Shown here: positions 1 to 29,430 of the stretch, one piece after another
Position numbering within the stretch: the first letter of the stretch is position 1
Layout of the letters: every line of letters starts with the position of its first letter
Source: a virus
Taxonomy: Duplodnaviria > Heunggongvirae > Uroviricota > Caudoviricetes
Virus record (IMG/VR): IMGVR_UViG_2778261668_000002
Reading direction: 5' to 3' (one strand)
Length of the DNA: 29,430 nucleotides
Notes under the pieces: generated by a model
Database searches by the model: none
What the model saw: the letters and a program-made list of their open reading frames with translations, nothing else
Told to the model about the DNA's origin: nothing
Made by a program: the position numbers and the translations under genes

Positions 1-981
1 TTATAACGTCACTCCGCCTTTTAGTGGATTCAGAGCGACGGCATTTTGCAGATAGTCAGGCGCAAGGTGCGCATAGGCCATCGTCTGCTGAATGCTCGCA
101 TGTCCCAGAATCTGTTGCAGTGCGATTATATTGCCCCCATTCATCATGAAATGGCTTGCGAATGTATGCCGCAGGATGTGGGTTGCCTGATTGGGTGGTA
201 TATCAGGTTTCACTCTGCGTAAAATCCCGCAAAATTTCTCATAATCAACTTTGAATAATTTGGCGCTGGCCTCCTCTTTAACTTTTTTCTCCAGTTCCTC
301 AGAAATCGGCACGGTTCGCTTTTTACCGTTTTTGGTTTTCAGGAAGGTAACCCTGCAATTTGTAATCTGTGCTGGTTTTAGCGTGGCAACTTCCGTCCAT
401 CTTCCTCCAGTGCTCAGACATAAAAGCGCGACAAGTAAGTCATCACCAGCCAAAACATTTAACAGTTTTTCGATTTCTGCTTTTTCCAGGAACGTCATTT
501 CAGGGTTGGCCTCCGCCAGTGGCGGCAGTCCGTGAATTGGGTGTTGCCCGGAAAATTCATCCAATTGAATTAATTTTGTGAACATGCCGGATAATCGGTA
601 CATGTCACGGTTTATCGTTGCGGCACTGATACCATCACGTAATCGCATGGAACGATAATCCATCAAAGCCCTTTTGCTCATCCTGCTCACTGGTATATCA
701 CCTATGCCGCTGATGGTTTTGAGTAGATGATTAAACTCTTTTGTTCCATGCTCGTGGTTTTGCCCGTGATATTTCCACCAGATGTCCAGCAACTCACTCA
801 AAGTCCGGCGGTCTGCTCGCTGGCCTCCCCATTCTTTCTGACTGGCATTGGCGATTGTGTATCGCTCAAATGCTAGTGCTTCAGCTTTTCTTTCGAATTT
901 CCTGCGGATGCGTTTTCCGTCGCGACCGCGAGGTCTAATGTCCACTTCATAGCGACCATCATCGAGCTTCTTAATTGCCAT
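1..981 (-). CDS. int: Tyrosine site-specific integrase (P2 Int family)
   Basis: Minus-strand ORF ending at position 1 with a C-terminal tyrosine-recombinase region (LRHTFASHFMMNGGNIIALQQILGH...MAYAH). Start placed at the ATG at 979-981 (MAIKKLDDGRYEV), which has a GGAGG Shine-Dalgarno 8 nt upstream; the track's longer ORF to 1011 has no ribosome-binding site. Confidence 0.9.
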   Translation of the reverse strand: MAIKKLDDGRYEVDIRPRGRDGKRIRRKFERKAEALAFERYTIANASQKEWGGQRADRRTLSELLDIWWKYHGQNHEHGTKEFNHLLKTISGIGDIPVSRMSKRALMDYRSMRLRDGISAATINRDMYRLSGMFTKLIQLDEFSGQHPIHGLPPLAEANPEMTFLEKAEIEKLLNVLAGDDLLVALLCLSTGGRWTEVATLKPAQITNCRVTFLKTKNGKKRTVPISEELEKKVKEEASAKLFKVDYEKFCGILRRVKPDIPPNQATHILRHTFASHFMMNGGNIIALQQILGHASIQQTMAYAHLAPDYLQNAVALNPLKGGVTL

Positions 982-1050
982 AAGAAAGCCCTCCGGCGCT
1001 GTATTCACCATCTTGGTAGCAAATGGTGAAAATGTAATCTTTATATAGAG

Positions 1051-1344
1051 TTAGCCAATCCTTTTCGCGGAGTGGTTGGACTCTGTTGACTCTGGCCCAA
1101 TGTGCGCGAGAGCCGGTGCGATTTGTCCTGCGTCCGGCGCGGTTTTATCTGTCATAAGCCATAGAGCATATTTTTGGAATGTGGGATGCATAGTGATTTT
1201 TAGCAAAGCTGTGCCACCGGGTTCAAAGTTTCCTCCTTCATATTTTTTAAGTGTGCTTAGCGGTAACTCTATGATTTCACAGAATTTTGATTGGCTTAGC
1301 CCTTCAGCCTCACGCAAGGCCTTAATCTTTTCGCTTAATTTCAT
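1051..1344 (-). CDS. C: Immunity repressor, P2 C-like HTH protein
   Basis: 97-aa minus-strand ORF divergent from cox, with an N-terminal helix-turn-helix (LSQSKFCEIIELPLSTLKKYEGG) and the P2 C-like motif QIAPALAHIGPE; it sits between int and cox. Confidence 0.8.
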   Translation of the reverse strand: MKLSEKIKALREAEGLSQSKFCEIIELPLSTLKKYEGGNFEPGGTALLKITMHPTFQKYALWLMTDKTAPDAGQIAPALAHIGPESTESNHSAKRIG

Positions 1345-1465
1345 TTGACATGGTGCCTATATAGGGACTAAATTCCCTCAAAACTGGAACCTATATAGGT
1401 TCCATTGATTTGAGAATAAACCAGCGTCTAAACGGTTTTGAGTGGTTTAGAAAGGGCTGGATCCT
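1345..1465. promoter_or_regulatory. Immunity switch region: candidate early promoter Pe, repressor promoter Pc and operator palindromes
   Basis: Perfect TTGACA at 1345-1350 on the + strand followed by an A/T-rich -10 candidate (TAAATT, 1369-1374); two copies of CCTATATAGG (1356-1365 and 1390-1399), the second inside the perfect 18-bp palindrome GGAACCTATATAGGTTCC (1386-1403); lies between the divergent C and cox genes. Confidence 0.5.
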
Positions 1466-1753
1466 ATGAGGGTACCATATATGGACGCTGAAAATTATGT
1501 GATTCAGTATCCGCTTGATGCGGTTCATGTGGATAAATTTGCTGATTTATTAGGGAAGCCAAAGACAGCCGTCAGTGAAATGGTGAAGGCAAATAAATTA
1601 CCAATTATTGAATTGCGTGATCCTTGCAAACCGAAGGCTCGTGCCGGTGAAAAATGGGTTTTCATTCCTGAGTTTAATCGCGCTGTACGTGAGGCGTTTT
1701 ATAACCGACCGGTTGAACAGCGTGATGCATGGCTTTTGTGGATGGGGTTGTGA
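1466..1753 (+). CDS. cox: Cox-like excisionase and transcriptional regulator
   Basis: 95-aa ORF, first rightward gene after the switch; C-terminal ...RAGEKWVFIPEFN...RDAWLLWMGL resembles the P2 Cox family. An alternative start at 1481 is possible. Confidence 0.7.
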   Translation: MRVPYMDAENYVIQYPLDAVHVDKFADLLGKPKTAVSEMVKANKLPIIELRDPCKPKARAGEKWVFIPEFNRAVREAFYNRPVEQRDAWLLWMGL

Positions 1754-1926
1754 TTATGAATGAGCCGCGTTGTATTGCTCAGTTACTGCGTAACGAAAGC
1801 CCCAGGGCGATTGACTTCACCATCACCCACGGGAAGGGTCGCAAGGGAATCATTATCCGCACCAAAAAACAGAGTCCGTTAAAAAAGGCTCTGACCTTTC
1901 TGAAAAGCCGGAGGGTCTGGAAATGA
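1729..1926 (+). CDS. Small basic early protein of unknown function (position of P2 orf78)
   Basis: ORF between cox and B; start uncertain (ATG at 1729 or 1756); K/R-rich. Confidence 0.35.
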   Translation: MAFVDGVVIMNEPRCIAQLLRNESPRAIDFTITHGKGRKGIIIRTKKQSPLKKALTFLKSRRVWK

Positions 1927-2423
1927 CAGTGATGACGCTCAATCTCGTCGAAAAACAGCCAGCAACTATGCGCCGGATAATTGGTAAGCATCTGGCCGTC
2001 CCTCGCTGGCAGGATACATGTGATTATTATAATCAGATGATGGAGCGCGAACGGTTAACGGTTTGCTTTCATGCGCAGTTAAAACAGCGTCACGCAACGA
2101 TGCGTTTTGAAGAAATGAACGACGTCGAACGTGAACGGCTGGTTTGTGCAATTGATGAATTGCGTGGGGCATTCTCAAAACGCCGTCAGGTTGGCGCAAG
2201 TGAGTATGCATATATTAGTTTTTTAACAGTCAGTCAGCGTCGTACTTTATTTATGCATGCCGGATTGACTGAAAAAGAATTCAACCAGCCATACTGGCGA
2301 ATTAATGAAGAGTCATGTTACTGGCGTGATGCTTTATTCCGTGCATTACGTGAATTATTCAGTCTGTTTGAGTATGCACCGACAATTCTGACGTCGGTAA
2401 AACCAGAGCAATATCTGCATTAA
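1923..2423 (+). CDS. B: Replication protein B (helicase-loader-like)
   Basis: 166-aa ORF with GGAGGG ribosome-binding site upstream of the ATG at 1923; position and length match P2 gpB. Confidence 0.8.
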   Translation: MTVMTLNLVEKQPATMRRIIGKHLAVPRWQDTCDYYNQMMERERLTVCFHAQLKQRHATMRFEEMNDVERERLVCAIDELRGAFSKRRQVGASEYAYISFLTVSQRRTLFMHAGLTEKEFNQPYWRINEESCYWRDALFRALRELFSLFEYAPTILTSVKPEQYLH

Positions 2424-2486
2424 GTAATTAACCCGAGTTTTTAACGCACTTAATCGTGCGGGGCTTCTTTTTGCCTGGAGAAAGTC

Positions 2487-2711
2487 ATGCATACAGTTTC
2501 TGAAAATCAGTGCGGTAAATACGCATTACTGCTGCAACAGGCCAGAACCGAAGCACAGGCCGACGCTGCGACGCGCTTTTCTTCTCGTCTTGACGCCATG
2601 ATTCGCCATATCACAAAGGCGGAGTTATCCCGCGTGGAGATAGTCGAGCTGCTCAGTCAGGAGTCGGAAAAATTTCACAATATCGGATTGTCTCGCGGGG
2701 AGGTGCTTTGA
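2487..2711 (+). CDS. Early protein of unknown function (position of P2 orf80)
   Basis: 74-aa ORF with GGAG ribosome-binding site; its stop overlaps the next start (TGATG). Confidence 0.55.
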
Positions 2712-3010
2712 TGTCCTGTTCTCATTCAGTTGTATTACTGAATAACGCCTTAAAAATCGCCGTTATGGAAAATGGTGATTTGTCTCTTATTCAACTTTGT
2801 CTTGATAAAGAAAAACGCGACATAACTGAATCTGTTATCGCGATTTATCAGAATGAATTAAACCTCCTGTCTGATGTGGTCAATTTACTTGTTAAACGCG
2901 CTGTATTCCACAAGCAAATTTCCTCAGTGGATGAACTGACAAAATTAACGACAGAACTTGCCAGTTATTGCGCTGATGTATCCAGGAAACTTAACGATAA
3001 AAGGAGCTGA
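2711..3010 (+). CDS. Early protein of unknown function (position of P2 orf81)
   Basis: ORF translationally coupled to the upstream gene; the track's ORF begins at a TTG at 2708, the ATG is at 2711. Confidence 0.55.
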   Translation: MSCSHSVVLLNNALKIAVMENGDLSLIQLCLDKEKRDITESVIAIYQNELNLLSDVVNLLVKRAVFHKQISSVDELTKLTTELASYCADVSRKLNDKRS

Positions 3011-3012
3011 TA

Positions 3013-3237
3013 ATGCCGGACAACGTAGATTTTATTCAGGAACAACAGGCTGAATTACTGGAGCGCCAGATTAACGCGGCAAGGGTAAAACATTGCGGTG
3101 TTTCTTCGCTGGTTTGCGAAGAGTGTGACGCGCCAATACCTGCTGCCCGTCGTGCGGCTTATCCGTCAGCCACGCGTTGTGTTTCCTGTCAGTCAGTCTT
3201 TGAAGCAAAAAACAAACATTACCGGAGAACGGCATGA
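3013..3237 (+). CDS. TraR/DksA-family C4 zinc-finger protein (position of P2 orf82)
   Basis: 74-aa ORF with CEECDAPIP...CVSCQ (CxxC-N17-CxxC) and an AAGGAG ribosome-binding site. Confidence 0.7.
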   Translation: MPDNVDFIQEQQAELLERQINAARVKHCGVSSLVCEECDAPIPAARRAAYPSATRCVSCQSVFEAKNKHYRRTA

Positions 3238-3509
3238 GTATTCGTATTGAAATTGGCGAACGTTATGTCGTTACCAGTGACAGCTTTCAGTTTATTCTCC
3301 ACGAGAAAAAGAGAGCGGAAAGCGGTAAAAACGCCGGTCAGGAATGGCTGGCAGTGGTTGGTTATTACCCGAAATTAAGCCAGCTCGTTTCCGGCCTGAT
3401 GCATCACGATATTCTGACCGGAAGCGCAAAGTCTTTTGCTGATTTAAACGCGCAGGTTGAGCAACTCAGCAGGCGTTGTTCAGAGGCTTTTGGCTCATAT
3501 GGCCGTTAA
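3234..3509 (+). CDS. Early protein of unknown function (position of P2 orf83)
   Basis: 91-aa ORF with GGAG ribosome-binding site; overlaps the A start by 11 nt. Confidence 0.55.
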   Translation: MSIRIEIGERYVVTSDSFQFILHEKKRAESGKNAGQEWLAVVGYYPKLSQLVSGLMHHDILTGSAKSFADLNAQVEQLSRRCSEAFGSYGR

Positions 3510-5784
3510 AGCCTCCGGGCGTTTTGTCCCTCCGTCAGCATTTGCCGCAGGCACCGGTAAGGCGTTTACCGGTGCTTATGCATGGAACGCGCCACGCGAG
3601 GCCGTCGGGCGGGAAAGACCCCTTACACGTGACGAGATGCGTCAGGTGCAAGGTGTTTTATCCACGATTAACCGCCTGCCTTACTTTTTGCGCTCGCTGT
3701 TTACTTCACGCTATGACTACATCCGGCGCAATAAAAGCCCGGTGCACGGGTTTTATTTCCTCACATCCACTTTTCAGCGTCGTTTATGGCCGCGCATTGA
3801 GCGTGTGAATCAGCGCCATGAAATGAACACCGACGCGTCGTTGCTGTTTCTGGCAGAGCGCGACCAGTATGCGCGCCTGCCGGGGATGAATGACAAGGAG
3901 CTGAAAAAGTTTGCCGCCCGAATCTCATCGCAGCTTTTCATGATGTATGAGGAACTCTGCGATGCCTGGGTGGATGCGCATGGCGAAAAAGAATCGCTGT
4001 TTACGGATGAGGCGCAGGCTCACCTGTATGGTCATGTTGCTGGCGCTGCACGTGCTTTCAATATTTCCCCGCTTTACTGGAGAAAATACCGTAAAGGGCA
4101 GATGACCACGAGGCAGGCATATTCTGCCATTGCTCGCCTGTTTAACGATGAGTGGTGGATTAGTCAGCTTAAAGGCCAGCGTATGCGCTGGCATGAGGCG
4201 TTACTGATTGCTGTCGGGGAGGTCAATAAAGACCGTTCACCTTATGCCAGTAAACATGCCATTCGTGATGTGCGTGCGCGCCGCCAGGCAAATCTGGAAT
4301 TTCTTAAATCGTGTGACCTTGAAAACAGGGAAACCGGCGAGCGCATCGACCTTATCAGTAAGGTGATGGGCAGTATTTCTAATCCTGAAATTCGCCGGAT
4401 GGAGCTGATGAACACCATTGCCGGTATTGAGCGTTACGCCGCCTCAGAGGGTGATGTGGGGATGTTTATCACGCTTACCGCGCCGTCAAAGTATCACCCG
4501 ACACGTCAGGTTGGAAAAGGCGAAAATAAAACCGTCCAGCTTAATCACGGCTGGAATGATGAGGCATTTAATCCAAAGGATGCGCAGCGTTATCTCTGCC
4601 GTATCTGGAGCCTGATGCGCACGGCATTCAAGGATAATGATTTACAGGTCTACGGTTTGCGAGTCGTCGAGCCACACCACGACGGAACGCCGCACTGGCA
4701 TATGATGCTTTTTTGTAATCCACGCCAGCGTAACCAGATTATCGAAATCATGCGTCGCTATGCGCTCAAAGAGGATGGCGACGAAAGAGGAGCCGCGCGA
4801 AACCGTTTTCAGGCAAAACACCTTAACCGGGGCGGTGCTGCGGGATATATCGCGAAATACATTTCAAAAAATATCGACGGCTATGCACTGGATGGTCAGC
4901 TCGATAACGATACCGGCAGGCCGCTGAAAGACACTGCCGCGGCTGTTACCGCATGGGCGTCAACGTGGCGCATTCCGCAATTTAAAACGGTTGGCCTGCC
5001 GACAATGGGGGCTTACCGTGAACTACGCAAATTGCCTCGCGGCGTCAGCATTGCTGATGAGTTTGACGAGCGCGTCGAGGCTGCACGCGCCGCCGCAGAC
5101 AGTGGCGATTTTGCGTTGTATATCAGCGCGCAGGGTGGGGCAAATGTCCCGCGCGATTGTCAGACTGTCAGGGTCGCCCGTAGCCCGTCGGATGACGTTA
5201 ACGAGTACGAGGAAGAAGTCGAGAGAGTGGTCGGCATTTACGCGCCGCATCTCGGCGCGCGTCATATTCATATCACCAGAACGACGGACTGGCGCATTGT
5301 GCCGAAAGTTCCGGTCGTTGAGCCTTTGACTTTAAAAAGCGGCATCGCCGCGCCTCGGAGTCCTGTCAATAACTGTGGAAAGCTCACTGGTGGTGATACT
5401 TCGTTACCGGCTCCCACACCTTCTGAGCACGCCGCCGCAGTGCTTAATCTGGTTGATGACGGTGTTATCGAATGGAATGACCCGGAGGTCGTGAGGGCGC
5501 TCAGGGGCGCATTAAAACACGACCTGAGAACACCAAACCGTCAGCAAAGAAGCGGAAGCCCGTTAAAAGCGCATGAAATAGCGCCATCGGCCAGACTGAC
5601 CCGGTCGGAACGAATGCAAATTACCCGTATCCGCGTTGACCTTGCTCAGAACGGTATCAGGCCGCAGCGATGGGAGCTTGAGGCGCTGGTGCGTGGCGCG
5701 ACCGTAAATTATGACGGGAAAAAATTCACGTATCCGGTCGCTGATGAGTGGCCGGGATTCTCAACAGTAATGGAGTGGACATGA
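3499..5784 (+). CDS. A: Rolling-circle replication initiator endonuclease (P2 gpA family)
   Basis: 761-aa product from the ATG at 3499 (MAVKASGRF...; the track's ORF starts at an upstream TTG). Contains a metal-binding HxH motif (EPHHDGTPHWHMMLF) and a catalytic-tyrosine motif (GYIAKYISKNIDGY) typical of rolling-circle Rep proteins. Confidence 0.9.
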   Translation: MAVKASGRFVPPSAFAAGTGKAFTGAYAWNAPREAVGRERPLTRDEMRQVQGVLSTINRLPYFLRSLFTSRYDYIRRNKSPVHGFYFLTSTFQRRLWPRIERVNQRHEMNTDASLLFLAERDQYARLPGMNDKELKKFAARISSQLFMMYEELCDAWVDAHGEKESLFTDEAQAHLYGHVAGAARAFNISPLYWRKYRKGQMTTRQAYSAIARLFNDEWWISQLKGQRMRWHEALLIAVGEVNKDRSPYASKHAIRDVRARRQANLEFLKSCDLENRETGERIDLISKVMGSISNPEIRRMELMNTIAGIERYAASEGDVGMFITLTAPSKYHPTRQVGKGENKTVQLNHGWNDEAFNPKDAQRYLCRIWSLMRTAFKDNDLQVYGLRVVEPHHDGTPHWHMMLFCNPRQRNQIIEIMRRYALKEDGDERGAARNRFQAKHLNRGGAAGYIAKYISKNIDGYALDGQLDNDTGRPLKDTAAAVTAWASTWRIPQFKTVGLPTMGAYRELRKLPRGVSIADEFDERVEAARAAADSGDFALYISAQGGANVPRDCQTVRVARSPSDDVNEYEEEVERVVGIYAPHLGARHIHITRTTDWRIVPKVPVVEPLTLKSGIAAPRSPVNNCGKLTGGDTSLPAPTPSEHAAAVLNLVDDGVIEWNDPEVVRALRGALKHDLRTPNRQQRSGSPLKAHEIAPSARLTRSERMQITRIRVDLAQNGIRPQRWELEALVRGATVNYDGKKFTYPVADEWPGFSTVMEWT

Positions 5785-6236
5785 TGGCAAAAATTCACGA
5801 GGTAAAGCTGCACGCAAAATATTTTGACCTTGTGCTGGAAGGAAAGAAACGCGCAGAGTTTCGGAAAAATGACCGTAATTATGAGCGCGGGGACACGTTG
5901 ATTTTGCATGAATGGGCGCAGGGTGTGTATACGGGGCGAAAGGTTGAAGCCCGGATAACAGATGTTACTGACCTGTCAGACTGGCTGGAAGATTATGTCT
6001 TGCTAAGTATTGAGCTGCTTAATACAGGCGCATATGAGATTGTGAACTGGAAAGAACTTAGTGAGCGTGGTCTGGTATTCAGAATTAATCATGAAATTAT
6101 GCATCAGCTCGGCCTTGCTGTTATGTATGCACCAGAGACGGGGATGTCTGGCGGGGCAATGGTTGCCACGGATGGAGCATGGAACTATTCAGATGAACAG
6201 ATTGAGCGTGCAAAGCAAAACGGGTGGCTTGGATAA
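5781..6236 (+). CDS. ASCH/PUA-like (DUF3850-type) protein with a C-terminal extension containing an HExxH motif
   Basis: Start ATG overlaps the A stop (ATGA at 5781-5784). N-terminal EVKLHAKYFDLVLEGKKRAEFRKNDRNYERGDTLILHEW resembles ASCH-like domains; the C-terminal part contains NHEIMH. Confidence 0.55.
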   Translation: MMAKIHEVKLHAKYFDLVLEGKKRAEFRKNDRNYERGDTLILHEWAQGVYTGRKVEARITDVTDLSDWLEDYVLLSIELLNTGAYEIVNWKELSERGLVFRINHEIMHQLGLAVMYAPETGMSGGAMVATDGAWNYSDEQIERAKQNGWLG

Positions 6237-6442
6237 TGCACAGAATACCGGGCGAGATACCGCAACATAACACTAAAAATATCAAGCTGATGGCTATTGT
6301 TCACCGTCTACAGCAGATTATGGTCAACGAAAATCTGACGCCTGACGAGCTGGTCGGGTGTGCCGAAATAGTCCGGGATAATTACGGGCGGCTTAATTAT
6401 ATCCGTCAGTCCAGAGTTGCTCCACCGCCACGCAGACTATAG
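6236..6442 (+). CDS. Small hypothetical protein, translationally coupled to the ASCH-like gene
   Basis: TAATG overlap at 6234-6238; 68 aa; no recognisable motif. The track shows it from a GTG at 6224. Confidence 0.4.
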   Translation: MHRIPGEIPQHNTKNIKLMAIVHRLQQIMVNENLTPDELVGCAEIVRDNYGRLNYIRQSRVAPPPRRL

Positions 6443-6616
6443 AAAACGCCGTCAGTCTTGAAACTTGTTTTCAGGGCTGGCGGGGTTGAACAACGAGCAT
6501 CGCGAGGCGTTAGTGGTATTGGAACCAATGAGAAAACAAAAAACTCAACGCCTCCCCTCATGTTTGATGGTATGGTCTTGTTTTTAGGTAATGAAGCTTT
6601 ATTCGGGTGACGTGTC

Positions 6617-6622
6617 TAATAT
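6617..6622 (+). promoter_or_regulatory. Candidate -10 element (TAATAT) for the cargo gene
   Basis: TAATAT lies 36 nt upstream of the 6658 ATG in the AT-rich leader; no convincing -35 hexamer, so this is weak. Confidence 0.3.
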
Positions 6623-6657
6623 AGCTTTCTGCATGACGTTAGAATGATGATGAGATC

Positions 6658-7260
6658 ATGTTATTAATGAATGAGAAAAAAAGACAAAAATATCTAAAGA
6701 TAATGTTTGAATGTCAAAAGCGACTTGAAACACTTCATGCTTTATCATCTGGAAGGATTGATGGCATTTATTTTCAAGTGTTAATTGAAATGGAGGCGTT
6801 GCAGCTTAGGAAGCTACTAGAGCTCATTGCATTTTCATCTCTAATTTCACATGAAAAAGCATACGAGAAGGTTACAAAGAAGATTGATGGTGTATGGAAG
6901 GCGAAGAATATATTTAAAGAGTTGGAAAAGATAAACCCTAACTTTTATCCAGTACCAATATCAGGAGTAACCAAAACGGGCTGGACGAAACTAACGGGAG
7001 GTTTTTTGACGAAAAAACAGTTTATCAAGCTATATGATGAATGCTCAAAACATATTCACGTAAGGAACCCATATCGGGTTAGGGAAAACTCGCTGGGGTT
7101 TCATAAAAAAGTTCCAGAGTATTTATCAAGAATTGAAACTCTACTGTTAAAGCACATTGTTTCTCTTGCCGGGAATGAAGAACTTCTTCTTGTAGATGTG
7201 CCTCATTATGAAGACTCTGTAACAGCTATAAAAATGAGCCACCTCGTTAAAATGGGGTGA
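6658..7260 (+). CDS. Orphan AT-rich cargo gene in the P2 tin/old-equivalent slot; candidate single-gene anti-phage defence or abortive-infection protein
   Basis: 200-aa ORF (start 6658 or 6667) in an island of about 30-35% G+C by hand count; K/E-rich, no transmembrane segment; preceded by a 215-bp non-coding AT-rich leader and followed by a hairpin terminator; sits between replication gene A and cos. Confidence 0.65.
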   Translation: MLLMNEKKRQKYLKIMFECQKRLETLHALSSGRIDGIYFQVLIEMEALQLRKLLELIAFSSLISHEKAYEKVTKKIDGVWKAKNIFKELEKINPNFYPVPISGVTKTGWTKLTGGFLTKKQFIKLYDECSKHIHVRNPYRVRENSLGFHKKVPEYLSRIETLLLKHIVSLAGNEELLLVDVPHYEDSVTAIKMSHLVKMG

Positions 7261-7295
7261 AAAATAAGCAATAAATAGTCGATTCTAGTGAACGG

Positions 7296-7320
7296 TCGGC
7301 TATTTTTAGCCGGATTTTTA
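7296..7320 (+). terminator. Rho-independent terminator after the cargo gene
   Basis: Stem CGGCT (7297-7301) / AGCCG (7308-7312) with a T-rich loop, followed by GATTTTTA. Confidence 0.5.
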
Positions 7321-7478
7321 TACTGTTTCCCCTTAATTACAGTCGTTTCTATTCATGCATGTGCTATTGCATCGAATTGCATGCGTTTTCATCCCCTGTT
7401 GCTTATGAGCGTTGTCAGTGCTGGCGCATTCTCGGTATGTTCATGCAACTGCATCAAAATCGCCCCATGAAGCGGGCG

Positions 7479-7497
7479 GGCGAGGCGGGGAAAGCAC
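7479..7497. other. cos cohesive-end site of P2-type phages
   Basis: GGCGAGGCGGGGAAAGCAC matches my recollection of the 19-nt P2 cohesive end; it lies where cos is expected, between the cargo locus and portal gene Q. Confidence 0.55.
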
Positions 7498-7639
7498 TGC
7501 GCGCTGGCGGTGGTGCTGATTTTATTTTTTCGGCGTCTCAGCGCGTCGTGATGGCGTTTAGATTGTGTGCCGGGGCGTCGGTGTGTCTGCGGGCTGTTTT
7601 GCGTGGAGGTGAGCGTGTGAGGGCGTGATGACGGGGTGT

Positions 7640-7661
7640 AAAAAAGCCGCCCGCAGGCGGC
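7640..7661 (-). terminator. Rho-independent terminator of the P-Q operon
   Basis: On the minus strand GCCGCC-(4 nt loop)-GGCGGC followed by TTTTTT, immediately downstream of the Q stop at 7667. Confidence 0.6.
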
Positions 7662-7666
7662 GATGT

Positions 7667-8701
7667 TCAGCCGTTGTCAGTGTCCAGTGAGTAGTTTTTA
7701 AAGCGGATGACCTCCTGACCGAGCCAGCCGTTTATCTCGCGGATCCTGTCCTGTAGCGGGATAAGCTCATTGCGGACAAAGACCTTTGCCACTTTCTCAA
7801 TATCACCCAACGACCCGACGTTCTCCGGCTTGCCGCCCATCAACTGAAAGGGGATGCGGTGCGCGTCCAGCAGGTCAGCGGCGCTGGCTTTTTTGATATT
7901 AAAAAAATCGTCCTTCGTTGCCACTTCACTGAGCGGGATAATTTTAATGCCGTCGGCTTTCCCCTGCGGGGCATAGAGAAACAGATTTTTAAAGTTGTTG
8001 CGGCCTTTCGACTTCACCATGTTTTCGCGAAGCATTTCGATATCGTTGCGATCCTGCACGGCATCAGTGACGTACATGATGTATCCGGCATGTGCGCCGT
8101 TTTCGTAATACTTGCGGCGAAACAGCGTGGCCGACTCATTCAGCCAGGCAGAATTAAGGGCGCTGAGATATTCCGGCAGGCCGTACAGCTCCTGATTAAT
8201 ATCCGGCTCCAGCAGGTGAAACACGGAGCCGGGCGTGAAGGCTGTCGGCTCGTTGAAGGACGGCACCCACCAGTAAACATCCTCTTCCACACCACGGCGG
8301 GTATATTTTGCCGGTGAGGTTTCCAGTCTGATGACCTTACCGGTGGTGCTGTATCGCTTTTCCAGAAACGCATTACCGAACACCAGAAAATCCAGCACAA
8401 AGCGGCTGAAATCCTGTTGCGAAAGCCACGGGTGCGGGATAAACGTTGAAGCCAGAATATTGCGTTTGACGTAAATCGGTGAGCTGTGATGCACGGCAGC
8501 ACGCAGGCTTTTTGCCAGACCGGTAAAGCTGACCGGTGGCTCATACCATCTGCCGTTACTGATACACTCGACGTAATCCAGAATGTCACGGCGGTCGAGT
8601 ACCGGCACCGGCTCACCAAAGGTGAATGCCTCCATTTTCGGGGCGCTGGCGGTCATTGTTTTTGCCGCAGGTTGCGGTGTTTTCCCTTTTTTCTTGCTCA
8701 T
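7667..8701 (-). CDS. Q: Portal protein (P2 gpQ family)
   Basis: 344-aa minus-strand ORF adjacent to cos; its start overlaps the P stop (TGATG); length matches P2 Q. Confidence 0.9.
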   Translation of the reverse strand: MSKKKGKTPQPAAKTMTASAPKMEAFTFGEPVPVLDRRDILDYVECISNGRWYEPPVSFTGLAKSLRAAVHHSSPIYVKRNILASTFIPHPWLSQQDFSRFVLDFLVFGNAFLEKRYSTTGKVIRLETSPAKYTRRGVEEDVYWWVPSFNEPTAFTPGSVFHLLEPDINQELYGLPEYLSALNSAWLNESATLFRRKYYENGAHAGYIMYVTDAVQDRNDIEMLRENMVKSKGRNNFKNLFLYAPQGKADGIKIIPLSEVATKDDFFNIKKASAADLLDAHRIPFQLMGGKPENVGSLGDIEKVAKVFVRNELIPLQDRIREINGWLGQEVIRFKNYSLDTDNG

Positions 8702-10473
8702 CAGTAAAACTCCAGAATGGTGGATGTCAGCGGGGTGCTGATACCGGCGGTGAGTGGCTCATTTAACAGGGCGTGCATGGTCGCCCAGGCGAGGTCGGCG
8801 TGGCTGGCTTCCTCGCTGCGGCTGGCCTCATAGGTGGCGCTGCGTCCGCTGCTGGTCATGGTCTTGCGGATAGCCATAAACGAGCTGGTGATGTCGGTGG
8901 CGCTGACGTCGTATTCCAGACAGCCACGGCGGATAACGTCTTTTGCCTTGAGCACCATTGCGGTTTTCATTTCCGGCGTGTAGCGGATATCACGCGCGGC
9001 GGGATAGAACGAGCGCACGAGCTGGAACACGCCGACACCGAGGCCGGTGGCATCAATTCCGATGTATTCGACGTTGTATTTTCCGGTGAGTTTGCGGATG
9101 GATTCAGCCTGGGTGGCAAAGTCCATGCCTTTCCACTGGTGACGCTCAAGTATTCTGAATTTGCCACCGGCCACCACCGGCGGTGCCAGTACCACGCATC
9201 CGGCGCTGTCGCCACGGTGTGACGGGTCGTAACCAATCCATACCGGGCGGGAGCCGAACGGATTTGCGGCAAACGGCGCATAGTCTTCCCATTCTTCCAG
9301 CGTGTCGACCATGCAGCGTTGCAGCTCCTCGAACGGGAACACCGACGCCTTGTCGTCAACAAATTCACACATGAACAGGTTTTTAAAATCGTCGGCGCTG
9401 TTTTCACGTTTGAGCTGCTCAATGTCGAACAGCGTGCAGCCGCCTTTCAGGGCGTCCTCAATGGTGACAATCTGCCGCCACTGGCCGTCCGCACAGAGAA
9501 GCCCACCGGCAAGGGCGTTATGACTGACGTCGATTTCCACGCGTTCGGCGGCGCTGGCGCGTCCCCGGTTAAACAGTTCACCCGACCAGAACGGGTAGGC
9601 GTCGTGCGCCAGCGTGGACGGGGTGGAGAAATAGGTCGAGCGCAGGTGACTCTGTGAGGCCATACCTGATGCCACCTTACGCAGTACCTGAAAATTCGGG
9701 ATCCAGAAAATCTCGTCGACGTACAGGTCGCCGTTATGGCTCTGCGCGGTGTTGGAGTTGGTGCCGAGAAAAATCAGTTTTGCGCCGTTATTGCCCAGGA
9801 CAATCGGGTCACCGGTCAGGTCAACGTCAACCAGACGGGCAAAGGCGATGATGTATTCGCGGAACACATACGCCTGCGTTTTACTGGCCGACAGAAAAAT
9901 CTGGTTATGGCCGGTTTTCAGGGCGCGCAGCAGCGCCTCGCGGGAAAAATAAAACGTCGCGCCAATCTGGCGGGATTTCAGGATATCGCGGATGCGGTGC
10001 TCAAGCCCGGCGCGATACCAGTGCAACTGATAGTCGAAAGACTGCTCAAAGAAAATCTGCTCCAGCTTTTCGATGGCCTCGTCACTGAAAAAATTCTTTT
10101 TCGGTTTGCGTCGCCCGCCTTTGTTGCGGTTAGCGACGTTCGGATTAAGGTCTGCCTCGTTGCCGGTCTGGTTGTAGCGGTTTACCCGTGCCAGTCGTTC
10201 AATCTGGCGTCCGAGCAGGTCAATTTCCTTGAAGTCACCGCCGGTTTTCTGCGGTTTGATAATGAGCTGGGTCAGCCGCGCTTCCAGACTCATTTCGACA
10301 CGGCTGATGGGGGCAACGCTGTCCCAGCCGTCGCGCTGTTTCCAGCTCTGCACCGTCGGGCGTTTCATCTGCAACATGGCGGCAATCTGCGGCACGGAAA
10401 ACCCCTGCCAGTACAGCAGCGCCGCCTGACGACGCGGGTCGTGTAAAAGAGTGGTGTCTGTGGTGATGGTCAT
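8701..10473 (-). CDS. P: Terminase large subunit (P2 gpP family)
   Basis: 590-aa product from the ATG at 10471-10473 (MTITTDTT..., GAGGT ribosome-binding site); the track extends it to a TTG at 10503. Size and position match P2 P. Confidence 0.9.
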   Translation of the reverse strand: MTITTDTTLLHDPRRQAALLYWQGFSVPQIAAMLQMKRPTVQSWKQRDGWDSVAPISRVEMSLEARLTQLIIKPQKTGGDFKEIDLLGRQIERLARVNRYNQTGNEADLNPNVANRNKGGRRKPKKNFFSDEAIEKLEQIFFEQSFDYQLHWYRAGLEHRIRDILKSRQIGATFYFSREALLRALKTGHNQIFLSASKTQAYVFREYIIAFARLVDVDLTGDPIVLGNNGAKLIFLGTNSNTAQSHNGDLYVDEIFWIPNFQVLRKVASGMASQSHLRSTYFSTPSTLAHDAYPFWSGELFNRGRASAAERVEIDVSHNALAGGLLCADGQWRQIVTIEDALKGGCTLFDIEQLKRENSADDFKNLFMCEFVDDKASVFPFEELQRCMVDTLEEWEDYAPFAANPFGSRPVWIGYDPSHRGDSAGCVVLAPPVVAGGKFRILERHQWKGMDFATQAESIRKLTGKYNVEYIGIDATGLGVGVFQLVRSFYPAARDIRYTPEMKTAMVLKAKDVIRRGCLEYDVSATDITSSFMAIRKTMTSSGRSATYEASRSEEASHADLAWATMHALLNEPLTAGISTPLTSTILEFY

Positions 10474-10646
10474 GAATACCTCGCCGTGATGAATACACGG
10501 CAAGGCTACTGAGTCGCGCCCCGCGATTCGCTAAGGTGCTGTTGTGTCAGTGATAAGCCATCCGGGACTGATGGCGGAGGATGCGCATCGTCGGGAAACT
10601 GATGCCGACATGTGACTCCTCTAATCACTATTCAGGACTCCTGACA

Positions 10647-11501
10647 ATGGCAAAAAAAGTCTCAAAATTCTTTCGTATCGGCGTTGAGGGTGACACCTGT
10701 GACGGGCGTGTCATCAGTGCGCAGGATATTCAGGAAATGGCCGAAACCTTTGACCCGCGTGTCTATGGTTGCCGTATTAACCTGGAACATCTGCGCGGCA
10801 TCCTGCCTGACGGTATTTTTAAACGTTATGGTGATGTGGCCGAACTGAAGGCCGAAAAGATTGACGATGATTCGGCGCTGAAAGGCAAATGGGCGCTGTT
10901 TGCGAAAATCACCCCAACCGATGACCTTATCGCGATGAACAAGGCCGCGCAGAAGGTCTATACCTCAATGGAAATTCAGCCGAACTTTGCCAACACCGGC
11001 AAATGTTATCTGGTGGGGCTGGCCGTCACCGATGACCCGGCAAGCCTCGGCACGGAATATCTGGAATTCTGCCGCACGGCAAAACACAACCCTCTGAACC
11101 GCTTCAAATTAAGCCCTGAAAACCTGATTTCAGTGGCAACGCCTGTTGAGCTGGAATTTGAAGACCTGCCTGAAACCGTGTTCACCGCCCTGACCGAAAA
11201 GGTGAAATCCATTTTTGGCCGCAAACAGGCAAGCGATGACGCCCGCCTGAATGACGTGCATGAAGCGGTGACCGCTGTTGCTGAACATGTGCAGGAAAAA
11301 CTGAGCGCCACTGAGCAGCGCTTCGCTGAGATGGAAACCGCCTTTTCCGCACTTAAGCAGGAGGTGACTGACAGGGCGGATGAAACCAGCCAGGCATTCA
11401 CCCGCCTGAAAAACAGTCTCGACAGCACCGAAAGTCTGACCCAGCAGCGCCGCAGCAAAGCCACCGGCGGTGGCGGTGACGCCCTGATGACGAACTGCTG
11501 A
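10647..11501 (+). CDS. O: Capsid scaffolding protein (P2 gpO family)
   Basis: 284 aa from the ATG at 10647 (MAKKVSKFFRIGVEGD...); divergent from P; length matches P2 O. Confidence 0.9.
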   Translation: MAKKVSKFFRIGVEGDTCDGRVISAQDIQEMAETFDPRVYGCRINLEHLRGILPDGIFKRYGDVAELKAEKIDDDSALKGKWALFAKITPTDDLIAMNKAAQKVYTSMEIQPNFANTGKCYLVGLAVTDDPASLGTEYLEFCRTAKHNPLNRFKLSPENLISVATPVELEFEDLPETVFTALTEKVKSIFGRKQASDDARLNDVHEAVTAVAEHVQEKLSATEQRFAEMETAFSALKQEVTDRADETSQAFTRLKNSLDSTESLTQQRRSKATGGGGDALMTNC

Positions 11502-11559
11502 CCGTCGTCAGTCAGTCCGGGAAAACCTTCACGATTAACCCTTAATTTCAGGAAAAACT

Positions 11560-12633
11560 ATGCGCCAGGAAACCCGCTTTAAATTTAATGCCTACCTGTC
11601 CCGTGTTGCCGAACTGAACGGCATCGACGCCGGTGATGTGTCGAAAAAATTCACCGTTGAACCGTCGGTCACCCAGACCCTGATGAACACCATGCAGGAG
11701 TCCTCTGACTTTCTGACCCGCATCAACATTGTGCCGGTCAGCGAAATGAAAGGGGAAAAAATTGGTATTGGTGTCACCGGCTCCATCGCCAGCACCACCG
11801 ACACCGCCGGTGGCACCGAGCGTCAGCCGAAGGATTTTTCGAAGCTGGCGTCAAACAAGTACGAATGCGACCAGATTAACTTCGATTTTTATATCCGCTA
11901 CAAAACGCTGGACCTGTGGGCGCGTTATCAGGATTTCCAGCTCCGTGTCCGTAACGCCATTATCAAACGCCAGTCCCTTGATTTCATCATGGCCGGTTTT
12001 AACGGCGTGAGGCGTGCCGAAACCTCTGACCGCAGCAGCAATCCGATGTTGCAGGATGTGGCGGTCGGCTGGCTGCAGAAATACCGCAATGAAGCCCCGG
12101 CGCGCGTGATGAGCAAGGTCACTGACGAGGAAGGCCGCACCACCTCTGAGGTTATCCGCGTGGGTAAGGGCGGTGATTATGCCAGCCTTGATGCACTGGT
12201 GATGGATGCGACCAACAACCTGATTGAACCGTGGTATCAGGAAGACCCTGACCTTGTGGTGATTGTGGGACGTCAGCTACTGGCGGACAAGTATTTCCCC
12301 ATCGTTAACAAGGAGCAGGACAACAGCGAAATGCTGGCCGCTGACGTCATCATCAGTCAGAAACGCATCGGTAACCTGCCGGCGGTACGCGTCCCGTACT
12401 TCCCGGCGGATGCGATGCTCATCACGAAGCTGGAAAACCTGTCCATCTACTACATGGATGACAGCCATCGCCGCGTGATTGAGGAAAACCCGAAACTCGA
12501 CCGCGTGGAGAACTACGAGTCAATGAACATTGATTACGTGGTGGAAGACTACGCCGCCGGTTGTCTGGTGGAAAAAATTAAGGTCGGTGATTTTTCCACA
12601 CCGGCCAAAGTGACCGCAGAGCCGGGAGCGTAA
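11560..12633 (+). CDS. N: Major capsid protein (P2 gpN family)
   Basis: 357-aa ORF following the scaffold gene; length matches P2 N. Confidence 0.9.
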   Translation: MRQETRFKFNAYLSRVAELNGIDAGDVSKKFTVEPSVTQTLMNTMQESSDFLTRINIVPVSEMKGEKIGIGVTGSIASTTDTAGGTERQPKDFSKLASNKYECDQINFDFYIRYKTLDLWARYQDFQLRVRNAIIKRQSLDFIMAGFNGVRRAETSDRSSNPMLQDVAVGWLQKYRNEAPARVMSKVTDEEGRTTSEVIRVGKGGDYASLDALVMDATNNLIEPWYQEDPDLVVIVGRQLLADKYFPIVNKEQDNSEMLAADVIISQKRIGNLPAVRVPYFPADAMLITKLENLSIYYMDDSHRRVIEENPKLDRVENYESMNIDYVVEDYAAGCLVEKIKVGDFSTPAKVTAEPGA

Positions 12634-12636
12634 CCG

Positions 12637-13374
12637 ATGACGAGTCCCGCACAGCGCCACATGATGCGGGTCTCGGCAGCGATGACCGCGCAGCGGGAAG
12701 CCGCCCCGCTGCGACATGCAACTGTCTATGAGCAGATGCTGGTCAAGCTGGCCGCAGACCAGCGCACACTGAAAGCGATTTATTCAAAAGAGCTTAAGGC
12801 CGCGAAAAAACGCGAACTGCTGCCGTTCTGGTTGCCGTGGGTGAACGGCGTGCTGGAGCAGGGCAAAGGTGCACAGGATGACATTCTGATGACGGTCATG
12901 CTGTGGCGTCTGGATACCGGCGATATTGCCGGTGCGCTGGAGATTGCCCGTTATGCCCTGAAGTACGGTCTGACCATGCCGGGTAAACACCGCCGCACCC
13001 CGCCGTACATGTTCACCGAGGAGGTGGCGCTCGCGGCCATGCGTGCTCACGCTGCCGGTGAGTCTGTGGATACCCGCCTGCTGACGGAGACCCTTGAACT
13101 GACCGCCATGGCTGACATGCCTGATGAAGTGCGCGCAAAGCTGCACAAAATCACCGGTCTGTTTCTGCGTGACGCTGGTGATGCCGCCGGTGCGCTGGCG
13201 CACCTGCAACGTGCGACACAGCTCGACTGTCAGGCAGGCGTCAAAAAAGAGATTGAACGACTGGAGCGGGAGCTGAAACCGAAGCCGGAGCCAAAAGCGG
13301 TCACCCGCGCCCCGCGTAAGACCCGGAGCGTGACACCGGCAAAACGTGGACGCCCGAAAAAGAAAACCAGTTAA
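12637..13374 (+). CDS. M: Terminase small subunit (P2 gpM family)
   Basis: 245-aa ORF with a basic C-terminal tail (PAKRGRPKKKTS); synteny. Confidence 0.85.
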   Translation: MTSPAQRHMMRVSAAMTAQREAAPLRHATVYEQMLVKLAADQRTLKAIYSKELKAAKKRELLPFWLPWVNGVLEQGKGAQDDILMTVMLWRLDTGDIAGALEIARYALKYGLTMPGKHRRTPPYMFTEEVALAAMRAHAAGESVDTRLLTETLELTAMADMPDEVRAKLHKITGLFLRDAGDAAGALAHLQRATQLDCQAGVKKEIERLERELKPKPEPKAVTRAPRKTRSVTPAKRGRPKKKTS

Positions 13375-13473
13375 CAACCGAATGCGCCCCGCGCCAGGGC
13401 GGCACGCCGGTCAGTGAGGGTGAATCACCTGACACTGCACCGGCGTCCACCGCCCGACTTTTCAGAGGTGGTC

Positions 13474-13983
13474 ATGATGACGCTGATTATTCCGCGAAAG
13501 GAGGCTCCCGTGTCCGGTGAGGGTACGGTGGTCATCCCGCAACCGGCAGGCGACGAGCCGGTGATTAAAAACACGTTCTTTTTTCCCGATATCGACCCGA
13601 AGCGCGTCCGGGAACGTATGCGCCTTGAGCAGACCGTCGCCCCCGCCCGTCTGCGTGAGGCCATCAAGTCAGGCATGGCTGAAACAAATGCGGAGCTGTA
13701 CGAGTACCGCGAACAGAAAATTGCCGCCGGTTTTACGCGTCTGGCGGACGTTCCGGCGGACGACATCGACGGTGAAAGTATCAAAGTTTTTTACTACGAG
13801 CGCGCCGTGTGTGCGATGGCGACCGCGTCGCTTTATGAGCGTTATCGCGGCGTGGATGCCAGTGCGAAAGGCGACAAGAAGGCTGACAGCATTGACAGCA
13901 CCATTGATGAACTGTGGCGGGATATGCGCTGGGCGGTGGCGCGTATCCAGGACAAGCCGCGCTGCATCGTGAGTCAAATCTGA
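13474..13983 (+). CDS. L: Head completion protein (P2 gpL family)
   Basis: 169 aa from the ATG at 13474 (MMTLIIPRKEAPVSGEG...); the track starts it at a GTG at 13414. Confidence 0.85.
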   Translation: MMTLIIPRKEAPVSGEGTVVIPQPAGDEPVIKNTFFFPDIDPKRVRERMRLEQTVAPARLREAIKSGMAETNAELYEYREQKIAAGFTRLADVPADDIDGESIKVFYYERAVCAMATASLYERYRGVDASAKGDKKADSIDSTIDELWRDMRWAVARIQDKPRCIVSQI

Positions 13984-14186
13984 TGAAGACCTTTGCGCTA
14001 CAGGGCGACACGCTCGACGCCATCTGTGTCCGGTATTACGGGCGCACTGAGGGCGTGGTTGAGACCGTGCTCGCCGCAAATCCGGGACTGGCTGAACTGG
14101 GTGCGGTGCTGCCGCACGGCACCGCCGTCGAACTGCCCGACGTTCAGACCGCGCCCGTGGCTGAAACTGTCAATCTGTGGGAGTAA
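13983..14186 (+). CDS. X: Tail protein X (LysM-like)
   Basis: 67-aa ORF, ATGA overlap with the L stop; MKTFALQGDTLDAICVRYYG... has a LysM-like fold signature. Confidence 0.8.
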   Translation: MKTFALQGDTLDAICVRYYGRTEGVVETVLAANPGLAELGAVLPHGTAVELPDVQTAPVAETVNLWE

Positions 14187-14189
14187 CGC

Positions 14190-14471
14190 ATGACAGCAGA
14201 AGAAAAAAGCGTCCTGTCGCTTTTCATGATTGGGGTGCTGATTGTTGTCGGCAAGGTGCTTGCCGGTGGTGAACCCATCACCCCGCGTCTGTTTATCGGG
14301 CGCATGTTGCTCGGTGGTTTTGTCTCGATGGTTGCCGGTGTTGTTCTGGTGCAGTTTCCTGACCTGTCACTGCCTGCGGTGTGCGGCATCGGCTCCATGC
14401 TGGGTATCGCCGGTTATCAGGTGATTGAGATTGCCATTCAGCGCCGTTTTAAGGGCAGGGGGAAACCGTAA
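14190..14471 (+). CDS. Y: Holin (P2 gpY family)
   Basis: 93-aa ORF with hydrophobic transmembrane segments, first gene of the lysis cassette. Confidence 0.8.
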   Translation: MTAEEKSVLSLFMIGVLIVVGKVLAGGEPITPRLFIGRMLLGGFVSMVAGVVLVQFPDLSLPAVCGIGSMLGIAGYQVIEIAIQRRFKGRGKP

Positions 14472-14968
14472 TGCCGGTAATTAACACGCATCAGAATATC
14501 GCGGCCTTTCTCGACATGCTGGCCGTGTCCGAAGGGACGGCGAATCATCCGCTGACGAAAAACCGGGGCTATGACGTGATAGTCACCGGACTGGACGGGA
14601 AGCCGGAAATTTTCACCGACTACAGTGACCACCCGTTCGCGCATGGCCGACCGGCGAAGGTGTTTAACCGTCGCGGTGAAAAATCCACGGCCTCCGGTCG
14701 CTATCAGCAGCTTTACCTGTTCTGGCCGCACTACCGCAAACAGCTTGCCCTGCCGGATTTCAGTCCGTTGTCACAGGACAGACTCGCCATTCAGTTGATC
14801 CGCGAACGCGATGCGCTGGATGACATCCGGGCGGGACGTATTGAGCGCGCCATTTCACGCTGTCGCAATATCTGGGCGTCCCTGCCGGGAGCCGGTTACG
14901 GTCAGCGTGAGCATTCACTGGAAAAACTGGTCACCGTCTGGCGTACCGCTGGCGGCGTACCGGCTTAA
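14471..14968 (+). CDS. K: Endolysin (P2 gpK family lysozyme)
   Basis: 165-aa ORF immediately after the holin; length and position match P2 K. Confidence 0.85.
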   Translation: MPVINTHQNIAAFLDMLAVSEGTANHPLTKNRGYDVIVTGLDGKPEIFTDYSDHPFAHGRPAKVFNRRGEKSTASGRYQQLYLFWPHYRKQLALPDFSPLSQDRLAIQLIRERDALDDIRAGRIERAISRCRNIWASLPGAGYGQREHSLEKLVTVWRTAGGVPA

Positions 14969-14982
14969 ACGGAGTAAACACC

Positions 14983-15408
14983 ATGAAGAAATTATCCCTT
15001 TCACTGATGCTGAACGTGTCGCTGGCGCTGATGCTGGCACTGTCCCTGATTTACCCGCAGAGCGTGGCCGTCAATTTTGTCGCCGCCTGGGCGATTCTGG
15101 CGACGGTTATCTGTGTGGTTGCCGGTGGTGTCGGCGTGTATGCCACTGAGTATGTGCTGGAACGCTACGGGCGGGAGCTGCCGCCGGAATCGCTGGCCGT
15201 GAAGATTGTCACGTCGCTGTTTTTGCAGCCGGTGCCGTGGTGCAGACGGGCAGTGGCTCTGGTGGTGATGGTGGCGACATTTATCTCGCTGGTCGCTGCC
15301 GGGTGGATTTTTACCGCGCTGATTTATCTTGTGGCGTCGCTGTTTTTCCGGCTGATACGTAAAGCCTGTCGTCAGCGTCTTGAGGGGCGGGAATTATGTC
15401 AAAGCTGA
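14983..15408 (+). CDS. lysA: Lysis regulatory membrane protein LysA
   Basis: 141-aa strongly hydrophobic ORF with a GGAG ribosome-binding site. Confidence 0.75.
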   Translation: MKKLSLSLMLNVSLALMLALSLIYPQSVAVNFVAAWAILATVICVVAGGVGVYATEYVLERYGRELPPESLAVKIVTSLFLQPVPWCRRAVALVVMVATFISLVAAGWIFTALIYLVASLFFRLIRKACRQRLEGRELCQS

Positions 15409-15821
15409 TGATTGTGCTGGTCGTGTTGTTATCGCTGGCGGTAGCGGGGCTGTTTCTGGTGAAACACAAAAATGCCAGCCTGCGCGCCTCGCTGGACAGG
15501 GCGAACAACGTCGCCAGTGAACAGCAGACGACCATCACCACGCTGAAAAACCAGCTTCATGTTGCACTCACCAGGGCAGACAAAAACGAGCTGGCGCAGG
15601 TGGCACTGCGTCAGGCGCTGGAAAACGCCGCGAAGCGTGAAGCACAGCGCGAGAAAACCATCATGAGGTTACTTAATGAAAACGAAGATTTTCGCCGCTG
15701 GTACGGTGCTGACCTGCCTGATGCTGTGCGCCGGTTGCACCAGCGCCCGGCCTGCACTGACGCCAGTGATTGTCCACAACGCCTGCCCGAAAGTGAGTCT
15801 TTGCCCGATGCCGGGCAGTGA
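15396..15821 (+). CDS. lysB: Rz-like inner-membrane spanin LysB
   Basis: 141 aa with an N-terminal transmembrane helix (LMIVLVVLLSLAVAGLFLV) followed by a coiled-coil-like region. Confidence 0.75.
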   Translation: MSKLMIVLVVLLSLAVAGLFLVKHKNASLRASLDRANNVASEQQTTITTLKNQLHVALTRADKNELAQVALRQALENAAKREAQREKTIMRLLNENEDFRRWYGADLPDAVRRLHQRPACTDASDCPQRLPESESLPDAGQ

Positions 15822-15966
15822 CCCGGAGACGAACGGCGATTTAAGTGCCGATATCCGGCAGCTTGAGAACGCGCTGGCACGCTGTGCCAGCCAGGTAAAA
15901 ATGATTAAACACTGTCAGGACGAAAACGATGCTCAAACCCGACAGCCTGCGCAGGGCGCTGACTGA
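15676..15966 (+). CDS. lysC: Rz1-like outer-membrane lipoprotein spanin LysC, starting inside lysB in another frame
   Basis: 96 aa; lipoprotein signal MKTKIFAAGTVLTCLMLCAGC with lipobox LCAGC; ribosome-binding site TGAGG. Confidence 0.7.
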   Translation: MKTKIFAAGTVLTCLMLCAGCTSARPALTPVIVHNACPKVSLCPMPGSDPETNGDLSADIRQLENALARCASQVKMIKHCQDENDAQTRQPAQGAD

Positions 15967-16396
15967 TGCCGTCACGGTGCTGAAAACCAGTCCCGAGATG
16001 CTGCGGATATTCGTTGATAACGGGAGTATTGCCTCCACGCTGGCGACGTCGTTGTCATTCGAAAAGCGTTACACGCTCAATGTGATTGTGACCGACTTTA
16101 CCGGTGATTTTGACCTGCTCATCGTGCCGGTGCTGGCGTGGCTGCGGGAAAATCAGCCCGACATCATGACCACCGACGCAGGCCAGAAAAAGGGCTTCAC
16201 GTTTTATGCAGACATCAACAATGACAGCAGCTTTGATATCAGCATCAGCCTGATGCTGACCGAGCGCACGCTGGTCAGTGAGGTGGACGGCGCACTGCAT
16301 GTGAAGAATATCCCGGAACCCACGCCGCCGGAGCCGGTCACCCGCCCGGTGGAGCTTTATATCAATGGCGAACTGGTGAGCAAGTGGGATGAATGA
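15929..16396 (+). CDS. R: Tail completion protein R
   Basis: 155-aa ORF; synteny and length match P2 R. Confidence 0.85.
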   Translation: MLKPDSLRRALTDAVTVLKTSPEMLRIFVDNGSIASTLATSLSFEKRYTLNVIVTDFTGDFDLLIVPVLAWLRENQPDIMTTDAGQKKGFTFYADINNDSSFDISISLMLTERTLVSEVDGALHVKNIPEPTPPEPVTRPVELYINGELVSKWDE

Positions 16397-16841
16397 GTTT
16401 AAGCGTTTTGAAGACCGGCTGACCGGACTGATTGAATCGCTGTCACCGTCAGGGCGTCGGCGACTGAGCGCCGAACTGGCGAAACGTCTGCGGCAGAGTC
16501 AGCAGCGTCGGGTGATGGCTCAGAAAGCCCCGGACGGCACACCCTACGCGCCACGCCAGCAGCAGAGCGCCAGAAAAAAGACCGGTCGTGTTAAGCGAAA
16601 AATGTTTGCGAAACTTATCACCAGTCGTTTTTTGCATATCCGCGCCAGCCCGGAACAGGCATCAATGGAGTTTTACGGCGGGAAGTCACCGAAAATCGCC
16701 AGCGTGCATCAGTTCGGTCTGTCGGAAGAAAACCGGAAAGACGGTAAGAAAATTGATTATCCGGCGCGTCCTCTGCTCGGCTTTACCAGTGAGGATGTGC
16801 AGATGATTGAAGAGATTATCCTGGCTCACCTCGACCGTTAG
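16389..16841 (+). CDS. S: Tail completion protein S
   Basis: 150-aa ORF overlapping the R stop; synteny and length match P2 S. Confidence 0.85.
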   Translation: MNEFKRFEDRLTGLIESLSPSGRRRLSAELAKRLRQSQQRRVMAQKAPDGTPYAPRQQQSARKKTGRVKRKMFAKLITSRFLHIRASPEQASMEFYGGKSPKIASVHQFGLSEENRKDGKKIDYPARPLLGFTSEDVQMIEEIILAHLDR

Positions 16842-16907
16842 TTGTGCCATTCCTGACACCTCATCGTCACATTGCCGCCGGTATGACCCGGCGGCATCCT
16901 TCCCGTT

Positions 16908-17543
16908 ATGAACACTCTCGCAAATATTCAGGAACTCGCGCGCGCACTGCGCAACATGATTCGCACCGGCATTATCGTCGAAACCGACCTTAACGCCGGT
17001 CGCTGCCGCGTGCAGACCGGCGGCATGTGCACCGACTGGCTTCAGTGGCTGACCCATCGCGCAGGACGTTCGCGCACATGGTGGGCACCTTCCGTGGGGG
17101 AACAGGTGCTGATTCTGGCCGTGGGTGGTGAACTCGACACGGCGTTCGTTCTGCCGGGGATTTATTCCGGCGATAACCCCTCGCCGTCTGTGTCGGCGGA
17201 TGCCCTGCATATCCGTTTCCCTGACGGGGCGGTGATTGAATATGAACCCGAAACCAGTGCACTCACGGTAAGCGGAATTAAAACGGCCAGCGTGACGGCT
17301 TCTGATTCTGTTACTGCCACGGTGCCGGTGGTCATGGTGAAAGCATCAACCCGCGTCACCCTGGACACCCCGGAGGTGGTCTGCACCAACAGGCTGATTA
17401 CCGGCACGCTGGAAGTGCAGAAGGGCGGGACGATGCGCGGCAACATTGAACACACCGGCGGTGAACTCTCATCAAACGGTAAGGTACTGCATACCCATAA
17501 ACACCCCGGCGACAGCGGCGGCACAACCGGGAGTCCTTTATGA
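16908..17543 (+). CDS. V: Baseplate central spike protein (P2 gpV family)
   Basis: 211-aa ORF; synteny and length match P2 V. Confidence 0.85.
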   Translation: MNTLANIQELARALRNMIRTGIIVETDLNAGRCRVQTGGMCTDWLQWLTHRAGRSRTWWAPSVGEQVLILAVGGELDTAFVLPGIYSGDNPSPSVSADALHIRFPDGAVIEYEPETSALTVSGIKTASVTASDSVTATVPVVMVKASTRVTLDTPEVVCTNRLITGTLEVQKGGTMRGNIEHTGGELSSNGKVLHTHKHPGDSGGTTGSPL

Positions 17544-17887
17544 CAGCGCGTTATCTCGGAATGAATCGCAGTGATGGCCTGACTGTCACTGACCTTGAGC
17601 ATATCAGCCAGAGTATCGGCGATATCCTGCGCACACCGGTCGGCTCACGGGTGATGCGTCGTGATTACGGCTCGTTGCTGGCATCAATGATTGACCAGCC
17701 GCAGACCCCGGCGCTTGAGTTGCAGATTAAGGTCGCCTGTTACATGGCGGTGCTGAAATGGGAACCCCGCGTCACCCTGTCGTCCGTCACCACTGAGCGC
17801 AGTTTTGACGGGCGAATGACGGTCACGTTAACCGGCCAGCACAACGACACCGGCCAGCCACTTTCATTAACCATCCCTGTGAGTTGA
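17540..17887 (+). CDS. W: Baseplate wedge protein (P2 gpW family)
   Basis: 115-aa ORF, ATGA overlap with V. Confidence 0.85.
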   Translation: MTARYLGMNRSDGLTVTDLEHISQSIGDILRTPVGSRVMRRDYGSLLASMIDQPQTPALELQIKVACYMAVLKWEPRVTLSSVTTERSFDGRMTVTLTGQHNDTGQPLSLTIPVS

Positions 17888-17891
17888 AACC

Positions 17892-18800
17892 ATGCCGATT
17901 ATCGACCTGAACCAGCTACCCGCACCGGATGTGGTCGAGGAGCTGGACTTTGAAAGCATTCTCGCTGAACGCAAGGCGACACTGATTTCCCTTTACCCGG
18001 AAGACCAGCAGGAGGCGGTCGCCCGTACCCTGACGCTGGAATCCGAGCCTCTCGTCAAACTTCTGGAGGAAAATGCTTATCGTGAGCTTATCTGGCGTCA
18101 GCGTGTGAATGAGGCCGCACGGGCGGTGATGCTGGCCTGTGCCGCCGGTAATGACCTTGATGTGATTGGTGCCAATTACAACACCACGCGCCTGATTATC
18201 ACCCCGGCAGATGATTCGACTATCCCGCCGACACCGGCAGTGATGGAGTCTGACACCGATTATCGTCTGCGTATTCAGCAGGCGTTTGAAGGTTTAAGCG
18301 TCGCCGGGTCAGTGGGAGCCTATCAGTATCATGGTCGCAGTGCCGACGGGCGTGTCGCGGATATCTCTGTCACCAGTCCGTCTCCGGCCTGTGTCACTAT
18401 CTCTGTGCTGTCTCGCGAAAATAACGGTATCGCATCCGAAGACCTGCTGGCGGTGGTGCGCAACGCCCTTAATGGTGAGGACGTCAGGCCGGTGGCCGAC
18501 CGCGTGACCGTGCAGTCTGCCGCCATCGTTGAATACCAGATAAACGCCACGCTTTACCTTTACCCTGGTCCTGAAAGCGAACCCATCCGCGCTGCTGCCG
18601 TGAAAAAACTGGAAGCGTACATCACGGCACAGCACCGGCTGGGGCGCGACATCCGTCTGTCTGCCATTTATGCCGCTTTGCATGTGGAAGGCGTGCAGCG
18701 TGTCGAGCTGGCCGCACCACTGGCCGACATTGTGCTCAACAGTACGCAGGCGTCTTTCTGCACCGAATACAGCGTCGTGACCGGAGGCTCGGATGAGTGA
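17892..18800 (+). CDS. J: Baseplate wedge protein (P2 gpJ family)
   Basis: 302-aa ORF; synteny and length match P2 J. Confidence 0.85.
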   Translation: MPIIDLNQLPAPDVVEELDFESILAERKATLISLYPEDQQEAVARTLTLESEPLVKLLEENAYRELIWRQRVNEAARAVMLACAAGNDLDVIGANYNTTRLIITPADDSTIPPTPAVMESDTDYRLRIQQAFEGLSVAGSVGAYQYHGRSADGRVADISVTSPSPACVTISVLSRENNGIASEDLLAVVRNALNGEDVRPVADRVTVQSAAIVEYQINATLYLYPGPESEPIRAAAVKKLEAYITAQHRLGRDIRLSAIYAALHVEGVQRVELAAPLADIVLNSTQASFCTEYSVVTGGSDE

Positions 18801-19404
18801 TTCGCGCCTGCTGCCGACCGGCTCATCACCGCTTGAAGTTGCCGCCGCAAAAGCCTGTGCGGAAATTGAAAAAACGCCGGTCAGTATTCGTGAGCTGTGG
18901 AACCCGGACACCTGCCCGGCAAATCTGCTGCCGTGGCTGGCGTGGTCATTTTCGGTTGACCGCTGGGATGATAAGTGGCCGGAAGCGACAAAACGCGCTG
19001 TTATCCGCGATGCGTATTTCATTCACTGCCATAAGGGCACTATAGGCGCAATCCGGCGTGTGGTGGAGCCGCTCGGCTATCTGATTGAGGTAAGGGAGTG
19101 GTGGCAGCTCAACGAGGAGCCGGGGACGTTCCGTATCGTTGTTGGCGTGCTTGAGCAGGGTATTACCGAAGAAATGTATCAGGAGCTGGAGCGCCTCGTT
19201 GCTGATGCAAAACCGGCAAGCCGCCATCTGACGGGACTGGCTATCAGTTTAAGTACAAACGGCAACATTTTTGCCGATGCGGGATGCTATCACGGCGACG
19301 CCCTGACGGTTTATCCCTACACCCCGGAGGCCATTATTGTCGGAGGGGATTATTTCCCGGCCTCGGCCATTCATTTAATTGATAACCTGAGAGTAAACGC
19401 ATGA
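18793..19404 (+). CDS. I: Baseplate protein (P2 gpI family), longer than the P2 protein as I remember it
   Basis: 203-aa ORF overlapping the J stop; synteny. Confidence 0.8.
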   Translation: MSDSRLLPTGSSPLEVAAAKACAEIEKTPVSIRELWNPDTCPANLLPWLAWSFSVDRWDDKWPEATKRAVIRDAYFIHCHKGTIGAIRRVVEPLGYLIEVREWWQLNEEPGTFRIVVGVLEQGITEEMYQELERLVADAKPASRHLTGLAISLSTNGNIFADAGCYHGDALTVYPYTPEAIIVGGDYFPASAIHLIDNLRVNA

Positions 19405-20732
19405 CAGTGAAATACTACGCCATTCTGACTAATCAGGGCGCAGCACGGCTGGCTAACGCGACGATGCTCGGCAGTAAGCTGAATCTGACGCAAATGGCCG
19501 TTGGTGATGCGAATGGTGTCTTGCCGACACCAGACCCGGCACAGACAAAACTGATTAACCAGAAACGCATCGCGCCGCTGAATCTTCTGAATGTTGACCC
19601 GAACAACCAGAGCCAGATTATTGCGGAGCAAATCATCCCTGAGAACGAGGGCGGATTCTGGATCCGTGAGATTGGGCTTTATGATGATGAAGGCGTACTC
19701 ATTGCGGTGGCGAACTGCCCGGAAACGTACAAACCGCAGTTGCAGGAAGGCAGCGGTCGTACCCAGACTATCCGCATGATTCTGGTTGTCACGAATACCG
19801 AAGCTATCACGCTGAAAATCGACCCGTCGGTGGTACTGGCGACCCGTAAATACGTGGATGATGAAGTCCTGGAATTAAGGCTGTATGTGGATGACCAGAT
19901 GAGGAACCATATTGCCGCACAGGATCCTCATACCCAGTATGCACAGAAACATAATCCGACATTTACCGGAGAACCAAAAGCGCCGACGCCTGCCGCAGGA
20001 AATAACACCACGCGGATTGCGACCACTGAGTTTGTTCAGGCCGCTATTACCGCTCTGATTAACGGTGCGCCAGCCACGCTGGACACACTGAAAGAAATTG
20101 CCGCAGCCATTAACAATGACCCGAAATTCAGCACCACCATTAACAATGCGCTGTCAGGTAAGCAGCCACTGGATGAGACGCTGACTCATTTGAGTGGAAA
20201 GGATGTTGCCGGTCTTCTCGCATACCTTGGTTTAGGGGAAGGCTCTGCTTTGCCGGTTGGCGTCCCCATTCCGTGGCCGTCAGCAACACCCCCAACGGGA
20301 TGGCTTAAGTGCAACGGAGCGGCGTTCACGGCCTCCCAGTACCCTAAGCTGGCTCAGGCCTATCCGGCGCTCAGACTGCCTGATCTACGCGGGGAGTTTA
20401 TCCGGGGATGGGATGATGGGCGTGGGGTTGATGCAGGAAGGGAATTACTGTCAAGCCAGGAGCATACCGTCATATCCCACAATCACGCGATTCCTACGAC
20501 GGTTAATACTCCAACTGCTATCCCTCCAGGTGTAGAGCAGGTGATAGCAAATGAAACTATTTTTTCTCCTGCAGCTCAATACGGATGTGACTATTGGGCT
20601 AATGGAGGCAGGACATTCACCTATATGTCTGGCGGCAAAAATGGTGCGGAGAACATCAATGATGCCTCATCAATGAAAGGTGAAACTCGTCCACGCAACG
20701 TCGTATTTAACTACATCGTGAGGGCTGCATAA
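19401..20732 (+). CDS. H: Tail fibre protein H: constant N-terminal part plus the currently expressed invertible C-terminal part
   Basis: 443 aa; N-terminus MTVKYYAILTNQGAARLANA typical of P2-like fibres; the C-terminal part contains RGEFIRGWDDGRGVD. The hix-like site at 20215-20240 lies inside the coding frame. Confidence 0.85.
   Translation: MTVKYYAILTNQGAARLANATMLGSKLNLTQMAVGDANGVLPTPDPAQTKLINQKRIAPLNLLNVDPNNQSQIIAEQIIPENEGGFWIREIGLYDDEGVLIAVANCPETYKPQLQEGSGRTQTIRMILVVTNTEAITLKIDPSVVLATRKYVDDEVLELRLYVDDQMRNHIAAQDPHTQYAQKHNPTFTGEPKAPTPAAGNNTTRIATTEFVQAAITALINGAPATLDTLKEIAAAINNDPKFSTTINNALSGKQPLDETLTHLSGKDVAGLLAYLGLGEGSALPVGVPIPWPSATPPTGWLKCNGAAFTASQYPKLAQAYPALRLPDLRGEFIRGWDDGRGVDAGRELLSSQEHTVISHNHAIPTTVNTPTAIPPGVEQVIANETIFSPAAQYGCDYWANGGRTFTYMSGGKNGAENINDASSMKGETRPRNVVFNYIVRAA
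20215..20240. repeat. hix-like 26-bp recombination site (left) inside gene H
   Basis: TTCTCGCATACCTTGGTTTAGGGGAA; 22 of 26 positions, including the central TTGGTTTAGG, match the reverse complement of the site at 22094-22119, and it resembles the hix/gix consensus as I remember it. Confidence 0.6.
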
Positions 20733-21334
20733 TGGTCAAAGCTGAATTAAATCAGGACATGATCGCCACGGTGGCCGGTGAAATCACCGTCTACAACTAC
20801 GATGGCGAGACGCGCGAATATCTTTCCACATCAACTGAATATCTTGCGGTTGGCGTCGGCATCCCGGCATGTTCTTGTTTAGATGCACCAGTTACACATA
20901 AAGCTGGTTATGCAATCTGCCGTTCTGCAGATTTTAACTCATGGGAATATGTGCCAGACCATCGCGGTGAAATTGTCTATAGCACCGAAACGGGAGATAC
21001 CAAAGAAATCACAACTCCGGGCGACTATCCCGAAAATACAACCACCCTCGCCCCGTTAACGCCATACGATGAATGGGATGGTGAGAAATGGGTGACAGAT
21101 ACTGAGGCACAGCATAGCGCCGCAGTAGGCGCGGCAGAAGCACAGCGTCAGTCACTGATTGATACTGCAATGGCTTCCATTAGTCTGATTCAACTGAAAT
21201 TGCAGGCCGGGCGGAAGCTGATGCAGACAGAAAACACCCGACTTAACGCTGTGCTGGATTACATTGACGCGGTGACGGCAACAGATACCAGCACCGCGCC
21301 GGACGTCATCTGGCCTGAACTGCCGGAGGCGTAG
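20732..21334 (+). CDS. G: Tail fibre assembly chaperone (gpG/Tfa family), inside the invertible segment
   Basis: 200-aa ORF with a TAATG overlap with H. Confidence 0.75.
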   Translation: MVKAELNQDMIATVAGEITVYNYDGETREYLSTSTEYLAVGVGIPACSCLDAPVTHKAGYAICRSADFNSWEYVPDHRGEIVYSTETGDTKEITTPGDYPENTTTLAPLTPYDEWDGEKWVTDTEAQHSAAVGAAEAQRQSLIDTAMASISLIQLKLQAGRKLMQTENTRLNAVLDYIDAVTATDTSTAPDVIWPELPEA

Positions 21335-21746
21335 GCCATTCAATATCTGGCGCACCGGAAGTATCGACCAGTTCCAGTGCGTCCAGATAATCCAGCCACA
21401 AATTATATTGCGCCAGTTCCTCACCTTTCAGGCGACCAATCGCCGCTTTACCAGGCCATTGCTTACTGTTTATGTATTCGTTGACCTGATCAATCAATTG
21501 CTGCTTTTCCAGTTCGGCTGCGGCAATTTGTTCCTCATGAGTTGGCGGTGGAATATCAATCCATGCAGGCATTCCGTCGATGACGCCTCTGTATTTTCCT
21601 TCTGGTGCTTCCTTCATAAATTCGGCGGCAACAGTGTCGTCAATTTCGATTCCATCATCGGGCCATTCGCCGGATTCCTGATAAGCGATTTTAAGCTCCA
21701 CAGGGAAAAACGCATTTTTATCGGCACTGAAAATATATTTCTGCAT
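21306..21746 (-). CDS. Alternative tail fibre assembly chaperone (Tfa), opposite orientation
   Basis: 146-aa minus-strand ORF; its C-terminus (LVDTSGAPDIEWPTPPA) is similar to the gpG C-terminus (ATDTSTAPDVIWPELPEA). Confidence 0.7.
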   Translation of the reverse strand: MQKYIFSADKNAFFPVELKIAYQESGEWPDDGIEIDDTVAAEFMKEAPEGKYRGVIDGMPAWIDIPPPTHEEQIAAAELEKQQLIDQVNEYINSKQWPGKAAIGRLKGEELAQYNLWLDYLDALELVDTSGAPDIEWPTPPAVQAR

Positions 21747-21748
21747 TT

Positions 21749-22147
21749 CTACCGTCCTATCGAAATATAACTGAATCTGTATTGCTGTGAGATATCACTG
21801 GTTGCCACACGCCACGCTGAATTACTGATATGTTCAAAATTTACAGACAAAACCTGCGGGGCAGGATTCGACGGGTCTGACTGAACGGCATCAGACATAA
21901 CACTGACTGAAACCATTGGCTGATTAGGGAATGGTATAGGGAAGTGTCCACTGATAAAGCGGGTCGTGTTTCCTGAAAAAGTGCCAAACTGAACAATATA
22001 TCCACCTGGTAGCCTGAACCATCCCGAACCAGAAGCGAATGCTCCCATATCCGGTATCTGATTATCTCCTGTGCCCACATCCCTTTTCGCCGCTTCTCCT
22101 AAACCAACGTTTATGAAAATGCAGAGATAACGGGCAACTGGCATCAT
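21749..22147 (-). CDS. Alternative tail fibre C-terminal segment, silent in this orientation; would fuse to the constant part of H after inversion
   Basis: Minus-strand reading frame running into the hix-like site at 22094-22119 and encoding ...VGLGEAAKRDVGTG..., which matches ...AYLGLGE at the hix site inside H. Confidence 0.65.
   Translation of the reverse strand: MMPVARYLCIFINVGLGEAAKRDVGTGDNQIPDMGAFASGSGWFRLPGGYIVQFGTFSGNTTRFISGHFPIPFPNQPMVSVSVMSDAVQSDPSNPAPQVLSVNFEHISNSAWRVATSDISQQYRFSYISIGR
22094..22119. repeat. hix-like 26-bp recombination site (right), about 55 bp upstream of the invertase gene
   Basis: TTCTCCTAAACCAACGTTTATGAAAA; inverted relative to the site at 20215-20240. Confidence 0.6.
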
Positions 22148-22174
22148 CTCCGGTTTTTATTCAGGGGGATGCTC

Positions 22175-22768
22175 ATGCTTATTGGCTATGTACGCGTGTC
22201 AACAAATGACCAGAACACGGAATTGCAGCGTAACGCGCTGGAGTGCGCGGGATGTGAGCGGATTTTTGAGGACAAAATCAGCGGCACGAAGTCCGACAGG
22301 CCGGGACTGAAAAAACTGCTCAGGACATTATCGGAGGGGGATACACTGGTAGTCTGGAAGCTGGACCGGCTGGGGCGTAGTATGCGGCATCTGGTCATTC
22401 TGGTTGAGGAGCTGCGCGAACGCGGCATTAATTTTCGCAGCCTGACGGATGCTATTGATACCAGCACGCCGATGGGGCGTTTTTTCTTTCATGTGATGGG
22501 TGCCCTGGCTGAAATGGAACGAGAACTCATTGTCGAGCGGACTCGGGCCGGGCTGGAAGCGGCCAGAGCCAAAGGTCGTATTGGTGGCAGACGACCGAAA
22601 CTCACCGCGAGTGAGTGGGAGCAGGCCGGGCGTTTGCTGGCTGCAGGGGAGTCACGTCAACGCGTGGCACTGATTTTTGATATTGGTCTGTCCACGCTCT
22701 ATAAAAAATTTCCCTCATCAGCGACAAAGAATAAATTGTGTCATCCCTTAGCCAACCGGGACAAATAG
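22175..22768 (+). CDS. Hin/Gin/Cin-family serine DNA invertase
   Basis: N-terminus MLIGYVRVSTNDQNTELQRNAL with the catalytic serine context and a C-terminal HTH (GLSTLYKKF); GGGGG ribosome-binding site 6 nt upstream of the ATG at 22175. Confidence 0.9.
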   Translation: MLIGYVRVSTNDQNTELQRNALECAGCERIFEDKISGTKSDRPGLKKLLRTLSEGDTLVVWKLDRLGRSMRHLVILVEELRERGINFRSLTDAIDTSTPMGRFFFHVMGALAEMERELIVERTRAGLEAARAKGRIGGRRPKLTASEWEQAGRLLAAGESRQRVALIFDIGLSTLYKKFPSSATKNKLCHPLANRDK

Positions 22769-22827
22769 CCTGACATCTCCGGCACAACTGAAAATATCAC
22801 TCACCCATTAACCACGGAGTTAAACGG

Positions 22828-24018
22828 ATGAGTGACTATCATCACGGCGTGCAGGTGCTGGAGATTAACGACGGCACCCGCGTCATTTCCACCGTATCCA
22901 CTGCCATTGTCGGCATGGTCTGCACGGCCAGCGATGCGGATGCGGAAACCTTCCCCCTCAATAAACCGGTGCTGATTACCAATGTGCAGAGTGCAATTGC
23001 AAAGGCCGGTAAAAAAGGCACGCTGGCGGCATCGTTGCAGGCCATCGCCGACCAGTCAAAACCGGTCACCGTTGTCGTACGTGTGGAAGACGGCACCGGC
23101 GACGACGAGGAAACGAAACTCGCGCAGACCGTTTCCAATATCATCGGCACCACCGACGAAAACGGTCAGTACACCGGACTGAAAGCCCTGCTGGCGGCGG
23201 AGTCGGTAACCGGTGTTAAACCGCGTATTCTCGGCGTGCCGGGACTGGACACCAAAGAGGTGGCTGTTGCACTGGCATCAGTCTGTCAGAAGCTGCGCGC
23301 TTTCGGGTATATCAGCGCATGGGGCTGTAAAACCATTTCCGAGGTGAAAGCCTACCGCCAGAATTTCAGCCAGCGTGAGCTGATGGTCATCTGGCCGGAT
23401 TTCCTCGCATGGGATACGGTCACGAGTACCACCGCCACCGCGTATGCCACCGCCCGTGCGCTGGGACTGCGTGCCAAAATCGACCAGGAGCAGGGCTGGC
23501 ATAAAACGCTGTCCAACGTCGGGGTGAACGGTGTTACCGGCATCAGCGCATCTGTATTCTGGGATTTGCAGGAGTCCGGCACCGATGCTGACCTGCTTAA
23601 CGAGTCAGGCGTCACAACACTGATTCGCCGCGACGGTTTCCGCTTCTGGGGTAACCGTACCTGCTCTGATGACCCGCTGTTCCTCTTTGAAAACTACACC
23701 CGCACCGCGCAGGTGCTGGCCGACACGATGGCTGAGGCGCACATGTGGGCGGTGGACAAGCCCATCACCGCAACGCTGATTCGCGACATCGTTGACGGCA
23801 TCAATGCCAAATTCCGTGAGCTGAAAACAAACGGCTATATCGTGGATGCGACCTGCTGGTTCAGCGAAGAATCCAACGATGCGGAAACCCTCAAGGCCGG
23901 AAAACTGTATATCGACTACGACTATACACCGGTGCCTCCTCTTGAAAACCTGACCCTGCGCCAGCGTATTACCGATAAATACCTGGTAAATCTGGTCACC
24001 TCGGTTAACAGCAATTAA
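22828..24018 (+). CDS. FI: Contractile tail sheath protein (P2 gpFI family)
   Basis: 396-aa ORF with GGAG ribosome-binding site; length matches P2 FI. Confidence 0.9.
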   Translation: MSDYHHGVQVLEINDGTRVISTVSTAIVGMVCTASDADAETFPLNKPVLITNVQSAIAKAGKKGTLAASLQAIADQSKPVTVVVRVEDGTGDDEETKLAQTVSNIIGTTDENGQYTGLKALLAAESVTGVKPRILGVPGLDTKEVAVALASVCQKLRAFGYISAWGCKTISEVKAYRQNFSQRELMVIWPDFLAWDTVTSTTATAYATARALGLRAKIDQEQGWHKTLSNVGVNGVTGISASVFWDLQESGTDADLLNESGVTTLIRRDGFRFWGNRTCSDDPLFLFENYTRTAQVLADTMAEAHMWAVDKPITATLIRDIVDGINAKFRELKTNGYIVDATCWFSEESNDAETLKAGKLYIDYDYTPVPPLENLTLRQRITDKYLVNLVTSVNSN

Positions 24019-24030
24019 GGAGCCTGACCG

Positions 24031-24549
24031 ATGGCAATGCCGCGCAAACTCAAGTTAATGAACGTCTTTCTGAACGGCTACAGCTATCAGGGCGTCGCGA
24101 AGTCCGTCACGCTACCAAAACTGACCCGTAAGCTCGAAAACTATCGCGGTGCGGGGATGAACGGCAGCGCACCGGTAGACCTCGGCCTTGATGACGATGC
24201 GCTGTCAATGGAGTGGTCGCTCGGTGGCTTCCCGGATTCGGTTATCTGGGAGCTTTACGCCGCAACCGGTGTGGATGCCGTACCGATTCGTTTTGCAGGC
24301 TCTTACCAGCGCGACGATACCGGCGAAACGGTGGCCGTCGAGGTGGTCATGCGTGGACGTCAGAAAGAAATCGACACCGGCGAGGGCAAACAGGGAGAAG
24401 ACACCGAGTCGAAAATCTCCGTGGTCTGCACCTATTTCCGGCTGACGATGGACGGTAAGGAGCTGGTCGAAATCGACACCATCAACATGATTGAGAAGGT
24501 GAACGGCGTCGACCGGCTGGAGCAACACCGCCGCAATATCGGCCTGTGA
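24031..24549 (+). CDS. FII: Tail tube protein (P2 gpFII family)
   Basis: 172-aa ORF with AAGGAG ribosome-binding site; length matches P2 FII. Confidence 0.9.
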   Translation: MAMPRKLKLMNVFLNGYSYQGVAKSVTLPKLTRKLENYRGAGMNGSAPVDLGLDDDALSMEWSLGGFPDSVIWELYAATGVDAVPIRFAGSYQRDDTGETVAVEVVMRGRQKEIDTGEGKQGEDTESKISVVCTYFRLTMDGKELVEIDTINMIEKVNGVDRLEQHRRNIGL

Positions 24550-24605
24550 TTTTCATCCGGTCAGCCTGGCTGACCGGTTAACCCCGATTCAGAAGTGAGA
24601 AAACC

Positions 24606-24881
24606 ATGAACAAAGAAAATGTGATTACCCTGGACAATCCGGTCAAGCGTGGTGAGCAGGTTATCGAACAGGTCACGCTGATGAAACCTAATGCCGGGAC
24701 GCTGCGCGGTGTCAGTCTGGCTGCGGTCGCGAACTCTGAAGTCGATGCACTGATTAAAGTGCTGCCGCGCATGACGGCACCGATGCTGACCGAGCAGGAG
24801 GTCGCCGCACTGGAACTGCCTGACCTTGTGGCGCTGGCCGGTAAGGTGGTCGGTTTTTTGTCGCCGAACTCGGTGCAGTGA
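24606..24881 (+). CDS. E: Tail assembly chaperone E (zero-frame product)
   Basis: 91-aa ORF between the tail tube and tape measure genes. Confidence 0.8.
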   Translation: MNKENVITLDNPVKRGEQVIEQVTLMKPNAGTLRGVSLAAVANSEVDALIKVLPRMTAPMLTEQEVAALELPDLVALAGKVVGFLSPNSVQ

Positions 24882-25033
24882 CGTTCCCGAAAAATCTCTC
24901 GGTCGATGACCTGATGGCGGATGTGGCAGTGATATTTCACTGGCCGCCATCAGAACTGTATCCCATGAGCCTGACCGAACTCATCACATGGCGCGAAAAG
25001 GCGCTCCGGCGAAGCGGAAACACGAATGAGTAA
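24606..25033 (+). CDS. Tail assembly chaperone E+E-prime, made by a programmed -1 ribosomal frameshift
   Basis: Slippery heptamer T-TTT-TTG at 24854-24860 inside E; the -1 frame is open from there to a TAA at 25031-25033, giving a 142-aa fusion ending ...LRRSGNTNE that overlaps the start of T. Confidence 0.7.
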
Positions 25034-27473
25034 CAATGTAAAATTACAGGTATTGCTCAGGGCTGTTGACCAGGCATCCCACCCGTTTAAATCCATCCGC
25101 ACAGCGAGTAAGTCGCTGTCGGGGGATATCCGGGAAACACAAAAATCACTGCGCGAGCTGAACGGTCAGGCATCCCGTATTGAGGGATTTCGCAAGACCA
25201 GTGCACAGCTCGCCGTGACTGGTCATGCACTTGAAAAGGCACGGCAGGAGGCCGAAGCCCTTGCCACACAGTTTAAAAACACCGAACGTCCGACCCGTGC
25301 TCAGGCGAAAGTGCTGGAATCCGCAAAGCGTGCGGCGGAGGACTTACAGGCGAAATATAACCGCCTGACGGATTCCGTTAAACGCCAGCAACGGGAACTG
25401 GCCGCTGTGGGAATTAATACCCGCAATCTTGCACATGATGAGCAGGGACTGAAAAACCGTATCAGTGAAACCACCGCACAGCTTAACCGTCAGCGCGACG
25501 CGCTGGCGCGTGTCAGTGCGCAACAGGCAAAACTTAACGCAGTCAAACAGCGTTATCAGGCAGGCAAGGAACTGGCCGGAAATATGGCCTCGGTGGGCGC
25601 TGCCGGTGTGGGGATTGCGGCGGCGGGAACGATGGCCGGAGTTAAGCTGCTGATGCCCGGTTATGAGTTTGCGCAGAAAAACTCAGAATTGCAGGCCGTG
25701 CTCGGTGTGGCAAAAGATTCCGCCGAAATGGCCGCGCTACGCAAACAGGCGCGCCAGCTCGGCGACAATACCGCCGCCTCGGCGGATGATGCGGCCGGTG
25801 CGCAGATTATTATTGCGAAAGCCGGTGGGGATGTTGATGCCATTCAGGCGGCAACGCCGGTCACGCTGAACATGGCGCTGGCGAACCGCCGCACGATGGA
25901 AGAAAACGCCGCCCTGCTGATGGGGATGAAATCCGCCTTTCAGCTTTCAAACGATAAGGTCGCTCATATCGGGGATGTTCTCTCCATGACGATGAACAAA
26001 ACCGCCGCCGATTTTGACGGCATGAGCGATGCGCTGACCTATGCCGCACCTGTGGCAAAAAATGCCGGTGTCAGCATTGAAGAAACCGCCGCAATGGTCG
26101 GGGCGCTGCATGATGCAAAAATCACAGGCTCAATGGCGGGGACGGGAAGCCGTGCCGTGTTAAGCCGCCTGCAGGCACCGACGGGAAATGCATGGGATGC
26201 ACTCAAAGAGCTTGGTGTGAAAACCTCAGACAGTAAGGGGAATACCCGACCAGTATTTACCATTCTGAAAGAAATGCAGGCCAGCTTTGAGAAAAACCGG
26301 CTCGGTACTGCCCAGCAGGCTGAATACATGAAAACTATTTTCGGGGAGGAGGCCAGCTCAGCCGCCGCCGTGCTGATGACTGCCGCCTCAACCGGAAAGC
26401 TGGACAAACTGACCGCTGCGTTTAAAGCCTCAGACGGGAAGACCGCAGAGCTGGTTAAAATCATGCAGGACAACCTCGGCGGTGACTTTAAGGAGTTTCA
26501 GTCCGCTTATGAGGCGGTGGGGACAGACCTGTTTGACCAGCAGGAAGGCGCGCTACGTAAGCTCACGCAGACGGCCACAAAGTATGTGTTAAAACTCGAC
26601 GGCTGGATACAGAAAAACAAATCACTGGCGTCAACCATTGGCCTCATTGCCGGTGGTGCGCTGGCGCTTACTGGCATCATCGGTGCAATTGGTCTTGTAG
26701 CCTGGCCGGTTATCACCGGCATCAATGCCATCATCGCGGCAGCAGGCGCAATGGGGGCAATCTTCACGACGGTTGGTAGTGCCGTTATGACGGCCATCGG
26801 GGCGATTAGCTGGCCGGTTGTGGCTGTGGTGGCCGCCATTGTCGCCGGGGCGTTGCTTATCCGTAAATACTGGGAGCCTGTCAGCGCATTCTTTGGCGGT
26901 GTGGTTGAAGGGCTGAAAGCGGCATTTGCGCCGGTGGGGGAACTGTTCACGCCACTGAAACCGGTGTTTGACTGGCTGGGCGAAAAGTTACAGGCCGCGT
27001 GGCAGTGGTTTAAAAACCTGATTGCCCCGGTCAAAGCCACCCAGGACACCCTGAACCGTTGCCGTGACACGGGCGTCATGTTCGGGCAGGCACTGGCTGA
27101 CGCGCTGATGCTGCCGCTTAATGCGTTCAACAAACTGCGCAGCGGTATTGACTGGGTACTGGAAAAACTCGGTGTTATCAACAAAGAGTCAGACACACTT
27201 GACCAGACCGCCGCAAGGACTCATGCCGCCACGTATGGCAGCGGTGGTTATATTCCGGCGACCAGCTCTTATGCAGGCTATCAGGCTTATCAGCCGGTCA
27301 CGGCACCGGCTGGCCGCTCTTATGTGGACCAGAGTAAAAACGAATATCACATCAACCTGACGGGCGGTACTGCGCCGGGAACACAGCTTGACCGCCAGTT
27401 ACAGGATGCGCTCGAAAAATACGAGCGGGATAAACGTGCGCGCGCCCGTGCCAGCATGATGCATGACGGTTAA
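25026..27473 (+). CDS. T: Tail tape measure protein (P2 gpT family)
   Basis: 815-aa ORF with a coiled-coil N-terminus and a Gly/Ala-rich hydrophobic central region. Confidence 0.9.
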   Translation: MSNNVKLQVLLRAVDQASHPFKSIRTASKSLSGDIRETQKSLRELNGQASRIEGFRKTSAQLAVTGHALEKARQEAEALATQFKNTERPTRAQAKVLESAKRAAEDLQAKYNRLTDSVKRQQRELAAVGINTRNLAHDEQGLKNRISETTAQLNRQRDALARVSAQQAKLNAVKQRYQAGKELAGNMASVGAAGVGIAAAGTMAGVKLLMPGYEFAQKNSELQAVLGVAKDSAEMAALRKQARQLGDNTAASADDAAGAQIIIAKAGGDVDAIQAATPVTLNMALANRRTMEENAALLMGMKSAFQLSNDKVAHIGDVLSMTMNKTAADFDGMSDALTYAAPVAKNAGVSIEETAAMVGALHDAKITGSMAGTGSRAVLSRLQAPTGNAWDALKELGVKTSDSKGNTRPVFTILKEMQASFEKNRLGTAQQAEYMKTIFGEEASSAAAVLMTAASTGKLDKLTAAFKASDGKTAELVKIMQDNLGGDFKEFQSAYEAVGTDLFDQQEGALRKLTQTATKYVLKLDGWIQKNKSLASTIGLIAGGALALTGIIGAIGLVAWPVITGINAIIAAAGAMGAIFTTVGSAVMTAIGAISWPVVAVVAAIVAGALLIRKYWEPVSAFFGGVVEGLKAAFAPVGELFTPLKPVFDWLGEKLQAAWQWFKNLIAPVKATQDTLNRCRDTGVMFGQALADALMLPLNAFNKLRSGIDWVLEKLGVINKESDTLDQTAARTHAATYGSGGYIPATSSYAGYQAYQPVTAPAGRSYVDQSKNEYHINLTGGTAPGTQLDRQLQDALEKYERDKRARARASMMHDG

Positions 27474-27487
27474 GGAGGTGACGAAAA

Positions 27488-27967
27488 ATGATGCTCGCGT
27501 TAGGTATGTTTGTTTTTATGCGCCAGACGCTGCCACACCAGACCATGCAGCGTGAATCAGATTATCGCTGGCCGTCAAATTCCCGTATCGGTAAACGGGA
27601 TGCCTTTCAGTTTCTCGGTGTGGGCGAGGAAAACATCACGCTTGCCGGTGTGCTTTATCCCGAACTGACCGGCGGCAAGCTGACGATGACCACGCTCAGA
27701 CTGATGGCAGAGGAAGGCCGGGCGTGGCCGTTGCTGGATGGCTCCGGCATGATTTACGGCATGTATGTCATCAGCAGGGTGAGTGAAACAGGGAGTATTT
27801 TCTTTGCAGACGGCACACCCCGGAAAATTGATTTTACGCTGTCGCTCACCCGCGTGGATGAATCACTGGCCGCGCTTTATGGCGATATCGGTAAACAGGC
27901 GGAGTCGCTCATCGGTAAGGCTGGCAGTATGGCGACCAGATTCACGGGTATGACGGGGGCGGGATAA
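27488..27967 (+). CDS. U: Tail protein U
   Basis: 159-aa ORF with AAGGAGG ribosome-binding site. Confidence 0.85.
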   Translation: MMLALGMFVFMRQTLPHQTMQRESDYRWPSNSRIGKRDAFQFLGVGEENITLAGVLYPELTGGKLTMTTLRLMAEEGRAWPLLDGSGMIYGMYVISRVSETGSIFFADGTPRKIDFTLSLTRVDESLAALYGDIGKQAESLIGKAGSMATRFTGMTGAG

Positions 27968-29130
27968 TGCTGGATGCGCTGACATTTGATGCAGGCAGTA
28001 CGCTGACGCCGGATTACATGCTGATGCTCGACAGCAGGGATATTACCGGCAATATCAGCGACCGTCTGATGAGCATGACCCTGACGGATAACCGGGGCTT
28101 TGAGGCTGACCAGCTTGATATTGAACTGAACGATGCCGACGGGCAGGTCGGGCTGCCGGTTCGTGGCGCTGTCCTGACGGTGTATATCGGCTGGAAAGGT
28201 TTTGCCCTGGTATGCAAAGGGAAATTCACCGTTGATGAGGTTGAACACCGGGGCGCGCCGGATGTGGTCACCATCCGCGCCCGGAGTGCAGATTTCCGCG
28301 GGACGCTCAATTCCCGCCGGGAAGGCTCCTGGCATGACACCACGCTCGGTGCGATTGTTGAGGCGATAGCCTCCCGTAACAGGCTGGAAGCCAGTGTCGC
28401 TCCGTCACTGGCCGGAATTAAAATCCCGCACATCGACCAGTCGCAGGAGTCTGATGCGAAATTCCTGACCCGTCTTGCAGAACGCAACGGCGGTGAGGTG
28501 TCGGTAAAAATGGGAAAACTGTTGTTTCTCAAAGCGGGGCAGGGGGTGACGGCCAGCGGTAAAAAAATCCCGCAGGTCACCATCACCCGCAGCGACGGCG
28601 ACCGCCATCATTTTGCGATTGCTGACCGTGGAGCCTATACCGGCGTAACGGCAAAGTGGTTACACACCAAAGACCCGAAGCCGCAAAAGCAGAAGGTAAA
28701 ACTGAAACGCAAAAAGAAAGAAAAACACCTGCGCGCACTGGAGCACCCGAAAGCAAAACCGGTCAGGCAGAAGAAAGCGCCAAAAGTACCGGAAGCGCGC
28801 GAAGGTGAATACATGGCCGGTGAGGCTGACAACGTTTTTGCCCTGACCACGGTATATGCCACGAAAGCACAGGCCATGCGTGCCGCTCAGGCGAAGTGGG
28901 ATAAACTGCAACGGGGCGTTGCGGAGTTCTCCATCAGCCTGGCTACCGGTCGTGCTGATATTTACACGGAAACACCGGTTAAAGTATCAGGCTTTAAGCG
29001 CGTCATAGACGAGCAGGACTGGACAATCACTAAGGTGACACATTTTCTGAATAATAGCGGCTTCACGACGTCCTTAGAGCTTGAGGTCAGGCTTTCTGAT
29101 GTGGAGTACGAAACAGAAGATGATGAGTGA
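27967..29130 (+). CDS. D: Tail protein D (late gene)
   Basis: 387-aa ORF with a TAATG overlap with U; contains a K-rich linker (KPQKQKVKLKRKKKEKH). Confidence 0.85.
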   Translation: MLDALTFDAGSTLTPDYMLMLDSRDITGNISDRLMSMTLTDNRGFEADQLDIELNDADGQVGLPVRGAVLTVYIGWKGFALVCKGKFTVDEVEHRGAPDVVTIRARSADFRGTLNSRREGSWHDTTLGAIVEAIASRNRLEASVAPSLAGIKIPHIDQSQESDAKFLTRLAERNGGEVSVKMGKLLFLKAGQGVTASGKKIPQVTITRSDGDRHHFAIADRGAYTGVTAKWLHTKDPKPQKQKVKLKRKKKEKHLRALEHPKAKPVRQKKAPKVPEAREGEYMAGEADNVFALTTVYATKAQAMRAAQAKWDKLQRGVAEFSISLATGRADIYTETPVKVSGFKRVIDEQDWTITKVTHFLNNSGFTTSLELEVRLSDVEYETEDDE

Positions 29131-29148
29131 TGTAATTTATTTATCTGT

Positions 29149-29177
29149 TTGTTTTATAAGGATAAATTAACTAAAAT
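29149..29177 (+). promoter_or_regulatory. Candidate sigma-70 promoter of ogr
   Basis: TTGTTT (29149-29154), 17-bp spacer, TAAAAT (29172-29177), about 35 bp upstream of the ogr ATG. Confidence 0.4.
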
Positions 29178-29211
29178 GGCACTATCAACAAAACCGGAAG
29201 AGGTGCTCGCG

Positions 29212-29430
29212 ATGTTTCATTGTCCTTTATGCCAGCATGCCGCACATGCGCGTACAAGCCGCTATATCACTGACACGACAAAAGAGCGTTATCACCAGTG
29301 TCAGAACGTGAATTGCAGCGCCACGTTCATCACCTATGAGTCGGTACAGAGATACATCGTGAAGCCGGGAGAAGTCCACGCCGTAAGGCCGCACCCGTTG
29401 CCGTCAGGGCAGCAAATTATGTGGATGTGA
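29212..29430 (+). CDS. ogr: Late-gene transcriptional activator Ogr (zinc-finger protein)
   Basis: 72 aa from the ATG at 29212: MFHCPLCQHAAHARTSRYITDTTKERYHQCQNVNCSATF... with a CxxC-N22-CxxxxC zinc-binding pattern; the track extends it to a TTG at 29149. Confidence 0.9.
   Translation: MFHCPLCQHAAHARTSRYITDTTKERYHQCQNVNCSATFITYESVQRYIVKPGEVHAVRPHPLPSGQQIMWM

Follow-up and report, generated by a model that had tools for sequence, protein, structure and literature searches.

The early region of this virus raises the question of which DNA sites keep its early promoter, Pe, silent, and which protein reads them. The stretch analysed here (hereafter the window) comprises 29,430 nt, of which positions 900-2100 were read directly for the switch region. 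Open reading frames place int (1-1011, minus strand) and the gene for the C immunity repressor (1051-1344, minus strand) leftward, and cox (1481-1753), B (1923-2423) and A (3457-5784), all on the plus strand, rightward, and the annotation of Yersinia phage L-413C has the same ORFs. Judged by this gene order, the early region is of P2 type. The C protein, a 97-aa helix-turn-helix protein, matches the P2 C structures 2XCJ/2L49 over residues 3-97, that is, as a full-length match (E=1.9e-21), as well as Pfam HTH_3, and its recognition helix is proposed to include LPLSTLKKYEGG. It is 100% identical to L-413C gpC, 55.7% identical to WPhi C and 43% identical to P2 C. The first gene of the early operon, cox, encodes a member of the Cox family of repressors/excisionases (PF10743, E=1.2e-23). 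Its start is given as ATG 1466 (95 aa) in the L-413C record and as 1481 (90 aa) in the PGAP annotation and the R18C record; the alignment to WPhi Cox favours ATG 1481 too, which is most likely the start rather than 1466.

Within an immunity class, C proteins are at least 95% identical (PMC3448106). Given an identical C protein and a C-cox spacer that is the same as that of L-413C save for three base differences, the prophage is assigned to the L-413C immunity class. Over its 801 bp, the switch shows 100% identity with Peduovirus P24B2 and 99.5% with L-413C, and the 81-bp core (1340-1420) was found in 420 of 5426 complete E. coli genomes (~8%), with an exact match in 314. Membership in the WPhi immunity class (class III) was rejected, the half-site being CCTATATAGG and not TATTGGTGAC and the two C proteins sharing the 55.7% identity given above, as was a 186-type CI/Apl/CII switch, which has a two-domain CI of ~190 aa, cII and distal operators; C here has 97 aa, and the 10-mer CCTATATAGG is absent elsewhere in the window. 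What was found instead is the gene order, the C and Cox proteins, a Pe promoter at the C start codon and two half-sites bracketing a Pe hexamer, as in a P2-type (Peduovirus) switch. We consider it very likely that a P2-type (Peduovirus) prophage of the L-413C class has its Pe/operator/Pc switch in this region, a switch in which C bound at two sites, O1 and O2, would repress Pe.

The early promoter, its palindromic sites and a candidate Pc

The C start codon reads CAT on the plus strand (1342-1344) and is abutted by a perfect TTGACA at 1345-1350, just as an earlier annotation made from the letters of the window (the sequence-only reading) had stated. A promoter scan returned a single site on the plus strand, TTGACA-18 nt-TAAATT (1345-1374), which agrees with the consensus at 10 of 12 positions. 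Its -35 hexamer (1345-1350) lies in the same place as in the annotated Pe promoters of WPhi and P2, and its -10 hexamer (1369-1374) aligns with the TATATT of WPhi. By homology to WPhi, whose promoter feature ends 6 nt after the -10 hexamer, the Pe transcript would start at ~1379-1381. The arrangement of CAT and then TTGACA, either abutting or with a 1-base overlap, recurs in nearly all C classes examined.

Two copies of the 10-mer CCTATATAGG, itself a perfect palindrome, lie where the sequence-only reading had put them, one in the Pe spacer (1356-1365) and one just past the start site (1390-1399). That reading had also described the operators as overlapping the -35 hexamer, which does not hold: the 10-mer of O1 begins 5 nt after this hexamer and the 16-bp dyad around it 2 nt after, and it is the -10 hexamer that is flanked by both sites. 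O1 is the 16-bp dyad GTGCCTATATAGGGAC (1353-1368, ~-27 to -12 of Pe), which has one mismatched pair (7/8 pairs match) and sits at the offset of WPhi O1. O2 is the 16-bp dyad GAACCTATATAGGTTC (1387-1402, ~+8 to +23 of Pe), which sits at the offset of WPhi O2; neither site is assigned a strand. Centre to centre, the two are 34 bp apart, and both fit G-NN-CCTATATAGG-NN-C. O2 lies inside a palindrome for which a length of 18 bp (1386-1403) had been claimed; the palindrome is indeed perfect, and its true length is 20 bp (TGGAACCTATATAGGTTCCA, 1385-1404).

No further copies of CCTATATAGG with up to one mismatch were found in the 29.4-kb window, where 0.24 such matches are expected and 2 of 100 shuffles reach two. 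Simulations put the expectation for one window at ~0.07 palindromes of at least 20 bp and at ~2 exact 10-mers with a second copy within 60 nt. This makes the repeat by itself unremarkable, and the weight is carried by its position and by the comparative data. Another inverted repeat, AGGGA-N6-TCCCT at 1363-1378, had been described as a second, imperfect palindrome. It is present, both of its arms being perfectly complementary, in a region that is rich in 5-bp inverted repeats owing to the operator palindromes. An operator role for it was rejected: neither WPhi nor the sister CCTATATAGG classes have it, and its right arm is polymorphic in prophages (1374, 1375). The repeat is probably incidental, a by-product of O1 together with the conserved ATTCCC that follows the -10 hexamer.

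On the minus strand, no promoter was returned by the consensus scan, and Pc is placed by homology alone. The candidate is of the extended -10 type, TGgTACCCT (1477 to 1469, minus strand), and corresponds to the annotated WPhi Pc; the region of GGGCTGGATC and GAGGGTACC in the window aligns with the -10 and start region of WPhi Pc, the -35 hexamer of which sits in a 34-nt segment absent from the window. Most classes examined have TGnTAnnCT and then GATC in this position as well (read by eye). The proposed Pc -10 overlaps the cox ribosome-binding site. From this placement, the Pc transcript would start at ~1462-1464 and overlap the Pe transcript by ~84 nt, and convergent transcription is forced by the contact of the C start codon with the Pe -35 hexamer. 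The putative leader of the C (Pc) transcript (1420-1463, minus strand) is conserved across different C classes and aligns with WPhi; it contains the inverted repeat TCTAAAC (1427-1433)/GTTTAGA (1445-1451) together with the conserved GGGCTGGATC. The block from 1420 to 1477 may hold the extended -10 of Pc, the C leader and a Cox-binding/regulatory region.

In the mechanism that we propose, a strong Pe (TTGACA, 18 nt, TAAATT; start ~1380) would fire rightward into cox, B and A, and a weak leftward Pc near 1469-1477 would supply the 97-aa helix-turn-helix C protein. Dimers of C would bind the two dyad-symmetric sites (1353-1368 and 1387-1402), one in the Pe spacer and the other just past the start, 34 bp apart, so that the -10 hexamer is bracketed. 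With both sites occupied, RNA polymerase would be blocked at Pe, lysogeny would be kept and superinfection immunity conferred. We infer C binding, its stoichiometry, both transcript starts and the Pc assignment. In each site, the CC/GG bases are found on both sides of the dyad centre at a distance of 3.5-4.5 bp. In the P2 C dimer, the two recognition helices are separated by ~26 Å (PMC2995052), which corresponds to ~7.6 bp and places each helix ~3.8 bp from the dyad centre. The position of the CC/GG bases fits this spacing, which makes one symmetric dimer per site the natural reading.

Lytic isolates, prophage alleles and repressor lineages

P2-like C proteins have been described as recognising two direct repeats, and the operators known by 2007 were those of P2, P2 Hy dis and WPhi only (PMC1904268). 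In WPhi, the half-sites are 10 bp long, lie 34 bp apart centre to centre and flank the Pe -10 hexamer (PMC1904268), and the half-site sequence is TATTGGTGAC (PMC1904263). These C sites were demonstrated by mutagenesis, gel shift and surface plasmon resonance; repression in vivo requires both half-sites, and mutating both abolishes it (PMC1904268, PMC1904263). When the window was aligned with WPhi (GenBank AJ245959, where Pe is annotated at 1757-1793 and Pc at complement 1875-1911), the two 10-mers fell on WPhi O1 and O2 with the same 34-bp spacing. The sequence-only reading had suggested a comparison with operator repeats of other P2-like phages as a check; for WPhi, both half-site position and spacing agree.

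Two lytic isolates bear on the function of these sites. L-413C is a clear-plaque mutant of the temperate phage L-413 (PMC3448106). Over 801 bp, it differs from the window at four bases, and its C protein is identical: 1356 C>A changes the first base of the O1 10-mer, 1402 C>A changes the outer C of the O2 16-bp dyad, 1373 T>C changes the fifth base of the -10 hexamer, and the remaining difference (1632) is in cox. The change at 1373 is also present in a sampled E. coli prophage and is therefore probably a polymorphism. The publication on R18C presents a P2-like phage that is virulent/lytic, its virulence being left unexplained; lytic growth was shown, and lysogeny was not assayed (PMC6823313). 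Across 881 bp of R18C, exactly two positions depart from the window, both in the operators, namely 1364 G>T (O1, +3.5 from the dyad centre) and 1390 C>T (O2, -4.5). Three of the four operator substitutions hit the CC/GG bases 3.5-4.5 bp from the dyad centre; the relevance of 1402 is read from the G..C shared at ±7.5 in the class and from the L-413C change itself, and the flanks beyond the 10-mer are not conserved across other classes. One substitution per site in each lytic isolate is the pattern that WPhi genetics predicts for lost repression.

The changes at 1356, 1364, 1390 and 1402 occur in none of the 420 E. coli genomes with the core, and a search of the L-413C and R18C 81-mers against E. 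coli genomes gave the wild type as the best match (96.3% and 97.5%, respectively). Among IMG/VR copies chosen by the C protein alone, the sole change in a 10-mer was that of the R18C record itself. Double operator substitutions in the presence of an intact C gene probably explain both the virulence of R18C and the clear plaques of L-413C. Yersinia phage HQ103, of the same class, has intact operators and a 7-nt deletion in C (1179-1185) that truncates the repressor, which is a different route to lytic growth. About a quarter of the E. coli carriers (106/420) differ from the window within the 81-bp core. The three variants sampled (T1374C; T1373C with T1374C; C1375T) fall on the end of the Pe -10 hexamer or on the next base, and T1374C removes the conserved last T of TAAATT; variants at 1373-1375 may represent promoter-down, 'grounded' prophages.

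Repressor and repeat were also found to vary together. A scan of IMG/VR for CCTATATAGG-N(14-40)-CCTATATAGG yielded 51 loci, 46 of which adjoin the start of a C homologue. Among the latter, 34 are of the window's class and 12 have divergent C proteins (47-62% identical, 78-97 aa), where the exact pair occurs with gaps of 14, 15, 21 or 22 nt and the first site starts 3-5 nt after TTGACA in all. The helix motif S-T-x-x-K-Y-E is common to all C proteins at pair loci. A second sample was chosen by protein similarity only, with named phages added. Two CC[CT]A[AT][AT]T[AG]GG sites within 90 nt upstream of C were present in 15/15 lineages with S-T-x-x-K-Y-E and in 0/21 lineages without it, where lineages are counted regardless of shared ancestry and part of the sample had been picked by the DNA motif itself; among those picked independently of it, 7/7 S-T-x-x-K-Y-E lineages have two sites. 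The SINTLKKYE lineage, in which S is changed to N, has GTACATATGTAC. Other dyads or repeats occur in the STLKNYE, STLKKLE and STLKKIE lineages, and yet others in the SSYKKYE lineages (Pseudomonas phage BIBS67, Pseudoalteromonas phage C5a). Moreover, a near-identical Pc/cox block is shared by loci L228 and L250, which are of the CCTATATAGG type, by L241, which has GTGAC direct repeats, and by L247, which has GTTC-N7-GAAC. As the same block accompanies different repeats, the repeats follow C and not Cox.

Taken together, the two CCTATATAGG palindromes are very probably C repressor-binding sites. An immunity switch with repressor sites on the early promoter and with Pe and Pc face to face, the central proposal of the sequence-only reading, is supported by WPhi homology, by the natural mutants and by co-variation. 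Its further suggestion that the operator would define the immunity specificity of this particular prophage has to be given up as far as uniqueness is concerned: C homologues that share only 47-86% identity with the window C use CCTATATAGG too, either unchanged or altered at 1-2 positions.

A pattern scan of bacterial genomes was dominated by unrelated repeats and yielded little host-range information, with a C homologue at 3 of at least 120 loci among the matches listed. Pairs of CCTATATAGG in promoter-like contexts were seen at L074 (Pectobacterium), L106 (Chromohalobacter), L125 (Gilvimarinus) and L149 (Halomonas), and also at L082 and L123 (both Tetragenococcus) and L174; no C homologue was detected near these pairs, which may be used by other regulators or be chance matches. 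A further locus, L171 (2233-2838), encodes a C homologue (73% identical) with CCTATATAGG sites 19 nt apart, and a second, more distant C-like ORF (43% identical) directly after the first.

A predicted stem-loop around O2 and alternative explanations

An extended inverted repeat lies at 1377-1414 on the plus strand, with O2 at its centre and the outer arms CTCAAA/TTTGAG. This hairpin begins at about the Pe start site, and its predicted RNA dG is -16.4, compared with -6.0 ± 2.1 in shuffles (z -5.0). In nearly every sister class (L002 and L226-L250 were examined), a hairpin runs from about the Pe start and encloses O2, the stems of which differ but are complementary, as in TCAAAAGG/CCTTTTGA, CCCTCATTGG/CCAATGAGGG, TCCCTAAC/GTTAGGGA and TCAACTGGTTC/GAACCAGTTGA. 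Loop lengths are too different for reliable automatic alignment, and a comparison of matched with cross-class arms was used: leaving aside the central 10 nt, pairing reaches 10.6 of 14 positions in matched arms, compared with 8.0 ± 1.3 in cross-class arms. The outer stems are unlikely to be repressor contacts, since O1 is without such arms. The segment is most likely a 5' stem-loop on the early transcript.

A scan had flagged an intrinsic terminator at 1385-1404, which was rejected, its T-rich tail TTGATTTGAG pairing with CTCAAA as the outer stem. No U-tract follows the hairpin in the sister classes, and an Rfam search of 1200-1700 returned one chance-level match only and no family. A WPhi construct that ended right after O2, and was without the 3' arm, the other phage flanks and Pc, showed ~100-fold more reporter activity, a difference left unexplained (PMC1904263), and to which the hairpin may relate.

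These observations invite an explanation at the level of RNA only, by which the O2 palindrome and its arms would act as a 5' stem-loop (in stability, pausing or attenuation), with a complementary hairpin in the C leader, and repressor binding would be secondary or located elsewhere. The terminator-like scan flags at 1385-1404, the folding energy, the hairpins that enclose O2 with kept arm complementarity in nearly all sister classes, and the higher expression of the WPhi construct without 3' arm and flanking phage DNA (PMC1904263) are all in line with it. Nonetheless, we judge it improbable, as O1 has the same 10-mer yet lies outside the early transcript and outside any extended hairpin, and the WPhi half-sites are non-palindromic yet proven operators. 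The lytic isolates, too, are changed once per 10-mer/dyad and do not have paired or outer-arm changes that would disrupt the stem, the 10-mer co-varies with the recognition helix of C, and there is neither a conserved U-tract nor an Rfam family match. A dual role of O2, as operator core and as part of the hairpin, is quite possible.

Co-variation with C also bears on whether the repeats might bind Cox, the lytic repressor/excisionase, or another host or phage factor, in place of C. Cox acts in the Pe-Pc region of P2-like phages, and in 1999 Liu and Haggard-Ljungquist reportedly called its recognition sequence in WPhi 'not evident', which leaves room for such a role; however, essentially the same Cox and Pc block occurs with quite different repeats, the repeats track the C class, the sites bracket the -10 hexamer of Pe and not Pc, and the homologous WPhi positions are C sites demonstrated by mutagenesis, gel shift and surface plasmon resonance. 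Binding of Cox or another factor at these repeats is, in our view, very improbable. Finally, it is hardly credible that the repeats arose by chance in an AT-rich promoter region and have no specific function. An exact 10-mer repeated at short distance is indeed expected about twice per window, but a palindrome of at least 20 bp is not (~0.07), the exact pair recurs at several spacings beside C homologues that are 47-62% identical, 46 of the 51 IMG/VR loci adjoin the C start, and the four operator changes are seen in 0/420 prophage copies, the lytic isolates being mutated precisely there. Comparative data effectively refute the chance reading. Repression of Pe by C at O1 and O2 is the reading that we prefer.

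Symmetric sites and comparison with known switches

P2 C is a symmetric dimer that resembles palindrome binders, yet recognises non-palindromic direct repeats, and all seven immunity classes seem to use direct repeats (PMC2995052). Operators of this kind were considered for the window and rejected, since the 10-mer and O2 are perfect palindromes and O1 matches at 7/8 pairs. Partial dyad symmetry can also be read in other members of the family: WPhi O1 (GTAACCTATTGGTGAC) matches at 6/8 pairs, and phiT5282H O1 reads GGTAG-N6-CTACC (our own reading). An inverted half-site orientation was observed at L003/L233, the class of phage P37 (TTAATGAC-N16-GTCATTAA), and also at L236, neither of which fits the family description of 'direct repeats'. 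As a lead, one dimer per site with varying symmetry would fit these classes.

A broader reading combines a dyad-binding dimer unit, a code linking S-T-x-x-K-Y-E to CCTATATAGG, cross-immunity, double operator mutants and a dual-role O2; we put it forward tentatively, with doubt slightly outweighing belief. If it is true, the basic unit of the P2 C family would be one symmetric dimer on one dyad-symmetric site, and P2 and WPhi, with their 'non-palindromic direct repeats', would have degenerate versions of it. S-T-x-x-K-Y-E and CCTATATAGG would then form a recognition code shared by repressors 47-86% identical at spacings of 24-34 bp, and cross-immunity would be predicted between phages now placed in different immunity classes. 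R18C and L-413C would be lytic because each is a double operator mutant, and O2 would have a second role, at the core of a conserved 5' hairpin in the early transcript.

The string CCTATATAGG was not found in the phage literature searched, a body of work to which Karlsson et al. 2006 and Garcia et al. 2008 did not belong. What appears to be new here is the support for the operators from two natural lytic mutants, the pairing of recognition helix and operator, the palindromic sites and the conserved hairpin. Operators would be assigned to one of the commonest P2-like immunity classes, given its presence in ~8% of complete E. coli genomes, and the lytic growth of R18C and of the plague-diagnostic phage L-413C would have a simple molecular explanation despite an intact repressor. 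The window may also provide a natural palindromic operator for the question that the P2 C crystal structure left, namely how DNA is recognised by a symmetric C dimer. None of these points alters what is established about the P2-type switch.

Among the closest known systems are L-413C, P24B2 and R18C, which belong to the same immunity class, with a 100% identical C and 801-bp switches that are 99.5-100% identical; L-413C and R18C differ in having one substitution per operator dyad, whereas the window has the consensus prophage alleles. L-413C also shares the attachment-site core of WPhi (PMC3448106). WPhi itself has the same gene order, CAT directly followed by TTGACA, 10-bp half-sites at the same offsets from the -35 hexamer, an alignable spacer (ATTCCC, then TCAAAA), an inverted repeat around O2, and GGATC and TGnTACCCT conserved where its Pc is annotated. 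It differs in its half-site, TATTGGTGAC rather than CCTATATAGG, in a C protein of 55.7% identity, in the 34-nt segment carrying the Pc -35, absent here, and in the symmetry of its sites, O1 being weakly dyad-symmetric and O2 hardly at all by our own reading, whereas both sites of the window are palindromes.

Similarly, P2 has a homologous repressor of ~100 aa that forms a symmetric dimer (2XCJ), two sites that bracket the Pe -10 hexamer, Pe and Pc face to face, as proposed for the window, and a Pe -35 hexamer at the C start codon. Its half-sites, however, are 8-bp non-palindromic direct repeats (GTTTAGAT) 22 bp apart, in contrast to the palindromic sites here. Palindromes are read by proteins to which P2 C is structurally similar: C.Esp1396I, which binds directly repeated palindromes with one dimer per repeat, and the P22 c2 / 434-type repressors (PMC2995052). 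Like the dimer proposed here, these are small helix-turn-helix dimers on palindromic sites; unlike P2 and WPhi, they are not homologous switches, and the resemblance would be one of binding mode alone. The kind of switch described here is already known, and it is the symmetry of its sites that sets it apart from the asymmetric direct repeats described for its relatives.

Follow-up and report, generated by a model that had tools for sequence, protein, structure and literature searches.

A 151-aa protein encoded behind replication gene A of a P2-like phage is the intact, two-domain form of P2 Orf91 and a probable accessory factor of the early operon

The 151-aa protein encoded directly behind replication gene A is, from sequence comparison, the intact form of the product of phage P2 orf91. 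We propose that orf91 probably specifies a dispensable accessory protein of the early operon, a two-domain and non-essential lytic-cycle factor which would act on nucleic acids or nucleotides and which is not a zincin. The window, i.e., the whole stretch of 29,430 nucleotides that was analysed, belongs to a P2-like Peduovirus with 95–98% nucleotide identity to Peduovirus phages. Established here are the identity of the gene, its domains and coupling signals, the variability of the first His in an HExxH string, the lack of a protease-like fold, the patchy occurrence of the gene and its fixed position after A. An earlier note on this DNA had described an ASCH-like protein with a zincin-like motif and suggested its co-expression with A; its sequence observations were confirmed and its interpretation was supported in part.

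Gene A, encoding the replication initiator, occupies positions 3499–5784 of the plus strand (761 aa from the P2-equivalent ATG; Pfam Phage_GPA, E value 5.9e-123), and it matches P2 A in length and position. Its TGA stop (5782–5784) overlaps the orf91 start codon (5781–5783) in the sequence ATGA (5781–5784, plus strand), an arrangement common to P2 and Wphi, and a GGAG Shine-Dalgarno motif, as read from the sequence, lies within the end of A at 5772–5775 on the same strand, 5 nt 5' of the orf91 ATG. The full-length, two-domain orf91 homologue extends from 5781 to 6236 on the plus strand (151 aa; PHROG 1812 across the full length, E value 4e-81), and its TAA (6234–6236) has one base in common with the ATG (6236–6238) of orf68, giving TAATG at 6234–6238 (plus strand). 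Both overlaps had been pointed out in the earlier note and both are present. The small conserved protein of 68 aa encoded by orf68 (6236–6442, plus strand; PHROG 11386, E value 2e-41) closes the early operon. orf91 is on the strand of A and contiguous with it, with no promoter or terminator detected between the two (consensus scans only). Scans of this kind alone found no promoter-like or terminator-like site on the plus strand between 5400 and 7093 and no plus-strand promoter-like site before 7412, and they placed the first plus-strand terminator-like hairpin 3' of A at 7296–7313; an Rfam search (E value ≤1; 5400–7700, both strands) gave no match. We suggest that translation of orf91 is coupled to that of gene A and takes place in the lytic cycle or upon induction, with expression probably from the early promoter only.

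The truly variable part of the locus begins at approximately 6406–6514, where homology to other P2-like phages stops. Downstream are a low-G+C cargo ORF (6658–7260, plus strand; 200 aa), whose sole match was PHROG 13799, and the portal gene Q (7667–8701, minus strand), which bounds the variable gpA-gpQ region on the right. A core-like G+C content had been claimed for the 151-aa ORF, and this is half right: the values of orf91 (0.465) and orf68 (0.488) are intermediate between those of A (0.541) and the cargo ORF (0.357) and are not core-like, Q and P being at 0.53–0.575. Both ORFs are real genes, orf91 because it contains two domains known to Pfam and has homologues that are intact at 48–58% identity, and orf68 because its substitutions relative to distant homologues are biased toward the third codon position. 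The latter is found in 34 phage records, including gp37 of Eganvirus PSP3, and changes in its conserved core, KLMAIVHRLQQIMVNENLTPxELVGCAEIVRDNY, are mostly synonymous; 17–23 of the 27–33 differences per pair are at third codon positions. Since this concentration at third positions means that selection at the protein level explains the high conservation of orf68, a cis-acting DNA or RNA element was rejected as its cause.

The 151-aa protein is 98.7% identical to gp02 of Yersinia phage vB_YpM_50, annotated as 'DUF3850 domain-containing protein', and its sequence clusters include 126, 510 and 662 members. P2 Orf91 (NP_046796.1), which carries the same annotation, is encoded at the equivalent site, its gene overlapping A through ATGA in the same way, and has 96% identity to the window protein over aa 1–75, i.e., the ASCH domain. 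However, it is 109 aa long compared to 151 aa in the window, and past residue ~75 it has an unrelated tail (HRILGEILPLTVKL...), at the junction with the tin-old cassette, so that neither the DUF7415 domain nor orf68 is present in P2. Classical P2 Orf91 is a truncated form of a two-domain protein, with the cut falling between the domains at that junction. In Wphi the 151-aa form is present but frameshifted, while in vB_YpM_50 and other Peduovirus phages it is intact as in the window. The gene is already catalogued, in that near-identical copies are named in RefSeq, the whole protein falls within PHROG 1812 and Pfam has entries for both domains, and it belongs to a known family of unknown function. 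NCBIfam returned no match for any of the three proteins examined.

The presence of an ASCH/PUA-like N-terminal region, as originally described, is significant. This domain, a PUA-like beta-barrel at aa 5–77 (5793–6011, plus strand), matches PF12961 (DUF3850; E value 2.9e-18, 66.3 bits against a gathering cut-off of 22.9), PF04266 (ASCH; E value 4.4e-11, 43.8 bits against 21.2) and, by sequence homology, PDB 3IUW_A (E value 2.4e-13 over aa 4–79). The AF2 model of aa 5–81 has five strands (5–11, 24–28, 39–46, 49–64 and 72–81) and one helix, with a block-mean pLDDT of 83–91. The octapeptide GxKxxExR, which defines the ASCH family, is read from the translation of orf91 as G21-K22-K23-R24-A25-E26-F27-R28. 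Members of this family bind RNA, single-stranded nucleic acid or modified bases, and the orf91 domain may bind nucleic acid likewise. E. coli YqfB is an N4-acetylcytidine amidohydrolase, whereas any activity of the orf91 ASCH domain is putative only. The catalytic residues of YqfB-type amidohydrolases are Lys21, Thr24 and Glu74, plus Arg26 (PMC9599836). When the octapeptides are aligned, the Lys and Arg residues are kept in orf91 (K23 and R28) and the nucleophile Thr24 is replaced with E26, so that the YqfB-type Lys-Thr-Glu triad is absent, and a YqfB-type N4-acylcytosine amidohydrolase was rejected on this motif alignment. ASCH-only proteins were found in 1,376 phage records from many families, and ASCH-only genes also occur in unrelated places, e.g., in a Kayfunavirus between tail genes 11 and 12.

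The C-terminal domain, DUF7415 (aa 87–139; 6039–6197, plus strand), was identified with PF24187 (E value 2.4e-14, 53.7 bits against a gathering cut-off of 27) and is a small, phage-specific alpha/beta module of about 55 residues, predicted to be arranged as helix-helix-strand-strand, followed by a helix at 138–146. The AF2 model of this domain alone had a pLDDT of 93.6 and a pTM of 0.79, and that of the full-length 151-aa protein a pLDDT of 89.4. A search across 1.84 billion representatives yielded 185 DUF7415 clusters at 50% identity, with the family core W..S..GL...IN.E..H..GLA...G.S.G....DG.W.Y, which in orf91 corresponds to W90, S94, G97, L98, I102, N103, E105, H108, G111, L112, A113, G121, S123, D131, G132, W134 and Y136. 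The NHEIMH string reported earlier is indeed present, as H104-E105-I-M-H108 at nt 6090–6104 (plus strand). An HExxH is expected 0.016 times from the protein's own composition, and two occur in the 24,563 aa of stop-to-stop segments from the whole window; the motif is uncommon, though within what a whole-window scan can yield. A zincin-like metalloprotease acting through H104-E105-x-x-H108 would accord with the location of HEIMH in a predicted helix (98–110) and with its retention among P2-like homologues as distant as 48% identity, but it is extremely unlikely. HExxH is not conserved in the family, the first His being a His in only 18 of 148 representatives, with R, K, T or N in its place in the others, and DUF7415 has no relative in the PDB by fold or by sequence. 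No protease-like fold was found; there is neither an HExxH invariant among homologues nor a catalytic fold of the zincin type that supplies a third zinc ligand, and a zincin metalloprotease was rejected on family conservation and fold searches. We interpret HEIMH as a lineage-specific accident on a conserved N-x-E-x-x-H helix, and the string is here not a protease signature.

Structure searches of BFVD with DUF7415 matched solely other DUF7415 proteins, all unannotated, and the domain was not found mentioned in the literature. The ASCH-DUF7415 architecture was present in 12 of 135 scanned proteins, ten of which are the window protein and its close homologues. Other fusions join DUF7415 to a PF04447 dATP/dGTP pyrophosphohydrolase (3 proteins), a thymidylate kinase or a Rv2179c-like exoribonuclease. 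On its own, the domain recurs in virulent phages, T4-like and T5-like ones included, among genes for nucleotide metabolism and replication. It is encoded between nrdD and nrdG in a Jiaodavirus and close to a Nudix hydrolase gene in a Slopekvirus, while in T5-like phages it is flanked by nrdD/Sir2-like genes on one side and the gene of the origin-binding protein on the other. A Brenneria prophage has a DUF7415-only gene in the early operon, upstream of A. Apparent fusions to Cox, to the N-terminus of A and to RepB (P0016, P0018, P0038 and P0039) were rejected as real architectures; their junctions fall inside domains and therefore resemble deletion scars of decayed prophages. The association with nucleotide metabolism is consistent, previously unreported and seen in several phage families, and it offers a starting point for function; as guilt by association, it points weakly to such a link for DUF7415 and for orf91. 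The conserved polar residues of the domain (N103, E105, H108, S123 and D131) could form a catalytic or metal site, which counts against the accessory role we favour. Conceivably, although we regard it as rather unlikely, DUF7415 is an unrecognised functional domain in which these five residues form a site for ligand binding, metal binding or catalysis that acts on nucleotides, or which docks enzymes to a nucleotide or replication complex of the phage or the host, with ASCH as a reader of nucleic acid or modified bases, for example against nucleotide-targeting defence during P2 replication.

orf91 is not bound to A. Of the 1,682 complete E. coli genomes in which the 3' end of this A is present, 380 have the ASCH segment, 351 that of DUF7415 and 380 orf68. 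In ~77% of the genomes whose A has a closely related 3' end, mostly with nucleotide identity of at least 95%, orf91 is missing. The ASCH segment occurs in 27 of the 75 Peduovirus phage records having this A end, the 48 without it including vB_YpM_22, pro147, R18C, fiAA91-ss, 11W and STYP1; among 64 loci, orf91 is found only at L001–L003 and L006. It is likewise missing from E. ruysiae and E. albertii prophages, in which A is 97–98% identical and the cargo starts at the A stop, from ~50 P2-like prophages of other genera, and from PSP3. Strict conservation with A across P2-like phages, an outcome raised in the earlier note, was looked for and not seen, and orf91 is not conserved with A as a core gene. 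Where present, it is always immediately 3' of A and on the same strand. This also holds for homologues of 52–57% identity in P2-like prophages from Enterobacter and from metagenomes, which are in turn followed by a homologue of orf68 that overlaps them. This placement, coupled or closely spaced even in such homologues, would suit an obligatory replication accessory factor working with gpA at the origin, as would a passing remark in the methods of a preprint, backed by no data there, that orf91 is 'an essential protein' (PMC12407873); the literature otherwise gives its function as 'unknown'. An obligatory role is nevertheless very improbable and is largely refuted by the absences from E. coli genomes, phage records and other prophages, and for the orf91 family the 'essential' label appears to be contradicted by natural distribution. 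orf91 and orf68 belong to a semi-conserved fringe on the left side of the gpA-gpQ hotspot and can be counted neither with the replication core nor with the usual defence cargo.

The patchy presence in E. coli genomes and phage records, the ASCH-only form in P2 and the frameshift in Wphi together indicate that orf91 is probably dispensable. In the accessory role that we propose, the protein would be made together with A from the early operon during lytic growth or induction, its ASCH domain would bind nucleic acid or a nucleotide-related ligand, and DUF7415 would act on, or dock to, nucleotide or replication metabolism. Its contribution would be a conditional advantage, possibly against host defence, rather than an obligatory partnership with A. 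A more specific possibility, which we consider unlikely, is counter-defence: Orf91 would neutralise a host anti-phage system early in infection. Its target might be a modified base or a signal derived from nucleotides, which it would sequester or hydrolyse, or else a defence enzyme that depletes nucleotides, which it would inhibit. The patchy, strain-specific presence on the border of a hotspot for defence and counter-defence (PMC9122126) is consistent with this, as are the coupling to the early operon, the spread of both ASCH and DUF7415 among virulent phages of many families, and the DUF7415 fusions or adjacency to enzymes of dNTP supply. Moreover, the only literature found on DUF3850 is a ParB-fold survey whose authors suggest anti-defence roles for phage DUF3850 fusions. 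However, the protein has no similarity to any characterised anti-defence protein, and counter-defence overlaps with the accessory role as one of its possible outcomes and does not exclude it.

The location between gpA and gpQ also invites comparison with the published P2 defence hotspot, whose cargo includes tin, old, retrons and others (Rousset et al. 2022, PMC9122126). By that comparison orf91 might be prophage cargo comparable to tin and old, for anti-phage defence or lysogenic conversion, with ASCH as a sensor of modified phage DNA. PUA-superfamily domains, ASCH included, are sensors in modification-dependent restriction enzymes (PMC12191111), and BapA, an ASCH-like 5hmC DNA glycosylase, protects against T-even phages. 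We nonetheless judge defence cargo improbable, as BapA is larger and has two beta-barrels, compared to the ~75 residues of the orf91 ASCH, and both ASCH and DUF7415 are common in strictly virulent phages. The orf91 protein includes no nuclease or other effector domain and belongs to no known defence family, PADLOC returning one insignificant match only (E value 0.025 over 20 residues). In P2, tin and old are antisense and their transcript has a start of its own, whereas orf91 is on the early-operon strand, coupled to A, and has no promoter-like site of its own in a consensus scan. Like the gpA-gpQ cargo, orf91 is variably present among near-identical phages; unlike it, orf91 is fixed in place and orientation after A, is coupled to the early operon, has an intermediate G+C content and is followed by many different cargos.

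With regard to its domains, orf91 has the PUA-like beta-barrel and octapeptide in common with 3IUW, an 83-aa stand-alone ASCH protein, with the ZmASCH ribonuclease and with YqfB, but in orf91 the ASCH domain is fused to DUF7415. The PF24187 proteins of T4-like, T5-like and lambdoid phages have the same DUF7415 domain and core as the window protein, which differs in having H104 and Q109 where the family has mostly R/K and P. Most members of that family are stand-alone proteins of 60–160 aa with no partner domain, whereas in the window DUF7415 is C-terminal to ASCH.

The window belongs to a P2-like (Peduovirus) phage or prophage. Over positions 5400-7700 it shares 98.7% nucleotide identity with Yersinia phage vB_YpM_50, and over the left half of this interval it matches numerous Peduovirus phages, among them Wphi, L-413C and P2, at 94-97% identity. 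The replication initiator gene A (3499-5784, + strand; Pfam Phage_GPA, E value 6e-123) ends in a TGA (5782-5784) overlapped by the ATG of orf91 at 5781 (ATGA), and a GGAG can be read on the + strand 5 nt upstream of this ATG. The orf91 gene (5781-6236, + strand; 151 aa) is followed by orf68 (6236-6442, + strand; 68 aa), whose ATG shares one base with the orf91 TAA (TAATG). Both overlaps had been reported in the earlier note, whose sequence observations are thus correct. A 215-nt spacer separates orf68 from a 200-aa cargo ORF (6658-7260, + strand), beyond which lie the cos-proximal region and the portal gene Q (7667-8701, - strand). The G+C content is 0.541 in A, 0.465 in orf91, 0.488 in orf68, a low 0.357 in the cargo ORF, and 0.53-0.575 in Q and P. 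The proposal of a core-like composition for orf91 is only half right: the values of orf91 and orf68 are intermediate, not core-like. The cargo ORF itself, a candidate uncharacterised hotspot gene, matches PHROG 13799, had no match in Pfam, NCBIfam or PADLOC searches and, unusually, shares its strand with the early operon.

The orf91 product was suspected to begin with an ASCH/PUA-like region, and this is borne out by matches to the Pfam families DUF3850 (aa 5-77; E value 2.9e-18) and ASCH (E value 4.4e-11), together with homology to the solved 83-residue ASCH protein 3IUW (E value 2.4e-13). The ASCH family is defined by the pattern GxKxxExR, with which the octapeptide G21-K-K23-R-A-E26-F-R28 agrees. 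The nucleophile of YqfB-type amidohydrolases is Thr24 (PMC9599836), a position occupied by E26 in the orf91 protein, which is therefore not a YqfB-type enzyme; that identity was rejected. The C-terminal part matches DUF7415 (aa 87-129; E value 2.4e-14), and PHROG 1812, annotated as 'unknown function', spans the entire protein (E value 4e-81).

The HExxH string, previously read as zincin-like, is present in this C-terminal part as HEIMH (H104-E105-I-M-H108; nt 6090-6104). In a confident two-domain AlphaFold2 model of the full-length protein (135-sequence alignment; pLDDT 89.4, pTM 0.53) the motif is predicted to lie in helix 98-110, and the C-terminal domain modelled alone (pLDDT 93.6, pTM 0.79) has the order helix-helix-strand-strand-helix. 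A phmmer search that covered 1.84 billion representatives exhaustively yielded 185 DUF7415 clusters. Across 148-150 aligned representatives the first-His position holds R in 57, K in 24, T in 18, H in 18 and N in 12, while E105 is retained by 125 of 149 representatives and H108 by 145 of 150. The family as a whole shows the signature W..S..GL...IN.E..HP.GLA....G.S.G....DG.W.Y rather than HExxH, and HEIMH is retained within the orf91 clade down to 48% identity. On this alignment, HEIMH is a substitution specific to its lineage, set on an N-x-E-x-x-H helix that is conserved. A zincin metalloprotease would agree with the motif's place in a predicted helix, but the first His is not conserved in the family and no peptidase family was found among the Pfam, PHROGs and NCBIfam matches; this reading was rejected as largely refuted, with hardly any probability left to it. 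A BFVD structure search matched only other unannotated DUF7415 proteins.

The distribution of orf91 is strictly tied neither to A nor to the cargo. In a survey of 5,426 complete E. coli genomes, queried with the last 781 nt of A, the 3' end of A was found in 1,682, mostly at 95-99% identity, as against 380 for the ASCH segment, 351 for the DUF7415 segment and 380 for orf68; in a spread sample, homology in most genomes stops at window positions ~5710-5780, the end of A. Among 75 phage records sharing this A end, 27 contain the ASCH segment and 48 do not, the latter including vB_YpM_22, HQ103, pro147, R18C, fiAA91-ss, 11W, 12W, D8, PhiR44_1 and STYP1. Besides P2, Wphi and vB_YpM_50 (L001-L003), orf91 follows A in one of 61 P2-like loci from different species (L006, Escherichia sp.). 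The gene is missing from prophages of E. ruysiae and E. albertii that have an A of 97-98% identity. Strict conservation with A is thus contradicted, and an obligatory replication factor is largely refuted and very unlikely. The methods section of a preprint calls orf91 'an essential protein' (PMC12407873); given the patchy distribution, this remark is not borne out for the family. In the E. ruysiae prophage (L004) an antisense cassette (2591-5353, - strand), encoding a 586-aa ATPase-like and a 333-aa protein, begins right at the A stop, and the C-terminus of A is changed (…VSEWNL), which reveals a recombination boundary at the extreme end of A. As a separate observation, window position 5400 corresponds to record position 1902 in eight E. 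coli RefSeq records (NZ_CP054371.1, NZ_CP196099.1, NZ_CP074019.1, NZ_AP029046.1, NZ_CP059917.1, NZ_CP066836.1, NZ_CP128931.1 and NZ_CM177009.1), so these begin exactly at the first base of a P2-like gene A; apparently, assembly-rotation software anchored the chromosomes on a prophage replication gene, not dnaA.

As regards the cargo, phages with orf91 and orf68 split into many different cargos immediately afterwards (window 6406-6514), and the whole A-Q interval including the cargo ORF is common to only 21 of the 5,426 genomes and vB_YpM_50. Nor is orf91 a free-floating moron. In P2-like prophages of Enterobacter and from metagenomes, homologues with 52-57% identity adjoin A, by 5 nt spacing or overlap, and an overlapping orf68 homologue comes after each; thus the A-orf91-orf68 arrangement is old and often lost or replaced. 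The region belongs to the gpA-gpQ hotspot, defined operationally by Rousset et al. (PMC9122126). That orf91 is itself prophage defence cargo has precedents in ASCH-like sensors and the BapA glycosylase; its strand, its coupling to A, and the lack of an effector domain or PADLOC match speak against this, and we disfavour it as improbable.

ASCH, DUF7415 and orf68 are three modules that also travel separately. Proteins consisting of ASCH/DUF3850 only are encoded in 1,376 phage records (including T1-like, T7-like, Webervirus, Listeria and Lactobacillus phages and mycobacteriophages), often as isolated, small genes, e.g. between tail genes 11 and 12 in one Kayfunavirus or among the small early genes in one Tunavirus. 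Most DUF7415 proteins are stand-alone: the family was matched by 131 of the 135 proteins scanned, and few carry another domain. The DUF7415 gene is placed between nrdD and nrdG in one Jiaodavirus and near a Nudix hydrolase in one Slopekvirus; in Epseptimavirus and Sugarlandvirus it has nrdD/Sir2-like genes on one side and the origin-binding protein gene on the other. Fusion partners are PF04447 dATP/dGTP pyrophosphohydrolase (in three proteins), thymidylate kinase and an Rv2179c-like 3'-5' exoribonuclease. By guilt by association, these contexts, which are coherent, suggest a part in the metabolism of nucleotides or nucleic acids during replication. In Brenneria populi (L024) a stand-alone 104-aa DUF7415 gene (4680-4994; motif INKEIMHP) forms part of the early operon, ahead of A, and overlaps the stop of an orf82-like zinc-finger gene; the next gene (4991-6004; 337 aa, SGGKDS motif) looks like a putative PAPS-reductase/PP-loop-like protein. 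A DUF7415 match likewise lies upstream of A in Symbiopectobacterium (L028). Chimeric E. coli ORFs join the N-terminus of an early-operon protein in frame to the orf91 C-terminal half: that of Cox in P0016 (on 16 contigs), P0018 and P0032, of A in P0038, and of a RepB-like protein in P0039. They resemble scars left by deletions in decayed P2-like prophages, in which the replication module was lost and the orf91 3' end kept.

Judged by sequence comparison, orf68 is a genuine gene, with a match to PHROG 11386 (E value 2e-41). It is present in 34 phage records and had no match in Pfam, NCBIfam or PADLOC searches. Its 34-residue core, KLMAIVHRLQQIMVNENLTPxELVGCAEIVRDNY, is nearly invariant from Peduovirus to Eganvirus, far better conserved than the adjacent A or orf91. 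In distant copies the 42-codon core has 16-23 differences at third versus 2-3 at second positions, and synonymous-only codon changes outnumber amino-acid-changing ones. Family copies lie at 6236-6442 in the window, 8578-8823 in L021 (Buttiauxella), 8462-8707 in L046 (Scandinavium), 2501-2710 in L066 (Eganvirus PSP3) and 6462-6695 in L072. In the three named lineages orf68 occurs without orf91, behind other small same-strand genes that differ per lineage, i.e., an unannotated 101-aa ORF (L021 8272-8577), a 58-aa ORF (L046 8286-8462) and the DinI-like tumA/tumB (L066 1887-2306). The A-orf68 slot behaves as a second, sense-strand micro-hotspot within the gpA-gpQ region.

We consider it rather probable that orf91 is co-translated with A and encodes a non-essential factor acting in the lytic cycle. 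Its translation would be coupled to that of A in the early operon; in P2 lysogens C represses the early promoter Pe, and no + strand promoter-like site was found in 5400-7400. The ASCH barrel may bind RNA, single-stranded nucleic acid or a modified base, and DUF7415 would supply a second binding or catalytic function linked to nucleotide metabolism. Among specific versions of this mechanism, a counter-defence role is the most attractive, though doubtful. The interest that is left lies in DUF7415, an orphan-fold domain with a consistent nucleotide-metabolism association, and in the very conserved orf68.

The 151-aa ORF is the homologue of P2 orf91, an already catalogued gene that was correctly observed. 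The P2 gene has the same annotated ATGA overlap with A, and its product is 96% identical over aa 1-75. In contrast, P2 Orf91 has an unrelated 34-residue tail after the ASCH domain, followed by tin and old on the opposite strand. Nucleotide homology between P2 and the window ends at ~6004, exactly the ASCH/DUF7415 boundary; thus the textbook Orf91 is a truncated form. In Wphi the two-domain gene is frameshifted into gp91 and gp92, and in the databases intact 151-aa versions predominate, forming clusters with 126, 510 and 662 member sequences.

What the first reader, a model, noticed from the sequence alone, without database searches (positions are those of the whole stretch)
6443..7330. AT-rich single-gene cargo in the P2 tin/old slot: candidate undescribed anti-phage or abortive-infection gene
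The island sits between replication gene A (with its two coupled downstream ORFs) and cos, which is where P2 carries tin and old. I know this slot as a recognised hotspot for anti-phage systems in P2-like prophages. It holds one 200-aa ORF (6658-7260) whose composition (about 20-40% G+C per 60-nt line, roughly one third overall) differs sharply from the flanking core genes (over 50%), with its own AT-rich leader and a hairpin terminator at 7296-7320. The protein is K/E-rich, looks helical, has no transmembrane segment and no motif I can assign to Old, Tin, a retron, a nuclease or a toxin-antitoxin family. Cargo in this slot is normally expressed from the lysogen and protects it against superinfecting phage.
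Basis: partly seen in the sequence, partly recalled or inferred. Interest (0 to 1): 0.85.

Follow-up and report, generated by a model that had tools for sequence, protein, structure and literature searches.

The report
Orphan HEPN-like gene in P2 hotspot
A P2-type prophage carries, in its known anti-phage cargo slot, one foreign gene from a large unannotated protein family that also travels as an integron cassette, and it is a good but untested candidate for a one-protein phage-defence gene.

Summary
A single 197/200-aa ORF (6667 or 6658 to 7260, G+C 0.36 against 0.54 for the window) with an AT-rich leader and a terminator-like hairpin fills the gpA-cos-gpQ slot of a P2-like prophage. The flanks are conserved among P2-like phages and the cargo is rare: 20 of 5,426 E. 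coli genomes and one isolated phage.

It is not wholly undescribed. Rousset et al. 2022 list this exact protein as P2-hotspot "system #58" (70 occurrences), without annotation, and it is absent from their table of tested systems.

New here:
- The family is large (2,262 clusters at 50% identity) but matches nothing in Pfam, NCBIfam, PADLOC or PDB sequences.
- It is under strong purifying selection and has no conserved neighbour.
- In marine gammaproteobacteria and Vibrio cholerae it is a genuine single-gene integron cassette. It also sits on plasmids and in restriction-modification islands.

Most likely it is a solo HEPN-like abortive-infection or exclusion protein, working like HepS or AbiV (confidence about 0.45). 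Defence and RNase activity are inferred, not shown.

The parts
5748..6236 (+). Left flank: ORF coupled to gene A, with DUF3850/ASCH and DUF7415 domains. It is not part of the cargo.
   Evidence: Pfam DUF3850 E 3.5e-18, ASCH 5e-11; phrog_1812; annotated as a DUF3850 protein in phage vB_YpM_50 and in E. coli SCU-316.
6224..6442 (+). Left flank: conserved 72-aa ORF of P2-like phages, function unknown.
   Evidence: phrog_11386 E 2.7e-41. In the Salmonella 186-like prophage its homologue (69 aa, L003 8835-9044) lies downstream of the cargo instead, so the slot has more than one insertion point.
6445..6487 (.). Conserved, very stable hairpin at the left edge of the hotspot. It lies within the last stretch shared with P2, Wphi and other P2-like phages.
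   Evidence: RNA fold -27.3 kcal/mol, z -6.3, 0 of 200 shuffles as good. Window 6445-6514 matches 13 other P2-like phage records at 90-93%. No T-run follows on the + strand; TTTTC follows on the - strand (read from the sequence).
6515..6666 (+). AT-rich leader of the cargo gene, with a -10-like TAATAT at 6617-6622. No convincing -35 was found.
   Evidence: G+C 0.33-0.37. TAATAT aligns with TATAAT (preceded by TTGGCG at 16 nt) in the Salmonella and E. chuandaensis orthologous loci. The promoter scan found nothing on the + strand here.
6667..7260 (+). Cargo gene: a 197-aa basic protein with a HEPN-like predicted fold (alternative start at 6658 gives 200 aa). RefSeq WP_021519103.1, 'hypothetical protein'; phrog_13799; Rousset 2022 P2 system #58.
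7296..7321 (+). Terminator-like hairpin TCGGCTATTTTTAGCCGG followed by ATTTTTAT, 36 nt after the stop codon.
   Evidence: Terminator scan. The fold of 7255-7335 is not exceptional on its own (z -1.4).
7368..7497 (.). Right flank: conserved cos-proximal DNA, ending in the 19-nt P2 cos sequence at 7479-7497.
   Evidence: Homology to other P2-like phages resumes at window 7368-7445. Many phage records start at window 7479, which is their cosL. Exact match to GGCGAGGCGGGGAAAGCAC, none expected by chance.
7667..8701 (-). Right flank: portal gene Q.
   Evidence: Pfam Phage_portal; annotated as portal protein in related phages.

Best explanation
The island is a self-contained one-gene accessory module of leader, ORF and terminator, sitting in the cos-proximal defence hotspot of a P2-like prophage. 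Its product is a basic, soluble protein of about 23 kDa, predicted to be a helical bundle of the HEPN type with a small added beta-sheet.

The gene family moves between genomes as a single gene. It is an integron cassette in marine gammaproteobacteria and Vibrio cholerae. It is prophage-hotspot cargo in Escherichia, Enterobacter and Salmonella. It also occurs on plasmids and in genomic islands.

My best reading is that it is a stand-alone abortive-infection or superinfection-exclusion protein. In this model it is made at a low level in the lysogen and held inactive, probably as an oligomer. A component of an incoming unrelated phage switches it on. It then binds or cuts RNA (tRNA, mRNA or rRNA), so the infected cell stops supporting phage growth. 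This is how the solo HEPN proteins HepS and AbiV are reported to work.

Shown: the anatomy, the mobility, the absence of a partner gene, purifying selection and the fold resemblance. Inferred: expression in the lysogen, anti-phage activity, oligomerisation, the trigger and the RNA target.
For: 1. Position. The gene lies between gpA and cos/gpQ, the published P2 hotspot. Flanks are conserved and cargo is variable and rare: 20 of 5,426 E. coli genomes, 70 of 18,150 P2 loci, and one isolated phage, held as two records, of 50,697 phage records.

2. Company. In an Enterobacter P2-like prophage the same slot also holds an AbiLi/AbiLii-like pair. A V. cholerae copy sits next to a KAP NTPase that matches PADLOC candidate PDC-S49, and an AAA_15/21 ATPase lies further down the array. 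Distant members lie beside MmeI-type and DpnII-type restriction-modification genes, NERD, RhuM and integrases.

3. Autonomy. No conserved neighbour was found in 21 loci. In Marinobacter sp. BW6 and V. cholerae it is a cassette of about 0.65 kb bounded by attC/VCR sites.

4. Precedent. About 18% of the unknown V. cholerae cassettes tested, and about a third of unknown mobile-integron cassettes, gave phage resistance. These include one-protein HEPN-type cassettes: Esos, AbiV and an AbiU2-like protein. HepS is a partner-less prophage HEPN abortive-infection protein.

6. A real protein. There are 2,262 family representatives at 50% identity. dN/dS is 0.07-0.13 among enterobacterial orthologues. 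Near-invariant polar residues are Y12, R22, E44, R51, E55, H134, N137 and H166. The pI of 9.5 fits nucleic-acid binding.
Against: - There are no experimental data for this protein or for any family member that I could find.
- The hotspot also carries non-defence cargo, and most candidates tested there were inactive.
- The defining Rx4-6H motif is not conserved. The window protein has R142-x6-H149, but R142 is not conserved even among the closest marine relatives, and H149 is conserved only in the 41-sequence close subfamily, not in the wider family.
- No HEPN, AbiV or other Abi profile matches any of the 118 members.
- Two of four distant members sit alone among housekeeping genes.
- No clear promoter was found in the window.
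Confidence: 0.45

Rival explanations
1. It is a defence gene but not an enzyme. The protein would be a non-catalytic HEPN-like binder that blocks a phage protein or complex directly, as P2 Tin poisons T-even replication, rather than cutting RNA.
For: The catalytic Rx4-6H motif is absent from the family consensus. The conserved polar residues (E44, R51 and E55 on one face of helix 2; R22; H134; N137; H166) could equally form a buried salt-bridge network or a binding surface. The slot's founding member Tin is, from my knowledge of P2 biology, such an exclusion protein, and the slot assignment is. The context evidence is the same as for the best explanation.
Against: Eight near-invariant polar residues across more than 2,000 diverged clusters look more like an active or ligand site than like a surface matched to one phage protein. 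A binder aimed at one phage family would not be expected to be conserved from Vibrio to Thiobacillus.
Confidence: 0.15
2. It is a non-defence accessory gene ('moron'): a small RNA- or nucleotide-binding protein that helps the host or the mobile element in another way, such as stress response, regulation or RNA metabolism. On this view it merely rides in variable regions.
For: The hotspot also contains partition systems and a toxin gene, and 5 of 8 candidates tested there gave no protection. Machine-learning scores cited for P2 unknowns flag only 15-32% as antiviral. Most integron cassettes tested gave no phage phenotype. Two distant members are lone inserts among housekeeping genes.
Against: The family has a patchy, strain-variable distribution. 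It is carried on four kinds of mobile element. It sits next to Abi and restriction-modification genes in several loci. Its best fold matches are conflict-system toxins.
Confidence: 0.25
3. It is a counter-defence or inter-element competition factor. It would serve the prophage itself, for example by neutralising a host defence system or interfering with P4-type satellites, rather than protecting the cell from other phages.
For: It lies next to cos, in the region where P2 and P4 carry competing cargo. It is small, single and carried by mobile elements.
Against: It occurs as promoterless cassettes in sedentary chromosomal integrons and as lone chromosomal genes, where a phage-serving anti-defence role makes little sense. 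It is present in only one isolated phage among 50,697 phage records. It shows no resemblance to any described anti-defence protein in the searches run.
Confidence: 0.1
4. It is an orphan toxin of a toxin-antitoxin or addiction module, or a decaying remnant with no current function.
For: HEPN proteins are frequent toxins paired with MNT antitoxins, and the top structural hits are such toxins. Truncated copies of 123-124 aa are common in Salmonella (231 contigs).
Against: No antitoxin-like neighbour was found in any of 21 loci, and the cassettes hold a single ORF. Purifying selection is strong and the full length is conserved across the family.
Confidence: 0.05

Closest known systems
HepS (Gifsy-1 prophage of Salmonella Typhimurium; Sargen et al., Nature 2026, PMC13043305)
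   Different: HepS has a canonical R100-x4-H105 motif that is essential for defence, and this family has no conserved Rx4-6H. No sequence similarity to any PDB chain was detected. The prophage type (lambdoid against P2-like) and the slot differ. I could not obtain the HepS sequence to compare directly.
AbiV and other one-protein HEPN abortive-infection cassettes (AbiV/brcN, Esos, Taranis/AbiJ-like, the V. mimicus AbiU2-like protein)
   Same: These are single proteins, most of them HEPN or HEPN-like only, that confer phage resistance and travel as integron cassettes, with homologues in prophages. This family is likewise an integron cassette with a HEPN-like fold.
   Different: No match to the Pfam HEPN_AbiV, AbiU2 or Abi_C models or to the PADLOC Abi models for any of 118 members. 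Sequences of Esos and the BRiC proteins were not available for comparison. The V. cholerae member found here is on only 32 contigs, so it is not a standard cassette of the pandemic strain from which Esos was cloned.
P2 tin and old (the reference cargo of this slot)
   Same: They occupy the same genomic slot between gene A and cos. They are lysogen-expressed exclusion genes in phage P2 (and established P2 biology).
   Different: There is no sequence or profile similarity (PADLOC). Old is an ATPase-TOPRIM nuclease of about 590 aa, whereas this is a 197-aa helical protein. Here one gene replaces the pair of genes in the P2 slot.
Rousset et al. 2022 P2-hotspot 'system #58'
   Same: It is the identical 200-aa sequence, recorded 70 times between gpA and gpQ in E. 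coli genomes.
   Different: That entry is only a catalogue line with no domain, note or test. The family size, integron origin, fold and conserved residues are added here.

Membership tests
HEPN superfamily (catalytic ribonuclease type) | Up-and-down helical bundle of the HEPN type | tested here: inconclusive
HEPN superfamily (catalytic ribonuclease type) | Conserved Rx4-6H motif at the start of the last core helix | tested here: not met
   Near-invariant residues across 118 diverse members are Y12, R22, E44, R51, E55, H134, N137, P138 and H166, and no R-x4-6-H pair is among them. R142-x6-H149 of the window protein is not a family motif: R142 is replaced in the marine relatives and H149 is not conserved in the wider family.
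HEPN superfamily (catalytic ribonuclease type) | Match to a curated HEPN profile (Pfam HEPN clan families, PADLOC Abi/HEPN models) | tested here: not met
   No HEPN family appears among the hits for 41 and 118 members at E up to 1 and 10. No PDB sequence hit was found with either profile.
HepS-type solo HEPN defence | Single gene with no conserved partner, prophage-borne | tested here: met
   No conserved neighbour in 21 loci. It is the only gene in the slot in the window and in two Enterobacter loci.
HepS-type solo HEPN defence | Anti-phage phenotype that depends on the HEPN histidine, and tRNA cleavage on a phage trigger | not testable with these tools
   This needs plaque assays, mutants and RNA analysis.
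P2 gpA-gpQ hotspot cargo (Rousset et al. 2022) | Lies between replication gene A and portal gene Q next to cos, with conserved flanks and cargo that varies among P2-like phages | tested here: met
   The protein itself is listed as system #58.
Integron gene cassette | Single ORF bounded by attC sites (R'' RYYYAAC ... R' GTTRRRY hairpin), within an array of cassettes | tested here: met
   This is met for the homologues. Marinobacter sp. BW6 has attC 7930-7992, ORF 8001-8585 and attC 8594-8650 inside a repeat array. V. cholerae copies have canonical VCRs on both sides in two strains with different neighbours. Of 19 non-enteric loci, 15 have a GTTRRRY core within 30 nt upstream, and in 12 the stop codon overlaps a TAAC(A/T)A core.
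Integron gene cassette | The same features in the window copy itself | tested here: not met
   No attC-like element flanks the window ORF. Similarity among the enterobacterial copies covers only the ORF and about 60 nt of leader. The window copy is prophage cargo, not a cassette.
P2 Old / Tin | Sequence or profile similarity to Old (ATPase-TOPRIM) or Tin | tested here: not met
   PADLOC gave no hit at E up to 10, and Pfam gave none.
Type II toxin-antitoxin (HEPN-MNT) | Adjacent nucleotidyltransferase or other antitoxin gene | tested here: not met
   No recurrent neighbour was found, and the cassettes contain one ORF.

The most novel reading that the evidence does not exclude
The family may be a previously unrecognised branch of HEPN-like proteins that has replaced the Rx4-6H ribonuclease site with a different conserved constellation (E44, R51 and E55 on helix 2; R22; H134-x2-N137-P138; H166). 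On this reading it acts as a complete one-protein anti-phage system with a new chemistry or a new mode of activation. It would be shared between integron cassette pools of marine bacteria and the P2/186 prophage hotspots of enterobacteria.
Probability: 0.3. Interest if true: 0.65.

Novelty: new variant of a known kind. Interest (0 to 1): 0.5.

Why it matters
If the gene protects against phage, it would add a compact (about 0.6 kb) one-protein defence module. It would also give a name and function to a family of more than 2,000 sequence clusters that current annotation resources leave blank.

It would link two 'banks' of defence genes that have been studied separately: integron cassette arrays in marine bacteria and the cos-proximal hotspot of P2-like prophages in gut bacteria. 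One gene family would be seen moving between them.

The missing Rx4-6H motif means either a non-catalytic HEPN-like sensor or blocker, or a new active site on an old fold. Either would be informative for how solo HEPN defences are controlled.

If it does not protect, it is a useful warning that position in a hotspot is not enough to call a defence gene.

Tried and rejected
- Profile searches of the protein and of 41 and 118 relatives against Pfam, NCBIfam and PADLOC gave nothing beyond chance. PHROGs gave only phrog_13799, function unknown.
- PDB sequence searches with two profiles gave nothing. Foldseek against the PDB and the viral structure set found nothing significant. The afdb50 library was not available.
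- Rfam on 6200-7700 gave no hit.
- I looked for a conserved partner gene by all-against-all BLAST of neighbours in 21 loci. Only unrelated LysR regulators and the P2 core genes recurred.
- Longer family members (260-360 aa) were scanned for fused domains and showed no Pfam domain. By eye, some carry Cys-rich zinc-ribbon-like or membrane extensions.
- I tried to find out whether the published HEPN-like cassette 'Esos', the BRiC proteins, the DefensePredictor systems or the 2026 P2/P4 study include this protein. No sequences or accessions matching it were found in the texts and supplements held. The Brenes and Laub 2025 paper is not held.
- I tried to obtain HepS from the Gifsy-1 record of strain LT2 for a direct comparison. 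No ORF with an R-x4-H at about residue 100 is present there, so this was dropped.
- The profile of 118 sequences was too diverse for the locus finder, so the 41-sequence profile was used instead.
- I considered and rejected the idea that the ORF is spurious, that it is a core P2 gene, and that the window copy is still an integron cassette.

Full report
**What is in the window**

The window is most of a P2-like (Peduovirus) prophage. Integrase is at 1-1011 (-), the C-like repressor at 1051-1344 (-) and cox at 1466-1753. Replication gene A is at 3457-5784 (Phage_GPA, E 6e-123). A DUF3850/ASCH ORF follows at 5748-6236 and a conserved 72-aa ORF at 6224-6442. Portal Q is at 7667-8701 (-) and terminase P at 8701-10503 (-), followed by the head and tail genes. 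The exact 19-nt P2 cos sequence is at 7479-7497. The nearest isolated phage is Yersinia phage vB_YpM_50, which is 98.5% identical over 5700-8700.

**Checking the observation**

- The ORF 6658-7260 is real. Its G+C is 0.357 (GC3 0.33), against 0.536 for the window, and 6451-7450 is the lowest-G+C stretch of the whole window.
- A terminator-like hairpin with a T-run lies at 7296-7321.
- The protein is basic (pI 9.5), 21% K+E, and has no membrane segment.
- Homologues, RefSeq and the Shine-Dalgarno positions in orthologues favour the second in-frame ATG at 6667, giving 197 aa.
- Homology to other P2-like phages stops at about 6514, just after a very stable conserved hairpin at 6445-6487 (-27.3 kcal/mol, z -6.3). 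It resumes at 7368-7445.
- The foreign segment is therefore about 850 bp and holds exactly one gene.
- I found no consensus promoter on the + strand. A -10-like TAATAT at 6617-6622 aligns with TATAAT in the Salmonella and Enterobacter chuandaensis copies.

**The slot**

Rousset et al. 2022 define the gpA-gpQ region next to cos as a diversity hotspot of P2-like phages. They report 1,650 gene arrangements in 18,150 E. coli loci. P2 has old and tin there. They also note that it holds non-defence cargo: partition systems in about a quarter, and a cytolethal distending toxin in about 2%. Three of eight newly tested candidates protected against phage.

Their Table S5B lists the identical 200-aa protein as system #58, with 70 occurrences and no domain or note. 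It is absent from their table of tested systems.

In the collections searched here, the full island is in 20 of 5,426 complete E. coli genomes, always chromosomal, and in one isolated phage (two records of 50,697). So the cargo is rare, the flanks are shared, and the gene is not a core phage function.

A later study of P2 and P4 hotspots reports that 19% of P2-like elements have only unknown genes at this locus. It found that 6 of 8 unknown P4 loci tested were protective. Machine-learning scores flagged 15-32% of P2 unknowns as antiviral.

**The protein family**

A word-indexed search found 44 clusters in gammaproteobacteria. An exhaustive profile search found 2,262 representatives at 50% identity with E up to 1e-3, of which 1,494 reach 1e-10. 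Most are about 200 aa and stand alone.

None of 118 diverse members matches any Pfam-A, NCBIfam or PADLOC model, and neither profile matches a PDB sequence. The only label is phrog_13799, function unknown.

Across the 118 members the near-invariant residues are Y12, R22, E44, R51, E55, A58, F96, Y97, P98, P100, L117, H134, N137, P138, I159, L162, L163 and H166.

Among enterobacterial orthologues dN/dS is 0.07-0.13, so this is a working protein.

A few longer members carry extensions without Pfam domains. By eye, some are Cys-rich and zinc-ribbon-like, and one has membrane segments.

**Where the family lives**

*Prophage slots.* In Enterobacter P2-like prophages the gene occupies the same slot. 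It is alone in two loci, and in one locus it sits beside a pair that matches AbiLi/AbiLii. In a Salmonella 186-like prophage it lies after tum (DinI-like) and an unrelated 243-aa ORF. This copy is seen on more than 600 contigs.

*Integron cassettes.* In marine gammaproteobacteria the start codon is preceded by a conserved GTTAAACGGTAAAGC. The stop codon overlaps TAACAA at the foot of a hairpin that ends in GTTRRRY. These are the R' and R'' cores of attC sites.
- In Marinobacter sp. BW6 the gene is one cassette (attC 7930-7992, ORF 8001-8585, attC 8594-8650) inside an array of repeated attC sites.
- In V. cholerae it is flanked on both sides by canonical VCR repeats. It has different neighbours in two strains, inside arrays with ParE/Phd, acetyltransferase and DUF645 cassettes.

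*Plasmids.* It is also on a 6.6-kb MobQ plasmid of Paracoccus and a 194-kb Halomonas plasmid.

*Distant members.* These lie next to an MmeI-type restriction-modification cluster with integrases, or near DpnII-type restriction-modification genes, NERD and RhuM genes, or alone among housekeeping genes.

*No partner.* All-against-all comparison of neighbours in 21 loci found no recurrent partner.

The gene is therefore an autonomous, highly mobile one-gene module. The enterobacterial copies share only the ORF and about 60 nt of leader, and the window copy has no attC.

**Structure**

AlphaFold2 with the 41-sequence alignment gave a confident model (pLDDT 86.2, pTM 0.86). It has six helices: two long ones (6-30 and 39-62), two short ones (66-76 and 82-92) and two more (119-133 and 145-164), plus a small five-stranded sheet.

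Foldseek found nothing significant, although HEPN toxins again head the list.

I read this as a HEPN-like fold at roughly two-to-one odds. The defining Rx4-6H motif is not conserved. The window protein has R142-x6-H149, but R142 is replaced in the marine relatives and H149 varies in the wider family. The family-wide polar residues are elsewhere. It should not be filed as a canonical HEPN ribonuclease.

**How it most likely works**

Published cases give a clear model for small solo HEPN proteins on mobile elements. HepS of Gifsy-1 is constitutively made, inactive at rest, activated by tail-tip proteins of infecting siphoviruses, and then cuts tRNA anticodon loops. AbiV, the HEPN-like-only cassette Esos, an AbiJ-like cassette and an AbiU2-like cassette are single proteins that confer resistance from integron cassettes.

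Four things point the same way: the slot, the mobility, the lack of a partner, and the fold with its basic charge. On that basis I propose the same logic here: a lysogen-expressed, trigger-activated, RNA-directed abortive-infection or exclusion protein.

I put this at about 0.45. The rivals are:
- a non-enzymatic blocker (0.15);
- a non-defence accessory function (0.25);
- a counter-defence or inter-element factor (0.10);
- an orphan toxin or remnant (0.05).

Only the anatomy, distribution, selection and fold resemblance are shown. Expression, protection, trigger and target are inferred.

**Novelty and verdict**

The gene was already catalogued but never annotated or tested. Added here are:
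- the size of the family and its complete absence from curated profile libraries;
- its identity as an integron cassette elsewhere;
- its HEPN-like fold without the canonical motif;
- a defined set of conserved residues to mutate.

It is best classed as a new variant of a known kind, the solo HEPN-type defence candidate. Interest is moderate. Many unknown cargos sit in this hotspot, and the decisive experiment, a plaque assay, is simple but not yet done.

Noticed in passing
window 21306-22768: There appears to be an invertible tail-fibre module. A Gin/Cin-type serine recombinase (22169-22768, Resolvase plus HTH_7) lies next to an opposite-strand alternative fibre C-terminus (21749-22147) and a second tail-fibre assembly gene (21306-21746). 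These follow fibre gene H (19401-20732) and assembly gene G (20732-21334). This suggests host-range switching as in Mu or P1. I did not search for the inverted repeats.
   Followed up: partly
window 6445-6487: A very stable hairpin (-27.3 kcal/mol, z -6.3) lies directly after the stop of the 72-aa ORF. It is conserved in P2, Wphi and other P2-like phages and marks the left edge of the hotspot. It has no T-run on the + strand but is followed by TTTTC on the - strand. It may stop transcription coming leftward out of the cargo.
   Followed up: partly
E. coli records NZ_CP054371, NZ_CP059130, NZ_CP182336 (L045 1-7332): Several 'complete' E. coli chromosome records begin exactly at the start codon of the prophage replication gene A, so the cargo sits at 2945-3832, as it does in the phage record. 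The assemblies were apparently rotated to a prophage replication gene rather than to dnaA.
   Followed up: no
window 6689-6717, minus strand: The best promoter-like match in the region (TTGACA-17-GATATT, 10 of 12) lies inside the 5' end of the ORF on the opposite strand and would give an RNA antisense to the start codon. The number of promoter-like sites in the region is not above chance, and the bases are constrained by coding, so this may mean nothing.
   Followed up: partly
L008 7258-8978 (Enterobacter P2-like prophage, same slot): A 398-aa ATPase and a 172-aa protein on the opposite strand match the PADLOC models AbiLi (E 1e-25) and, weakly, AbiLii. They share the slot with the homologue of the cargo gene.
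   Followed up: yes
Salmonella homologue cluster (P0059 and relatives; L003-L006): Truncated forms of 123-124 aa are common (231 contigs for one of them), alongside the full 198-aa form on more than 600 contigs. This suggests repeated inactivation in some Salmonella lineages. In these 186-like prophages the slot also holds a 243-aa membrane-anchored ORF and, in L003, a 334-aa ORF (L003 9934-10938) on the minus strand. Neither has a Pfam or PADLOC match.
   Followed up: no
L033 2099-3865 and 7847-8591 (V. cholerae superintegron): Other cassettes in the same array include a KAP-family NTPase, directly upstream, that matches PADLOC candidate PDC-S49 (E 9e-32). Several cassettes downstream there is an AAA_15/AAA_21 ATPase. 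Both are defence-like cassettes in the same array.
   Followed up: partly
L043 (Paracoccus sanguinis plasmid pPspOM7, 6,587 bp), 1708-2322: A distant family member (29% identity) is one of the few genes on a tiny MobQ plasmid that also carries a RelE/ParE toxin gene.
   Followed up: no

Follow-up and report, generated by a model that had tools for sequence, protein, structure and literature searches.

A conserved hairpin-and-tail element at the left edge of the defence hotspot in a P2-like prophage, joined to a lineage-specific cargo leader

The window, meaning the whole 29,430-nt stretch of DNA analysed here (IMG/VR record IMGVR_UViG_2778261668_000002), is a P2-like (Peduovirus) prophage with its genes ordered as in P2 according to the list of open reading frames (ORFs). 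Over 5700-7700, its identity to the Peduovirus vB_YpM_50, a phage of Yersinia, is 99% (megablast against phage genomes). The features that concern us are collected in Table 1. The origin nick is annotated on the + strand in the P2 record AF063097, and GGCGAGGCGGGGAAAGCAC, which we take to be the cohesive end of P2, agrees with the cosR annotation in the same record. The product of the 72-aa ORF resembles gp92 of W-phi and ORF73 of P2-EC67, and the ORF is annotated in relatives; its TAG stop codon overlaps the first bases of a conserved element, hereafter element E.

Table 1. Features of the window that bear on the cargo island and its borders (positions are those of the window)
Feature	Position	Strand	Basis or remark
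int, P2-type	1-1011	-	ORF list; sole integrase / tyrosine recombinase in the window
C	1051-1344	-	ORF list
Replication gene A	3457-5784	+	ORF list
P2 ori nick sequence	5338-5377		Present unchanged relative to P2
orf91/DUF3850, ASCH protein	5748-6236	+	ORF list, domain search
72-aa ORF, final backbone gene before the junction	6224-6442	+	phrog_11386, E-value 2.7e-41
Element E, 73-nt hairpin and tail, left border of the variable region	6441-6513	+	Covariance model R1
Hairpin of E, 19 pairs, apex CUUGAAAC-UUG-UUUUCAG	6445-6487	+	Three G.U pairs in the copy of the window
Tail of E, 26 nt, GAACAACGAGC-NNN-GCGAGGCGTTAG, single-stranded	6488-6513	+	Includes the left arm (6504-6511) of the 8-bp repeat
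8-bp inverted repeat	6504-6554	+	Judged coincidental
Backbone/cargo junction	6513-6514		Homology to phages with other cargos stops here
AT-rich cargo leader, lineage-specific	6514-6666	+	Holds the right arm (6547-6554) of the 8-bp repeat, an A-tract and weak -10-like hexamers
Cargo gene, 197 aa from ATG 6667	6667-7260	+	phrog_13799; 200-aa ORF in the ORF list
Terminator-like hairpin and T-run, 3' of the cargo gene	7296-7320	+	Terminator scan; first canonical terminator downstream of E
Right border zone, return of backbone homology	7368-7478		Resumption at 7368-7450, varying with the phage compared
P2 cos 19-nt cohesive-end sequence	7479-7497	+	Exact match
Portal gene Q	7667-8701	-	ORF list

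Rousset et al. (2022, PMC9122126) described the interval from A to Q, adjacent to cos, as a defence hotspot whose content varies among P2-like phages; they left the mechanism of cargo exchange open and raised the cos ends as a speculation. The same layout is found in the window, with variable cargo between A and Q adjoining cos, and the cargo at this locus differs among relatives. The cargo island (6514 to about 7345) represents this hotspot in the window. The hotspot papers, PMC9122126 included, define the locus at the level of genes, and a border element at the nucleotide level is not described in them; a text search of the literature for the motif of E returned unrelated primers only. E, which marks a boundary of the defence hotspot in P2/186-like phages, has apparently gone undescribed.

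Employing megablast, we found that dozens of P2-like phages match the query up to positions 814-815 (6513-6514 of the window) and no further. W-phi, P24A7b/P22H4/9W/S164 and YpM_46/P2-EC67 share the motif ...GCGAGGCGTTAG and then diverge completely. In pairwise BLAST, the 96-98% identity of the backbone collapsed at 6513-6517 and returned at 7368-7450. The interval upstream of the cargo gene is composed of two unrelated pieces joined at 6513/6514, namely E, which belongs to the backbone, and a leader that belongs to the cargo lineage. A preliminary description, made from the letters alone, had presented 6443-6657 as a single AT-rich non-coding leader of 215 bp. The interval is non-coding, but its end is probably at 6666; the cargo gene probably starts at ATG 6667 and not at 6658, since the PHROG profile, every homolog and the annotation of vB_YpM_50 begin at residue 4. 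AT-richness applies from about 6515 on (about 33-37% G+C) but not to 6441-6513 (53% G+C).

No structure in the interval is stronger than the hairpin of E, which is absent from the preliminary description. Its predicted free energy was -29.6 kcal/mol (z = -3.6) on the + strand, compared with -13.4 kcal/mol (z = -0.1) for the complement. The covariance model R1 scored E at 96 bits (E-value 2e-25) on the + strand and at 22 bits on the - strand, and detected no other copy in the window. In an alignment of 42 distinct copies (A1), 91% of the stem cells were paired, and changes on both sides were present at 9 of the 19 pairs; none of 500 shuffles was as good, and slid partners reached 49% at most. 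Recurrent mismatches were confined to pairs 8-46 and 19-35. The copies in loci L109 (CCCTGCAGGTG/CACCTGCAGGG), L057 and L099 have wholly different stems that nonetheless pair, and the apex, UGAAAC-NNG-NUUUCA, is nearly invariant. The tail, for which we use the shorthand ...GTTGAACAACGAGC-NNN-GCGAGGCGTTAG, showed a mean column identity of 0.88 in A1, equal to that of the outer stem, and the final GTTAG is present in 130 of 138 copies. Neither the region 5700-7800 of the window nor the copy from phage 186 had a match in Rfam 15 at an E-value of 5 or below, noise aside. Covariation thus supports a conserved secondary structure for E, and none for the 8-bp repeat of Table 1.

The stem of E also shows a strand bias, with 67 G.U cells versus 7 A.C cells. 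Judging from this excess and from its position after stop codons of the + strand, E is probably transcribed from the + strand and acts as RNA. Other candidate signals within E were rejected. A small ORF through E is broken by stop codons in variants (CAATGAGC), a LexA box in the apex reads CTG-N11-CAG and is thus one off CTG-N10-CAG, and a Cra/FruR-like pair TGAAAC/GTTTCA has the wrong half-site spacing. E has no match to sigma-54, and, by eye, the tail does not resemble the consensus of XerCD/dif-like or P2 attP-like cores. As for the strand signature, a + strand ssDNA hairpin in rolling-circle replication would produce it equally.

To sample E in IMG/VR, we scanned with a 23-mer and with the upstream 72-aa protein; the two scans gave 138 copies of E in 129 loci. 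The 80 nt after E fell into 23 unrelated clusters, starting directly after TTAG. E recurs always in + orientation and is tied to stop codons: in 59 of 67 distinct contexts, the end of an ORF of 50 aa or more lies -1 to 8 nt from the hairpin. It is located both before and after an ORF72-like gene in eight loci; in ten loci, S164 among them, it follows the first cargo gene, which is orf97-like. The order in PSP3 is tumB-E-gp37-E-gp38; that in the Salmonella locus L141 is orf97, a homolog of the cargo gene, E, the ORF72-like gene and E, with cargo and ORF72 in the reverse of their order in the window. Second copies score lower (59, 54 and 46 bits; 12 bits in PSP3). The distance from E to cos ranges from 255 nt to 3.4 kb.

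E is present in phages of Escherichia, Yersinia, Salmonella, Klebsiella and Erwinia, phage 186 included, and is common to the genera Peduovirus and Eganvirus. The copies of E in phage 186 and in the window have 87% identity, while the flanks barely align. Among 5426 complete E. coli genomes, 498 (about 9%) carry E, with two copies at most in each, and IncC plasmids carry it only within integrated P2-like prophages. P2 itself has no E, so E is dispensable; nor was E found in the Enterobacter prophages that carry a homolog of the cargo gene. P37 has only a degenerate hairpin and is the sole case in which the break lies beside the hairpin.

Such a distribution could also be that of a conserved remnant without a function of its own, the 3' UTR of an ancestral gene carried along by recombination of its neighbours. 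Most of the sampled phages are close relatives with 96-98% identity in the backbone, P2 and the Enterobacter prophages manage without E, and the second copies decay, as their scores indicate. We consider this quite improbable, however, because the compensatory changes at 9 of the 19 pairs and the different stems of L109, L057 and L099 argue for selection for pairing. Furthermore, E stands as an 87% island amid unalignable flanks between Eganvirus and Peduovirus, and it keeps a strict register with stop codons.

The preliminary description had drawn attention to an 8-bp inverted repeat, and direct reading confirmed its arms, GAGGCGTT (6504-6511) and AACGCCTC (6547-6554), the spacer of 35 nt, the small palindrome ATTGGAACCAAT inside the spacer and an A-rich run at 6529-6545. 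As a signal, the repeat did not stand out. Perfect 8-bp inverted repeats with loops of 3-60 nt occurred in 130 of 585 real 215-nt segments of the sequence (22%), an equivalent repeat appeared in 12% of Markov-1 simulations of the region, and a second one, previously unlisted, is located at 6465-6472/6532-6539. The 71-nt stem-loop formed by the repeat has a predicted free energy of -17.6 kcal/mol (z = -1.96). Its left arm lies within the final 10 nt or so of the conserved backbone and its right arm in cargo-specific DNA, and the repeat is not conserved across junctions: among the junction sequences compared, only in the window is the tail matched by a complement of 8 nt, against 0-6 nt in the 38 others. 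Pairing of the tail with downstream leaders was likewise rejected as a general property, since in RNAduplex the z-scores for the tail and the 100 nt that follow it centred on zero across 39 junction types. Covariation, proposed earlier as a check on the repeat, gave it no support and supported E alone; within the lineage the test is uninformative, all 21 E. coli copies being at least 98.8% identical, and across lineages the leader is not homologous. The 8-bp repeat is a chance complement between the tail of E and the cargo leader.

It is most improbable, in our estimate, that the repeat functions in this particular lineage, with the tail (6493-6515) pairing with 6542-6566 so that the resulting hairpin in the leader attenuates or stabilises transcripts that read through into the cargo gene. 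This pairing grows to about 19 pairs in the fold of 6441-6570, and that whole fold has z = -4.8, but the hairpin of E dominates it. The tail-leader duplex of the window (-20.9 kcal/mol) is the strongest of the 39 junction types; its z-score of -2.08, however, is the extreme expected from 39 draws. The repeat is invariant in 21 genomes, but with an identity of at least 98.8% over the entire island this carries no information. No U-tract is present 3' of the stem, the leaders of homologous cargo genes are unrelated, and comparable repeats turn up in 22% of segments, as stated above.

Of 5426 complete E. coli genomes, 21 carry the cargo island (6514-7380), with an identity of at least 98.8% and the same variant of E upstream in every case. 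In distant homologs of the cargo gene, nucleotide homology of about 75% begins exactly at the ATG (6666/6667) and the DNA upstream is unrelated, so that a conserved leader RNA or operator for the cargo gene is unsupported; in the Enterobacter homologs, nucleotide homology stops at the stop codon. The earlier proposal of a regulator binding site or a small structured RNA controlling the cargo gene is likewise unsupported, as is a cargo-specific riboswitch, since the homologs share nothing upstream of the ATG. The candidate -10 hexamer TAATAT does exist at 6617-6622 but lacks an acceptable -35. In a consensus scan of the + strand, no sigma-70 promoter (-35/-10 with 16-18 nt spacing) was found in the interval, 6514-6666 included. 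The best site by position weight matrix, TAGAAT at 6640-6645, has a poor -35, and its score is reached 1.6 times per kb by chance. On the - strand, an antisense promoter-like site would start transcripts near 6682. A promoter spanning the junction, TTGAAC-N19-TAGNNN, was rejected for a spacer that is too long and a -10 half that is not conserved. Neither the 8-bp repeat nor the proposed -10 can be supported as a functional signal, and the leader presumably has a weak promoter or merely passes read-through transcripts.

The cargo protein has no match in Pfam, PADLOC or NCBIfam; its residues R48, E52, H131 and H163 are invariant. Its AF2 model is confident (pLDDT 88) and weakly HEPN-like in fold; a Foldseek search of the model against the PDB gave no significant match. 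Homologs with 71-77% identity at the protein level occupy the same hotspot in P2/186-like prophages of Salmonella, Enterobacter and E. coli. Those of marine gammaproteobacteria, about 50% identical, are all preceded by ...GTTAAACGGTAAAGC-ATG, and one of them belongs to an array of 83-nt repeats that terminate in GCGTTAAAC, an arrangement resembling that of integron cassettes.

On balance, we favour the reading that E closes gene units as an RNA hairpin and doubles as a homology patch for cassette swapping, and that 6514-6666 is a lineage-specific leader of the cargo. Both functional roles of E are ones that we infer. On the sense transcript, E would protect or process the 3' end of the mRNA and partly insulate transcription, without acting as a full intrinsic terminator. 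Because accessory genes that are otherwise unrelated have nothing but E conserved between them, E may serve as a patch for the exchange of cargo cassettes between P2-like and 186-like phages, and its 3' edge would be where the defence hotspot sharply begins on the left.

A terminator-like insulator after the A operon had been suggested for this interval, and the suggestion holds insofar as a conserved structured element, E, is located there; that element is not the 8-bp repeat, and it has no U-tract. The hairpin of E, with a 19-bp stem, a 5-nt loop and -29.6 kcal/mol, is of the kind found in intrinsic terminators. Its stem is followed by GUUGAACAACGAGC in place of a U-tract, and E is not reported by the terminator scan. 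In phage 186, E has orf97 on one side and, 24 nt downstream, the annotated terminator t95b on the other, a canonical hairpin with U7; since t95b follows E, E is not itself that terminator.

The tail is conserved about as well as the apex, beyond the need of a mere stabiliser, which suggests a sequence-specific partner. The window and locus L011 have an identical E and different cargo. In L128, the sole donor of that cargo in the sample, the tail differs only 10 nt from the junction. If L128 is the true donor, the homology at the crossover would be too short for RecA, although the sampling is thin.

A site-specific recombination site of the integron attC/attI type, at which a recombinase inserts and excises cassettes exactly after ...GTTAG, would account for a junction that is sharp to 0-3 nt over 23 cargo classes and for the GTTAG at the end of 130 of 138 copies. 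The hairpin can be written AAC-stem-GTTGAAC, in which GTTGAAC fits GTTRRRY, and cassettes made up of leader, gene and E form arrays in a single orientation. In marine gammaproteobacteria, the cargo family is found behind attC cores of the form GTTAAAC, once in the 83-nt repeat array, and the conservation of the tail, unexplained by a stabilising role, keeps the idea alive. We nevertheless regard it as unlikely. Positions 6 and 7 after the cut between G and TT are mostly a pyrimidine and then any base, not R and then Y; the break is 26 nt past the base of the hairpin and not at GTT; the hairpin, 43 nt long and nearly perfect, has no extrahelical bases or unpaired central spacer; and pairing of R'' with R' is restricted to AAC/GTT. 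According to the ORF list, the window contains no integron integrase or extra recombinase gene, and the core site of P2 Int is not known to be related to E. The right border near cos is fuzzy (7368-7450), which suits homologous exchange better. Nilsson et al. [quoted passage not shown]

Quite unlikely, too, is that E is a dedicated cassette-exchange site, consisting of the folded hairpin and the GTTAG tail, which an enzyme of the phage or the host cuts and joins after TTAG. If so, the hotspot would be an integron-like or HUH/rolling-circle-like platform for gene capture, and the occurrence of integron-cassette families as P2 cargo would be explained.

Alternatively, E may act as DNA, either as a + strand ssDNA hairpin or as a duplex protein-binding site. 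It might be a signal for lagging-strand priming in the rolling-circle replication of P2, or a sequence that the HUH replicase gpA or terminase recognises as a secondary target. The + bias of the stem also fits G.T wobble in ssDNA, the ori nick is annotated on the + strand as well, and the palindromic apex, TGAAAC...TTTCA, is invariant. On its - strand, the tail reads ACGCCTCG|CGA and resembles the ori nick site GCGCCTCG|GAG, GCGAGGCG is common to the tail and the cos cohesive end, and conservation of the tail is in keeping with such a role. The similarity to the nick site and to cos was rejected as a signal, however: it extends over 7-8 nt only and is not conserved among tail variants, being broken in TGAGGCG, CGAGACG and TTTGGTG. 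A gpA nick at this position would be 11 nt from the junction, the distance between E and cos varies as described above, and P2, which replicates normally, has no E. We therefore hold an action as DNA to be very unlikely and retain the RNA hairpin and homology patch as the preferred reading of E.

E provides a concrete, mutable handle on whether exchange is driven by homology at a linker or is site-specific, and likewise on the insulation of accessory genes from the early operon. The motif ...GCGAGGCGTTAG is a practical landmark that defines the left border of the hotspot to the nucleotide. The novelty is tempered by the fact that we infer the function of E and that analogous elements are known in other phages.

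Compared with known systems, E resembles integron attC sites in the association of one gene with a 3' imperfect palindrome, in arrays of a single orientation and in a junction beside GTT. The attC model nevertheless fails for E at the core consensus, the crossover position, the extrahelical bases and the integrase. The 7-bp pairing of R'' (RYYYAAC) with R' (GTTRRRY) is absent, the 5' box of E being AGAGAAC or AGAAAAC and its final GTTAG being followed mostly by pyrimidines. In attC, the junction is between G and TT at the folded base, whereas divergence occurs 26 nt 3' of the hairpin base in E; attC sites have extrahelical bases, a central spacer and a length of 57-141 nt, unlike the nearly perfect 43-nt hairpin; and IntI and attI are nearby, whereas the window has the P2-type Int only, judging by the gene order of its ORFs.

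REP/BIME elements, which are extragenic palindromes of enterobacteria, stabilise upstream mRNA and are prone to recombination. Like E, they are G+C-rich hairpins located directly after stop codons within operons. They show no sequence similarity to E, which has a conserved 26-nt tail, is not accompanied by a RAYT transposase and is confined to the P2/186-like hotspot, with at most 2 copies per E. coli genome.

In the hyperplastic regions of T4-type phages, Arbiol et al. (2010, Genome Biol Evol) reportedly described cassettes with a promoter-early stem-loop (PeSL). There, too, a short conserved intergenic stem-loop motif brackets unrelated accessory ORFs in a variable region of the phage, and the proposed roles are regulation of transcription and modular shuffling via recombination between copies. 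An early promoter is part of a PeSL, but no convincing promoter was found in E, and the two are unrelated in sequence and in phage family. Boundary or 'linker' sequences at the module junctions of lambdoid phages are said to have been treated by Clark et al. (2001) for HK620 and in the modular theory of Susskind and Botstein. Such linkers share with E the character of short conserved sequences at gene boundaries, with clustered mosaic joints, that presumably act as patches of homology; E differs in being longer (73 nt), covarying, strand-specific and locked to stop codons.

We compared the window with other P2-like loci (L011/L016/L055) at the junction between the backbone and the cargo. Locus L011 carried an identical copy of E, the conserved hairpin-plus-tail element that ends at the junction, followed by an unrelated cargo, and both cargos started with TGGT. 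This shared 4-nt start could be microhomology at the junction of a recent replacement. The cargo starting with TGGTTTT was also found in L128, there behind a different E variant.

In prophages of Salmonella enterica (L141-L144), the cassette order was unlike that of the window: orf97 (the first cargo gene in some relatives), the cargo homolog, E (54 bits), an ORF72-like gene and a further E (92 bits). In place of the window leader, these prophages had an 83-nt cargo leader with a good promoter-like sequence, TTGGCG-16 nt-TATAAT. In the window, the best sigma-70-like site of the neighbourhood lies on the minus strand in the 5'-terminal part of the cargo ORF, directed back over the start codon and the leader. 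Sites as good as this one occurred at 0.03 per kb; its conservation in homologs was only partial, and coding constraint acts there too. Of the 21 E. coli genomes with the cargo, two had a disrupted cargo gene: L135 (E. coli MLI104K2) and L136 (E. coli ApSLC23). The cause was a 1-nt deletion in an A7 run in one of them and insertion of ISApl1 in the other.

GAGGCGTT was observed five times in the window (1.15 copies expected), a count reached in 0 of 100 shuffles; three of the five copies are less than 300 nt from the junction, one of these inside the cargo ORF. In a further perfect 8-bp inverted repeat, TTGTTTTC / GAAAACAA, one half lies in the E hairpin, on its 3' arm, and the other in the leader's A-rich tract. 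This repeat crosses the junction, as does the 8-bp repeat of the preliminary description. The 7-mer CGCCTCG is common to the ori nick site, cos (the cohesive-end sequence) and the E tail; this sharing is probably a coincidence, because the 7-mer is not kept among E-tail variants.

Coordinates of short features in the window
Feature	Position	Strand	Remark
TGGT	6514-6517		start of cargo
TTGACA-17 nt-GATATT	6689-6717	-	sigma-70-like, best in neighbourhood
A7 run	6673-6679		1-nt deletion in one E. coli genome
ISApl1 insertion	after 7011		other E. coli genome
GAGGCGTT	1691, 4195, 6504, 6547 (-), 6793
TTGTTTTC / GAAAACAA	6465-6472 / 6532-6539		inverted repeat
CGCCTCG	5355-5361	+	ori, nick site of gpA (GCGCCTCG|GAG)
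CGCCTCG	7481-7487	-	cos cohesive-end complement
CGCCTCG	6503-6509	-	E-tail complement
TGCAT-N(5-8)-ATGCA	about 7345-7385		e.g. TGCATCGAATTGCATGC

To the left of cos there are TGCAT-N(5-8)-ATGCA palindromes, also present at the equivalent position in L006, L012, L014, L019, L036, L137 and other loci. They recur about 100 nt from cos, in surroundings that are divergent between phages, and may serve as a protein-binding site related to packaging.

Homologs of the cargo protein with about 50% identity were found in Shewanella, Halopseudomonas, Salinicola, Dasania and others (L048-L054). In all of them, the sequence directly 5' of the homolog start read ...GTTAAACGGTAAAGC-ATG, and in Halopseudomonas salina (L051) the homolog lay within an array of 83-nt repeats ending in GCGTTAAAC. 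Based on this sequence context and the repeat array, the cargo family (6667-7260 in the window) is also in circulation as apparent integron cassettes.

Follow-up and report, generated by a model that had tools for sequence, protein, structure and literature searches.

The question raised by this locus is whether a short open reading frame lying between two conserved genes of a prophage encodes an anti-phage protein, and whether that protein could be an RNase of the HEPN type, as was hinted in a preliminary description on the basis of two R-x(4-6)-H strings in its translation. The whole stretch of DNA that was analyzed, called the window here (29,430 nucleotides), is a P2-like (Peduovirus) prophage. 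Its genes are ordered as integrase (1-1011, minus strand), Cox and early genes, gpA, a DUF3850/ASCH gene, a gp92-like ORF, the ORF under study (the cargo ORF), portal gene Q, terminase gene P, and late genes. The features that define the position of the cargo ORF are:

3457..5784, plus strand: gpA replication endonuclease, the left conserved flank (RefSeq; Phage_GPA in homologous loci)
6515..6666, plus strand: AT-rich leader, the left end of the variable segment (P2-like homology ends at about 6513-6514)
6667..7260, plus strand: cargo CDS, 197 aa (RefSeq CDS WP_021519103, which starts at M4; member of PHROG 13799)
7296..7321, plus strand: hairpin and T run resembling an intrinsic terminator (TCGGCTATTTTTAGCCGG and then ATTTTTATAC), 36 nt past the stop codon and within the cargo segment
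7368..7445, no strand: right junction zone, in which alignment with other P2-like phages begins again
7479..7497, plus strand: P2-type cos 19-mer GGCGAGGCGGGGAAAGCAC, adjoining the cargo, read from the sequence
7667..8701, minus strand: portal protein gpQ, the right conserved flank (RefSeq: phage portal protein)

Alignment with related genomes placed the cargo ORF in a variable segment. When positions 5400-6700 were compared with phages by megablast, most P2-like genomes aligned up to query position 1114-1115, which is about 6514 in the window; with positions 6400-7600 as the query, other Peduovirus genomes aligned from query position 969-1046, or 7368-7445 in the window. Because collinear P2-like homology stops at about 6514 and resumes at about 7368-7445, the variable segment is approximately 0.9 kb long and is located between gpA/orf91/gp92 on one side and cos/portal Q on the other. 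The cargo ORF is the only gene in this segment, in which no further plausible ORF and no Rfam hit were found and the only repeats were short and present in two copies. The plus strand of the leader contained no strict match to a sigma-70 promoter. The sequence GGCGAGGCGGGGAAAGCAC, which we take to be the P2/P4 cohesive-end 19-mer, is found roughly 40-110 nt to the right of the right junction of the cargo, so that the cargo is directly adjacent to cos, as described for the hotspot. Its position between gpA and gpQ, beside cos and variable among collinear P2-like phages, is that of the gpA-gpQ (tin/old) hotspot. This locus, the site of tin and old in P2, is a cos-adjoining hotspot of anti-phage systems (Rousset et al. 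2022). WP_021519103 was entered seven times as 'hypothetical' cargo in the supplementary table of that study and was outside the systems assayed there. The identical gene was found in 21 of 5,426 complete E. coli genomes. Only two phage records carry the gene, and Yersinia phage vB_YpM_50 carries it at 99.4% identity.

The genes just to the left of the variable segment are part of the P2-like backbone and not cargo: a DUF3850/ASCH + DUF7415 gene (5748-6236) that overlaps the end of gpA, and a 72-aa ORF without Pfam hits (6224-6442), which is gp92 in phage Wphi. The variable segment is bracketed by a 13-nt direct repeat (GCTGGCGGGGTTG / GCTGGCGGTGGTG) and likewise by a 12-nt inverted repeat (GCTCCACCGCCA / TGGCGGTGGTGC), with sites at 6419-6488 and 7503-7516. 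These repeats are probably due to chance; they fall in the conserved flanks, where recombination would exchange cargo. Farther along the window, positions 20732-22768 contain an invertible tail-fiber module that resembles the Gin/Cin host-range switches:

20732-21334, plus strand: second tail-fiber assembly gene
21306-21746, minus strand: tail-fiber assembly gene
21749-22147, minus strand: C-terminal piece of a tail fiber, in opposite orientation beside the invertase
22169-22768, plus strand: serine invertase (Resolvase + HTH_7)

The reading frame in the preliminary description (6658-7260, plus strand, 200 aa) began at an upstream in-frame ATG at 6658. As RefSeq and all of the homologs begin at the second in-frame ATG (6667, M4), the true protein is probably 197 aa in length; residue numbers given here are those of the 200-aa frame. 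The cargo ORF encodes a real protein under constraint, with dN/dS values of 0.07-0.14 in comparison with the Enterobacter and Salmonella homologs. The proposal that it is not a gene at all was rejected on the basis of these values and the breadth of the family. The GC content of the gene (0.34-0.38, about 0.36) is the lowest in the whole window, whereas that of its flanks is about 0.55, and the gene is foreign in composition and horizontally acquired. The protein contains eight arginines and eight histidines.

The protein belongs to a large family that was previously undescribed. A word-indexed search retrieved 44 close clusters, all annotated as 'hypothetical' and without Pfam domains, and an exhaustive profile search retrieved 2,262 representatives at 50% identity with E ≤ 1e-3, 308 of them at E ≤ 1e-30, so the family comprises 2,262 or more clusters at that level of identity. 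A second profile search found only unnamed, domain-less proteins, which came from Gammaproteobacteria, Nitrospinae, Sulfuricurvum, Nitrosomonas and many metagenomes. The sole library match was to PHROG 13799 (full-length, E 1.8e-109, unknown function), which indicates that the family had already been seen in phage genomes and adds no functional annotation. Comparison of the query with Pfam, NCBIfam and PADLOC gave only noise, such as MIT and TPPII_C at E > 0.03, and none of the defense HMMs in PADLOC-DB v2.0.0 matched it at E ≤ 10. Nor was a recurring family identified when the family consensus was compared with Pfam or when 124 diverse members were compared with Pfam and PADLOC, the latter giving scattered single PADLOC hits. 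Sequence-profile searches of the PDB with two family alignments (A1 and A2) returned nothing relevant. Full-text literature contained no mention of the accession, the PHROG id or the phage protein id, and the cargo protein was absent from the DefensePredictor supplements.

The longer family members were also scanned with Pfam, and no informative domain fusions were found. Several of them have additional pieces without a Pfam match: two or three N-terminal transmembrane helices in P0115, an N-terminal CxxC...CxxC piece resembling a zinc ribbon in P0077 and P0178, and an acidic C-terminal extension of about 150 aa that P0052 and P0056 have in common.

Analysis of the genes surrounding the homologs showed that the family recurs in the gpA-Q hotspot of three genera. 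Enterobacter homologs (76% identity) are encoded directly after gpA in P2-like prophages, and the homolog is the sole cargo in two of these loci and accompanied by unrelated extra genes in two others. The Salmonella homolog (72% identity), present in 806 index blocks, occupies the same hotspot of 186/P2-like prophages with DinI and unannotated genes as its neighbors. A narrow alignment yielded 18 related loci, and the neighboring ORFs of 16 of them were clustered. Among these 16 loci, from marine and other Gammaproteobacteria, no neighbor family was common to more than three and none was adjacent to the homolog. Because there is no adjacent or widely shared neighbor family in the 16 loci, the gene has no antitoxin or partner. 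This also distinguishes it from the type VII HEPN-MNT systems, since it is the sole ORF in the cargo segment and no minimal nucleotidyltransferase antitoxin is adjacent to it.

The neighbors in the 16 loci included one Gabija pair, one Pycsar cyclase, AriA-like ATPases and a YoeB toxin, along with many housekeeping genes. Four more distant members were found downstream of an MmeI-type restriction-modification (RM) system (twice), between HTH and Abi_alpha genes and a type I RM operon, and among housekeeping genes; the neighbors of further members were transposase and HNH genes or small groups of genes without annotation. The family is genuinely associated with defense islands, although not in every locus. 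Other unannotated cargo accompanies the homolog in P2/186-like hotspots of Enterobacter and Salmonella (L004 9258-10978 and L032 3663-4917), consisting of opposite-strand genes for 172-aa and 399-aa proteins in one hotspot and of DinI and a 243-aa protein in the other, and these companion genes are further candidates for hotspot systems. In Pseudomonas benzenivorans (L003 6516-7946) the homolog is preceded by same-strand genes for proteins of 128 aa and 307 aa, both without Pfam hits, in what may be a small islet of dark matter between metabolic genes.

The positions of the two R-x(4-6)-H strings, and of the residues that proved to be most conserved, are:

6721..6738, plus strand: first string, R22-L-E-T-L-H27 (KRLETLH), in helix 1 (residues 6-30)
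6787..6822, plus strand: helix-2 block E44...Q49-x-R51-K52-x-L54-E55, the stretch with the highest conservation in the family (Q49 in 290 of 310)
7042..7071, plus strand: H134 element (C129, H134, N137, P138), with H134 just after the helix formed by residues 119-133
7081..7104, plus strand: second string, R142-E-N-S-L-G-F-H149 (RENSLGFH), in the loop before helix 4 and the first turn of that helix
7153..7155, plus strand: H166 codon, for the family-invariant histidine directly after helix 4 (145-164)

Both strings are present in the translation, at residues 22-27 and 142-149, and there is no other R-x(4-6)-H. The preliminary description had cautioned that motifs this short are frequent by chance, and this is the case: 20,000 shuffles of the protein's own residues contained 0.94 R-x(4-6)-H pairs on average, with a probability of 0.62 of at least one pair and 0.24 of at least two. 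Among 310 aligned family members, R22 was conserved in 303 and H27 in only 23, while R142 was found in 26, H149 in 45, and both together in 6. An HEPN catalytic motif would be expected at the end of helix 3 (PMC3710099), and neither string is located there. The suggestion that the strings point to an HEPN RNase therefore fails, because they occur at chance level, are poorly conserved and are in the wrong helices. Judged by the alignment, both strings are accidents of one sequence and neither is a feature of the family.

A different set of residues was nearly invariant in the same 310 sequences. E55 was found in all 310; R51, H134 and P98 in 309; N137, P138 and H166 in 305; E44 in 304; and R22 in 303. 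Also strongly conserved were C129 (279 of 310), Y12, Y69, W80, N93-P94-x-F-Y-P-x-P100 and L117-T118. The invariance of R22, E44, R51, E55, H134, N137 and H166 suggests that the protein may be an enzyme.

An AlphaFold2 model built from a 41-sequence alignment was confident (pLDDT 86, pTM 0.86). It contained core helices at residues 6-30, 39-62, 119-133 and 145-164, a 56-residue insert between helices 2 and 3 (helices 66-76 and 82-92, which form a helical hairpin, and a beta-hairpin at 99-111), and C-terminal strands at 165-169, 176-180 and 192-196, which in the model probably join into a small sheet. The structure prediction proposed in the preliminary description yielded a four-helix core, with the first string inside helix 1 and the second at the start of helix 4. 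Foldseek comparison of the model with the PDB gave no significant match (best E 0.84), and comparison with the viral structures in BFVD gave no meaningful hit. Fourteen of the 26 best-ranked PDB chains were HEPN proteins, all of them statistically insignificant, and HepT/HEPN-MNT toxins of Shewanella and Aphanizomenon accounted for 13 of these 14. The top match, the Sulfolobus protein 2Q00, is presumably the remaining HEPN protein. Designed helical bundles scored as well as the HEPN toxins.

In HEPN domains, the catalytic motif sits at the end of helix 3, helix 2 carries a conserved acidic residue, typically as E-x3-[KR], and inserts between helices 2 and 3 are typical (PMC3710099). In the model of the cargo protein, H134 directly follows helix 3, at the canonical position of the HEPN histidine, and the arginine that should precede it is mostly absent. 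Positions -7 to -5 relative to H134 are D127-E128-C129 in the window protein, and an arginine at any of positions -5 to -7 was found in 43 of the 310 family members; position 128 is lysine in 114, arginine in 42 and glutamate in 46. The invariant helix-2 residues E44, R51 and E55 form an R-x3-E pattern and not the E-x3-[KR] of HEPN.

No HEPN-type Pfam family matched the query, the family consensus or any of the 124 diverse members at E ≤ 1. The family profile was also aligned by hhalign with a profile of natural DUF86/HepT proteins (A4), the sole HEPN family compared profile-to-profile. The proteins in A4 were retrieved with a consensus-like seed; PF01934 is annotated in every one of them, and a PDB search with the profile recovers 5YEP, 6M6U and 7BXO. 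The resulting hhalign probability was 0.7%, and neither the Pfam scans nor this comparison linked the family to HEPN proteins. A relaxed hhalign path that places H134 on the HepT catalytic histidine was not significant and serves only as an illustration. Membership of the HEPN group is not established, and the modeled fold of the family resembles HEPN RNases only weakly; a derived HEPN-like fold with a non-canonical site is possible.

Comparison with HepT/DUF86 (PF01934), the toxins of type VII HEPN-MNT systems (PDB 5YEP, 7BXO, 8XDJ, 7AE6), illustrates both sides of this resemblance. The cargo protein has what may be a four-helix up-down core like theirs, and it has an invariant arginine and glutamate in helix 2 (R51/E55, versus R50/E53/E57 of HepT in alignment A4), and they are its best-ranked natural structural neighbors, with fold scores at noise level. 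In contrast to HepT, it lacks R-x4-H-x-Y and has a conserved cysteine in place of the arginine, its gene has no MNT antitoxin or other conserved neighbor, and it is about 70 residues longer, with the 56-residue insert and five beta-strands. HEPN families with degenerate motifs offer another analogy. The histidine is kept and the arginine lost in the Parep1/8 families, and AbiV and AF0298 use an alternative histidine (Anantharaman et al. 2013, PMC3710099). These families offer a precedent for retention of the histidine, loss of the arginine and use of other basic residues, and an insert between helices 2 and 3, like that of the cargo protein, is typical there; however, the analogy comes from the paper, and no sequence or profile link to Parep1/8, AbiV or AF0298 was found.

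[quoted passage not shown] 2022). It occupies the same cos-adjacent locus as a short cassette with foreign GC content and its own terminator, and single-gene systems are known there, but its sequence is unrelated to theirs and has no PADLOC hit. By analogy with the hotspot and the neighbors of the homologs, a defense role for the cargo gene, which remains a candidate, seems to have slightly better than even chances.

The reading that best accounts for these observations, and that we hold tentatively and at somewhat less than even confidence, is that of a stand-alone hotspot gene encoding a single-component anti-phage factor, with a non-canonical HEPN-like nuclease as the most specific mechanism. 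The protein would then act as a single-component exclusion or abortive-infection factor with a working site built from R22, E44, R51, E55, H134, N137 and H166. H134 would occupy the canonical HEPN place, and basic and acidic residues from helices 1 and 2 would replace the motif arginine. Since there is no antitoxin partner, such a nuclease, whose substrate may be RNA, would have to be kept harmless until infection. This mechanism taken by itself, a metal-independent HEPN-like nuclease centered on His134 with arginines and glutamates contributed by helices 1 and 2, is doubtful, and the five beta-strands in the model, which typical HEPN domains lack, argue against it. Weighing against the reading as a whole are that no defense HMM in PADLOC-DB v2.0.0 matches the protein, that no anti-phage phenotype is known for it, and that several chromosomal homologs are found among housekeeping genes.

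Other explanations account for parts of the same evidence. A canonical HEPN RNase with R22-x4-H27 and/or R142-x6-H149 as its catalytic site would agree with the helical-bundle fold, with the form of both strings and with the conservation of H149 in at least 90% of the closest subfamily, but it is extremely improbable: in addition to the chance frequency of the strings and their misplacement in helix 1 and the beginning of helix 4, the protein was matched by none of the HEPN family models, and the conservation of the pairs in only 23 and 6 of the 310 relatives effectively refutes it. A second alternative is a helical protein that binds and is not an enzyme. P2 Tin poisons or sequesters gp32 of T-even phages, and the cargo protein could be a similar exclusion or decoy protein, or an anti-defense or regulatory protein, with the invariant residues forming a network for binding or structural support. 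Hotspot proteins that are small and all-alpha often act through binding, no catalytic motif of any known family is recognizable here, and a single gene without an antitoxin is what would be expected of a non-toxic protein. The pairs R51-x3-E55 and R22/E44 might serve as salt bridges with a structural role. Against this, eight polar residues, including two histidines and Asn-Pro, are nearly invariant across clusters with less than 50% identity from very different bacteria, a degree of constraint seen more often in active sites than in surfaces that contact rapidly evolving targets in phages, and the family is widespread outside prophages. A non-enzymatic binder is unlikely.

If the invariant residues do form an active site, it could belong to another enzyme class built on a helical bundle, for example a metal-dependent hydrolase or transferase of non-HEPN type with C129, H134, H166, E44 and E55 as ligands. 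Many of the invariant residues are typical metal ligands, HEPN folds match the model no better than generic four-helix bundles do, and the extra beta-strands are atypical of HEPN. On the other hand, no metalloenzyme family matched, the best-ranked natural Foldseek matches are HEPN toxins, and a simple up-down bundle would place H134 at one end of helices 3 and 4 and H166 at the other, so that they are unlikely to share one site; this alternative is quite unlikely. The same low probability applies to a moron that rides in the hotspot with a role in host fitness, regulation or prophage maintenance. About one P2 hotspot in four carries non-defense cargo in the form of partition systems, and some carry toxins (Rousset et al. 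2022), and several homologs are flanked by housekeeping genes. However, RM, Abi, Gabija and Pycsar genes recur next to members of the family, which also repeatedly occupies the gpA-Q hotspot in three genera. Furthermore, six of eight randomly chosen loci of unknown function were protective in a later study, in which the loci came from hotspots of P4 satellites and not of P2.

The single-component anti-phage reading can be extended to the family, although this broader proposal is rather unlikely in its entirety. The cargo protein would represent, in E. coli, a family of immune effectors that stand alone, with more than 2,000 clusters at 50% identity, partner-less and distributed from P2/186 hotspots to marine and soil defense islands. 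It would be either a highly derived HEPN-like nuclease or an entirely new alpha+beta nuclease, in which C-x4-H-x2-N-P and the invariant arginines and glutamates of helices 1 and 2 replace R-x(4-6)-H.

The gpA-gpQ locus of P2 has proved to harbor a store of anti-phage genes, and a sizeable share of its cargo is unannotated. The cargo gene in this window, at 0.6 kb and with no partner, is a small candidate whose invariant residues are already listed and which has thousands of relatives. If it has no role in defense, it would be a caution that residence in a hotspot and short R-x-H strings alone do not indicate an abortive-infection RNase. If the HEPN-like interpretation is true, the known plasticity of the HEPN active site would be wider, and if the defense role is true, the gene would represent a new single-protein defense family.

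Follow-up and report, generated by a model that had tools for sequence, protein, structure and literature searches.

The 29,430-nt window analyzed here (the whole of IMG/VR record IMGVR_UViG_2778261668_000002) very probably carries a functional cos site of a P2-like (Peduovirus) E. coli prophage. We assign this reading a probability of about 0.93 because an exact copy of the P2 19-nt cohesive end, the conserved core around it, and the cognate terminase genes are all present (Table 1; signed positions are counted from the cut). The feature itself is already known: it is the textbook P2 cos with its adjoining terminator and hotspot (Padmanabhan, Wu, and Calendar, 1974; Ziermann and Calendar, 1990).

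A pattern search of the whole window finds GGCGAGGCGGGGAAAGCAC as a single copy with 0 mismatches, compared with a chance expectation, from shuffled sequence, of a mean of 0.03 matches for a 19-mer with up to 3 mismatches allowed. This sequence is annotated in NC_001895 both as "cosL; left cohesive end" (1-19) and as "cosR; right cohesive end" (33575-33593), and it is also given as the cohesive end for P2-related phages (PMC3931495). The original prediction had taken the 19-mer for the P2 cohesive end. Alignment to P2 cos, which had been set beforehand as the test, bears this out with 19/19 identity: P2 base 1 falls at 7479, where the BLAST alignment between the window and P2 opens (9.4 kb, 97.6% identity). 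At least 20 independent phage records recovered in two phage-collection searches are linearized (start or end) at the equivalent base, including P2, Wphi, L-413C, fiAA91-ss, PSP3, EtG, R18C, and HQ103, and several of them have an explicit cos annotation. Within the P2/P4/186-type cohesive-end pattern, GGCG(A/T)GGCGGGGA(A/T)AGCA(C/T), the window has the exact P2 version. The G/C-rich surroundings previously ascribed to the 19-mer are likewise present: GC content, which is 0.33-0.39 in the cargo, climbs to about 0.58 over 7400-7700.

Table 1. Coordinates of the cos region, its flanking elements, and the associated genes in the window.
Feature	Position	Strand	Basis or remark
int	1-1011	-	Expected Pfam domain
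Orf91-like gene, left edge of variable region	5784-6236	+	DUF3850/ASCH and C-terminal DUF7415
68-aa cargo-island ORF	6236-6442	+	phrog_11386
197-aa cargo gene, last before right virion end	6667-7260	+	phrog_13799; GC 0.33-0.39
Intrinsic terminator downstream of cargo gene	7296-7321	+	-11.8 kcal/mol, z = -3.1
Three TGCAT boxes	7356-7360, 7368-7372, 7378-7382	+	At -123, -111, and -101 from the cut
cos core, -36 to +26	7443-7504	+	Conserved in 114 loci; common to P2, P4, and 186; literature
Proximal ATGCAACTGCAT, TGCA(T) box pair	7443-7454	+	Followed by A4 tract, 7456-7459
Inverted repeat CGCCC-N8-GGGCG abutting top-strand nick	7461-7478	+	Contains near-invariant AAGCGGGC (-9 to -2)
Predicted nicks	Top 7478/7479, bottom 7497/7498		5' overhangs; cosL/cosR match and record ends
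19-nt cohesive end (cosN equivalent)	7479-7497	+	Exact match to annotated P2 cosL/cosR; record ends
TGCGCGC block 3' of bottom-strand nick	7498-7504	+	Near-invariant
Right flank: GGCGGTGGTGC, AT-rich stretch, CGTCTCAGCGCGTCG	7505-7545	+	Kept only among P2/186-like phages
tQ, intrinsic terminator of P-Q late operon	7640-7661	-	Stem 7646-7661, U-run 7640-7645
gpQ, portal gene	7667-8701	-	PF04860; 99.4% identical to P2 gpQ
gpP, large terminase subunit, predicted to cut cos	8701-10473	-	PF06056, PF03237, PF17289; 99.7% identical to P2
gpM, small terminase subunit, presumed to recognize cos	12637-13374	+	PF05944; 97.2% identical to P2
ogr	29212-29430		100% identical to P2

Conservation around the cut was assessed by aligning 120 IMG/VR loci matching GGCGNGGCGGGGANAGCA, with column conservation calculated over the 114 unique loci, and the IMG/VR cos loci were compared with P2, P4, 186, pro483, and vB_YpM_50. 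The stretch from -36 to +26 is conserved, and corresponds to the "55-bp" core of Ziermann and Calendar common to P2/P4 and relatives, as cited in later literature (PMC3931495; PMC9594776). Near-invariant blocks across the 114 loci comprise TGCA at -35 to -32, TGCAT at -29 to -25, AAAA at -23 to -20, AAGCGGGC at -9 to -2, and TGCGCGC at +20 to +26. The last of these lies outside the search pattern, and is conserved in 112-113 of the 114 loci at +20 to +25 and in 110 at +26. For the proximal boxes, TGCAT occurs at -29 in 80/83 non-redundant loci and ATGCA at -36 in 53/83. Every near-invariant block is preserved in the window. At seven columns between -40 and +30, all naturally variable, it carries something other than the most frequent base. 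Only two of its bases are rare, namely C at -24 (8% of loci) and T at -19 (2%), both in variable columns; the latter is also found in vB_YpM_50, which was deposited with Y. pestis EV76-CN as host.

The two predicted nicks are preceded on their 5' sides by GCGGGCG (top strand) and GCGCGCA (bottom strand), both near-invariant in the 114 loci (window 7472-7504). Since GCGCGCA, the reverse complement of the TGCGCGC block, mirrors the GCGGGCG on the left, each nick is preceded by GCGSGCR, giving partial twofold symmetry around the 19-bp stagger. Two inverted repeats were considered as structural elements and set aside. The repeat abutting the top-strand nick folds with z = -0.8 relative to shuffles, and its arms show no co-variation in 186 and pro483; as the fold is no better than that of shuffled sequence, 7461-7478 is more likely to be a protein site than a hairpin. 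A second repeat, GCGCCAG..CTGGCGC (at roughly -66 to -50), recurs in many relatives, but the window has only a degraded copy and P2 has none, so it is not essential. An Rfam scan (E ≤ 1) of 5700-7800 returned no match to an RNA family. An 89-aa ORF on the + strand (7359-7628) spans cos, and its equivalent appears as a "hypothetical protein" in several deposited phage genomes; we treat it as spurious, and probably a mis-annotation, because conservation tracks islands of DNA motifs and no reading frame.

To the right of the core, P2/186-like phages share a moderately conserved flank (GGCGGTGGTGC, an AT-rich run, and CGTCTSAGCGCGTCG) that extends to the terminator, whereas the P4-like elements are unrelated to this flank beyond +26. 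The terminator begins 6 nt past the portal stop codon, on the Q strand, and consists of a GCCGCC-TGCG-GGCGGC stem with 6 GC pairs and a 4-nt loop, with U6 after it (-14.4 kcal/mol). P2 has the identical sequence, annotated as "tQ; putative rho-independent terminator for P operon", and the earlier proposal of a minus-strand terminator for the P-Q operon at this location thus agrees both with the P2 annotation and with folding as an intrinsic terminator. cos lies just beyond the portal gene and its terminator, where the non-essential right-end region adjoins, as expected of a P2/P4/186-type cos site.

Further to the left, three TGCAT boxes lie at a fixed distance from the cut, and the left flanks of the compared loci are mostly unrelated outside these boxes. 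TGCAT or ATGCA is counted 160 times in the interval -140 to -120 and 206 times in -120 to -100, against about 5 per 20 bp elsewhere. A TGCAT starts within -103 to -99 in 66/83 non-redundant loci, within -113 to -109 in 67/83, and within -128 to -119 in 60/83; 74/83 have two or all three of the boxes, with a background rate of 0.0011 per position. They occur in 15/15 P4-like loci (psu on the left), and at least two occur in 63/72 P2-like loci (portal on the right), with P2, P4, and 186 themselves carrying TGCAT boxes at the same offsets. Spacings are 12, 10, and 72 bp, the last running to the core TGCAT at -29, and are roughly in helical phase.

These boxes are probably a distal terminase-recognition element of cos, most plausibly for gpM. 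Three considerations suggest a packaging element: cos is described in the literature as the sole homologous region between P2 and P4, the pentamer recurs within the core at -29, and the spacing is roughly helical. Together with the proximal ATGCAACTGCAT (7443-7454), the distal boxes would be candidate terminase-recognition elements with a cosB-like role. A more elaborate proposal, which we advance tentatively and with more doubt than confidence, is that the cos packaging signal would include the distal array, and that this array would serve both as a docking site for gpM and as the inner limit for insertion of hotspot cargo. A distal gpM-docking array, if real, would account for the results of PMC9594776, in which P2/P4 cosmids were transduced ~11,600- to 50,800-fold better once a short packaging signal had been exchanged for one with more flanking sequence about the 55-bp core; these results lend indirect experimental support to a packaging role for the boxes. 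Full-text literature searches for TGCAT in connection with cos, or for terminase-binding repeats in P2-like cos, returned nothing relevant; the boxes may already have been noted by Ziermann and Calendar (1990). If they do belong to the packaging signal, they would aid the design of efficient P2/P4 cosmids and the computational delimitation of the hotspot.

The boxes could alternatively be promoter or operator elements of the adjoining cargo genes, or sites for host or regulatory proteins, with no role in packaging. The old-tin transcripts of P2 have their start points at 33424 and 33426, or -151 and -149 relative to the cut, which puts the -35 region of this leftward promoter over boxes 1 and 2. 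Yet the position and orientation of the boxes are constant whatever the cargo or the direction in which it is transcribed; the cargo of the window, for instance, is oriented toward cos and stops at a terminator of its own. The boxes are also kept in all 15 P4-like satellites, which have the 3' end of psu as their left flank. Retention irrespective of cargo orientation, and in P4, fits poorly with a promoter function, as do the P2/P4 homology confined to cos and the TGCAT within the core, and we regard this explanation as unlikely.

The likeness of the window to P2 extends across most of the site: the 19-nt cohesive end, the +20 to +26 block, and tQ are identical, -36 to -1 is the same save for 3 substitutions, cos lies between an accessory locus and gene Q, and the TGCAT boxes stand at -123, -111, and -101 in both. 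The two differ in the spacer at -100 to -37, where the window bears no relation to P2 and resembles pro483, 186, and P4 instead, and in the cargo on the left: the window has a 68-aa and a 197-aa gene on the + strand, and P2 has tin and old on the minus strand. Satellite P4 (NC_001609), which is packaged by the P2 terminase, has the same 19-mer, the -36 to +26 core, and the three TGCAT boxes at equal distances; it differs in its unrelated right flank past +26, in lacking structural genes, and in having its hotspot to the right of cos, whereas that of P2-like phages is mainly on the left. Phage 186 (NC_001317) has the same cos architecture and boxes, with its portal terminator tW in the equivalent place, but its 19-mer differs at 2 positions (GGCGTGGCGGGGAAAGCAT) and its base at -1 is A, where the window has G.

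The window extends from the stop codon of int to that of ogr, with cos internal, and the ogr-int interval of roughly 200 bp in which P2 carries attP is missing from it. With int and ogr at its ends, the attP interval missing, and cos inside, the window is in prophage order and not virion order, as the original prediction had it. The genes int, A, gpQ, gpP, gpM, and ogr all have the expected Pfam domains, and the A replication gene is 97.4% identical to that of P2. About 20 complete E. coli chromosomes carry the 2-kb gpA-cos-gpQ segment at 100% identity. The copy in E. coli 2009C-3133 belongs to a related prophage inserted between cpxP and fieF, which has int at one end and ogr at the other. 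As the window carries neither host flanks nor attP, we infer from this that the element is probably integrated, and it may be inducible. P2-type prophages are not known to be SOS-inducible.

Packaging may be envisaged as follows. By analogy with P2 biology, prophage excision and replication would yield circular monomers. Such monomers are the packaging substrate of P2, as opposed to the concatemers of lambda. Terminase (gpM and gpP) would recognize the conserved core and, if its chemistry is that of P2, make two nicks 19 bp apart, so that the packaged chromosome would have 5'-GGCGAGGCGGGGAAAGCAC cohesive ends. Virion DNA would then run from 7479 through Q, P, the late genes, and ogr to the attP junction, and on through int, the early genes, A, and the cargo to 7497, which would place the accessory genes (6236-7260) at its extreme right end. 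The minus-strand hairpin at 7646-7661 would stop the P-Q late operon before read-through into cos. The cosQ-cosN-cosB site of lambda is comparable as a functional analogue only: staggered nicks, partial twofold symmetry, cutting by a TerS-TerL holoenzyme, and separate repeated recognition elements to one side are common to both, with the roles of the flanking elements in P2 being putative. The sequences are unrelated, and the overhangs are 12 nt in lambda versus 19 nt here.

It is conceivable, although very improbable, that this is a remnant in a defective prophage, that is, a P2 cos by descent, out of use since excision or packaging was lost. The genome is about 4 kb shorter than that of P2, but records of 28.9-29.5 kb with this cos type have been deposited as complete (pro483, STYP1, and GMS190), and every P2 essential gene is present as a full-length ORF in syntenic position. 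Similarly, the two rare substitutions in the cos core could be read as decay, but the near-invariant positions are all intact, and identity to P2 is 97-99.7% for the terminase and portal proteins. The complete E. coli genomes searched contain no full-length identical prophage, which would favor a remnant; vB_YpM_50 has the same cargo-cos segment (97.5% identity), which tells against one. The chance that the 19-mer is an accidental or unrelated G-rich match, with the true cos elsewhere, is negligible given that the match is perfect and occurs only once in the window, and that the 60 bp flanking it and 9 kb of downstream synteny begin exactly at this sequence. The reading of a functional cos site is thus retained.

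The position of cos fixes the virion map, and it places the unannotated 197-aa gene in the classic cos-proximal accessory slot, a known target in the search for new anti-phage genes. This slot, between gpA (or Orf91) and cos/gpQ, varies in gene content among relatives that are otherwise collinear, and holds tin and old in P2 and ORF11 in pro483. The cargo had been placed at the end of the virion genome and read as consistent with a moron next to cos. In keeping with this, the ORF ends (7260) 237 bp from the predicted right virion end (7497), has low GC content, and occupies the tin/old slot. Rousset et al. (2022, PMC9122126) define the cos-adjacent gpA-gpQ locus of P2-like phages as a defense hotspot (see also PMC13586616), and 1,650 arrangements of it are reported in the literature; the corresponding locus of 186-like prophages is covered by Dodd and Egan (1996). 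A supplementary table lists the gene arrangement of the window, "DUF3850/ASCH + hypothetical + hypothetical" (WP_024187708, WP_021519102, and WP_021519103; PMC9122126), and a moron next to cos is therefore consistent with published knowledge. The accessible parts of that paper report no anti-phage activity for these three proteins. The Orf91 homologue of the window is longer than that of P2 (150 aa vs. 109 aa). A 224-bp non-coding gap (6443-6666) separates the 68-aa ORF from the cargo gene; it has no Rfam match, and promoter scans of it were not above chance.

No Pfam, NCBIfam, PADLOC, or PDB sequence-profile match was obtained for the 197-aa cargo protein. Its homologues, about 80 in number, come from Gammaproteobacteria and other groups, and R48, E52, H131, N134, P135, and H163 are invariant among them. 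The AlphaFold (AF2) model of the cargo protein is confident (pLDDT 89, pTM 0.87), and Foldseek searches of PDB and BFVD with this model gave no structural match with E < 0.4. The best PDB matches, which are non-significant, are to HEPN toxins, and this resemblance may serve as a weak lead. With no known domain, a confident model without a significant match, and a location in a validated defense hotspot, the protein is a reasonable candidate for functional testing. A 76%-identical homologue in Enterobacter occupies the same gpA-gpQ slot, sometimes as the sole gene there, and a 52%-identical Pseudomonas homologue is chromosomal. The Enterobacter P2-like prophages with the cargo homologue have extra genes between cos and the portal gene, encoding proteins of 172 aa and 399 aa at one locus (L131, 8759-11370) and a DUF2188 protein at another (L133, 8759-9160), so that either side of cos can accommodate cargo.

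Several other parts of the window depart from P2. The non-essential P2 orf30 (786 bp) is absent, and the S and V homologues stand 64 bp apart (16844-16907). The int/C/cox module (1-1754) is of a different type from that of P2 (int 52% identical), which implies a different immunity and attachment site. The tail-fiber region (19401-22768) also differs, and the Z/fun locus is absent; in order, it comprises a tail fiber gene, an assembly gene, an inverted assembly gene with an alternative fiber C-terminus, and a serine invertase gene (22169-22768; Resolvase and HTH_7 domains), a layout resembling the invertible segments of Gin/Cin/Pin type that determine host range.

Follow-up and report, generated by a model that had tools for sequence, protein, structure and literature searches.

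Introduction

Switches in which a tail-fibre gene is altered by the flipping of a DNA segment have long been known from phage Mu and from the cryptic prophage e14 of Escherichia coli K-12. The genes hin and gin carry in their first part a Fis-dependent enhancer with two Fis sites, and invertases that depend on an enhancer require it in cis, on the same DNA. In lysogens of phage P2, the late operon, which includes the fibre gene, is silent.

The inversion repeats of e14 (TTGGTTTGGGAGAAGG) are used in vivo by both PinE and PinQ, the latter an enzyme of Qin that inverts the e14 P segment, and an inversion product, StfE2, is reported to block adsorption of phage T2 (PMC12529663). Among P2-like prophages, inversions have been described in two prophages of the enteropathogenic E. 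coli (EPEC) strain E2348/69, where PCR confirmed the variants of a three-repeat locus (PMC4272514), and in Salmonella Fels-2, where the fibre segment next to fin is inverted between LT2 and LT7 (PMC7953296). A survey of the Z/fun hotspot found a DNA invertase 'often' present there, with adjacent genes inverted (bioRxiv 10.1101/2024.10.15.618418).

Here we analyse a stretch of 29,430 nucleotides of Caudoviricetes DNA (IMG/VR record IMGVR_UViG_2778261668_000002), referred to below as the window. An earlier note on this DNA had proposed that it contains an invertible tail-fibre switch. We find that the locus belongs to a complete P2-like (Peduovirus) prophage and very probably serves as a tail-fibre switch that works by site-specific inversion of the Pin/Gin type.

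Results and Discussion

Prophage context

The window holds a full P2-like prophage, with integrase, gpA, portal, baseplate, sheath, tube, tape measure and gpD. The genes flanking the locus match those of P2 in kind and order (V W J I H G ... FI FII E T U D, plus gene A and integrase), matches were obtained for Tail_P2_I, sheath, GPA, GPD, portal and integrase, and the closest phages belong to Peduovirus, in agreement with the original assignment. In phage P2, fun(Z) immediately precedes the pF promoter and FI. The invertase module of the window abuts the same pF sequence, in a region nearly identical to that of P2, and the proposal that it occupies the Z/fun position is therefore borne out. 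PADLOC gave no match among the open reading frames (ORFs) between gpA and the portal gene.

Table 1. Features of the fibre switch locus, in window coordinates
Feature	Coordinates	Strand	Remarks
Constant N-terminal part of tail-fibre gene H	19401..20228	+	276 codons; outside segment; Pfam Phage_tail_fib N-terminal domain, 1.9e-62
Left crossover site, pixL-like	20215..20240	+	TTCTCGCATACC TT GGTTTAGGGGAA; core TT at 20227-20228
Invertible segment, core to core	20227..22107		1881 bp; in-silico flip in frame; homologous segments naturally inverted
Fibre C-terminus Hc, in expressed orientation	20229..20732	+	167 aa; Pfam Collar, 4.4e-15
Tfa, chaperone for current orientation	20732..21334	+	200 aa; Pfam Caudo_TAP, 3.5e-30; start overlaps H stop codon
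Tfa', alternative chaperone, silent as found	21306..21746	-	146 aa; Pfam Caudo_TAP, 1.5e-34
Alternative fibre C-terminus Hc', silent as found	21749..22105	-	118 aa; Pfam Gp53-like_C (gp53-like C-terminal domain), 3.1e-09
Right crossover site, pixR-like	22094..22119	-	TTTTCATAAACG TT GGTTTAGGAGAA on minus strand; core 22106-22107
Serine DNA invertase, Pin/Gin/Hin/Cin family	22175..22768	+	197 aa; likely start ATG 22175
Candidate recombinational enhancer (putative)	22196..22259	+	inside invertase gene 5' end; Fis-like 15-mers

Crossover sites

A repeat search of the region revealed as its longest inverted repeat the pair 20215-20241 and 22093-22119, 27 nt in length, 78% complementary and separated by 1851 nt. 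The two 26-bp sites contained in this repeat (Table 1) are in inverted orientation, have the 12-2-12 layout of hix, gix and pix sites and share a TT core when read in the same sense; their four half-sites fit TTYTCNNAAACC with few mismatches. A scan of the 29.4-kb window with the 26-nt consensus TTYTCNNAAACCTTGGTTTNNGAGAA, allowing up to three mismatches, returned two places, which are these two sites, and there were no matches in 100 shuffles. The two inverted hix-like sites of the earlier note are thus upheld. A third crossover site, as in the shufflon of one EPEC P2-like prophage, was sought in the same scan and rejected, and a half-site-like match at window position 320 lacks a credible partner half and was taken as chance. 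In both fibre frames the inner half-site encodes G-L-G-E, as ...AYLGLGEGSALP in H and as ...INVGLGEAAKRD on the minus strand, so that translation of H and of the minus-strand ORF reproduces the common junction that had been described.

Alignment with the published e14 P-segment repeats gives an almost exact match. The right site shares 25 of 26 positions with the site that adjoins pinE in e14, and its outer half-site (22108-22119) is non-coding, yet conserved with e14. The inner half-sites GGTTTAGGGGAA and GGTTTAGGAGAA are one or two bases off the version found in e14 and in contig L004 (GGTTTGGGAGAA). The divergence of gix from pix is greater than that of the window's sites from pix.

The invertible segment and its fibre cassettes

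Parts of the invertible segment have a G+C content of 0.44-0.47, compared with about 0.51-0.60 in the flanks. Between the sites are two convergent cassettes, each made up of a fibre C-terminus and a Tfa chaperone. The two tips fall into separate Pfam families (Collar and Gp53-like_C), and each strand carries one Caudo_TAP protein that is translationally coupled to its own tip; on flipping in silico, the ATG of Tfa' lies 2 nt past the H' stop codon. The constant part of H is transcribed together with the baseplate genes that precede it. It shares 98.9% identity with the fibre N-terminus of phage pro483, and its collinearity with relatives ends at 20241. Hc is 50% identical to the C-terminus of e14 StfE, whereas Hc' has no significant match to StfP. 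Of the chaperones, Tfa shares 88% identity with TfaE, and Tfa' 56% with e14 TfaP and 67% with pro483 ORF32.

As found, the H fibre is 443 residues long and ends in the Collar tip. Flipping of 20227-22107 in silico yields an in-frame fibre of 394 residues with the gp53-like tip, followed by its own chaperone, and residues 1-280 are common to the two forms. On the silent side, an ATG-initiated ORF (21749-22147) reads across the right site. Since the DNA that is swapped spans 20229-22105, the first 14 codons of this ORF lie outside and are not part of the alternative fibre. The proposal that inversion would exchange the H C-terminus and Tfa for the pair encoded by 21749-22147 and 21306-21746 holds, given the in-frame recombinant, an exact public protein and inverted relatives (see below), except for those 14 codons. 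A sigma-70 scan found no promoter for the silent-side ORF.

The invertase and a candidate enhancer

The gene adjoining the right site had been read as a serine invertase gene, and domain searches agree: Pfam Resolvase covers residues 5-137 (8.8e-53) and HTH_7 residues 140-183 (1e-12). This is the build of the small serine recombinases, in which a catalytic domain at the N-terminus is joined to a C-terminal helix-turn-helix in a protein of about 185-200 aa. The protein shares 160 identities with the 184 residues of PinE (87%) and 149 with the 193 of Gin (77%), and it matches the Gin structure 3UJ3 with E = 4.6e-95, as against 8.5e-34 for gamma-delta resolvase. In alignment with 3UJ3 and 4M6F the catalytic Ser9, which corresponds to Ser9 of Gin and Ser10 of Hin, is kept, and MLIGYVRVSTNDQ and KLDRLGRS are identical to Gin; an inactivating mutation of the catalytic serine, which the earlier note had raised as counter-evidence, is absent. 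Residues reported as specific to enhancer-dependent invertases include Gln151, Arg154 and Leu155 of Hin and, within helix B, basic residues at 47, 48 and 51 (PMC3798978). The residues reported for Fis-dependent enzymes are conserved here (EWEQAGRLL and RPGLKKLLR, aligned to EWEQAGRLL and RPGLKRALK of Gin), and the position of Gin residue 114 is occupied by the wild-type Met.

The full-length enzyme shares 97% identity with the invertases of pro483 and of the flipped pair of contigs L004/L005, and the exact protein was found on 869 contigs. At its C-terminus, an extension of 13 residues continues into the P2 pF promoter region. Upstream of 22175, the sigma-70 scan turned up no convincing candidate, the count of promoter-like matches in the region being 5 against a shuffle mean of 3.3.

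By analogy with hin and gin, a candidate enhancer may be placed within the 5' end of the invertase gene. Fis-like 15-mers are present at gene nucleotides 22-36 (GTGTCAACAAATGAC) and about 71-85; these are motif-level candidates, and the distal one is not A/T-rich. Among diverse relatives, taken from contigs of one genome per species, synonymous diversity is lowest in invertase codons 1-35, the first ~100 nt (0.645 versus 0.833, p = 0.004), the sequences compared being phylogenetically related. Other causes can also lower synonymous variation near the starts of genes.

Both orientations occur in nature

Among complete E. coli genomes with a match over at least 80% of the query, 17 have the arrangement found in the window and 12 the flipped arrangement, the orientations being compared between different assemblies rather than among the reads of one culture. 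Three pairs have near-identical flanks. In one of them, E. coli BS74R-D and E-93, the flanks are 100% identical over 3841 and 3736 bp and the middle 1893 bp is exactly inverted, with the breakpoints in the sites. The same exact inversion between near-identical flanks is seen in the contig pairs L097/L098 and L100/L103; the latter pair shows this cassette inverted within a Mu-like remnant, where no invertase gene is called beside it. The inversion breakpoint in L004/L005 and in L097/L098 is at the position homologous to the left site. Phage pro483 represents the flipped state.

The exact 394-residue flipped fusion protein of the window's own allele exists in a public protein collection, and contig L113 carries the junction of the constant part of H with Hc'. 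The as-found fibre is present on at least 24 contigs, compared with one contig for the flipped fibre; in IMG/VR, 23 viral contigs have the unflipped junction, a count that covers this junction only. Draft contigs of several genera terminate exactly in the invertase-adjoining site. The exact allele of the window is absent from the contig set with one genome per species, in which the best match is 87-88% identical. An identical Tfa' cassette occurs in at least four prophage backbones, one of them with no invertase gene called beside the cassette, and in those E. coli genomes that match at all, the number of matching places has a median of 2 and reaches 12.

Proposed mechanism

Dimers of the invertase would bind both sites and form a synapse with a Fis-bound enhancer at the 5' end of the invertase gene. 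The enzyme would then cut at the common TT core, rotate and religate the strands, leaving 20227-22107 flipped. In the orientation found, H with the Collar tip (443 residues) would be made together with the TfaE-like chaperone that follows it; after inversion, H with the gp53-like tip (394 residues) would be followed by the TfaP-like chaperone. A population of lysogens would be expected to release two kinds of virion differing in receptor specificity.

Alternative explanations

That the inverted repeat is a product of chance, or of coding similarity between two fibre genes with a common GLGE motif, and has no role in recombination, has a negligible probability. The repeat is only 78% complementary over its 27 nt and is partly constrained by coding, but the natural inversion breakpoints fall exactly in the sites and the shuffled sequences gave no consensus match, and these two results effectively refute such an origin; the conservation of the non-coding outer half-site 22108-22119 with e14 points the same way. 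A switch that once worked may instead have been lost in the window's copy, with the invertase or the divergent sites dead and the prophage locked in the Collar-tip orientation. The one or two substitutions that separate the inner half-sites from those of e14 and L004 would fit such a fossil, as would the lack of a clear promoter upstream of the invertase and the excess of contigs with the as-found fibre (at least 24 to one). We nevertheless consider it very unlikely: the enzymes of pro483 and L004/L005 are 97% identical to the full-length invertase of the window, the core dinucleotides match, gix sites that have been characterised are further from pix than the window's sites are, and the flipped product of this very allele is on record, both as the exact fusion protein and as the L113 junction.

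A different question is which invertase does the work and for whose benefit. Most of the inversion could be the work of other Pin-family invertases present in the host (those of e14, Qin, Rac or co-resident prophages) acting in trans, the adjoining gene playing a minor part. PinQ does flip the e14 P segment, the repeats of which are nearly the same as the window's (PMC12529663), the L100/L103 cassette flips with no adjoining invertase gene called, and the number of matching places in E. coli genomes (median 2, up to 12) is in keeping with it. Against this, the cis invertase is intact and the pattern of its gene is consistent with an embedded enhancer, and action in trans would supplement action in cis, not substitute for it. 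The enhancer, moreover, is needed in cis, and the candidate for it sits in the window's invertase gene; on balance we regard a dominant trans contribution as unlikely. We give even less credence, and indeed very little, to the possibility that the main benefit accrues to the lysogen through chimeric proteins, derived from the fibre, that keep other phages from adsorbing, as the e14 inversion product StfE2 is reported to do for T2 (PMC12529663). The identity of Hc to StfE (50%) and of Tfa to TfaE (88%) is in keeping with it, and so is the silent-side ORF 21749-22147, which keeps its ATG and reads across the site. However, the prophage is a complete P2-like one with its fibre gene in the late operon, silent in lysogens according to established P2 biology; the promoter scan yielded none for the silent-side ORF; and the provision of a separate chaperone for each tip fits virion assembly. 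A broader possibility, itself rather improbable, is that the cassette is a horizontally moving, shared switch module. Because an identical Tfa' cassette occurs in at least four backbones, one of them with no adjoining invertase called, a single Pin-family invertase could act in trans on the fibres of several co-resident prophages, and the silent-side ORF could give the lysogen a phage-blocking protein like StfE2. If so, the switch would serve host defence or coordination across prophages besides phage host range. The preferred reading remains a switch worked by its own invertase that would alter the host range of the phage.

Comparison with known systems

Overall, we conclude that the switch is real but ordinary, inversion in P2-like prophages having been published already (PMC4272514, PMC7953296, bioRxiv 10.1101/2024.10.15.618418). 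The enzyme family, the type of site, the layout of the segment and the Z/fun location in P2-like phages have all been described, so the switch brings no new mechanism, and the finding matters more for annotation than as a discovery. Inversion accounts for the two annotated fibre lengths of this prophage in public records (443 and 394 aa), for the 132-aa 'gp53-like' ORF called beside the invertase and for the frequent breaks in draft assemblies at the locus. For phage biology and therapy, it flags this prophage as one that probably yields virions of two adsorption types.

The earlier note had likened the locus to the Mu G and P1 C segments. The logic is indeed the same as that of Mu G with Gin and P1 C with Cin: the constant part (Sc) is outside, S/U and S'/U' are inside and the invertase adjoins. 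Mu gix also has the 12-2-12 layout. However, the core of gix is TC rather than TT and its half-sites differ (TTATCCAAAACC); the Mu G segment is about 3 kb long, compared with 1.88 kb in the window, and belongs to a different phage backbone; and the Mu fibre tips are essentially unrelated, only Tfa' being weakly similar to U' (31% over 73 aa).

Judged by its sequence, the closest relative is instead the e14 P segment with Pin. Both loci have two convergent fibre-tip and Tfa cassettes with the invertase just outside, their sites have the core and inner half-site in common, and the segments are of similar length (about 1.8-1.9 kb in the window; 1797 bp in e14; PMC12529663). In contrast, e14 is a defective lambdoid remnant, whereas the window holds an apparently complete P2-like prophage in which H has a full P2-type N-terminus; Hc' is a gp53-like rather than a StfP-like tip, and the invertase has its 13-residue C-terminal extension.

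The prophages of EPEC, Fels-2 and the Z/fun survey share phage family and locus with the window, as judged from their published descriptions; four variants are described for one EPEC locus, which has three repeats, compared with two sites here. Salmonella phage MET_P1_103_31, also with a P2-like backbone and this module, matches 93% of the region at 94.4% identity and has the same orientation as the window. Escherichia phage pro483 (Peduovirus) carries the same module on a P2-like backbone, with its invertase annotated as a DNA invertase: the flanks are 97.3% identical and collinearity breaks exactly at the two sites, the orientation is opposite to that of the window, and the cassettes have diverged, with about 74-86% DNA identity where they can be aligned.

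Both orientations of the tail-fibre segment occur in nature

Comparison of the prophages of E. coli BS74R-D and E-93 reveals flanks with 100% identity across 3841 and 3736 bp, enclosing 1893 bp that form an exact inversion with 99.9% identity. The direct and inverted alignments overlap only within the common part of the crossover sites; the outer half-sites are unmoved, whereas the exchange takes in the inner half-sites and all sequence past them. Inverted segments between near-identical flanks are likewise found in a second P2-like lineage (L097/L098) and in a Mu-like remnant (L100/L103). In the Peduovirus phage pro483, the flanks are 97.3% identical to the window, the alignment ends exactly at 20241 and 22093, and the middle is homologous to the window segment and reversed. 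A megablast search with the 3.4-kb region across 5,426 complete E. coli genomes, with at least 80% covered in one collinear place, returned the as-found arrangement in 17 and the arrangement flipped in silico in 12; the scores of the two were mirror images. In one of these complete genomes, NZ_OY754349.1 (hits H35 and H63), two related P2-like prophages have the module in opposite orientations, at 4.64 Mb and 1.77 Mb.

Draft contigs of Yokenella, Citrobacter, Kluyvera, Trabulsiella, Mixta and others begin inside the crossover site beside their invertase gene or a few bases from it. In L009, L012, L020, L021, L024, L028 and L037, the site falls in the first 1–30 bases, 65–125 bp upstream of the invertase gene, which suggests that the breaks arise from both orientations being present among the reads. 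A 2575-bp contig (L113; GCA_008358325.1, 6 samples; window 19880–22107) runs from the fibre constant region through the whole segment into a reverse-complemented constant region, the latter 97.2% identical with 10 mismatches, and contains both types of junction. Its structure stems either from mixed orientations, as an assembly artefact, or from the collapse of two related prophages. Such breaks, and this contig, are how assemblers behave when the reads hold both orientations or two opposite copies. Flipping in nature is indicated by comparison of different assemblies and prophages, rather than of one culture of the present lysogen.

Organisation of the locus and its crossover sites

The locus spans 19401-22768, and the genes bordering it encode P2 gpI (Pfam Tail_P2_I) upstream and a P2-type sheath downstream. 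P2 gene order is kept across the window, with integrase, gpA, portal, baseplate, tube, tape measure and gpD present, and the nearest phage records are those of Peduovirus.

Features of the window discussed in the text
Feature	Position	Strand	Pfam domains or remarks
ASCH/DUF3850/DUF7415 protein gene	5748-6236		in the gpA–portal interval, 5748-7260
200-aa ORF	6658-7260		between gpA and portal
Tail-fibre gene (H), 443 aa	19401-20732	+	Phage_tail_fib N-terminal domain; Collar
Crossover site in H	20215-20240		
Invertible segment, core to core	20227-22107		
Tail-fibre assembly protein (Tfa), 200 aa	20732-21334	+	Caudo_TAP
Inverted repeat I4, 18 nt	21253-21270 / 21379-21396		
Overlap of chaperone genes	21306-21334		29 bp, 3' ends
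Tail-fibre assembly protein (Tfa'), 146 aa	21306-21746	-	Caudo_TAP
Silent fibre-tip ORF, 132 aa	21749-22147	-	Gp53-like_C
Invertase-proximal crossover site	22094-22119		
Invertase ORF, 197/199 aa	22169 or 22175 to 22768	+	Resolvase; HTH_7
pF-like stretch	22737-22835		P2 NC_001895 17555-17660 (556-660 of comparison locus L114); promoter and activator-binding region

No inverted repeat of the region is longer than 20215-20241/22093-22119, which holds two 26-mers that in the same sense read TTCTCGCATACC TT GGTTTAGGGGAA and TTTTCATAAACG TT GGTTTAGGAGAA, a 2-bp core, identical in both, lying between two 12-bp half-sites. With up to three mismatches, a consensus on this 12-2-12 layout matches these two sites and nowhere else in 29.4 kb, and 100 shuffles gave 0 matches. 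The gix sites in the Mu record are TTATCCAAAACC TC GGTTTACAGGAA, and those of e14 are CTCTCGAAAACC TT GGTTTGGGAGAA and TTTTCATAAACG TT GGTTTGGGAGAA; base-by-base comparison therefore puts the invertase-proximal site of the window one position away from the e14 site beside pinE. The e14 repeats are acted on in vivo by PinE and PinQ (TTGGTTTGGGAGAAGG; PMC12529663). As claimed in the earlier note, both frames read through the inner half-site, which codes for G-L-G-E in each.

Reverse complementation of the segment in silico leaves the fibre frame open, giving a 394-aa protein with residues 1–280 as before and the gp53-like domain as its tip. The Tfa start overlaps the H stop in the as-found form, and the Tfa' start codon lies 2 bases past the new stop in the flipped form; by this spacing, each tip is translationally coupled to its own chaperone. 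The 394-aa fusion, which the window as found does not encode, is present on one NCBI contig in a 15-billion-protein collection. At least 24 contigs, named as E. coli or E. fergusonii, encode the 443-aa fibre in its as-found form, and several of them match the window with 100% identity across lengths of up to 13.3 kb. Sequence with 100% identity to the window is carried, for example, by the assemblies ENA ERZ28761703 and SRR6714111.

The silent tip frame is ATG-initiated, and its first 14 codons fall beyond the segment boundary, in the spacer ahead of the invertase gene; a promoter for this frame was looked for and none was detected. Its exact 132-aa product is on about 1000 contigs, under the public names 'phage tail protein' and 'gp53-like domain-containing protein'. 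The two chaperone genes converge and overlap at their 3' ends, and the I4 repeat found on both sides of this overlap seems to reflect a Tfa C-terminal motif (LDYIDA/LDYLDA) common to both proteins and encoded on opposite strands.

The invertase and its junction with the P2 backbone

Among crystal-structure sequences, the invertase ORF matches Mu Gin with E = 4.6e-95 and gamma-delta resolvase with 8.5e-34. Its identity to sequences from annotated records is 87% for PinE and 77% for Gin, rising to 97% for the invertases encoded by pro483 and by the E. coli prophages compared above for inversion. The catalytic serine, whose mutation the earlier note had considered, is not mutated, the motif MLIGYVRVSTNDQ being intact in the alignment with Gin. 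Also kept in this alignment are Hin Gln151, Arg154 and Leu155 and the basic residues of helix B, which McLean et al. describe as uniquely conserved in Fis/enhancer-dependent invertases (PMC3798978). The ATG at 22175 is the likely start, in agreement with the Gin and Pin N-termini, and the resulting protein of 197 aa has a 13-aa C-terminal extension relative to PinE (184 aa).

In P2, about 290 bp separate the end of fun(Z) from the annotated pF activator site downstream of it, after which comes FI. The 100 bp ahead of FI in the window are nearly identical to the P2 pF region, and this match starts within the final ~11 codons of the invertase gene. The module therefore fills the Z/fun slot, where the earlier note had placed it, and the 13-residue extension and stop codon are P2 promoter sequence; the extension looks like a by-product of the point at which module and P2 backbone were joined. 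The late promoter of the sheath operon is overlapped by the invertase gene.

At a separate place, the gpA–portal interval, which we take to be the position of the P2 old/tin hotspot, contains the ASCH/DUF3850/DUF7415 protein gene and a 200-aa ORF without a Pfam or PADLOC match, and is possibly accessory or defence cargo.

A candidate enhancer within the invertase gene

Inversion by Hin, Gin and Cin requires a Fis-bound enhancer in cis, located in the 5' part of the invertase gene. We codon-aligned 34 distinct invertase genes with at least 70% protein identity and scored codon diversity at conserved amino acids. The lowest diversity is that of the first ~35 codons, where minima fall at nt 16–45 and 61–105. 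The degeneracy-normalised value is 0.645 for codons 6–32 versus 0.833 elsewhere (Mann-Whitney p = 0.004, for related sequences), and of all 27-codon windows in the gene, the eight with the lowest values begin at codons 1–8. Fis-like 15-mers, at motif level, lie at gene nt 22–36 (GTGTCAACAAATGAC, nearly invariant) and about 71–85. Low synonymous diversity and these 15-mers would fit an embedded enhancer without proving it; sequence kinship and other gene-start constraints are alternative sources of low diversity, and the first motif also codes for the catalytic motif.

Modular spread and alternative readings

The exact same Tfa', in the same cassette arrangement, occurs in four backbones: the present P2-like type, a second P2-like type, the Mu-like remnant and a remnant with Phage_Wedge1 and Baseplate_J genes. 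In the other loci (L097/L098, L100/L103, L099 and L105) the segment spans about 6628–8505 of each locus. The outer half-site, situated in the backbone's own fibre gene, differs for each of the four. G+C in parts of the segment is 0.44–0.47 (right part, window 21450-22199) versus about 0.51–0.60 in the flanks, which fits a horizontally acquired module. Together, these features indicate that the cassette probably moves between phages as a module.

The Mu-like pair is flipped with no invertase gene called beside the segment, which implies flipping in trans. With PinQ known to act on e14, it is plausible that host Pin enzymes act in trans here too, as an addition to the switch. That the present copy has become locked through decay of its sites or its enzyme is unlikely, since the enzyme is intact and the exact flipped product exists. 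A role in lysogen defence resembling that of StfE2 is not favoured, this being a late-operon gene in an intact prophage. Overall, we conclude that the earlier note was correct in reading the locus as an invertible tail-fibre switch.

Comparison with known systems

The switch is a known kind of element in a known place, and the gene is already annotated as a DNA invertase in public records of relatives. In EPEC E2348/69, Goldberg et al. found two P2-like prophages with inversions: the first has two variants, and the second, which contains three repeats, has four, all PCR-confirmed (PMC4272514). Zaworski et al. reported that the Fels-2 fibre segment beside fin is inverted between LT2 and LT7 (PMC7953296), and according to Egorov et al. 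the Z/fun hotspot of P2-like phages often encodes a DNA invertase, with adjacent genes inverted (10.1101/2024.10.15.618418). The gp53-like tip resembles neither StfP nor the Mu tips at a significant level. Judged by sequence, the segment is a form of the e14 P segment, with identities of 88% between Tfa and TfaE, 56% between Tfa' and TfaP, and 50% between the expressed fibre C-terminus and that of StfE.

Follow-up and report, generated by a model that had tools for sequence, protein, structure and literature searches.

How is the second of two overlapping reading frames, lying between the tail tube and tape measure genes of a P2-like phage, brought to expression? The question is raised by a stretch of 29,430 nt from a virus of the class Caudoviricetes (IMG/VR record IMGVR_UViG_2778261668_000002), which was analysed whole and is called the window here. 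In it, gene E overlaps an open stretch in the -1 frame, E', and a sequence-only reading had proposed that a programmed -1 frameshift on the heptamer T_TTT_TTG joins the two into an E+E' tail assembly chaperone. Our analysis leaves very little doubt that a P2-like -1 ribosomal slip at 24854-24860 gives gpE and gpE+E'. What the window carries is the programmed -1 frameshift already described for P2 E/E+E', in a genome that all but duplicates P2. We set out below the anatomy of the site, the evidence that both frames are coding, the other routes by which E' might be expressed and the sequence elements that could tune the slip.

Site anatomy

The ORF list and Pfam matches give the gene order sheath FI, tube FII, E, E', tape measure T (Table 1). 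The heptamer lies on the plus strand, with 24854 as the third codon base of E, and both a direct reading of the sequence and a script place it in the zero frame of E, as had been claimed. The zero-frame reading at the slip site is GG[T TTT TTG], which is the X_XXY_YYZ phase that tandem -1 slippage requires. Upstream, the -1 frame is closed by a TAA at 24842-24844 and is open from 24845 by the script. Direct reading of the resulting two-frame overlap finds the heptamer to be the sole canonical X_XXY_YYZ sequence within its 37 nt.

The distance from the heptamer to the E stop had been put at 21 nt, a figure that holds if the TGA is counted; otherwise, 18 nt, or six sense codons, lie between the two. 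The 57 open codons claimed for the -1 frame downstream were recovered by script, from 24860 to the TAA at 25031-25033. This stop falls within T codons 2-3 (ATGAGTAA), 5 nt past the T ATG, and E' and T overlap by 8 nt. The proposed overlap with the T start thus stands as an overlap with gene T, but the ATG itself is not covered. The placement of the site just upstream of the tape measure gene was likewise borne out, the ORF at 25026 carrying the Pfam PhageMin_Tail domain.

Table 1. Coordinates of the features discussed, numbered from the first base of the window.
Feature	Position	Strand	Remarks
Gene FI, tail sheath protein	22828..24018	+	Pfam Phage_sheath_1, E=9.9e-34; also Phage_sheath_1C
Gene FII, tail tube protein	24031..24549	+	Upstream of E; Pfam Phage_tube, E=2.3e-60
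Gene E, zero-frame product, 91 aa	24606..24881	+	ORF list; ATG 24606, TGA 24879-24881; aligns to P2 E
Composite E+E' coding region	24606..25033	+	Predicted fusion of 142 aa; base 24860 read twice
SD-like sequence UAAGGUGGU	24842..24850	+	Spaced 3 nt from the heptamer; pairing with the 16S 3' end -8.4 kcal/mol
Two-frame overlap	24845..24881	+	37 nt, zero and -1 frames both open; only zone in which E and E' can be joined by a -1 shift
Slippery heptamer T_TTT_TTG	24854..24860	+	In phase; identical in P2 and pro483, both aligned with the window
E' segment	24860..25033	+	57 post-slip codons in the -1 frame, followed by TAA 25031-25033
10-bp perfect stem, CUGAUGGCGG/CCGCCAUCAG	24911..24954	+	Inside E', ~50 nt after the slip site
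Gene T, tail tape measure protein, 815 aa	25026..27473	+	ORF list; Pfam PhageMin_Tail, E=1.9e-45; P2 annotation

Relation to phage P2

Over its first 25 kb the window aligns with P2-like Peduoviruses at ~97%, the matches spanning 81-92% of their length. Around the site, 551 nt are 98-99% identical to 74 P2-like phage records, and 98.9% identical to the Peduovirus P2 records. Residues 1-85 of E share 98.8% identity with P2 E. Between the heptamer and T a single base differs from P2 (NC_001895), a C/T change at 24886 that exchanges the Phe codons TTC and TTT and is synonymous in the E' frame; with pro483 added to the alignment, no further difference appears in this interval.

What is on record for P2 matches the window closely. 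The RefSeq CDS for E+E' is a two-piece join whose note reads 'shares amino terminus with gpE; -1 frameshift; essential tail protein', and a misc_feature, 'site of -1 translational frameshift', marks the base directly after the heptamer. The P2 pair (P2p25/P2p26 of NC_001895, in the FETUD tail operon) agrees with the window in genes, heptamer, phase and 37-nt overlap, has products of the same 91 aa and 142 aa, and likewise ends E' within T. There is no difference in kind between canonical P2 and the window at this locus; elsewhere the two do differ, for instance in the DNA invertase and the invertible stretch of tail-fibre sequence that the window carries upstream of FI. The primary paper on the P2 E/E+E' frameshift is reportedly that of Christie, Temple, Bartlett and Goodwin (2002, J Bacteriol 184:6522).

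Two further papers relay that finding. In one, P2 is described as shifting by -1 at TTTTTTG to give a 91-aa E and a 142-aa E+E', with no hairpin after the heptamer (PMC3091744). The other describes P2 E' as having no ribosome-binding site and being made as E+E', as reaching 37 nt back into E, and as having a T6 run 20 nt upstream of a possible GUG (PMC3931495). The window agrees with the latter source on the 37-nt overlap and the T6 run 20 nt before the GUG, and appears to agree on the missing ribosome-binding site.

Coding evidence for both frames

Each part of the predicted fusion belongs to a recognized tail family. In the E part, aa 7-85 match Pfam PF10109, Phage_TAC_7 (47 bits, cutoff 25; E=2.6e-12), and there is a further match to PHROG 103, 'tail protein' (E=3.8e-43). 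The E' part matches Pfam PF06528, Phage_P2_GpE, at aa 104-139 of the fusion (E=1.2e-21; 76.3 bits against a cutoff of 23), as well as PHROGs 1756 and 6416, which are tail families; the Phage_P2_GpE domain can be reached only through the -1 frame. A comparison of E/E+E' with NCBIfam and with PDB sequences matched no model and no solved structure.

Substitutions tell the same story for E'. Compared with four relatives, differences in the E' frame fall by codon position as 6/4/14, 11/8/15, 15/11/33 and 21/13/32, and this third-position excess resembles that seen in E itself against the same relatives. Judged by this pattern of differences, the -1 frame is under coding constraint.

The reading of the site as a tail assembly chaperone frameshift gains support from the Phage_TAC_7 and Phage_P2_GpE matches, the near-identity to P2 and the RefSeq join. 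The word 'chaperone' for E/E+E' we infer from family naming and from the analogy with lambda G/GT; the P2 record itself describes the function of E+E' only as 'essential tail protein'.

Conservation across relatives

The arrangement is widespread. A tblastn search with the fusion found 418 phage records, 401 of which cover at least 80% of it in one place, and, among the matches listed, all that cover at least 79% of the fusion are joined from two pieces. We compared 18 loci from at least 13 genera, which include P2, 186 and phages of Yersinia, Klebsiella, Salmonella, Burkholderia, Ralstonia, Stenotrophomonas, Pseudomonas, Halomonas, Arsenophonus, Aeromonas, Vibrio, Acidovorax and Mannheimia. 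All 18 annotated loci have an E' homologue in the -1 frame and an in-phase X_XXY_YYZ heptamer in the overlap. The heptamer is TTTTTTG in 14 of the 18, and TTTTTTT, TTTTTTC, AAATTTT or GGGAAAG in the rest; among these variants are TTTTTTT (a T7 run) in Smp131, A_AAT_TTT in Xuanwuvirus P88 and G_GGA_AAG in Mannheimia PHL101. The Phe at the slip site is nearly invariant in a protein alignment of 17 fusion sequences.

Phage 186 (Eganvirus) offers a close parallel. Its gene H, annotated as orf51/orf52 and 'probably produced by a translational frameshift', has an in-phase TTTTTTG followed by six zero-frame codons before the stop, and a 57-aa -1 extension, and the stop of its E' homologue lies 5 nt inside the tape-measure gene G. 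It is ~73-75% identical to the window in amino-acid sequence and, unlike the window, has no GUG overlapping the stop of its E homologue.

The same -1 arrangement with an in-phase heptamer is found in 206 of 208 IMG/VR loci, a collection that comes from three single-protein scans and consists mostly of near-duplicates, from which 22 de-replicated contexts were kept. The two exceptions, L049 and L050, are of the Burkholderia type, and in them the run of G upstream is shortened from G6 to G5 (at about 930-940). This one-base deletion breaks the E frame, and reflects either an error in sequencing or a genuine inactivating mutation.

Alternative routes to E'

Could E' be made as a separate protein of 51 aa and about 5.7 kDa, starting at GUG 24878 by termination-reinitiation or independent initiation, with the heptamer incidental? 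A mechanically called ORF at 24878-25033 is present and its GUG shares bases with the E stop (GUGA). A gene of just this kind is annotated in several GenBank records, pro483 ORF39 ('putative tail protein') being one, and a short 'P2 GpE family' gene is annotated in many relatives. However, the GGUG ahead of this start ends just 2 nt before GUG 24878, a poor position for a Shine-Dalgarno (SD) sequence, and the overlapping GUG is not kept even in close relatives. There, the first start in the E' frame comes at codon 13 (Kp4886-2), 19 (186), 15 (YenM) or 41 (Arsenophonus), within an overall range of 7-41, and the Arsenophonus start falls inside the conserved domain. Enteric relatives keep the E' peptide directly from the slip site onward (VAELGAV, VAEFGGL, VTGFGGI, VAETGGV, VAEIGDG). 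The P2 literature also speaks against a separate start, in reporting E' as lacking a ribosome-binding site and as expressed in the form of E+E' (PMC3091744, PMC3931495). We consider a separate E' very improbable as the main route, with termination-reinitiation at GUG 24878 possibly yielding a small amount of free E' as a minor contributor.

Equally hard to credit is a stutter of RNA polymerase on the T6 run, by which an added U would leave some mRNAs carrying E+E' in one frame. The run is a homopolymer, T6 in most relatives and T7 in Smp131, and at 24833-24854 a weak hairpin is followed by a U run in the manner of a terminator, one of three such sites against 3.2 expected. We rejected this hairpin as a signal: its pairs are rich in G.U, such sites are no more numerous in the region than in shuffles, and a z of only -0.9 is obtained for the 37 nt upstream. 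Homologues, however, use the heteropolymeric sequences G_GGA_AAG (lambda's own) and A_AAT_TTT, which are classic ribosomal slip sites but offer polymerase no run to stutter on. Moreover, every locus retains the X_XXY_YYZ phase and almost all have G or A as the seventh base, and since phase and seventh base bear on tRNA re-pairing and not on polymerase slippage, their conservation counts against the latter. The run is also short, at only T6, whereas efficient transcriptional slippage in E. coli needs longer runs, of about 9. Polymerase slippage on T6 may nonetheless be a minor contributor.

The remaining possibility is that a T-rich heptamer happens to precede an untranslated open stretch in another frame. 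TTTTTTG is not over-represented, with 12 copies on both strands of the window against 7.6 +/- 2.4 in shuffles. Further in-phase heptamers with long -1 frames do occur: among 34 in-phase X_XXY_YYZ sites counted in mechanically called ORFs of at least 80 aa, four, the present site included, have a -1 frame that runs more than 30 codons beyond the zero-frame stop, and some of the other three lie in ORFs that overlap longer ones. Chance is nonetheless ruled out, with a likelihood we regard as negligible, because the Pfam match of the -1-frame product (E=1.2e-21), the third-position excess of substitutions in the E' frame and the conservation of the arrangement across hundreds of phages set the site far above it.

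Stimulatory elements

The proposed slip on T_TTT_TTG resembles those of E. coli dnaX and the IS911/IS3 family, where the bacterial ribosome likewise undergoes -1 tandem slippage on X_XXY_YYZ, with an SD-like element upstream. PMC5009743 describes signals of the dnaX/IS911 type as an SD 9-14 nt upstream together with a downstream hairpin or pseudoknot. The stem-loop or pseudoknot 5-9 nt downstream that is typical of dnaX/IS911 signals is missing from the window. The 50 nt after the heptamer (+1..+50) have a minimum free energy of -11.3 kcal/mol with z=0.0, no better than shuffles, and the same interval is unusual in none of 18 loci, the window and 17 relatives (z from -2.3 to +1.3). A search of the whole window against Rfam at the gathering threshold returned no frameshift element, and around the site only chance-level matches.

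Structure appears further downstream. The +1..+100 interval folds with z=-3.1, a value that comes from the stem at 24911-24954. This stem is kept in Kp4886-2 and 186, and in YenM with a U.G wobble, and distant relatives do not have it. We rejected it as a classical stimulator, since ~50 nt downstream is too far and since it is confined to close enteric relatives.

Upstream, the window carries an SD-like sequence, UAAGGUGGU, whose duplex with the anti-SD ranks in the top 1% among the window's 9-mers. Its spacing is at odds with a role in stimulating a -1 shift. By the spacing rule given in PMC5009743, an SD acts at 9-14 nt for -1 and at 3 nt for +1 shifts. The window has 3 nt, which is prfB-like, in place of the 9-14 nt of dnaX and IS911. 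We therefore discarded UAAGGUGGU as a -1 stimulator in the window, and at this spacing it is probably not one. Rather, it may be neutral, restrain the -1 slip or otherwise modulate it.

Across the family, the 22 nt that precede the heptamer are enriched for an SD-like 9-mer, with p <= 0.2 in 14 of 17 loci and in 20 of the 22 de-replicated IMG/VR contexts, values that are scored against positions of the same locus and are confounded by shared ancestry and by conserved amino acids. The dnaX-like spacing that is missing from the window is found in Burkholderia-type relatives, which have GGGGGG or GGGAGG 10-11 nt before TTTTTT[G/A]. In all 15 de-replicated contexts of this type the first of two Gly codons is GGG or GGA, although Gly is most often encoded by GGC in those loci; the adjacent Leu codon, by comparison, shows synonymous changes among the contexts.

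It is tempting to speculate that upstream SD-like sequences have been selected to tune the E/E+E' frameshift throughout the P2-like phages, a proposal that we think unlikely to be right as it stands. If it were true, SD tuning would help explain an efficiency two to three times that of lambda in the absence of a downstream structure. We know of no description of SD-like tuning of the P2 E/E+E' frameshift, and we offer the family-wide element as a lead, not a finding.

Proposed mechanism and comparison with lambda

We propose a model in which ribosomes translating E reach UUU-UUG within U_UUU_UUG and a minority slip one base back. In the slip, tRNA-Phe and tRNA-Leu would re-pair on UUU-UUU, and reading would resume at GUC 24860 for 57 codons in the -1 frame. 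Most ribosomes would not slip and would terminate at UGA 24879-24881 to release the 91-aa gpE. Those that slip would make the 142-aa gpE+E', whose first 85 residues would be common to gpE and whose remainder would supply the 'P2 GpE' C-terminal domain. Two junction peptides are predicted: VVGFLVAELGAVTFPK, should slippage be tandem with Leu decoded before the slip, and VVGFFVAELGAVTFPK, should it occur in the P site only, with an empty A site.

By position, between tube and tape measure genes, and by family, gpE/gpE+E' is the contractile-tail counterpart of lambda gpG/gpGT. The N-terminal part shared by the two proteins would coat the tape-measure protein T, the C-terminal part found only in the frameshift product would recruit the tube protein, and the frequency of slipping would fix the ratio of gpE to gpE+E'. 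This chaperone mechanism is predicted by analogy: PMC5009743 describes the model for lambda, and the biochemistry was worked out in lambda, not P2.

The parallels between the two systems are several. In PMC5009743, lambda gpG and gpGT are encoded by two overlapping ORFs between the major tail (tube) and tape-measure genes, and a -1 slip late in the first ORF joins the two. The same paper notes that lambda, too, slips without a strong downstream structure and that the slip frequency sets the ratio of products (PMC5009743). The lambda-type layout is found in the window, with overlapping ORFs in the interval from tube to tape measure joined by the predicted frameshift. There are also differences. 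Lambda slips on G_GGA_AAG whereas P2 slips on T_TTT_TTG, and the lambda tail is non-contractile. The lambda slip on G_GGA_AAG has a frequency of ~4%. We know of no sequence similarity between lambda G/T and P2-type E/E'. The lambda pair is said to have been the subject of studies by Levin, Hendrix and Casjens in 1993 and by Xu, Hendrix and Duda in 2004, 2013 and 2014.

For P2-type frameshifts, PMC5009743 gives an efficiency 2-3 fold that of lambda G-T. This value, the shift at the heptamer and the essentiality of both products are carried over to the window from secondary P2 literature and annotation. Combined with the lambda frequency, the value would predict roughly 8-12% of -1 reading at the window's site. 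On that footing, the E/E+E' shift would set the ratio of two essential tail-assembly proteins. It is textbook recoding, and its repeated finding adds nothing new.

The locus does bear on annotation. Many P2-like GenBank records list E' as a separate short gene, as a 'hypothetical protein' or under 'GpE family', or miss it altogether. The correct product is the 142-aa -1-shift fusion predicted here and not a small E' gene, and the gap in GenBank is systematic.

Neighbouring features

The start of T, ATG 25026, is preceded by a weak SD, the best duplex in 25006-25033 reaching -3.5 kcal/mol. In most relatives E' and T overlap by 1-8 nt. Because the SD of T is weak and the E' stop overlaps T, part of T translation might be coupled to ribosomes that have frameshifted.

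Between FII and E, at 24557-24577, lies a perfect 8-bp hairpin, CCGGTCAG-CCTGG-CTGACCGG, with a wobble pair in P2 and a loop change in pro483. At the equivalent place the annotation of phage 186 has a 'partial terminator of pJ transcript'. The hairpin may lower expression of E-T-U-D relative to sheath and tube.

Further upstream, two 27-nt hix/cix-like inverted repeats (20215-20241 and 22093-22119) enclose ~1.85 kb of tail-fibre and tail-fibre-assembly ORFs in both orientations, and a 199-aa DNA invertase ORF (22169-22768) adjoins them. The region 20215-22768 is an invertible host-range switch that is absent from canonical P2 and that the window has in common with pro483.

At the other end, the last ORF (29149-29430) encodes a full 72-aa late activator of the Ogr zinc-finger type (MFHCPLCQHAAHAR...). 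The presence of a full Ogr at this position implies that the attP/int region of a P2-like genome would come directly after the end of the window.
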